DNA from: a virus
Lineage: Duplodnaviria; Caudoviricetes
Virus record (IMG/VR): IMGVR_UViG_3300032093_000702
Coordinates: 1-26,946 of that record
DNA length: 26,946 nucleotides
Direction: 5' to 3' (one strand)
Shown: piece after piece, positions 1 through 26,946 of the stretch
How positions within the stretch are numbered: the first letter of the stretch is position 1
Layout of the letters: the number at the start of each line of letters is the position of its first letter
The notes under the pieces: generated by a model
What the model was told of the DNA's origin: nothing
What the model saw: only the letters and a program-made list of their open reading frames with translations
Database searches by the model: none
Made by a program: the position numbers and the translations under genes

Positions 1-1
1 T

Positions 2-952
2 CGGGAAGTCGATCAGGACAACGCAGAAAAGGAGTTGTTGCAGTGGACGTGGGCGCTTCCGGCAAAACCAAAGGAACAAGATGTTGAGCCTTTGGATTAC
101 AAAGTTGTGATGCATCGGCAGAGCCAATGGAAACGCGGGCTGATGCCGTCTGATGTGGTGACGATATCGGCCGGTGTCGACGTGCGAGAAAAGCAACTCG
201 ACTGGTTCGTGACAGCAAAGAGAGACAACGGGCAGCCGCTTTGCATTGACTTCGGTTTTGAACCAATTATGCGAGAAATGACCGATCTGAAGACAGCAAT
301 CAAGCAGGCAATCAGATACCTCCAAGAGAAATTTGACAAAGGATGGGAAGTCGAAGGGCGTCCGGGGCTGCGTGGAATAGACATCGCTCTGATTGACATC
401 GGATGGGAGACAGACACGGTTCGAGAGGGCCTAAACGAGCATCAACTTTGGCGACGTGCAAAGGGGTTCGGATTCAAGCAACACGCAGGATCCGCCTACG
501 TATCGCCGCAAAACAAGAATCGACAGATGCACCAAATAGGAGAGGGATGGCACGATGTTGTTTTGGTGAGATCAAACAAGCGATTTCGAGAGCTGGAGAA
601 CAACGCGGACCACTGGAAGCGAAGAGTTCACCAGGCTTTGACGGTCGCGGCCGATAGCTCGGCGGCTTTATTGCTTCCGAAGACCGAAAAGGTTGAGCGA
701 CGAATTGAAATTGCGAAGCAACTGACGGCGGAACGTGAAACGACTCAATTCGAAGTCGGGAAAGGCACGGTGAGAAAATGGGTCCAGACATTCACGAGAA
801 ACCACCTTCTTGACGCTTGTTATATGTCTTTCGTTGGGCTCAGCGTGGCGGAATATGAGTCAGAAAAGGCACGGAAAAAGGCGGCGAATACGCCATCGAA
901 TGGCGTGATTTCAGGGAAAAAAGCAGAGCCTTTTGTAAGGAAACGCAAGTGA
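2..952 (+). CDS. Terminase large subunit, lambda GpA family, C-terminal nuclease region (5'-truncated by the window edge)
   Basis: Frame is open from base 2. Motifs 'ISAGVDV', 'IALIDIG' and 'RNHLLDACYM' are typical of the GpA nuclease domain; lies upstream of gpW and portal. Confidence 0.8.
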   Translation, partial: REVDQDNAEKELLQWTWALPAKPKEQDVEPLDYKVVMHRQSQWKRGLMPSDVVTISAGVDVREKQLDWFVTAKRDNGQPLCIDFGFEPIMREMTDLKTAIKQAIRYLQEKFDKGWEVEGRPGLRGIDIALIDIGWETDTVREGLNEHQLWRRAKGFGFKQHAGSAYVSPQNKNRQMHQIGEGWHDVVLVRSNKRFRELENNADHWKRRVHQALTVAADSSAALLLPKTEKVERRIEIAKQLTAERETTQFEVGKGTVRKWVQTFTRNHLLDACYMSFVGLSVAEYESEKARKKAANTPSNGVISGKKAEPFVRKRK

Positions 953-1158
953 AGCCACTGAAAGAGCCGGGATATGTGCAGAAGACTCGACAATATTTTC
1001 ATTGCAGCGTTGCCACGGGAAACGGATGTTGTCCAGCCTGTGGAAAGTTCGCATCTGTCGGCAGGTCAAAAGATGAATCGGGATTTCGAACACAGTACCG
1101 ATACTGTTCGTGCGGGAATAGTTTTCAAACCGTTATCAGGTTGGTTCTAAATGATTAG
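949..1158 (+). CDS. Small zinc-ribbon protein, Ogr/Delta-like
   Basis: CPACG...QYRYCSCG.SF pattern; GTGA overlap with the terminase stop. Confidence 0.6.
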   Translation: MKPLKEPGYVQKTRQYFHCSVATGNGCCPACGKFASVGRSKDESGFRTQYRYCSCGNSFQTVIRLVLND

Positions 1159-1203
1159 AACACTACACTGCCGCCGATCGCGTAGCCAATGCAATATGCT
1201 CGC

Positions 1204-1437
1204 ATGGCACGCTCAGCATCTGAACGATTAACGCTGTTTGAGAACATCCGCGACAAGGTGGAATCAGCCCTTGCGTCTGGATCTCCAGTCGTTTCGTATT
1301 CAGTCGACGGCCAAACTGTTCAGAAGGAACCAACCTCAACCTGGCTGGCTGAACTTGACGCACGAATCGCTGACCTTCGATCGCAGGCCGGAACTGGTCT
1401 TGCTGGTCGTAAGAACCTTGTGAGGTTCCAGCGATGA
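1204..1437 (+). CDS. Head completion / head-tail joining protein, gpW-like
   Basis: 'SYSVDGQTV...LAELDARIADL' pattern; immediately before portal with ATGA overlap. Start could also be 1189. Confidence 0.65.
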   Translation: MARSASERLTLFENIRDKVESALASGSPVVSYSVDGQTVQKEPTSTWLAELDARIADLRSQAGTGLAGRKNLVRFQR

Positions 1438-3059
1438 CAAAATCCCCTTACGTCCAGCGAATCGAAAAAGCAAAACTGCCAACAAGGTTTGACCGAGTTC
1501 TTTTTGTAGTGTCCCCTGATCGGGCGGCAAAGCGTGTAAGGGCTCGTGTTGATCACGAAATTCGCATGATGATGAGCGAGCGAGCCGTCGAAAGGTTCGC
1601 AGCCTACGAAGGCGCGGAGAATGACCGAATTCGCGGCGAAAAGTGGTTGACGAGCAAGCTCAGCAGCAACGACCAGTTGCAGACGGAACTTGAAACGCTC
1701 GTTGATCGGTCGTTGGATTTGTACCGCAACGATTGTTACGCAGCATCGGCAATCAATGGCCGCGTTGACAACGTGATTGGAGCGGGGATTCGTCCACAGT
1801 CACGAGTTCAGCCAGAACGCGGCATTATCACGCCAGCGAAGGCCGAAGAATTCAACGTTATGGCTGAATGGCTGTTTTCGCGATGGGCCAAAATTGAGCG
1901 ATTCTACGCGAAACAGCGACAGCTTGAGCGTTGCAACGGAATCTATGGGGAAAGCTGGCTGGACATCGGCAACGATGACAATCCAACAAAGCCAGTATCG
2001 CTTTCTGTGCAGGTGATTTCACCGCAGAGAATCCCCATCGTATCGTATCAGCAGTTGAAGACAGGCGATCGTCGTCGTCTCGGCTTGCGTCTGGATTCAA
2101 AATCGCAAGGAGTGGCGGCTTATGTGCGGCGTTCACATCCGGGCGATTCAGAGGCCTATGACCAAACGGAAGACGAAAGAAGCATTGGAACAGAAATTCT
2201 CCACTGCTTCGAAGAGCTGTTCCCCGGACAATTGCGAGGCGTTCCGTGGATCGCTCCGGCGATGGCGAGACTTAAAGACCTAAAGGACTTTGTTCACGCG
2301 AATCTCATCGCTGAACAGGTCGCAGCGTGCCATTCAGCATTTATCACGGGCATCACAGATCCGGTTGTCATCGCTGAACAAGGCCGATCTCGAAGCAATC
2401 TCGAGGATCTGTCACCAGGAACAATTCAGTATCTCGCCGATGGTGAGGGCGTGGCGTTTTCTGATCCTGCAAGACCGGGAACGACGCTCGCTCCATATGT
2501 GGAGTGGGCATTGCATGGCGTGGCAGCCGCGATTCGCTATCCCTATGAGTTGCTGGCGAAACAATTTACCAACAACTTCAGCGGCGGACGGCTTGCCTTA
2601 ATCGACGGCAGAATCACATTCAAGGTTTGGCAGAGTTGCCTGATCGAATCGATGCTGGAACCGGTTTGGGAAAAGTTCATCGACCAATGCGTGTTCCAAG
2701 GGGCAATTGACATTGATCCCGTCGTTTACGAGGCGAACCGCTCCCACTTTTTGCAGCACGCATGGATTCCACCTGGTTGGCCGTGGGTCGATCCTGAAAA
2801 AGAAGTGACGGCAGACTTGGCTGCAATTGCTGGCGGGCTTCAGACGGAAACTGAATCACTGGCAGCACGCGGAAGAGACTTTGACGAAACGCTCGCTCAG
2901 CGTGAACGCGAAGCAATGGCAAAGATGAAGTCACAGGCCCGGATTCGGGACGCGCGAGTTCAACTAGGTTTGCCGGATCCAATGGAACAATCGCGGCCGG
3001 TTGGCAAGCCGTCAGCATCATCGAAAGCGGTTCAGGAGACACAAGATGCCACAGCTTGA
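1434..3059 (+). CDS. Portal protein, lambda gpB family
   Basis: 541 aa; 'DLYRND', 'PGQLRGVPW', 'NFSGGRLAL', 'WPWVDPEKE', 'RGRDFDE' motifs. Confidence 0.95.
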   Translation: MTKSPYVQRIEKAKLPTRFDRVLFVVSPDRAAKRVRARVDHEIRMMMSERAVERFAAYEGAENDRIRGEKWLTSKLSSNDQLQTELETLVDRSLDLYRNDCYAASAINGRVDNVIGAGIRPQSRVQPERGIITPAKAEEFNVMAEWLFSRWAKIERFYAKQRQLERCNGIYGESWLDIGNDDNPTKPVSLSVQVISPQRIPIVSYQQLKTGDRRRLGLRLDSKSQGVAAYVRRSHPGDSEAYDQTEDERSIGTEILHCFEELFPGQLRGVPWIAPAMARLKDLKDFVHANLIAEQVAACHSAFITGITDPVVIAEQGRSRSNLEDLSPGTIQYLADGEGVAFSDPARPGTTLAPYVEWALHGVAAAIRYPYELLAKQFTNNFSGGRLALIDGRITFKVWQSCLIESMLEPVWEKFIDQCVFQGAIDIDPVVYEANRSHFLQHAWIPPGWPWVDPEKEVTADLAAIAGGLQTETESLAARGRDFDETLAQREREAMAKMKSQARIRDARVQLGLPDPMEQSRPVGKPSASSKAVQETQDATA

Positions 3060-4158
3060 AACCGTAGCTGATCCCGCATTGTTTCGAACGAATAGAACAG
3101 CGGAGATGCCTGCAAAGGTTGACCGCAAAGCCAATATCATTTTCGGTGCAAACCTGATGCAGGTTGGCGAGTTAAATGATGGCGATGCGAGACCGTGGAC
3201 CGTGGACGCGGAAACATTGTCGCAAGCTCAACAATTTATGAGTCGCGGCAAAAACGGATCAAAGGCCCGATTCACTCATCCAAATATGTCCAGCGATGGA
3301 ATGGGCTCGTATCTCGGCCGGTGGAAGAATGTTCGCGTTGATGGCGGAACATTACGCGGAGACCTGCACATTGCGGACGCTGCGTTTAAGAGCCCGCAAG
3401 GCGACCTCGGAACCTATGTCATGGATTTGGCCGAAAGCGATCCGGAAGCATTCGGAGTGTCACTTGCCACGCGATTGGATCAAAAAGACCTCGAAGAATT
3501 TGACCGAAAACGCACGGGCGAGAAATGGCCGATGCGGTTTTCAGACATTCGCGCCGGAGACATCGTCGACGAGCCAGCAGCAACACGCGGCGGCATGTTC
3601 GATCTGACGACTCCAGACCTGCGAAACCTTCCTGCTCAGGCAACTCTGTTGCTTTCCACATATTTTGGAGATGCGGAACCTGAAGTGGTCCGAGGTCGCA
3701 TCAATGCCTTCTTGGACCGGTATCTAGCCAATAAAGGACCAACACCAATGGCCGACGAAAAACCAGTTGAAGAGATCGTTGAACCAACGGAAACGCCCGT
3801 TGAGGAAACTACAAAGACAGCAACCGAGACGGAACCGACTGCAGATCTGTCCACAGATCTCGCTGCTGTGGAGCGGGACCGATGCAAGAAAATCCGGGCC
3901 TTGTGTGAACTGGCCGGAGCATCCGACAAGTTCAACACGTTCGTTGATAACAATTTCAGCGTTGCGGAAACACAGGCCGCACTGCGTGATATCGTCGCGA
4001 AGAAAAGCCCGGTTCTGTCTCAGGCTGTCGCCCAGGAATCAGAATCCAGCGAAGACGCAAAGCTAAAAGCTGAATACGCGGAAATGGTCAAGTTCAAGGT
4101 GACGATGGGGCAGTCTGAAGCAGACTACATCGCACACGCACGAAAAAAAACTGCCTGA
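3046..4158 (+). CDS. Prohead protease-scaffold protein
   Basis: AGGAG at 3034-3038 before ATG 3046; between portal and capsid; 'RFTH', 'AFGVS', 'DIVDEPA' fit a prohead protease; acidic low-complexity linker then helical C-terminus. Confidence 0.7.
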   Translation: MPQLETVADPALFRTNRTAEMPAKVDRKANIIFGANLMQVGELNDGDARPWTVDAETLSQAQQFMSRGKNGSKARFTHPNMSSDGMGSYLGRWKNVRVDGGTLRGDLHIADAAFKSPQGDLGTYVMDLAESDPEAFGVSLATRLDQKDLEEFDRKRTGEKWPMRFSDIRAGDIVDEPAATRGGMFDLTTPDLRNLPAQATLLLSTYFGDAEPEVVRGRINAFLDRYLANKGPTPMADEKPVEEIVEPTETPVEETTKTATETEPTADLSTDLAAVERDRCKKIRALCELAGASDKFNTFVDNNFSVAETQAALRDIVAKKSPVLSQAVAQESESSEDAKLKAEYAEMVKFKVTMGQSEADYIAHARKKTA

Positions 4159-4210
4159 CGTTTGCGGCGTTTTGTTCATTCATTTCAATCCAGAATAAGG
4201 AGAGCCGCAA

Positions 4211-4807
4211 ATGGCGGTCACAGCGAATCAGATTGTTAAAAAGCAAGAGGGGTGCGTGCGATCGTACCCAGTTGCAGCGGTTCACATCTACGAAGGCACG
4301 CTGGTCTTTCTCACTGCGGCCGGATACGCCACGGACGTGACCGCTACAGGCGTCAACGGCTTCGTCGGTATTGCCAAAGAGGAAGTTGATAACTCGGCTG
4401 GAAGTGCTGGTGATCTCAGCATCGAAGTTTGGGTTGAGGGTGACTTTGAACTTACTGTCACCGGTGGTGCTCAGGCGGAAGTCGGTTCTATCGTTTACGG
4501 CGACGACAACTATGCCTGCGTCTTCGCAATCGGATCGACGAGCGTCCCGATTGGCCGATGCGTCAAGCATGTGAGCAGCACGAAAGCTATCGTTGAAATT
4601 CGGCCAAAGGGTGTGGGTGCTTTGCCAGTGGCTGCACTTACAACTGTAACCATCGCCGATGCCGCTGGCACACCGGACTATGCTTTGTCGGCACTGACGA
4701 CATCGAGTCCTTACGGGCTGGCGACAGCAGCGGAAGCAATCACCCTGCTGTATGTGATCAAGAACCTGCAGGAACGAGTTCTTGCGTTGGAAAATCGCAT
4801 TCTCTGA
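4211..4807 (+). CDS. Head decoration / capsid cement protein with C-terminal extension
   Basis: AGGAG RBS; 'YPVAA..IYEG..V', 'FVGIA.E.VDN..G.AGD' beta-rich pattern; directly before the capsid gene. Confidence 0.7.
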   Translation: MAVTANQIVKKQEGCVRSYPVAAVHIYEGTLVFLTAAGYATDVTATGVNGFVGIAKEEVDNSAGSAGDLSIEVWVEGDFELTVTGGAQAEVGSIVYGDDNYACVFAIGSTSVPIGRCVKHVSSTKAIVEIRPKGVGALPVAALTTVTIADAAGTPDYALSALTTSSPYGLATAAEAITLLYVIKNLQERVLALENRIL

Positions 4808-4863
4808 TTTTGTGTTTCCGATGCGGAAACCGTTTTTGTGAATCATCATAAAAGGAAATAACA

Positions 4864-5793
4864 ATGGCTTTGGACACAGCAAAAGCAGTGGCCGCATCAC
4901 GATCGTTGACTGCGAAGTTCAACCGTGAATCATCAGCGGTCAAAACATGGTATCCGACTATCTCAACCATCGCGCCGAGCGATGGGGCAGATGAGTCTTA
5001 TGGGATTCTCGGAGCAATGCCGAGTGTTCGCGAGTACCTGGGAGATCGGCAGTACAGCAAATTGCGTGGGGCAACCTACACGCTCGCGAATAAGGAATGG
5101 GAAGTCTCCCTGGAGATTGAAAAGAAGGACATCGCAGACGACAGGCTGAGCCTGTACGACGGTGCCTTGACATCACTGGCACAGAGAGCAGCCCGCCATC
5201 CTGATAAGCTGCTGATGACGGCAATCGTCAACGGCGAATCAACAACCTGTTTTGACGGGCAGTATTTCTTCGACACAGATCACAGCTGGGGTTCTTCAGG
5301 ATCTCAGGACAACGATCTCACCGGAGCGGCTGCAACGGCAACACAGCCTACCGTGGCCGAGTTTCTGGCAAGCTACGAAACGATGAGAGCCCAGATGCTT
5401 TCATTTGTTGACGACAATGGCGAACCGCTTCACGAGGATGTCATTACCGGCATGGATTCCGGTATGCAGTTCGTGGCTTTGGTTCCGCCTGAATTTGAAA
5501 CAGTTGCCAAGACTGCTTTCAATCAGTCTCTGAAAGGCAATGGCGAAAGCAACATCGTTTTGGACCGGCCAACAGTTTGCTGCTCAACGCATTTAACCAG
5601 CGCGGCAAAGTGGTATCTGTTCCGCGTCGATGTCCCTTTGAAGCCGTTCATCTTCCAAGCTCGTGAACCTCTATCATCAACCACTGCCGGCATGGATGAC
5701 ATGAACACAAAAACGATGCAGTTCGGCACATATGCCAGATACAACATCGGTTACGGTGCATGGTGGAACGCTGTTCTCTACACGTTCACCTAA
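4864..5793 (+). CDS. Major capsid protein, Mu gpT family
   Basis: 'LGAMPSVREYLGDR', 'NKEWE.SLEI...DI.DD', 'CFDGQYFFDTDH', 'KPFIFQ.RE', 'RYNIGYG.W' are gpT-family motifs. Confidence 0.92.
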   Translation: MALDTAKAVAASRSLTAKFNRESSAVKTWYPTISTIAPSDGADESYGILGAMPSVREYLGDRQYSKLRGATYTLANKEWEVSLEIEKKDIADDRLSLYDGALTSLAQRAARHPDKLLMTAIVNGESTTCFDGQYFFDTDHSWGSSGSQDNDLTGAAATATQPTVAEFLASYETMRAQMLSFVDDNGEPLHEDVITGMDSGMQFVALVPPEFETVAKTAFNQSLKGNGESNIVLDRPTVCCSTHLTSAAKWYLFRVDVPLKPFIFQAREPLSSTTAGMDDMNTKTMQFGTYARYNIGYGAWWNAVLYTFT

Positions 5794-5884
5794 TGGCGGT
5801 GAAATTTGAGCAACGGAACCGGCGACGGCCGGTTCCGGCTCTGTGAGCATCCGCCATGCTCGCAGGGCATTTTGTGGCGGCGGA
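5794..5884 (+). ncRNA. Structured element downstream of gpT (two hairpins with pseudoknot potential)
   Basis: 10-bp stem 5814-5823/5828-5837; 13-bp stem (with G-U pairs) 5838-5850/5856-5868 with loop CCGCC complementary to GGCGG at 5795 and 5876. Confidence 0.5.
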
Positions 5885-5899
5885 ATTGGAGTTCATGAA

Positions 5900-6187
5900 A
5901 TGGCAGTCAAAGAATTACCAAAGTCAATCACGGTCAAAAAAGGTCCACTCGCAACGGGAACGACGTTCGCGTTTCGGGCCTTCAAAAACAAGGTCGACAA
6001 GGACGGAAAAGAAATCGACGAATCCGGCAATATCGAGGTTGGGGATTCGCCAGTCACGATCAAACTGGACACGGCAGACGCTATTCGAGTGAGTCTGGGC
6101 AAAAGTGTTCTTTCGATGGTTCAGAAGGGCTATTTGACGGACGTGAATGCCCCACCTCGCAAGAAGTTTGCGGAGAAAGGTGAATAG
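5900..6187 (+). CDS. Hypothetical protein after capsid gene
   Basis: GGAG at 5888-5891 before ATG 5900; stop overlaps the next start. Confidence 0.7.
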   Translation: MAVKELPKSITVKKGPLATGTTFAFRAFKNKVDKDGKEIDESGNIEVGDSPVTIKLDTADAIRVSLGKSVLSMVQKGYLTDVNAPPRKKFAEKGE

Positions 6188-6801
6188 TGAACCTCCGCGA
6201 GCAAATGGCCGTCGATGCGTGTGCGATCCTGAACACCGATGAACTCGGAGAGCAGGCATTGTGGACGCCCTACGGCCAAAGCTCCGGATCGAATCGAACA
6301 GTTCGCCTGATTGAACAACCAGACCTGCAAACAATTAGGCGGGCGTTCGTCTGGACGATTCAGAAGACAACGGCAACACGTCAAGGTGATTTGTTTCGCG
6401 TTAAGCGTGGCAACATTACTTCGACGTGGCGAGTTCTCTACACAGATCCGGCGGAGACTGCTTTGCAGCGGTCTCATTGCCACCTTCAGTTGACTGACAC
6501 AATCAAGGCGGTTCGTCGGCCGAAGTACAAGCGGGCGAGCGGGGCAGATGCCTCGATTACTTCCGAGGTTGCGGCCGCGTACCGCTGCCAGTGGTTTCAA
6601 TCATCGGCAGAGATTGACATAGAAAGCAAACGTCGATCAATGCAGGGCGAATGGTATTGCGTTGTAGAAGAAGTTCCGGAACTGGACACTGATATCACGT
6701 TGACGGATTCGAATGGCAGATCGTTTAGGGTTGATCGACTTGAAAAGGGTTTCAACCGCGATGAATTGCCGTATCTGATTTGCTCAAGGTCGGATGTATG
6801 A
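6187..6801 (+). CDS. Probable head-tail connector / head closure protein
   Basis: 'LREQMAVD...ILNTDELGE' resembles lambda FII-like N-termini; neck position; overlaps both neighbours. Confidence 0.55.
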   Translation: MNLREQMAVDACAILNTDELGEQALWTPYGQSSGSNRTVRLIEQPDLQTIRRAFVWTIQKTTATRQGDLFRVKRGNITSTWRVLYTDPAETALQRSHCHLQLTDTIKAVRRPKYKRASGADASITSEVAAAYRCQWFQSSAEIDIESKRRSMQGEWYCVVEEVPELDTDITLTDSNGRSFRVDRLEKGFNRDELPYLICSRSDV

Positions 6802-6983
6802 GCATCAAAAGAATTGATCGAACAGTTCAGATGATGCGAGAACTGCAGAAGGAGACGGCAGACGCACTCGAGGCGGCGGCATTAAAGTTGAAAACGATTT
6901 CTCAGCAGTCAGTCAGCAGGCGATACGTGAGACGGCCCGGGACCAGAACGGTGGCGCAACAAGATGGCCAAACGCAAACCTAA
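6798..6983 (+). CDS. Short ORF resembling the N-terminal helices of an HK97 gp10-like neck protein
   Basis: ATGA overlap at 6798; 'ADALEAAALKLKTISQQSVS' helix. Confidence 0.5.
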   Translation: MSIKRIDRTVQMMRELQKETADALEAAALKLKTISQQSVSRRYVRRPGTRTVAQQDGQTQT

Positions 6984-7794
6984 GACGCTTCGATACCGAG
7001 CCGGGAAGCTGCTTTCAGCAACCTCAAAGGCAGGACGAAAGCGGGTGAAGGCTGCGAAAAAAAACATCGCAAAAAGAATCAAGGTAGTTAGCAAGAAAGT
7101 AAACAAAGGGAAAAAACGGGCGACACGGTTTCTCAAGTCAAACTCGCTTTCTAAGGCTGTCACGAGACGGGCAAAAAAAGCGAATAGACAAGCAAAGAAG
7201 GCGTCAAAAGCATTAAAGCGAATTGGCAAGAGAAGGCTAAGAGAGGCCAGAAGAAGGCTGAAGAAGTTGCCGGGGCAAACACGCAAGGCAAAGCGATTTG
7301 CGAAGAAAACACTCAGGGCGGCATCGAAGAACACAACGCGGTTTTTTAAGGCTCGAAAGAAGGCCGCAAGACTTCGAGAACGAGAGAGAAAGATTCAGGC
7401 GAGAGATCAGAAACGAGCATTGAGAGCGGAGCAGCGAGCGAGGACACAACTAGACCTGACAGGCACGGCAGACATTACTGGAGCTCGTGTCAGAACATCA
7501 AATTCGGATCCGGGTGCGAGCAGGCCAGGTGAACCGCCAAAGATGAGGACAGGAAAAGGCAGGTCGTCAATCAAAGCTCAGTTGAGGCTCAAAGGCAAAA
7601 AGCTGGAAAGCCGTGTGTATGTCGACAAGAAGATTGCTCCTTACATGGCAATGTGGGAGTTTCGAAACGACGGCGAGGGCAGACCGTTTTTGAAGCCTGC
7701 AGTTGAAGACAACAAAGAAGAATTTAGCAAATTGATTGGGACTGAATTGAAGCAGGCCAACAAAGGCGGCAAGAAGAAAGCGGTTGTTAAGTGA
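6964..7794 (+). CDS. K/R-rich protein with C-terminal HK97 gp10-like neck domain
   Basis: First ~160 aa dominated by K, R and A; C-terminal 'SRPGEPP..RTG..RSSI...Y...WE.....RPFLKPA'. Confidence 0.75.
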   Translation: MAKRKPKTLRYRAGKLLSATSKAGRKRVKAAKKNIAKRIKVVSKKVNKGKKRATRFLKSNSLSKAVTRRAKKANRQAKKASKALKRIGKRRLREARRRLKKLPGQTRKAKRFAKKTLRAASKNTTRFFKARKKAARLRERERKIQARDQKRALRAEQRARTQLDLTGTADITGARVRTSNSDPGASRPGEPPKMRTGKGRSSIKAQLRLKGKKLESRVYVDKKIAPYMAMWEFRNDGEGRPFLKPAVEDNKEEFSKLIGTELKQANKGGKKKAVVK

Positions 7795-8219
7795 GCACTG
7801 GTCTCGATCAATGTTTAATCGAACGCTGGAAAGGAACTGCGGGCCTCGTGTCCATGATTCCTGCTGAGCGAGTCGGAACAGAGATCATTCAAACAAACGA
7901 AACAATCGACGCGGACAAAGATCAGGACGGACATTTTGACGACTGCGTTGTTTTGCAAGTTGCGACAGAACCGCACTGGAGAACAAACAGCGGACGAGGC
8001 TGGAAAAGCCAAGTGAAAGTGTCAGTCATGTCAATTGATTACGACAGAGGCAAGACTGTCGCTCAGCGTTGTGAAACGCTTTGGGATAGTGGAACGTTTA
8101 CAGGATCAGAGTCAGTCATTTCGTTCAGCCGGTCAAGTGGTATTTCATCCGAACAGGATGAGTCAACCGGCGTCTGGGACAGCACAGTAAGTTTTGAAAT
8201 TCATCACAATGGAGTTTGA
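7791..8219 (+). CDS. Probable tail terminator / tail completion protein
   Basis: 142 aa, acidic; GTGA overlap; follows the gp10-like gene. Confidence 0.55.
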   Translation: MSTGLDQCLIERWKGTAGLVSMIPAERVGTEIIQTNETIDADKDQDGHFDDCVVLQVATEPHWRTNSGRGWKSQVKVSVMSIDYDRGKTVAQRCETLWDSGTFTGSESVISFSRSSGISSEQDESTGVWDSTVSFEIHHNGV

Positions 8220-8221
8220 AT

Positions 8222-8629
8222 ATGGCAGACTTTTCGGTAACCGCTGCAAGCGTCGTTAAGACCGCGAACACGGCAATCAGTGAAGGCATCGCAGGTGCGA
8301 CGATTACGGCAGGGATGGCTGTCTATATCGACACAAGCGACAGCAGCAAACTGAAGGGTTGCGATGCTGATGCATCGGCGTCCAGTGTTGCGGCTGGTAT
8401 TGCCCTGCATGGGGCCGCAAACGGTCAACCGCTGAAGTATGCGACAAGCGGAAACCTCACATTTAACGCGGCATTTGCAGCTGGTGACTGTGTTTGCGTG
8501 TCAACGACAGTCGGCGGGGTCGCTCCTTACGCAGACTTGGCATCTGGCGATTTCGTGACGATTCTCGGGATCGCAACGTCGACGACGAATCTGAAGATTC
8601 AAATCAACGCCAGCGAAACTGCGAAGTAA
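8222..8629 (+). CDS. Second cement/decoration-like structural protein
   Basis: GGAG at 8211; 'AGATITAGMAVY', 'GIALHGA..GQP' small-residue beta pattern. Confidence 0.55.
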   Translation: MADFSVTAASVVKTANTAISEGIAGATITAGMAVYIDTSDSSKLKGCDADASASSVAAGIALHGAANGQPLKYATSGNLTFNAAFAAGDCVCVSTTVGGVAPYADLASGDFVTILGIATSTTNLKIQINASETAK

Positions 8630-8673
8630 GTCAGGCTGCCGTTTCTCTTCATTCATAACAAGGACTCACGACA

Positions 8674-9078
8674 ATGGCAGCAGGAACTCCGCTCACTGGC
8701 AATACGATGACATTCAAGATTGCCGGAACGGCCGTCGACCACACAGCAAAGTGGACCGTCAAGGGCACAGCGGCAAAGGGGCGATACGCCAGCAACTCAA
8801 CGGCCGGCGGTCGCAAGACGACTGTCGGCGTTAAGGACTGGTCAGGTTCGGCCACACTGTTCATCCATGCTGGGGCCACCATGGCAATGGTGATCGGCAC
8901 TGAATACAGCGTTGTCTGTCATGGCACAGCATCGAGCGACACAATCACTGGCACAATAATTGTAACTGATGTTGGCGACATCACGTTCGATGCTGATTCC
9001 GGTGAACCGGTTGCGTGCGATTTTGCTTTTGACTTCCAAGGCATTCCAACAGGTGCCGGCGCTTTCACTCTCAACTAA
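8674..9078 (+). CDS. Major tail tube protein
   Basis: 134 aa; 'GVKDWSGS', C-terminal 'FDFQG'; immediately before the G/GT chaperones and tape measure. Confidence 0.75.
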   Translation: MAAGTPLTGNTMTFKIAGTAVDHTAKWTVKGTAAKGRYASNSTAGGRKTTVGVKDWSGSATLFIHAGATMAMVIGTEYSVVCHGTASSDTITGTIIVTDVGDITFDADSGEPVACDFAFDFQGIPTGAGAFTLN

Positions 9079-9091
9079 TCAGGAGTAATCC

Positions 9092-9577
9092 ATGGCGGAT
9101 GGATTGTTCAATCTCTGCGGTCGGCGGACCGCAGAACTTAGTAAAGACGGCAAAACCTACCGGCTTGAAATCCGGTCGCTCGCTGACTACGCAAAAAAAG
9201 AGGAAGCGATTCTTTCCCGCGTTGGTAATCCTTACGCGGGGATTGAATCTATCAAAGATCGTGCGGTTCAACAGATGGCACTCAAGATAGCAGCTGACAC
9301 GGTCGCACGTCCGCTCATTGCCACGATGGTGGATGAGGATCGATTTGATAGGTCAATGCGTGGACTGTCTTGGTCAATTTGGCGAGCGATGGGAAAGAAT
9401 CACGCGACGGAGTTTCCACAGGAGCTGCCAATCGAACAGGGTATTCAGCTCGGTGCCAACTTCATCGACTGGTTTGGTGACATTAACGGCATCGTTGAGG
9501 CAATCCATAAGATAGAAGAGAAGTCTGAACTGGGAAACTCAAATGGCCTGACGGAAGCGGCGGCGTCGGGCCAGTGA
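9092..9577 (+). CDS. Tail assembly chaperone G
   Basis: AGGAG RBS; between tail tube and tape measure; in-frame G GGA AAC near the 3' end. Confidence 0.75.
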   Translation: MADGLFNLCGRRTAELSKDGKTYRLEIRSLADYAKKEEAILSRVGNPYAGIESIKDRAVQQMALKIAADTVARPLIATMVDEDRFDRSMRGLSWSIWRAMGKNHATEFPQELPIEQGIQLGANFIDWFGDINGIVEAIHKIEEKSELGNSNGLTEAAASGQ

Positions 9578-9732
9578 CACGGCGAACGATTCCGTGGGCA
9601 ACAGTGTTTCGCAATGTCGCTGAAAAATATGGATGGACGTTCGAGGAAATCGGACGAATGACCATGTATCAAGTGCTGGTTGCAGCTGGGGCGTGGTGCC
9701 CGGAAGATATCTTTGAAAAGAGGCCAGGCTGA
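9532..9732 (+). CDS. Tail assembly chaperone T segment (-1 frame part of GT)
   Basis: -1 frame from GGGAAAC reads GKLKWPDG...AEKYGWTFEEIGRMTMYQVLVAAG...KRPG*; its TGA overlaps the tape measure ATG. Confidence 0.75.
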   Translation, partial: GKLKWPDGSGGVGPVTRRTIPWATVFRNVAEKYGWTFEEIGRMTMYQVLVAAGAWCPEDIFEKRPG

Positions 9733-11228
9733 TGGCGATTACGGTTCAAGAAGCACAGGTCATTTTTTCCGCAGATGGGCTTTCGCAGGTCCAAACTAAG
9801 GCGGGAATGGCTGGCCGTGCACTTGATCGAACTACCACGGCGGCAGGCGGGCTCATCAGTAAATTAAAAAGCGTCCGCCTTAATCTGGGCGGCATGGGAT
9901 CAACGCTGGCAGGTCTCGGCACTGGCGCAGCTGTTGGCGGAATGATGAGTCTCGCAGCTGGAGCAGAGCAAACGGCGATTGCGTTCGAAGTATTGCTTGG
10001 ATCCGCAGAAAAATCGAAAGACATGATCGAGGCTATGCGAGCGCTCGACATGAAGACCGTTTTCGGAATGCGGGAACTTTCTGACGCTGCGAAGATGATG
10101 CTGAACTTTGGCGTTGCCGGTGAAGACGTTGTGCCGGTGCTGTCCATGATCACCGACATCGCAGCGGGCGATTCTGTAAAGCTTGAAGGACTCACAAGAG
10201 CATTTGGTCAGGTGTCTGGCGCTGGTCGACTTATGGGGCAGGATCTGAATCAAATGATTCAGAATGGTTTCAGCCCGTTAGAGACAATTAACAAGACAAC
10301 CGGCGAGTCAATGGCATCTCTGAAACAACGAATGGAGGACGGCAAAATCTCCATCGATGAGGTTCGCCAGTCGTTTGTGTGGGCTACCACAGGGGCGGGC
10401 CGTTTTGCTGGCATGAATGACCGCATGAGCCAAACGACTGCTGGGCAGTACGCAAAGCTTAAAAGCGAAGTTGAAATGTTGGCAATTGCAATGGGCACGA
10501 CATTGCTGCCTGAAGCTAACAAGTTGCTGGAGTGGGCTCGCAAGTTTTTTGATCAGACTGACGAAATGCCATCGACTTTCAGCAAGCTGCAAACGTCCGT
10601 TCGCGACTGGTTCACTGAAACACAAGAAAAGTTCGAAGGAATCGGCGTGGTCGTTGGCGTAACTGCAGTTCACATCGCAGATAGATTCCGTGATGCCTTT
10701 GACGACATTGTGAGCATTGCCAAAGCGGCGTTTGATTGGATTCAAGCAAACTCTGACAAGATGGTTGACAATCTCGGGGCCAGAATGCGAGCAATGAAAC
10801 AAATGTTGCTCGGGCAGGAAGTAACAGAATTCACTGTTCCGCTTGGTAGGTTTGAAATGCCGGAATTGAAAAGCGGCCGCGGATCGTCATTGATGCAAAA
10901 GATCGACGAGGAATTAGCAGCTTCTCGGAGAATTAAAGCAGATCAAATGGTAGCCGAGAACGAGGCGAAAAAAACAAAGAAGGCAGGCAAGGACGAAACT
11001 AGCGTTGACCCAAATAGAAGACTACCAAAGCAATTTGCAACGCAAATGGCAGAGGCCGGCCAGTCCAAAACATTTTCAGCAGAGGCGCTTTTTGCTTCGT
11101 TGCGAGAATCTACCTTGAGCAAACAGCTCGGTATTGCTCAGTCGTCTCTTTCCGTTCAACAACAGCAACTGAAGATCCAAGAACAGCAACTTGATGTTGC
11201 TAAAAAACTCGATTTGGGGCTCGCATAA
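9732..11228 (+). CDS. Tape measure protein
   Basis: 'AFEVLLGSAE', 'AFGQV...GRLMGQDLNQM', 'GRFAGM' tape-measure domain motifs; 498 aa. Confidence 0.92.
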   Translation: MAITVQEAQVIFSADGLSQVQTKAGMAGRALDRTTTAAGGLISKLKSVRLNLGGMGSTLAGLGTGAAVGGMMSLAAGAEQTAIAFEVLLGSAEKSKDMIEAMRALDMKTVFGMRELSDAAKMMLNFGVAGEDVVPVLSMITDIAAGDSVKLEGLTRAFGQVSGAGRLMGQDLNQMIQNGFSPLETINKTTGESMASLKQRMEDGKISIDEVRQSFVWATTGAGRFAGMNDRMSQTTAGQYAKLKSEVEMLAIAMGTTLLPEANKLLEWARKFFDQTDEMPSTFSKLQTSVRDWFTETQEKFEGIGVVVGVTAVHIADRFRDAFDDIVSIAKAAFDWIQANSDKMVDNLGARMRAMKQMLLGQEVTEFTVPLGRFEMPELKSGRGSSLMQKIDEELAASRRIKADQMVAENEAKKTKKAGKDETSVDPNRRLPKQFATQMAEAGQSKTFSAEALFASLRESTLSKQLGIAQSSLSVQQQQLKIQEQQLDVAKKLDLGLA

Positions 11229-12070
11229 TGTCAATCGATGTCCCATTTGTTGAGCACGAAGAAAGCCCGGTTGAAACAGGAAATCGGGACGGCGATTTTC
11301 AGTTTACGCGAATCTTTGTGACGGCGTGGGATGATCGTTGGGCATTTGTAAACGGCATGTTCACGGGTGGGCCGATTGGGCTGCCAATGGTTTACGGTCC
11401 CGGATTCCCTGGAGTTTTCGCTGACACCTTCAGCATCGATAAAATTGCACCGAATCCACGGAATGCAATTATTAGCGATCCGCAAACTTCGCAGCTTTCG
11501 CACAATGGCGAAGCAAAAATCACCATCGGATATAAGCCGATGGTGCCGACCGAAGACGGAACACTAATTAGTTATGAACTGCAGGAGCAGGGTGAGTTCG
11601 TCACGGTTCCAAGTCGCGGATTGAAATGGGCGTCCGATGGGCTGCCATTGCCAGCAGATGTGAACGCTGCCTATGCCACGACAACCAGTCGACATGTTAT
11701 TACATGGTCACAGGTTGTGAATCCCCCGTGGCAAGTTCTTTCTGAGTGTATCAATCACGTCAACAGCGTTCCGTTTTATGTTCCAGTAACAAAACAATTG
11801 ATGGCAACTGGCACTCTTCTTTTTGCTGAAAAGTCTGCGTCGATTTCTTTGAATACTCTGGGGCGAACGACGTGGAAGCTTACGCTCACGTTTTTAGAAA
11901 AAGCTCAAACGTCGTGGAGCACAACAGGGCAGGCCGCTATCGGCGGCAGCACAGTCTACGGCTGGAACTGGCAGTGGCGTGAGGAGATAGGGGATTTTGA
12001 TAGACCAAAATCTGCAATCGGCAATGGATATACGTTCCAAGAAACGGACCTGCGGCGGATCTTCGTGTAA
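11228..12070 (+). CDS. Tail-associated protein (distal tail/hub position)
   Basis: First gene after tape measure; TAATG coupling at both ends. Function from position only. Confidence 0.55.
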   Translation: MSIDVPFVEHEESPVETGNRDGDFQFTRIFVTAWDDRWAFVNGMFTGGPIGLPMVYGPGFPGVFADTFSIDKIAPNPRNAIISDPQTSQLSHNGEAKITIGYKPMVPTEDGTLISYELQEQGEFVTVPSRGLKWASDGLPLPADVNAAYATTTSRHVITWSQVVNPPWQVLSECINHVNSVPFYVPVTKQLMATGTLLFAEKSASISLNTLGRTTWKLTLTFLEKAQTSWSTTGQAAIGGSTVYGWNWQWREEIGDFDRPKSAIGNGYTFQETDLRRIFV

Positions 12071-12996
12071 TGCCAAACAATTTTCAGCCACATATACCAG
12101 ATTTTCAGCGAGGTGAAAGACTCAGCGCCGCGAGGCTGAATGAGCTGGCCGACGCTATAGCAAAGTTGTTATGGCACAAGCAACAGTCTGCGAACGCAGC
12201 ATTCGGCGTGAAGCCTCCACTAGAAATAATCGGAAAACTGGATGACGACCTGCCCGCAGCGACAGAGTTTGGAACGACTCCTGGCGAAGCCGTCATGTCA
12301 GTTTGGTTCAAGGATCCAAACGGAAACCTAATTGACTCCGGCAGAAATGAAAACATCAAGCAGAGATTTGAATTAGCGCAAGCCAAGTCAGCCGGTGACG
12401 AGGTTCGGGCGGCATGGATCGAGGGTGAATGGGTTGCGTTGCCTGACAGTAACTTAACAGTTGCATGGGGAATTCTCGGTCAAGACACTGGAAAAGATGA
12501 CTGCACGCTGACTGTTGCACTTTATCGCGGGGCGACACTCGAGGAGTTTATTCCGTTCTTGTGTGGGCCGTGCGAAACAGGATCCGGATCTGGCAGCGGC
12601 TCTGGCTCCGGAAGTGGATCAGGCGGGGACTGCTCTTTCCTTGACATGGACCTGAGCCTTTGCACAAGCCTAGGCAGCGTGACAGCTCTTGTGCCGGCCG
12701 GTTACAAAGCGGGGCCAGTCGGACTGATCAAGATGCCGGTCTGTTCACCAAGTGGCTCTGGAAGCGGCTCCGGCCCGTCAGGCAGTGGGAGCGGATCTGG
12801 CAGCGGCGGAACGTGGCAGGGCTGGACTGTGCTCTTTGGGCGGCGGCTTCGATGTGTGACAGAAATTCCGAACAAAATCGAATGTTGCCCCGTCGACGGT
12901 CTAAAGATTACCGAATGGAATCGAATATGGTTCTTCGGTGAGACACTGCCGCAGCGGCTTGACCCTTGCAGTACTGGAAGCGGGAGCGGAAGCTAA
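12070..12996 (+). CDS. Putative tail-tip protein with Ser-Gly repeat tracts
   Basis: N-terminal 'FQRGERLSAARLNEL' seen in phage tail proteins; three GS tracts; Cys-rich C-terminal half. Confidence 0.6.
   Translation: MPNNFQPHIPDFQRGERLSAARLNELADAIAKLLWHKQQSANAAFGVKPPLEIIGKLDDDLPAATEFGTTPGEAVMSVWFKDPNGNLIDSGRNENIKQRFELAQAKSAGDEVRAAWIEGEWVALPDSNLTVAWGILGQDTGKDDCTLTVALYRGATLEEFIPFLCGPCETGSGSGSGSGSGSGSGGDCSFLDMDLSLCTSLGSVTALVPAGYKAGPVGLIKMPVCSPSGSGSGSGPSGSGSGSGSGGTWQGWTVLFGRRLRCVTEIPNKIECCPVDGLKITEWNRIWFFGETLPQRLDPCSTGSGSGS
12580..12993 (+). repeat. Three coding (Gly-Ser)n tracts
   Basis: About 12580-12627, 12751-12810 and 12976-12993, with mixed Gly and Ser codons. Confidence 0.9.
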
Positions 12997-13523
12997 TGGC
13001 TGATGCGTCTGCAGATTGCTGCTGTGGAAAGCCGTGTTGCGGGCGTACGAATCTGCCAAACACCCTTTACGCGACGATCACGAAGGTGACGAACTGCAAC
13101 TGCACAGACTGGCTCGGTCTTGTGATACCGATCACAAAGGCGTTTTGGTATCCAGAAACGGCGGGAACAGTCAACTGGGGCGCGTCGATCATCGGGCCGT
13201 GTACAGTAATTAATGGCGTCGATACTGCTCAGCGTTTTGCGATTAAGCTCGAGTGCACAAAGGGGCCAATTGGCCAGATAGGCATCCCATCCGACCTAAT
13301 TCTCTACACCGGCGATTGTGGCGGCTCCAATTCCGACGGTCCCTGCGATCCGAGCGATCCTATAGAGCAGGTGGCACCGAACAACGTGGCAACGATTAAG
13401 CCTCTCGAGTCGCAGTGTAACCCGTTGATTCTCGTCTACACGATTGCGGCTTTTGAGGCGAGATGTCAAGACCCAATGAATCCGCTTGGTGCGTTGGATG
13501 TCGAGATCACCATCACGGAGTAA
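12996..13523 (+). CDS. Cysteine-rich putative tail-tip protein
   Basis: TAATG coupling at 12996; starts 'DCCCGKPCCG'; 13 Cys in 175 aa. Confidence 0.65.
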   Translation: MADASADCCCGKPCCGRTNLPNTLYATITKVTNCNCTDWLGLVIPITKAFWYPETAGTVNWGASIIGPCTVINGVDTAQRFAIKLECTKGPIGQIGIPSDLILYTGDCGGSNSDGPCDPSDPIEQVAPNNVATIKPLESQCNPLILVYTIAAFEARCQDPMNPLGALDVEITITE

Positions 13524-13527
13524 GGCA

Positions 13528-13716
13528 ATGAAAGAGATTATTGCAATTGTGTTGGTCGGCCTACTCGCATTTCCGGGAGCCTATTCTGTAGCTCTGATTG
13601 CAAACGGAGGGGCGGAACTGGAGCGGGCAATGGTCGAAGAAATGCAGGAAGAGGCACGGCAAAAGGATCTTGAGCTATATCTGTCGATCAAGCCAGAACA
13701 CAGGTGGCAGCAGTGA
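13528..13716 (+). CDS. Small membrane or signal-anchored protein
   Basis: MKEIIAIVLVGLLAFPGAYSVALIA hydrophobic N-terminus; GGAG upstream; GTGA overlap with next gene. Confidence 0.55.
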   Translation: MKEIIAIVLVGLLAFPGAYSVALIANGGAELERAMVEEMQEEARQKDLELYLSIKPEHRWQQ

Positions 13717-15860
13717 GGCAGCTCTTCGGAAGAATGCACGACATAGCATCAGGCGCGGCCGGTCTGCCAGTCGAAACGGCCCAACGTTATCGAGAGCAGT
13801 GGTCGGCAGAAGGCTACACGCTTCCGGAGTACGACGAAACAGCGGCGGCCAGAGTGATCGATCCACAGAACCGCCCCGGCGATGTCCTGCATGGAATTCT
13901 GCGAGAAGAACACGGGTTCAAGGTCGCTTCATGCAGGTGTCAGGTGTGGATCGACAAGATGAATACCTGGGGGCCGTCCGGATGCAGAGAGCATTTGACG
14001 GAGATCGTCGAACACCTTTACGACGAGGCTTCAACGAATCCGCAAGTCAGCCAAGCGATTCGGCTCGGCTTAAAGGTGCCAGTCATTGGACCGATCGAAG
14101 GCAGGCGAAGAATTACGGCGATTGTCAGGAGAGCGATTGAGATGGCAGAGACCGCCCCGAACCGAAACACCACTCAAGACGAACTGGCGATTCGTTTGGC
14201 TTCACCCGCGCACAAATGGCCCGCAGGTTGGCGAGACTGGCCGAACGTGATCGAGTATCACCGGGAGCTGCTGAAGGCGGAACTCGGAAGAAAGTCACAA
14301 GAAAGTCGGATCGATGGCAATTCATCCCGAGCGATTCTCATTCCTGCTGGCGGGCGATGCCAAATTTACGACAAGTCAGCCCCGCAGTTTTACTTCTGGG
14401 GAGCCTATGCCGCTGCTTGGGTTCTGCGGTCGTACGGCTGCACTCTGCCGATCCAGTTCTGGTTCCTTCCAGGCGAGATGAAAGAGATCGAGTTCTGCGA
14501 GCTTCACGCGCGACGAGTGGCGGCAACCTGTCATGTGGTCGATACAAGCGGAATGCGATGCGTGCACGGTTGGCAAATCAAGATCAATGCCATTCTGCAG
14601 AGCGAGTACACCCAGATCATCCATCTGGATGCTGACAACATCGTAACTCGAGATCCGTCGTATCTGTTTGACTGCGAGGCTTTCCCGAAAAATGCGGCAA
14701 TGTTTTGGATGGATAACCCAAACGTGAACGACTTTCACGGGCGAATCATCGAAGATCAGTGGAAGCGAACGGGCTCTGATCGACGGGACCGGATCAACGA
14801 CATCGAGACAGGCCAAATGGTGATCGACAAAATCCGAGGGGCCAAAGCACTACAAATCGTGAAGCACTTCGCGGATCGTGCCGACTATTGGGAAGGCTTT
14901 AACGGTGGCGAACGTGGCGTGTGGTATGGAGACAAAACCTCGTTTCATATGGGGTTCAAGTTGACCGAGACAGCGCATCACATTCAGCCGTGGAACCGGT
15001 GGAATGCTGGCGGGTTCTATGAACACTGCGATCCGTCTGGCGATGTGATCTTCCAGCATGCCTGCCATCGGAAGGGCCATCTGAACAACGGCCATGCAAT
15101 CCAAAACCTGAAGGGGAATCAGCTGATCGAGGAAGCGGCTGCTTTCAAAGGCCCGCTGGAGTTTCTGGACGGATCAATCGAGGATGCTCTTCGCTGCATT
15201 GCTCCGGAGCGATGTTTTGCAATCGAGCCTGATCGGATCAGCCGGGAAACGTGGCTGGATGTGCTCGGCCGGAACGAATACCTACTGGCTCCGACGATCC
15301 CGGCCAATGCCGTCGTGATCGATATCGGGGCAAACTCCGGAGCGTTCAGCTATGCCTGCCTCCGTCGCGGCGCTGGCCTTGTTCGGGCATTCGAGCCGGG
15401 GCCAGTTGCTGAGCTGGCATCGAAGAACTGCGAAGAGTTTGGCGAGCGGTTTGAATTGATCCAGCGAGCCGTCTGGAGGTCTGACGAGCCAGTTGAGTCG
15501 CTGTCATTGGCTCCATCGCATCGAGAAAAGCACTCGGGATCTGTCTCGGCTGTACTGCCAAAAACTGGCCACGCGATTACAGCTGCTGCGATTGATTTGG
15601 ATTCGGTGCTAAGGAGATTTGAGCGGATCCACATTCTGAAGCTGGACTGCGAAGGATCGGAATACCCAATTTTGATGACGTGCACAGAACTGCATCGCGT
15701 CGAATACATTCTGGGCGAGTATCACCACGTTAACGCAGCCTGGTCGATCGATGGGCTAAAGCAACATCTTGACTCGGTTGGATTCGAGGTTTACCGAATC
15801 ATTGCGCACGAAAAGACTCATGGAAACTTTTGGGCACGAAGGAAGTCACCAATCCCCTGA
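13713..15860 (+). CDS. Fusion: Cys-containing N-domain + GT-A glycosyltransferase (GT71/Mnn-like) + FkbM-family methyltransferase
   Basis: 'LRSYGCTLPIQFW', 'GWQIKINAI', 'HLDADN' (DxD), 'ETGQMVIDK', 'YGDK'; then 'VIDIGANSG', 'AFEP', 'LKLDCEGSEY', 'GEYH'. Start GTG at 13713 (overlap) or 13704. Confidence 0.85.
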   Translation: MRQLFGRMHDIASGAAGLPVETAQRYREQWSAEGYTLPEYDETAAARVIDPQNRPGDVLHGILREEHGFKVASCRCQVWIDKMNTWGPSGCREHLTEIVEHLYDEASTNPQVSQAIRLGLKVPVIGPIEGRRRITAIVRRAIEMAETAPNRNTTQDELAIRLASPAHKWPAGWRDWPNVIEYHRELLKAELGRKSQESRIDGNSSRAILIPAGGRCQIYDKSAPQFYFWGAYAAAWVLRSYGCTLPIQFWFLPGEMKEIEFCELHARRVAATCHVVDTSGMRCVHGWQIKINAILQSEYTQIIHLDADNIVTRDPSYLFDCEAFPKNAAMFWMDNPNVNDFHGRIIEDQWKRTGSDRRDRINDIETGQMVIDKIRGAKALQIVKHFADRADYWEGFNGGERGVWYGDKTSFHMGFKLTETAHHIQPWNRWNAGGFYEHCDPSGDVIFQHACHRKGHLNNGHAIQNLKGNQLIEEAAAFKGPLEFLDGSIEDALRCIAPERCFAIEPDRISRETWLDVLGRNEYLLAPTIPANAVVIDIGANSGAFSYACLRRGAGLVRAFEPGPVAELASKNCEEFGERFELIQRAVWRSDEPVESLSLAPSHREKHSGSVSAVLPKTGHAITAAAIDLDSVLRRFERIHILKLDCEGSEYPILMTCTELHRVEYILGEYHHVNAAWSIDGLKQHLDSVGFEVYRIIAHEKTHGNFWARRKSPIP

Positions 15861-15867
15861 AGCGGAT

Positions 15868-15949
15868 AAAAAGCGGCGGGGATGCACAGCATTGGGGGAG
15901 GATGGCAGCACTACCGGGCCATCCTCGCTGTGTTAAATCACCCCGCCGC
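15868..15949 (-). terminator. Long bulged hairpin + U-tract terminating the integrase transcript, at the convergence with the late operon
   Basis: GCGGCGGGG 15873-15881 / CCCCGCCGC 15941-15949, two inner stems, A5 at 15868-15872 (U5 on the - strand). Confidence 0.65.
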
Positions 15950-16837
15950 GAGCCGTTCGGCGGTCATACTTACCAGCCCCTGTGCGGACGGGTCCAGACG
16001 GCGATAGGCTGACAGCAGCGTATCTTCAGACGACTGTGCCGCGCCGAACGATTGCGGAACTCTGACCCGATCCATTGCGGCGGTCAGGATTTCCAAGGCC
16101 GGAACGTAATGGTCCCGCGTGCCAAGACCGTGGCCATGCAGCAGAGCCCCGGCATCTGATGACACCTTCGACCATTCTGTGATGCCTCGGTCCCTGATTT
16201 CGCTGGGAAGTATTCGCGGGATGCTGGCCAGCGTGCAAACTCGCTGCAGTTCGCCCCTCACAATGACCTGCGCGTGATCGTTGCTGCACTTGTAAGGAAG
16301 CCTTACAGGTTGAAGCCATTTGGCAAGCCATTTCGGGGCTGGTATGCGGTGCTTGTGGCCGGTCTTGTTTGCTTCCCAATAGATTGACCTCCAAGCCGGA
16401 TCCACCTTGAGCTGAAGCCGGATTGCATCTTCCAGCCGAATGCCGCACCAATACGTCAGCACAATCAGTTGGCAGGACCACGGAGCCAGCCATTGCCAAA
16501 TTGTGTCGATGTCTGAAATCTCGCACGGTTTGGGATCGGGCTTTGGTTTCTTCACGGTGTTCTGCAGGACCGGGCCGCCAGCATCGATGACGATGGTCCG
16601 CAAATCCTTGACGGCACCTTTTATTGTCCACTCGGGAACCTTGTCACGTCGAGCCGCTTGGATGTACTGCTCAACATGGGCCTGTGTGACCTTGCTGGCT
16701 TCAATTTCGCCCACGACTTCAGCAACTCGCTGACAAGCGTAGATGGGTGTTTTTGCTATTTGTTTGCGGGCACAGTATTCCCGTGCGTGGTCAACGATAT
16801 TCATCGTAGGTTTATCCAGTGACGTGACTCCATTCAC
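15938..16837 (-). CDS. int: Tyrosine integrase (short, divergent)
   Basis: R in 'CGIRLED', K in 'NKTG', 'SEIR' at the HxxR position, 'LHGH', Y in 'TRDHY'; adjacent to attP. Start GTG 16837 or ATG 16804. Confidence 0.85.
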   Translation of the reverse strand: MNGVTSLDKPTMNIVDHAREYCARKQIAKTPIYACQRVAEVVGEIEASKVTQAHVEQYIQAARRDKVPEWTIKGAVKDLRTIVIDAGGPVLQNTVKKPKPDPKPCEISDIDTIWQWLAPWSCQLIVLTYWCGIRLEDAIRLQLKVDPAWRSIYWEANKTGHKHRIPAPKWLAKWLQPVRLPYKCSNDHAQVIVRGELQRVCTLASIPRILPSEIRDRGITEWSKVSSDAGALLHGHGLGTRDHYVPALEILTAAMDRVRVPQSFGAAQSSEDTLLSAYRRLDPSAQGLVSMTAERLAAG

Positions 16838-16955
16838 TGGCGATTAGATATTGATTTGAGTCACCCTATGTTTCGGCAAACTCTTTTGATTTCGTGAACG
16901 TTTTGGATTGTTGAAGATGTGCGGACATTCCCACCTGGTACTAGCGTCGCGCCAC

Positions 16956-17008
16956 CTTCAGGAGCTAGTGGGGTAACTCCCATGGAGGTTCAAGTCCTCT
17001 CTTGCGCA
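16956..17008 (+). other. attP core: 3' half of tRNA-Leu(CAG)
   Basis: Anticodon loop TTCAGGA, 3' stem strand GCTAG, long variable arm, T arm GGAGG-TTCAAGT-CCTCT, acceptor strand CTTGCGC + discriminator A; no 5' half; next to int. Confidence 0.88.
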
Positions 17009-17081
17009 ATCCCCGAGGGTGCAACGGCTGATTGATCGACAAAGTCTGGTCAGCCCGAGCGTCTCACCCCTCGGGTTTTTT
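17009..17081 (+). ncRNA. Candidate antisense sRNA / intrinsic terminator in the tRNA trailer
   Basis: Outer stem CCCGAGGG 17012-17019 / CCCTCGGG 17068-17075, inner stem 17026-17033/17048-17055, T6; loops complementary to 17412-17418 and 17440-17450. Confidence 0.65.
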
Positions 17082-17082
17082 C

Positions 17083-17110
17083 TTGCGTTACTATAGAGAC
17101 ACGCTACACT
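17083..17110 (+). promoter_or_regulatory. Sigma70-like promoter with operator copy 1
   Basis: TTGCGT-N16-TACACT; TATAGAG-ACA-CGCTACA at 17092-17108 overlaps the -10. Confidence 0.6.
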
Positions 17111-17117
17111 TCGGAGC

Positions 17118-17342
17118 ATGATCATGACAGAACAAAAAACCTACTCCGTCAAAGAAGCCGCGAATGAAGTAAGGCTTTCGCGTGCAATCGTATCACGTCT
17201 TTGCCAGCGTGGTTTGATCGGAACGAAGTATGAATTCCCGGAGTTTTCGCAGCATGTGTATCGGCTGAATGAAGACGATCTGGAAACGCTCAGAGACCGC
17301 AAAAAAGACTGGCAGAAAAAACTCAAAAAAAAATCGGCTTAG
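17118..17342 (+). CDS. Small HTH DNA-binding protein (excisionase/MerR-like; possible repressor)
   Basis: 'YSVKEAANEVRLSRAIVSRLCQRGLI'; next to attP; flanked by operators. Start 17118 or 17124. Confidence 0.8.
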   Translation: MIMTEQKTYSVKEAANEVRLSRAIVSRLCQRGLIGTKYEFPEFSQHVYRLNEDDLETLRDRKKDWQKKLKKKSA

Positions 17343-17347
17343 TCGGG

Positions 17348-17376
17348 TTGACACGATTGTAGAGGGTCTCTACAGT
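17348..17376 (+). promoter_or_regulatory. Early promoter with operator copy 2
   Basis: TTGACA-N17-TACAGT; perfect dyad TGTAGAG-GGT-CTCTACA at 17358-17374. Confidence 0.8.
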
Positions 17377-17382
17377 TCCGCC

Positions 17383-17549
17383 CGTGTTGAGTTTACGGAT
17401 AACTGATTCGCGTGAGACCGAATCAGAGATCCATCGAATCAGACTTTGTCACTGGGCCGTCTCGGTCCTTCCGTCACGCATTGATTGCGGTCGGAGATGT
17501 GGCGCAGATGGAATCTGCCTTTCGCATGGAAGGCGATTAACGGTGTTGC
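17383..17549 (+). promoter_or_regulatory. Structured 5' leader of the early operon (putative antisense target)
   Basis: CTGATTCG 17403-17410 can pair with CGAATCAG at 17419 or 17435; CCTTCCGT 17467 / ATGGAAGG 17526 stem. Confidence 0.55.
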
Positions 17550-18029
17550 ATGGCTACATGCACTGTGCAGGAGTATTTCGATACTCTGATGCGAATGCCT
17601 GATCATCAGTTCGTTGCCGGATTCTTGGCTACTAAGAACTTTGAGCCGTTTTCGCTCGATCAGCTCAGCGCCATACTAAAACGGTATGCGTCACTGACAA
17701 TGAGGCCAGGAAAAAAACGGCAGCCAAAACCACAAGAAAGCCTGTACGTAGTCTATTGGATTACCAGCAAAAGCGATCTCAGCATTCCTCTGTACGTTGG
17801 AATGACAAACAAGCCAGCGCAACGATGGAATCAGCACAGAAACGGTTCGCTGCAGTTAGTGCGAATTAAAGACAAGTCTCAGATAACAATGACTGTTGTC
17901 GAGACCATCGTCGGGACGCAGGCACAGGCACTTGCTGCGGAATCAAAGCACATCCTCGCAGCGTTTGCGATAAATCCAAATTTGTACAACCGCACAAACC
18001 CACTGAAGGGTACTGGCGGTGACAAATGA
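17550..18029 (+). CDS. GIY-YIG family nuclease-domain protein
   Basis: 'VVYWI...LYVGMT...QRWNQH...AAE..HI...NPNLYN'. Confidence 0.8.
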   Translation: MATCTVQEYFDTLMRMPDHQFVAGFLATKNFEPFSLDQLSAILKRYASLTMRPGKKRQPKPQESLYVVYWITSKSDLSIPLYVGMTNKPAQRWNQHRNGSLQLVRIKDKSQITMTVVETIVGTQAQALAAESKHILAAFAINPNLYNRTNPLKGTGGDK

Positions 18030-18655
18030 ATATGACGACGTTTGAAGACCTATCTGTCGAAGCGTTGGCAATCGTCGCTAATGACGCAGCAGAGCAGGTT
18101 GAAACAAATGCACGGCTAACAGTCGAGAACGCGGAGCGATGCGGTAGGGCAATGCTGGCCGCAAAAGAAAAGCTTCCGCATGGTGAGTTTTTGCCGTGGG
18201 TGGCTAGGGAATTCAACTACAGCCAGCAAACAGCAAGCCGCTACATGACGATTGCGGCAAATTACTCACGGGTTGGTGGTTTGACAGAAGCCACAAGCAT
18301 CAATGAGGCCTTGCGTCTGATTTCGGAAGATCCCGGAACGCCGAAACGCGCAAAACGTGGCTCTGTGACTGTGGTAGAGCCAACGTCAGATCCCGCAGAA
18401 TCAAAAGACGTTATCAATGTCGACTCGAAGCCAGTTGATTCGAAACCACCAAAGCAGTCCAGCAATCCACGCAGCGATGCGGCTCCGCGAAACAGCAAGC
18501 CAGCCGCGCCGGAATTTGATCTCGGCAGCAGCCTGGACGAAGACCGCAGTGCAATCCTCGACATGGCTGGCGATTACTCAGCGGCAAAGCAGTTAAGGCA
18601 TTTTATTGTGATGCTGCGGAAGGTTGCCACTGATCTGGAGGTGACAACACCATGA
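18026..18655 (+). CDS. DUF3102-domain protein
   Basis: 'GRAMLAAKEKLPHGEFLPWV...S..TASRYM.IA'. Confidence 0.85.
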   Translation: MNMTTFEDLSVEALAIVANDAAEQVETNARLTVENAERCGRAMLAAKEKLPHGEFLPWVAREFNYSQQTASRYMTIAANYSRVGGLTEATSINEALRLISEDPGTPKRAKRGSVTVVEPTSDPAESKDVINVDSKPVDSKPPKQSSNPRSDAAPRNSKPAAPEFDLGSSLDEDRSAILDMAGDYSAAKQLRHFIVMLRKVATDLEVTTP

Positions 18656-18984
18656 ACCAACAATGCTTCGCCTTCGACGCGCCCGCAAAGATCAGCCGCA
18701 AATCCGACCCGATCACCAGCCAGAAGTCAGCGGCGGAAACAGAGCCAAAGCTCAGCACATGCGTCGGCAGAATGCTGACGGTCCTGCGAGAGTCGCAGTC
18801 GGCACTGACTGGCCGCGAAGCTGGTCGCAAATGTGCTTTGCGATGGCCAGACCATGAGGCTGACACGTACCGAAAACGAATCAGCAAGATGGTTGATGAT
18901 GGATTGGCGGTTGAGGCTGGCGAAAAGGTTTGCGACGTAAGCGGAAAGATGGTCACGACGTACAAAGCAAAGGAGCAGCAATGA
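18652..18984 (+). CDS. Winged-helix phage protein
   Basis: 'SRKSDPITSQKSA' N-motif common in phage wHTH proteins; 'RKRISKMVDDGL'; ATGA overlaps. Confidence 0.65.
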   Translation: MNQQCFAFDAPAKISRKSDPITSQKSAAETEPKLSTCVGRMLTVLRESQSALTGREAGRKCALRWPDHEADTYRKRISKMVDDGLAVEAGEKVCDVSGKMVTTYKAKEQQ

Positions 18985-19232
18985 GCAGGCAAGTAGAAAA
19001 CCTGATTGGCCGCACGTTCGGAAGTCTGACCGTTATCGCAGGCCCTTTCAAGTCACCACGCAACGCACAGCGAACACGTTTCGAAGCTGCATGGAAGTGC
19101 CAGTGTGTTTGCGGGAATTACTGGTTCGCATCAAGCGGACATCTGCGACAGGGAAACGTCACGTCGTGCGGCTGTGTTCGCGCAAAGCTTGCACTGACCA
19201 AACGAAAAAGGAGCCTCGAACATGCTCGCTGA
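18981..19232 (+). CDS. Standalone 'L.G..FG.LTV...W.C.C.CG...SCGC' domain (usually attached to HNH/AP2 endonucleases)
   Basis: Motif visible; AGGAG RBS; ATGA overlap; no nuclease domain follows. Confidence 0.75.
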   Translation: MSRQVENLIGRTFGSLTVIAGPFKSPRNAQRTRFEAAWKCQCVCGNYWFASSGHLRQGNVTSCGCVRAKLALTKRKRSLEHAR

Positions 19233-19374
19233 GATCGCAACAAAGTGCTTCGTGTTTCTGATTCTCGTGATGCTTGGATGCTTTGCGGCTGGATCGTCTG
19301 AGATCGCATGTGAGCGGACAGAACGCAAGCGAATCGAACGGCAGATCCGTGCGAAGTATGGCCGGACGTATTGA
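19222..19374 (+). CDS. 50-aa membrane-anchored protein (below ORF-track cutoff)
   Basis: AGGAG at 19209-19213; MLAEIATKCFVFLILVMLGCFAAGSSEIACERTERKRIERQIRAKYGRTY. Confidence 0.55.
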   Translation: MLAEIATKCFVFLILVMLGCFAAGSSEIACERTERKRIERQIRAKYGRTY

Positions 19375-19491
19375 AGAAAAGTGCTGCGGAAACGTCGGAA
19401 TGCAGCCTTGACCAAAAGTCAACGACGTGACAGCTCGGAGAGACGGCGATTTAAATCACTAACCGGCGAGCGCAAGGGTGCACCGGATTTC

Positions 19492-19559
19492 GGCCGGTTC
19501 GTCTAGTGGTTAGGGCGGCGGGTTTCTCGCAAACGTTGGTTCGAATCCAACACTGGCCA
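19492..19559 (+). ncRNA. tRNA-like RNA with truncated anticodon arm
   Basis: Acceptor GGCCGGT/ACTGGCC + A, D arm GTCTAGTGGTTAGGGC, T arm GTTGG-TTCGAAT-CCAAC; anticodon arm 13 nt instead of 17. Confidence 0.75.
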
Positions 19560-19630
19560 ATCGGAAGCGGTTACAAGCGGTCGACCGTGAAACGTCGCTA
19601 AGTCGAAGGAATCGAACCGCGTTTTGTACT

Positions 19631-19689
19631 CCTGCGAACAGTCGCCAAGGGTCGGCGTTTTTAGCAGTCACGCCGAGACTGTTCGCAGG
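19631..19689 (+). ncRNA. Bulged hairpin A
   Basis: 13-bp perfect outer stem, 8-nt one-sided bulge, 7-bp inner stem, 11-nt loop. Confidence 0.55.
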
Positions 19690-19697
19690 TTTGTTCT

Positions 19698-19761
19698 CCC
19701 GTGAGCGGTCCAGGTAGCACTGATGGCGTGCACAGACGCCATGTACCGCTCACGGGTTTTT
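19698..19761 (+). terminator. Bulged hairpin B with U-tract, upstream of csrA
   Basis: 12-bp perfect outer stem, 13-nt/2-nt internal loop, 7-bp inner stem, T5. Confidence 0.65.
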
Positions 19762-19784
19762 GTTCTGAATGAAAGGATTTCAGC

Positions 19785-20048
19785 ATGTTGGTACTCGGAA
19801 GGAATTATGGACAGGAAATCATCATGACTGTGGGCGATGAGACAATCATCGTCAAAACGATCGAGATGACTGGTCGACAGGTAAAGCTCGGAATCACAGC
19901 GTCTCAAAACGTCAGAATCGATCGCAAAGAGATTCATGATGCGATCATGGAGACAGGATTCAATCCGGAAGCGAATACGGTGAAGCCCACGGTTATTCGA
20001 ATTGGCGAGCGACTCCCCGGCGAGCTGATGAGGAGAAAGCCGCAATGA
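19785..20048 (+). CDS. csrA: Carbon storage regulator CsrA/RsmA homologue
   Basis: 'MLVLGR..GQEI...GD...V......QVKLGITA..NV.I.R.EI'. Confidence 0.9.
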   Translation: MLVLGRNYGQEIIMTVGDETIIVKTIEMTGRQVKLGITASQNVRIDRKEIHDAIMETGFNPEANTVKPTVIRIGERLPGELMRRKPQ

Positions 20049-20293
20049 CACGACGCAAGGCGGGCAAGAAATCAAAACGGATGCACATGCCGACAGGTCA
20101 CAAGCCAGTGACACGAGATCCAACGCCAGAGGAAATATGGGGCACGGAAACCACGATGGGGCTTGCTGAGCAAATCAGGCTGGAGCGTCCAGACCATCCA
20201 GAAAACAAGGGCATGTATCGGGCTCCGATGATACGGGAATGCAGCACGAAAATGCTTCCTGGCGGCAAAGGCGTATTGAGGGGGCAGGGATGA
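20045..20293 (+). CDS. Hypothetical protein
   Basis: ATGA overlaps at both ends; contains 'DPTPEEI'. Confidence 0.6.
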   Translation: MTRRKAGKKSKRMHMPTGHKPVTRDPTPEEIWGTETTMGLAEQIRLERPDHPENKGMYRAPMIRECSTKMLPGGKGVLRGQG

Positions 20294-20811
20294 AACTGAC
20301 AGCAGCAGAAAAGCGGAAAAACAAGGTCGAGAAGATGGCGACTCGTCTCGCCGCGATGGCTCCACAGAACCGCATTAACGACGTTGCCAAAGTGTTTCAA
20401 AAAATCGTTCGCATCAGGGCGGCAGACAAGACTGGTCACGTGCGCTGCGTGACATGTGGGAAAGAGCGATTATGGAATGATCCAGACATGAACGCTGGCC
20501 ACTACATCAGCAAAACGCGACACGCCACAGCGTTTCATTTCACGAATTGTCATCCTCAGTGTGCAGCCTGTAATGACCGCAAACGACGTGGAAATAAGTC
20601 AGCGGAATACGAGCGATACATGCTTGAACGATTCGGTGAAGAGGTTGTAGCGGATTTGAAACGATGTGCAGCGGAAACGGTGAAATGGACATGCGAGGAA
20701 CTTGCGGAGAAGAAGATTCAGCTTGGAGAGATGCTGAAGAAAACGATGTCAGACCGGCCAATGCTTACGACCGCAAAACCGGCGACGGAAACTGGCTCGA
20801 AGCGTCGCTGA
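20290..20811 (+). CDS. ninG: NinG/Rap-family recombination endonuclease
   Basis: 'FQKIVRIR...CVTCG...AGHYIS...NCHPQCAACN'; ATGA overlap at 20290. Confidence 0.85.
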   Translation: MKLTAAEKRKNKVEKMATRLAAMAPQNRINDVAKVFQKIVRIRAADKTGHVRCVTCGKERLWNDPDMNAGHYISKTRHATAFHFTNCHPQCAACNDRKRRGNKSAEYERYMLERFGEEVVADLKRCAAETVKWTCEELAEKKIQLGEMLKKTMSDRPMLTTAKPATETGSKRR

Positions 20812-20965
20812 AAATGCTTCAGCAAGCGATCAAAGGAACTGAGGCTGTTTCGACTCCCGAGCCTCACAAATCTATGCGTTAAGAGTCGGGCGAACTGGCG
20901 AGCTGTTTGGCAAACGGCAACCAGTAATTCCGTGCGAACCGGGTTGAAACATAATAGGAGGAAAC

Positions 20966-21889
20966 ATGGTTAGTGTTTGGGATGATGAAGTTGAAATTGA
21001 AAAGCCGGGGTTGTTTGGTAAGCCTCCGGGAATTTATGAGAACATAGCGTTCGATGATTATGGGATGATTCCTGCAATAAATCACACGCGATTGGTCCGC
21101 ATCGATAAGAGCCCGATGAACTATAGAATTGCGCCAGACCGAGAACCATCGCAGGCTTTTGCTTTAGGTTCATTAGTGCACTGCGGCAAGCTGGAGCCTG
21201 ATTCGCTTTCCGAGCGGTACGTCATGCAGCCGGATTTTGCAAACAGTCCGGACAACAAAGATCAGAAGGGAACGCGATCCACGTCAGGTGCAACTTCATG
21301 GTGCAAACAGCAGGTTGCGGCGTTTGGTGTTCAGGCTGCTGAGTCAGGCCGCCAGGTGATCACTGAAGCACAATGGCGACAGTTTGACGGTGCAATGGCG
21401 GCTATGAAGACCTGCCCTCAGTTTGTTCGCGACGTAAACAACAGCGAAACAGAATTGACGATCGTTTGGAATGACAGACGGACCGGGTTGCTTTGCAAGG
21501 CTCGTATTGATGCGGCCATGCGGGGCAAAAAGCTGATTGACCTGAAGACCTGCGACGACTCGCAATCGAGCGGACCATTGGCGACGGAGTTTGAATGGCG
21601 TTTGGCCAAATACCACTACGACAGCCAGGCAGCATGGTATTCCGAGGGCTGGTACACGCTGACCGGAGAAAAATTGCCGTTTTGGTTTGCGGTCGCAACT
21701 GTCAACAAGCCGCATCAGTGCATCTATGCACCAGTCGGGGAAATGTCCGTTGAGGTCGGCCGCAACAAAAACATCCTGCGAATGGCCACAGTCCTGCGAT
21801 GCAAGCAGGAGGATAATTGGCCGGGCTATGAGTCTCCCGAGTTGTTTGAACTTCCTGAAAAGTATCTACCAGAAGAGGTGAGTCTGTGA
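20966..21889 (+). CDS. RecE-like / DUF3799 PD-(D/E)XK exonuclease
   Basis: AAGGAGG RBS; 'LGSLVH...LEP', 'CKARID...IDLKT', 'Y..QAAWY', 'WPGY'. Confidence 0.9.
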   Translation: MVSVWDDEVEIEKPGLFGKPPGIYENIAFDDYGMIPAINHTRLVRIDKSPMNYRIAPDREPSQAFALGSLVHCGKLEPDSLSERYVMQPDFANSPDNKDQKGTRSTSGATSWCKQQVAAFGVQAAESGRQVITEAQWRQFDGAMAAMKTCPQFVRDVNNSETELTIVWNDRRTGLLCKARIDAAMRGKKLIDLKTCDDSQSSGPLATEFEWRLAKYHYDSQAAWYSEGWYTLTGEKLPFWFAVATVNKPHQCIYAPVGEMSVEVGRNKNILRMATVLRCKQEDNWPGYESPELFELPEKYLPEEVSL

Positions 21890-22509
21890 GTGCTGTTGAA
21901 GAGAATTGGGTTGCAAAAACCATCGTGCCTAAAAGTGATCAGTTAAACGCTGAAGACCTGCTGACTGGTCCGATCACGGTCAAGATTACCGACGTTAAAC
22001 AGGGGGCTGCAGATCAGCCGGTTGTGGTCTGCATTGATGGCGGCCGTCAGCCATACAAGCCATGCAAGACGATGCGAAAAGTGCTCGTAGGTTTGTGGTC
22101 AGATCGTGCGTCGACATGGATCGGCAAGCGGATGACGCTGTACGCAGATCCGAACGTGAAATGGGGCGGCGTTGCTGTCGGTGGCATTCGCATCAGTCAC
22201 ATGAGCGACATCAAAGAAAAGACCGTGATGATGCTCACGGAAACGCGAGGAAAGCGGGCTCCCGTGACAATCCTTCCGATTGCCTCGGAAACAGTCCTGG
22301 ACGTTTACAGGCCACATCTGAAAGGCCAGTCAAAGCCAGTCCTTGCAATCAGCAAGAAGATTGCTGAAGCATTTAACGCAAAGGATGCGACCGCGTTTGA
22401 TTCAATCGAGGCTGAAATCAGCCAGATCGAAGACCAAGCAGGAAATGATTTGCTGAAAAGATTTCTTGCCGATGTGTTGAAGGCTTTGACGGAAGGCGGT
22501 GCGGCATGA
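21886..22509 (+). CDS. Conserved phage protein partnered with the exonuclease (candidate ssDNA-binding or annealing protein)
   Basis: 'PKSDQLNAEDL', 'PYKPCKTMR', 'WIGK..TLY.DP.V..GG..VGGIRISH.S'; function inferred from position. Confidence 0.65.
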   Translation: MSAVEENWVAKTIVPKSDQLNAEDLLTGPITVKITDVKQGAADQPVVVCIDGGRQPYKPCKTMRKVLVGLWSDRASTWIGKRMTLYADPNVKWGGVAVGGIRISHMSDIKEKTVMMLTETRGKRAPVTILPIASETVLDVYRPHLKGQSKPVLAISKKIAEAFNAKDATAFDSIEAEISQIEDQAGNDLLKRFLADVLKALTEGGAA

Positions 22510-22844
22510 TCGAGCAATACAGGCTGCTTGAGGTTGGCGAAGCAATTCAAATTGGCGACGAATTTCAGCCGATGTTTACTGAGTCGTGGTATCGCATTTC
22601 GGAGCAGCGACGCGCGATGGTGATGAGCGGATCACATGTTCCGCATCGTCGAAAACTGCCATCACCAACAGGCATTGAAGCGATTGTCTGTGCGGACATT
22701 GCAGAGCGTCAGAGGCTCGGCGTGGCAAAGTACGGCACAACGGTCAAAGACAACCCACTGACGCTCAAGCAGTGGCTACAGCACGCTTACGAAGAATGTT
22801 TGGATCAGGCTGTTTATCTCAGGAGGGCGATTGATGAAACGTAA
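22506..22844 (+). CDS. Hypothetical protein with possible all-alpha NTP-pyrophosphatase-like C-domain
   Basis: 'R...G..KYGTT....L....WLQHAYEE.LD.AVYL'. Confidence 0.55.
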   Translation: MIEQYRLLEVGEAIQIGDEFQPMFTESWYRISEQRRAMVMSGSHVPHRRKLPSPTGIEAIVCADIAERQRLGVAKYGTTVKDNPLTLKQWLQHAYEECLDQAVYLRRAIDET

Positions 22845-23028
22845 GACACGGTTTCACGACGAATGGTTTTCGATCTACGGCTACGAGATGCCTCCGCACG
22901 TTGAGCGATTACCAATCGCGGACATTCAGCAGGCGATCGACTTTGGCCGGAATAAGCATCGGCCAGTGACGGAAACTAGTGGCAGTGACGATTCGTTGAT
23001 GGAATTTGATACGCACAAGCAGCACTGA
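22831..23028 (+). CDS. Hypothetical protein
   Basis: AGGAGG RBS at 22821; overlaps upstream gene. Confidence 0.55.
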   Translation: MMKRKTRFHDEWFSIYGYEMPPHVERLPIADIQQAIDFGRNKHRPVTETSGSDDSLMEFDTHKQH

Positions 23029-23029
23029 C

Positions 23030-23311
23030 ATGACGCATCGACAAAGACTGCAATGGCTGGCCGAACGTGGATTTGTTGCGGAGGACCGTGGCATTGTGCA
23101 CGCAACACTCGGAACGTGCACACGGATTGACGGGACGCGGCTTGGAATTGAAGAAACGTTCTGGCTTGCTGCGCGTGACGGGCAGTCTTTGTTGTGGACA
23201 AGCAGCGATCCGCCGATCAGTTGGGAGGAGCTGCAGGCGTGGATAACGGAAAAGCCAGAGGTGAAGAAACCTTTGGCGGCGCAAAGAAATCTTTTCGGGG
23301 ATGATGAATAA
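23030..23311 (+). CDS. Hypothetical protein
   Basis: ATG one base after the previous stop; ends 'QRNLF', resembling a sliding-clamp-binding motif. Confidence 0.55.
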   Translation: MTHRQRLQWLAERGFVAEDRGIVHATLGTCTRIDGTRLGIEETFWLAARDGQSLLWTSSDPPISWEELQAWITEKPEVKKPLAAQRNLFGDDE

Positions 23312-23405
23312 AGCCAATGTAATTCTGAGAATGGCGTCAGGCATTTACAGAAGGTGGCATTAGAAAGCGTTTGGCTATTTAGATTTTCCGCAGGTTAAAG
23401 ATAAT

Positions 23406-23518
23406 ACGGGCGTGAAGTTGAGTAGAGCCGACTTCGCGATTAACTTGATTGCATCGGGTTCGCCCGATTTAACGCCCGTTGTCAGGAGGTGCTCTACCCT
23501 TTTGGCAGCGGGTTTTTT
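23406..23518 (+). ncRNA. C4-like cloverleaf RNA overlapping an intrinsic terminator
   Basis: Four-way junction 23406-23479 including a UUCG hairpin; 15-bp terminator stem (with G-U pairs) 23475-23512 + T6; loop-loop complement GTAGAGC/GCTCTAC. Confidence 0.7.
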
Positions 23519-23532
23519 ATTGGAGTCGCTGG

Positions 23533-24105
23533 ATGGAATCTGTTGGCGAGATACTGAAAGAGTATTGCGAGCCTGAACTTGCCACGGAAGGCGATTACAA
23601 GACGGAAGATGAAGCTAAGGCTGATTTCGAGTTAGCCGTAAGAAGCACGCAATGCTTCAATGTCTATAAGGAAATCGACTGCTGGTACTTTGGCGGCTCT
23701 GTATTTGGAGACAAGCCAACAGGGCGGATTGACTTTGTTTTAACCCCACGCCCACAACTAATTGGCAATGGGTGGGTTAATGGATGTGTTGGCGTTGAGG
23801 TCAAGAAAAGCGGTCACAAAGTCGGGCCGATGATTTGCCAAATGATCGACTATTCAAAGGCCGTTTTTCGGCTTCCGGAGTCGTCCGGATGCTCTCTTGT
23901 TTGCATGTCTGCAATCGTGGCCTTCCCGTCGTTCAAAGCCAAGGGGGCCATTCAAAGCATCATGGCAAACAATAGGATCGGAGTGGCCTCATTTAGTCCG
24001 CGATCGTTTCAATTCACGATGGGCGGGGCAAACATTTTTTGGCATGGTTCAAATGAAACAAAAGTGAAGCCGTTCGCGTGCGGCTACAAGAACGGGAGCA
24101 GGTGA
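23533..24105 (+). CDS. PD-(D/E)XK restriction-endonuclease-like protein
   Basis: GGAG at 23522; 'E..C...GRIDFV...GVEVK...Q..DY'. Confidence 0.7.
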   Translation: MESVGEILKEYCEPELATEGDYKTEDEAKADFELAVRSTQCFNVYKEIDCWYFGGSVFGDKPTGRIDFVLTPRPQLIGNGWVNGCVGVEVKKSGHKVGPMICQMIDYSKAVFRLPESSGCSLVCMSAIVAFPSFKAKGAIQSIMANNRIGVASFSPRSFQFTMGGANIFWHGSNETKVKPFACGYKNGSR

Positions 24106-24106
24106 G

Positions 24107-24871
24107 ATGGTGGAAAAGTCACCAGCGTTTCAGTTTTACCCTCAAGACTATCTGGCTGACCCTAATGTCGCTGAAATGACGTTAGAAGAACAGGGTGCCT
24201 ACATTCGGCTGATTTGTTACGCATGGATAGCTGGAAGCATACCGGCAGATCCAGAGCGATGCGCACGACTAGTTGGCAACGGATGTTCAATTTCCGTTGC
24301 AACGAACGTTCAACGAGCGTTCAACGAACCGTCAACGGACCCTCAACGACTACTGCATAAACGCGTCGAAAAAGAACGTCAAAAACAGGCGATTCGACGT
24401 GAACAAACATCGTCAGCAGGGCGTCAATCTGCCGCGAAGAGAAACGCAAGTCGTGAGCTATCAACAGGTTCGAACAAGCGTTCAACGAACGTTCAACGAA
24501 AAGTCAACCCTTCATCTTCATCTTCTGATGAAGATGTATGTGTGTCGAATAGCGAATCGCATGTTGTCCAGTTCGAGGGCTTCTGGTCTATCTGTCCTCG
24601 GAAGACTGCGAAGGGCAGCGCGCGGAAGGCCTGGTTGAAAGCAATCAAACTCGCGCCGCCAAGAACAATCATTCAGGCGATGGAAAGCTACGCAAAGTCG
24701 ATGGGCGGGAAAGATCCGCAGTACATCGCACATCCGGCAACTTGGCTGAACGCTGAACGCTGGTTGGATGTTCCTGAATGCCAGTCTTCAAAAGTCGACA
24801 TTTACGACCTGTCGTCACCAGAAGCCAAAGCAAGACTGGAAAAAATGTTTTTGGACGGGCTTAACTCATGA
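24107..24871 (+). CDS. DUF1376/YdaU-family replication initiator
   Basis: 'PAFQFYPQDYLAD..V..MT.EEQGAYI.L...AW'; C-terminal 'FEGFW..CPRK..K..A.KAW', 'HPATWLN.ERW.D'; internal iterons. Confidence 0.85.
   Translation: MVEKSPAFQFYPQDYLADPNVAEMTLEEQGAYIRLICYAWIAGSIPADPERCARLVGNGCSISVATNVQRAFNEPSTDPQRLLHKRVEKERQKQAIRREQTSSAGRQSAAKRNASRELSTGSNKRSTNVQRKVNPSSSSSDEDVCVSNSESHVVQFEGFWSICPRKTAKGSARKAWLKAIKLAPPRTIIQAMESYAKSMGGKDPQYIAHPATWLNAERWLDVPECQSSKVDIYDLSSPEAKARLEKMFLDGLNS
24277..24515. repeat. 11-bp iterons (consensus CAACGAACGTT), probable origin
   Basis: About seven phased copies at 24277-24354 and about four at 24472-24515. Confidence 0.8.
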
Positions 24872-25386
24872 TTGAACCAAATTTTTCAACAGTCCCTGAA
24901 GAACTCGTGAATCGCCGCCAGTGGGTTCTTTGGCGGCTAATTGTGCGAGACGGTAAGGACACAAAAATCCCGTGGTCGGTTTACGACAAGCCAGCCAGCT
25001 CGACTGATTCCGAAACATGGCACGAATTTGAAAGCGTTGTGATGCGGTACAGGTCGGGCTACCACGCTGGGATCGGGTTTGTGTTCGTGGATGGAGACGG
25101 TTTTGCTGGAATAGATCTGGACTCCTGCAGGCATCCAGAGAGCGGCCTGATTGCTCCGTGGGCTCAGCAGTGGCTCGACAAGTCTGAAGACGCCTACGCT
25201 GAAGTGAGCCCGTCAGAAACCGGAATAAAGATTTGGGTGCGGTCGGAAATGAAGCTCGACAAGGGCCGGAACATCAAGATTGACGAGGAAGCGCTGGTGC
25301 CAGGGAAAAAACCGGGGATCGAGATTTACACGCATGGCCGGTACTTCGCAGTCACTGGAAAGAAGCTGAAGGATTTTGCACGATGA
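24868..25386 (+). CDS. Standalone AEP primase-polymerase catalytic domain (NrS-1-like N-domain)
   Basis: 'QWVLW', 'KIP', 'ASS.D.ETW', 'GIGF', 'GIDLD', 'E.SPS..G', 'EIY..GRYF.VTG'. Confidence 0.85.
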   Translation: MIEPNFSTVPEELVNRRQWVLWRLIVRDGKDTKIPWSVYDKPASSTDSETWHEFESVVMRYRSGYHAGIGFVFVDGDGFAGIDLDSCRHPESGLIAPWAQQWLDKSEDAYAEVSPSETGIKIWVRSEMKLDKGRNIKIDEEALVPGKKPGIEIYTHGRYFAVTGKKLKDFAR

Positions 25387-26687
25387 GTTCCGGAGATGCA
25401 TTGATTACAGCCGTTCTGGAAACATACGGCGCGGCACAACCACTGGAGTATCATCACCAGCGTGATTTTCGCTCGGAAGATGCTGTTGTCGAGCGAGCTG
25501 CGAAGTACGTCGAAAAGATGCCTTCAGCAGTGTCTGGAGAAAATGGCCACGCAAAGACGTACCACGTCGCCTGTGTTTTGGTCAAAGGATTTGAGCTGTC
25601 GACCGATCAGGCAATGAGCATCCTGAAAGAGTTCAATGCTCGATGTGATCCCCCCTGGTCGGATCATGAGTTGCAGCACAAGCTGGACGACGCTCAGCGA
25701 GCAACAGGCCAGAGCGGATATCTGAGAAATGCAAAGCCGGAGCGATGGGATTCGGTCAGCGTCCCACAGTACGCAGAACCAAAGAAGAAACAGAAGCCAG
25801 TCGAAAAGGTTGAGCGGTCAAAGCCAACGCGCAGGAGCCTTCGCGATGCCGTGAGGCAGTCGATTGAGCATTCAGCCACAGGAAAGAAAAACCTGATCGA
25901 CTTGGGGATTCCAGCGCTCAACCGCGCGATTGGCGGCGGTGCTGAGTTTGGCGAAATGATCATGATTGCTGCAAGACCATCACATGGGAAATCGGCAATG
26001 GCTTTGCAGATGATCGACCAGATGACGAGCGACGGAATTCAGTGTGCATTCTTCTCTGAAGAAATGAACTCATTGACGGTCGGAAAGCGGGTGCTGCAGT
26101 TTGTTGTTGCGACTCCGGAGACAATGTGGAACGCTAATAGACAGAAGCTCGAAACAGACGTTGAGGCACATTTCCACGATCGGGCCGAATGCGAAGTTAT
26201 CGAGAATTGCAGGACTGCTGAGCGAGTTGCGGAAGAGATTCGTGAACTGGCAGCCAAAGGAGTTAAAGCCGTTGTCGTGGATTATGTGCAGTTGCTGTCC
26301 AGTTCTGGAAACCGATTCGAAACAGTAACAGCCAACAGCGTGATTCTTCGAAAGGTCTGCACAGAAACCGGAGTGCTGCTGATTGTGCTGGCTCAAATGT
26401 CGAGAGCGATCGAGGGGCGAGATTCATTCATTCCAAAAACATCAGACCTTCGTGAATCTGGACAACTCGAACAGGATGCTGATGTGCTGCTGTTTTTGGT
26501 TTGGCCGTGGAAGCTGAATAGCGAGAAGCCAAAGGAGGAATACGTTGTCTTCGTAGCGAAGAATCGGAACAGAGAAATCGTCGATGTTTGTGTGCAGTGC
26601 AGGTTCGATCCGGCGAGACAGAAAATAACTGGAGCCGGTCCAGATACGTCTTCAATTGATTGGGCAGAAAGGCGATTTGCCAATTGA
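25383..26687 (+). CDS. PriCT-like domain fused to DnaB-family helicase domain
   Basis: N-terminal 'FNARCDPPWSDHEL..K'; Walker A 'AARPSHGKS', 'VDYVQL', 'LAQMSR', 'DLRESGQLEQDAD', 'AKNRN'. Confidence 0.88.
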   Translation: MSSGDALITAVLETYGAAQPLEYHHQRDFRSEDAVVERAAKYVEKMPSAVSGENGHAKTYHVACVLVKGFELSTDQAMSILKEFNARCDPPWSDHELQHKLDDAQRATGQSGYLRNAKPERWDSVSVPQYAEPKKKQKPVEKVERSKPTRRSLRDAVRQSIEHSATGKKNLIDLGIPALNRAIGGGAEFGEMIMIAARPSHGKSAMALQMIDQMTSDGIQCAFFSEEMNSLTVGKRVLQFVVATPETMWNANRQKLETDVEAHFHDRAECEVIENCRTAERVAEEIRELAAKGVKAVVVDYVQLLSSSGNRFETVTANSVILRKVCTETGVLLIVLAQMSRAIEGRDSFIPKTSDLRESGQLEQDADVLLFLVWPWKLNSEKPKEEYVVFVAKNRNREIVDVCVQCRFDPARQKITGAGPDTSSIDWAERRFAN

Positions 26688-26688
26688 A

Positions 26689-26750
26689 TTGGAGTAGATG
26701 CACATTCCGTATACAATAATAATTGACGCGAGCAATTCGCTAGGTAATAT
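26689..26750 (+). promoter_or_regulatory. Tandem sigma70-like promoter candidates
   Basis: TTGGAG-N17-TACAAT (26689-26717) and TTGACG-N16-TAATAT (26723-26750) in an AT-rich gap. Confidence 0.45.
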
Positions 26751-26769
26751 TCGTAGACGGAAAACCACA

Positions 26770-26937
26770 ATGAAGAAAAAACTAAAAGGCCGACCGAAGA
26801 AAAAGAGGACCGAAGTTCTTGTGAACGTCAACGTGCGAGTTTCGCAGGCCGTGAAGAAGATTGTTGAGAGCTGGAAGAAAAGAAAACGCGAACGGCTCGA
26901 GAAGGCTATTAAGGCTGAGCAGGCAACAGAGGAATAG
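26770..26937 (+). CDS. Small basic protein, ribbon-helix-helix-like
   Basis: 'GRPKK...VNVNVRVS' beta-strand followed by helices; downstream of promoter candidates. Confidence 0.5.
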   Translation: MKKKLKGRPKKKRTEVLVNVNVRVSQAVKKIVESWKKRKRERLEKAIKAEQATEE

Positions 26938-26946
26938 AACATCCGC

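Follow-up and report, generated by a model that had tools for sequence, protein, structure and literature searches.

A probable C4/CI-like two-site antisense RNA behind the attachment-site tRNA of Planctomycetaceae phages, with a possible supply by integration

A virus of lake bacteria, analysed here as a window of 26,946 nucleotides (IMG/VR virus record IMGVR_UViG_3300032093_000702), carries a hairpin RNA between its integrase gene and its early genes, and two short loops of this hairpin are complementary to two sites in the leader of the early operon. The two loops and their targets change together in related phages, and that they form a real, conserved two-site antisense system is highly probable. 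It is also reasonably probable that the hairpin is an antisense RNA of the C4/CI type, with the host tRNA-Leu promoter driving its transcription once the phage is integrated, and that it acts beside an HTH repressor to silence the early lytic operon.

The structural genes lie to the left in the window. The tyrosine integrase is encoded on the minus strand at 15938-16837 (PHROG 1 integrase, E=2.8e-6; 82 homologues), with ATG 16804 as the likely start since most homologues are 288 aa, and the early and replication genes run rightwards from 17550. In the region between, the 3' half of a tRNA-Leu(CAG) comes first, then the hairpin and a gene for a 74-aa HTH protein, and last a strong promoter with its leader of about 170 nt. 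The tRNA half (16956-17008, plus strand) has no encoded CCA, and all 53 nt are identical to host tRNA genes in the Planctomycetaceae/Planctomycetota MAG contigs L089, L100, L107, and L110. Based on this identity in four host loci, the host is a Planctomycetaceae bacterium and the site is attP. The preliminary description had placed the tRNA half directly before the hairpin, and this was correct in all coordinates. The att overlap core TTCAGGA (16957-16963, plus strand) is the anticodon loop of tRNA-Leu CAG; it is kept in all Leu-targeting relatives regardless of the flanking sequence, and we infer that it is the crossover site. A tRNA pattern scan using one genome per species found 40 loci, of which 38 are labelled Planctomycetaceae, Planctomycetales or Planctomycetota and two Chitinophaga. 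L070 and L072 were rejected as chance pattern matches inside coding DNA.

Some other features of the window and its relatives can be mentioned. A 718-aa gene at the end of the structural block (13704-15860) joins a putative mannosyltransferase to an FkbM methyltransferase domain. It is followed by a long branched hairpin at 15875-15950, in the space that separates the integrase stop from the last late-side gene, which has a U-tract only toward the integrase and a sequence that is not conserved among the relatives. The early region contains a second, degenerate tRNA-like gene at 19492-19559, which scores 48.7 bits with the Rfam tRNA model and is not called by ARAGORN. Of the 21 Leu-core modules, 14 have a CTAG-containing motif in the attP left arm, 38-39 nt ahead of the core, and after it a hairpin whose sequence varies. 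In the window this motif is nearer to the core (16941-16946), and the left-arm hairpin appears to have been lost. The motif and hairpin may represent a core-type site for Int in inverted orientation or a structure at the RNA level.

The predicted antisense RNA (17009-17081, plus strand) is composed of a closing stem (17012-17019 with 17068-17075), an inner stem, and a U6 tail. The segment 17012-17075 with its T6 folds with -29.8 kcal/mol (z = -2.84) and none of 200 shuffles folds as well, in agreement with the double-stem hairpin ending in T6 that had been noticed at 17012-17081. The sequence GACAAAGTCTG of the apical loop (17038-17048, plus strand) is the exact reverse complement of 17440-17450, while the 3' bulge GTCTCAC (17061-17067, plus strand) is the exact reverse complement of GTGAGAC at 17412-17418. 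Both complementarities were thus as first described, and the two pairings are nested, so that the targets do stand in the order needed for simultaneous antiparallel pairing. The minimum-energy fold has weak pairs at the last four nucleotides of the 11-mer and at the first G of the 7-mer; the cost of opening is 3.9 kcal/mol for the 11-mer and 2.5 kcal/mol for the 7-mer, to be compared with duplex energies of -15.3 and -9.3. The hairpin is also terminator-like, as a GC-rich stem followed by a U-tract is found both in the window (8 bp and U6) and in 21 of 24 modules. A simple terminator scan missed the hairpin in the window because its loop is long. When the leader of the window alone was shuffled, the 11-mer was found in 72 of 20000 sequences and both nested sites in seven of 20000; this test is post hoc, and the real support therefore comes from the relatives.

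Related loci were collected by integrase searches of viral and metagenome contigs and by two leader-pattern scans. Twelve of 52 integrase loci were omitted since they had less than 350 nt upstream, L027 was counted, and seven duplicates were merged. The distinct integrase loci with 350 nt or more upstream number 32; hairpin, HTH gene, and leader are all found in 26 of them, while the module is absent from the available sequence in the other six (L045, L046, L050, L053, L058, and L060/L061). With L118 added this gives 27 modules, all in related Planctomycetaceae phages. An integrase scan of genome contigs found no relative, and an integrase profile matched 19 of 398 family genomes, where none of the 23 loci had the leader motif or the Leu core. 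The leader pattern was dropped for the same 398 genomes since the matches listed (142 genomes) were at about the level of the reversed control.

The bulge pairs with its target by seven of seven Watson-Crick pairs in 24 of the 27 modules, the 7-mers being anchored by hand for this count. The modules display 14 distinct bulge/target pairs, with double-sided changes at all seven positions; the pairing is imperfect in L030, L047, and L056. Hand-anchored 7-mers were used because a rule that defines the bulge blind to the target chose the wrong 7-nt segment in part of the class to which the window itself belongs. Even so, the target-blind definition gives full pairing in 16 of 24 cognate pairs compared to three of 508 non-cognate ones, and none of 1,000,000 permutations of 12 class representatives with target-blind bulges reached the cognate sum of 71 (mean 35). 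L057 and L064, in which the 5' part of the RNA abuts a truncated integrase gene (a deletion or a misassembly), add the compensated variants AAGCCTC/GAGGCTT and TTTTCGA/TCGAAAA.

Conservation is higher for the apical pairing than for that of the bulge, yet the apical pairing covaries too. Apical duplexes average -16.5 for cognate and -10.8 for non-cognate combinations (0 of 200,000 permutations). Compensated changes are found in L021, L030, L024/L033, and L057, a matched one-base deletion in L037, and tolerated G-U pairs in L020 and L028. The spacing between the two targets is 20-27 nt in 24 of 24 cases and 21 nt in the window. In 14 two-stem relatives, 13 of the 17 consensus pairs in the stems of the RNA have changed on both sides, and the loops stay single-stranded. 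Since related phages share changes by descent, classes and not rows are the unit of evidence; covariation across classes thus rules out chance and makes both a DNA-site and a terminator-only reading unlikely. Compensatory change had been pointed out as the way to check the complementarities, and both loop/target pairings do change together.

The promoter of the HTH gene (TTGCGT-16-TACACT, 17083-17110, plus strand) is found directly behind the U-tract of the hairpin, and the gene itself at 17118-17342 on the same strand. The early promoter (TTGACA-17-TACAGT, 17348-17376, plus strand) was confirmed in front of the leader, as described, with its 17-nt spacer, and the spacer contains a palindromic operator, TGTAGAG-N3-CTCTACA, at 17358-17374. 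An operator-like copy inside the HTH promoter (17092-17108) matches the inverted early operator at 14 of 17 positions, so that palindromic sequences, putative operators, overlap both promoters. Across the relatives nine operator classes follow the HTH families; these classes were read by eye because of the noise in the operator cross-matrix, where cognate pairs score 11-14 of 16 against a background of about 8-13 and one row is empty. A HTH_3 (Cro/C1-type) domain is found in six of the nine proteins scanned from the HTH slot, that is in six of eight relatives. The protein of the window belongs to PHROG 66 and is HTH_17-like, below the cut-off, with no HTH_3/XRE domain in the same scan. Judged from this gene organization the HTH protein is likely to be a repressor; the one in the window is excisionase-like and may have both roles. 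The preliminary description saw no CI-type repressor in the window and implied that the RNA stands in for one. This part is not supported, as there is an HTH gene with its own promoter and with palindromic operators that track the HTH family, and the RNA is therefore one of two locks and not a substitute for a repressor. The other part of that interpretation, a C4/CI-like two-site antisense RNA acting on the early leader, is upheld by the covariation.

The position of the RNA suggests where its transcription might start. The closing stem begins 0-4 nt past the tRNA end in 23 of the 27 modules, and this position is kept through retargeting to three tRNA types: Leu-CAG (21 modules, 12 with halves and nine with whole genes), Val-GAC (L025), and Pro-CGG (L062). 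Terminator stems of host tRNA genes have a median start of 9 nt, and only three of 34 begin at 4 nt or less. Upstream of the host tRNA-Leu genes the pattern TTGNNN-17-TANNNT is found 11-37 nt before the tRNA in all 33 distinct regions. In the attP left arm the rightward promoter scores have a median of 3.9, where the two phage promoters score about 12, and a rightward promoter reaches p<0.05 in only one of 24 arms, the other 23 not being above shuffles. No promoter was found between core and hairpin in a scan of the modules for which the training set included host, early, and HTH promoters. The same scan missed the integrase's own promoter in 20 of 22 cases, and thus overlooks weak promoters. 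Expression driven by integration is likely because the stem lies at the tRNA end, the host promoter is strong, and no promoter was found at attP; judged from these sequence features we find a supply of the RNA that depends on integration moderately probable.

Nine modules (L016, L017, L018, L021, L024, L030, L033, L036, and L038) have a whole tRNA-Leu(CAG) 30-45 nt behind the core in place of the 3' half, and no promoter was found in between. As judged from this arrangement, these modules would represent a form of tRNA-dependent lysogeny relying on the host promoter. In L046, L047, L050, and L058 the integrase gene is followed by a bare TTCGGGA core, corresponding to the tRNA-Pro CGG loop, and 4 nt later by TATACT or TAGACT, with no tRNA half; these boxes are possibly part of a promoter that is completed by integration. 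Integrated copies were searched for in several ways. The hairpin is found at none of 40 host tRNA-Leu loci (attL copy), the attL joint is absent from the contigs of four DNA runs (X1, X5, X7, and X9) in which attP-type and host tRNA pieces are present, and a viral scan for the host tRNA 5' half gave no attL and one unrelated locus, L174.

An alternative is that the RNA represses independently of integration, being transcribed from a weak attP promoter or by late read-through across the integrase gene, and that it helps to establish lysogeny or shuts off the early genes late in infection. Some of the relatives speak for this, since the RNA is found away from the tRNA end in two of them: in L056 it lies about 770 nt behind the tRNA half, after inserted genes, and in L047 behind the bare core with its TATACT box. 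Weak promoters would escape the scan. In the window the late operon is oriented toward attP, and the hairpin at the integrase end lacks a terminator U-tract for transcripts coming from that side, so that read-through may occur. Next to the core many left arms retain a hairpin, variable in sequence, which may also mean that these arms are transcribed. Against this stand the conserved 0-4 nt position at three types of tRNA and the 23 left arms with no rightward promoter above shuffles, and we regard a supply independent of integration as rather unlikely.

In the leader, the upstream target sits in the loop of a hairpin (17397-17432, plus strand) in the predicted folds of the window and its relatives, which agrees with what was first noted for GTGAGAC. 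The downstream target overlaps the 5' strand of a second helix, H1 (17447-17452 with 17499-17504; target and helix together 17440-17504, plus strand). H1 closes a three-way junction and is paired at six of six positions in 22 of 22 leaders, in six distinct versions with double-sided changes. The first early gene (17550-18029, plus strand) encodes a GIY-YIG domain protein and is followed by the replication genes on the same strand. This slot is hypervariable in 22 modules and holds, by inspection, ParB-like, HNH-like, ATPase, and other genes in the relatives. Although the gene varies, its start codon lies 47-57 nt from the 3' strand of H1, and the targets 100-140 nt upstream of the start codon. 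In L017 (reverse strand) a second three-way-junction leader with an apical-loop target is found about 670 nt downstream of the first leader, after the first (HNH-like) gene.

The start region of the window (17497-17552, plus strand) could form an alternative helix, 17497-17505 with 17543-17551, which may be functional. With the targets held open the 3' strand of H1 pairs over the start region in many of the minimum-energy folds listed, including that of the window, and the alternative helix beats shuffles at p<0.05 in only six of 19 cases. The cost of opening the start region shifts by a median of only +0.2 kcal/mol when the targets of 22 leaders are held open, with seven leaders going up by more than 1 and two going down by more than 1. 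The output step may be a refolding of the leader that hides the start codon, or termination by Rho, which scores above the cut-off in four of five host MAGs.

The leader contains ANGGA motifs, which we take to be CsrA-type (consensus) sites, at 17508-17512 and 17526-17530. Each of 20 distinct leaders has two to four of them before the first start codon, in all 46 compared to 4.6 expected, a number that is inflated by the Shine-Dalgarno sequence and by the search pattern. A CsrA homologue is encoded in the same early region (19785-20048), and homologues are also found in the flanks of L015 and L030 and, weakly, of L023. The occurrence of these motifs and genes suggests that the leader may be under CsrA control as well.

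The RNA might also activate, its binding opening the leader or preventing early termination, as with IsrK of Gifsy-1, which according to the accessible part of PMC4825925 exposes a ribosome-binding site by binding in trans to its own leader. A U-rich run after the first target hairpin gives it the look of a terminator in some relatives, and the shift in opening energy has no clear sign. However, an RNA that is best supplied by a host promoter in the prophage would then turn on replication genes in the lysogen; the closest topological matches repress, the a2/b2 sites of P1 being annotated as repressing icd-ant translation and CI acting by termination (PMC4825925, accessible part); and the alternative helix covers the start codon in many of the constrained folds listed. 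Repression is favoured by this analogy and by what would be expected of an RNA expressed in a lysogen, and activation appears improbable.

That the hairpin is a mere replacement terminator, and the inverted matches DNA sites for Int, Xis or the repressor or relics of a duplication, would fit the U-tract that ends 21 of 24 hairpins and the fact that replacement terminators are common behind att tRNA fragments, but this reading is largely refuted already and very improbable, given that the 14 matched bulge/target versions do not follow the HTH family (a single HTH family goes with three bulge classes), that G-U pairs and a matched indel occur, that the stems covary around single-stranded loops, that the apical motif is found in none of 39 host tRNA trailers, and that the operators are separate palindromes.

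The repressive antisense RNA proposed here shares with the C4 and CI RNAs an apical loop and a 3' bulge that are complementary to two leader sites in nested order. The C4/CI RNAs are matured by RNase P from a precursor. They lie inside the transcript that they regulate, with target pairs on both sides, while the RNA described here is found upstream of the HTH gene and the early promoter and has a single, downstream target pair. The Rfam models of the C4 clan (RF01695, RF03163; CL00128) gave no match in the window (gathering threshold, and E<=10), in six relatives (E<=5) or in ten three-way-junction loci (E<=10), whereas P1 and P4, used as positive controls, match the covariance models of the clan. 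From its sequence organization, the RNA would seem to work like C4/CI, and it falls outside that Rfam family.

The similarity is closest to the CI RNA of P4 (seqA/seqC), which matches RF01695. The closing stem, apical loop, and 3' bulge are shared, and as in our case a 7-mer displayed in a hairpin loop is the partner of the bulge, and the apical loop finds its partner further downstream. L019 and L027 have exactly the P4 pair, UUCUCAC/GUGAGAA, and the C-GTGAGA loop of the P4 leader is arranged like the target-1 hairpin of the window. According to the accessible part of PMC4825925, P4 CI is processed out of the leader under its control, has targets on both sides, and causes termination. The RNA of the present phages is instead a separate unit behind the att tRNA, with an end in a U-tract, one downstream target pair, and an adjoining gene for an HTH repressor. 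The C4 RNA of P1/P7 (a1b1/a2b2; RF01695, RF03163) has the same nested two-site pairing, the upstream a site being bound by the bulge and the downstream b site by the apical loop, and the extra small hairpin that makes it a three-way junction is also present in ten modules (L020, L023, L025, L028, L030, L044, L047, L056, L062, and L118). C4 acts beside a protein repressor, as our RNA probably does. It is, however, encoded within its own operon, transcribed from the phage promoters P1c4/P2c4, and has its second target just before the icd start, while no phage promoter was found for the RNA described here, and its targets are further from the first start codon. C4 is listed for Proteobacteria and phages in a table of PMC2864571 (accessible part), whereas the hosts of these phages are Planctomycetaceae.

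A likeness to IsrK (RF01394) would be that a prophage RNA refolds a structured leader of its own phage through pairing in trans, but IsrK constitutes the 5' part of its own target and activates, and the present RNA has no Rfam match. Nine of the relatives resemble phages with tRNA-dependent lysogeny, as far as the accessible part of PMC10865867 describes these, in sharing only a short core with the host and carrying a whole tRNA of the same type. The tRNA of Fionnbharth has its own promoter according to the same text, while in our phages 30-45 nt separate the tRNA from the core before it, a stretch in which no promoter was found, and the antisense RNA follows the tRNA. The literature search found no title or abstract opening that describes the arrangement, with most subscription papers lying outside its coverage, and the placement of a C4/CI-type RNA behind an att tRNA is apparently undescribed; c4-2, described in a supplement of PMC5737381, may bear on the novelty. 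Recombination at att is the proposed switch both in our phages and in mycobacteriophage BPs, where immunity is integration-dependent and recombination alters the end of the repressor protein; here it would supply a host promoter to an RNA.

A mechanism can be proposed from these observations. The integrase would recombine at TTCAGGA in the tRNA-Leu(CAG) gene of the host, as the 53-nt identity suggests, and the host promoter would then read through tRNA and hairpin and stop at the U-tract. Processing of the tRNA 3' end would free an RNA of about 70 nt. RNase Z is not supported for this step, as it is above the cut-off in none of five host MAGs; RNase P and RNase E/G are candidates, the latter being above the cut-off in four of the five. 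The bulge would then pair with the loop of the first leader hairpin, and the apical loop with the second site 21 nt further on, two contacts for which both complementarity and covariation have been shown. In what is the weakest step, the second pairing would open H1, the freed strand could cover the first start codon, and the untranslated message could be shortened by Rho. RNA, repressor, operators, and leader would together form one exchangeable immunity cassette. We lean slightly towards the view that integration is the immunity switch in these Planctomycetota phages: a promoterless RNA is plugged into the tRNA unit of the host, works in the prophage only, and is unplugged by excision, while the bulge and the repressor-operator pair set the immunity groups.

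These results extend RNA control of the C4/CI type from Proteobacteria to phages of Planctomycetota, in a form missed by the Rfam models, and the natural lock-and-key variants, at least 14 in number, make the pairing directly testable. Many mobile elements have terminator-like hairpins behind their att tRNA fragments; these are usually set aside as mere replacements for the lost terminator, and the present case gives them a regulatory role. If the capture of the host promoter is true, it would be a simple means for a phage to sense its own integration.
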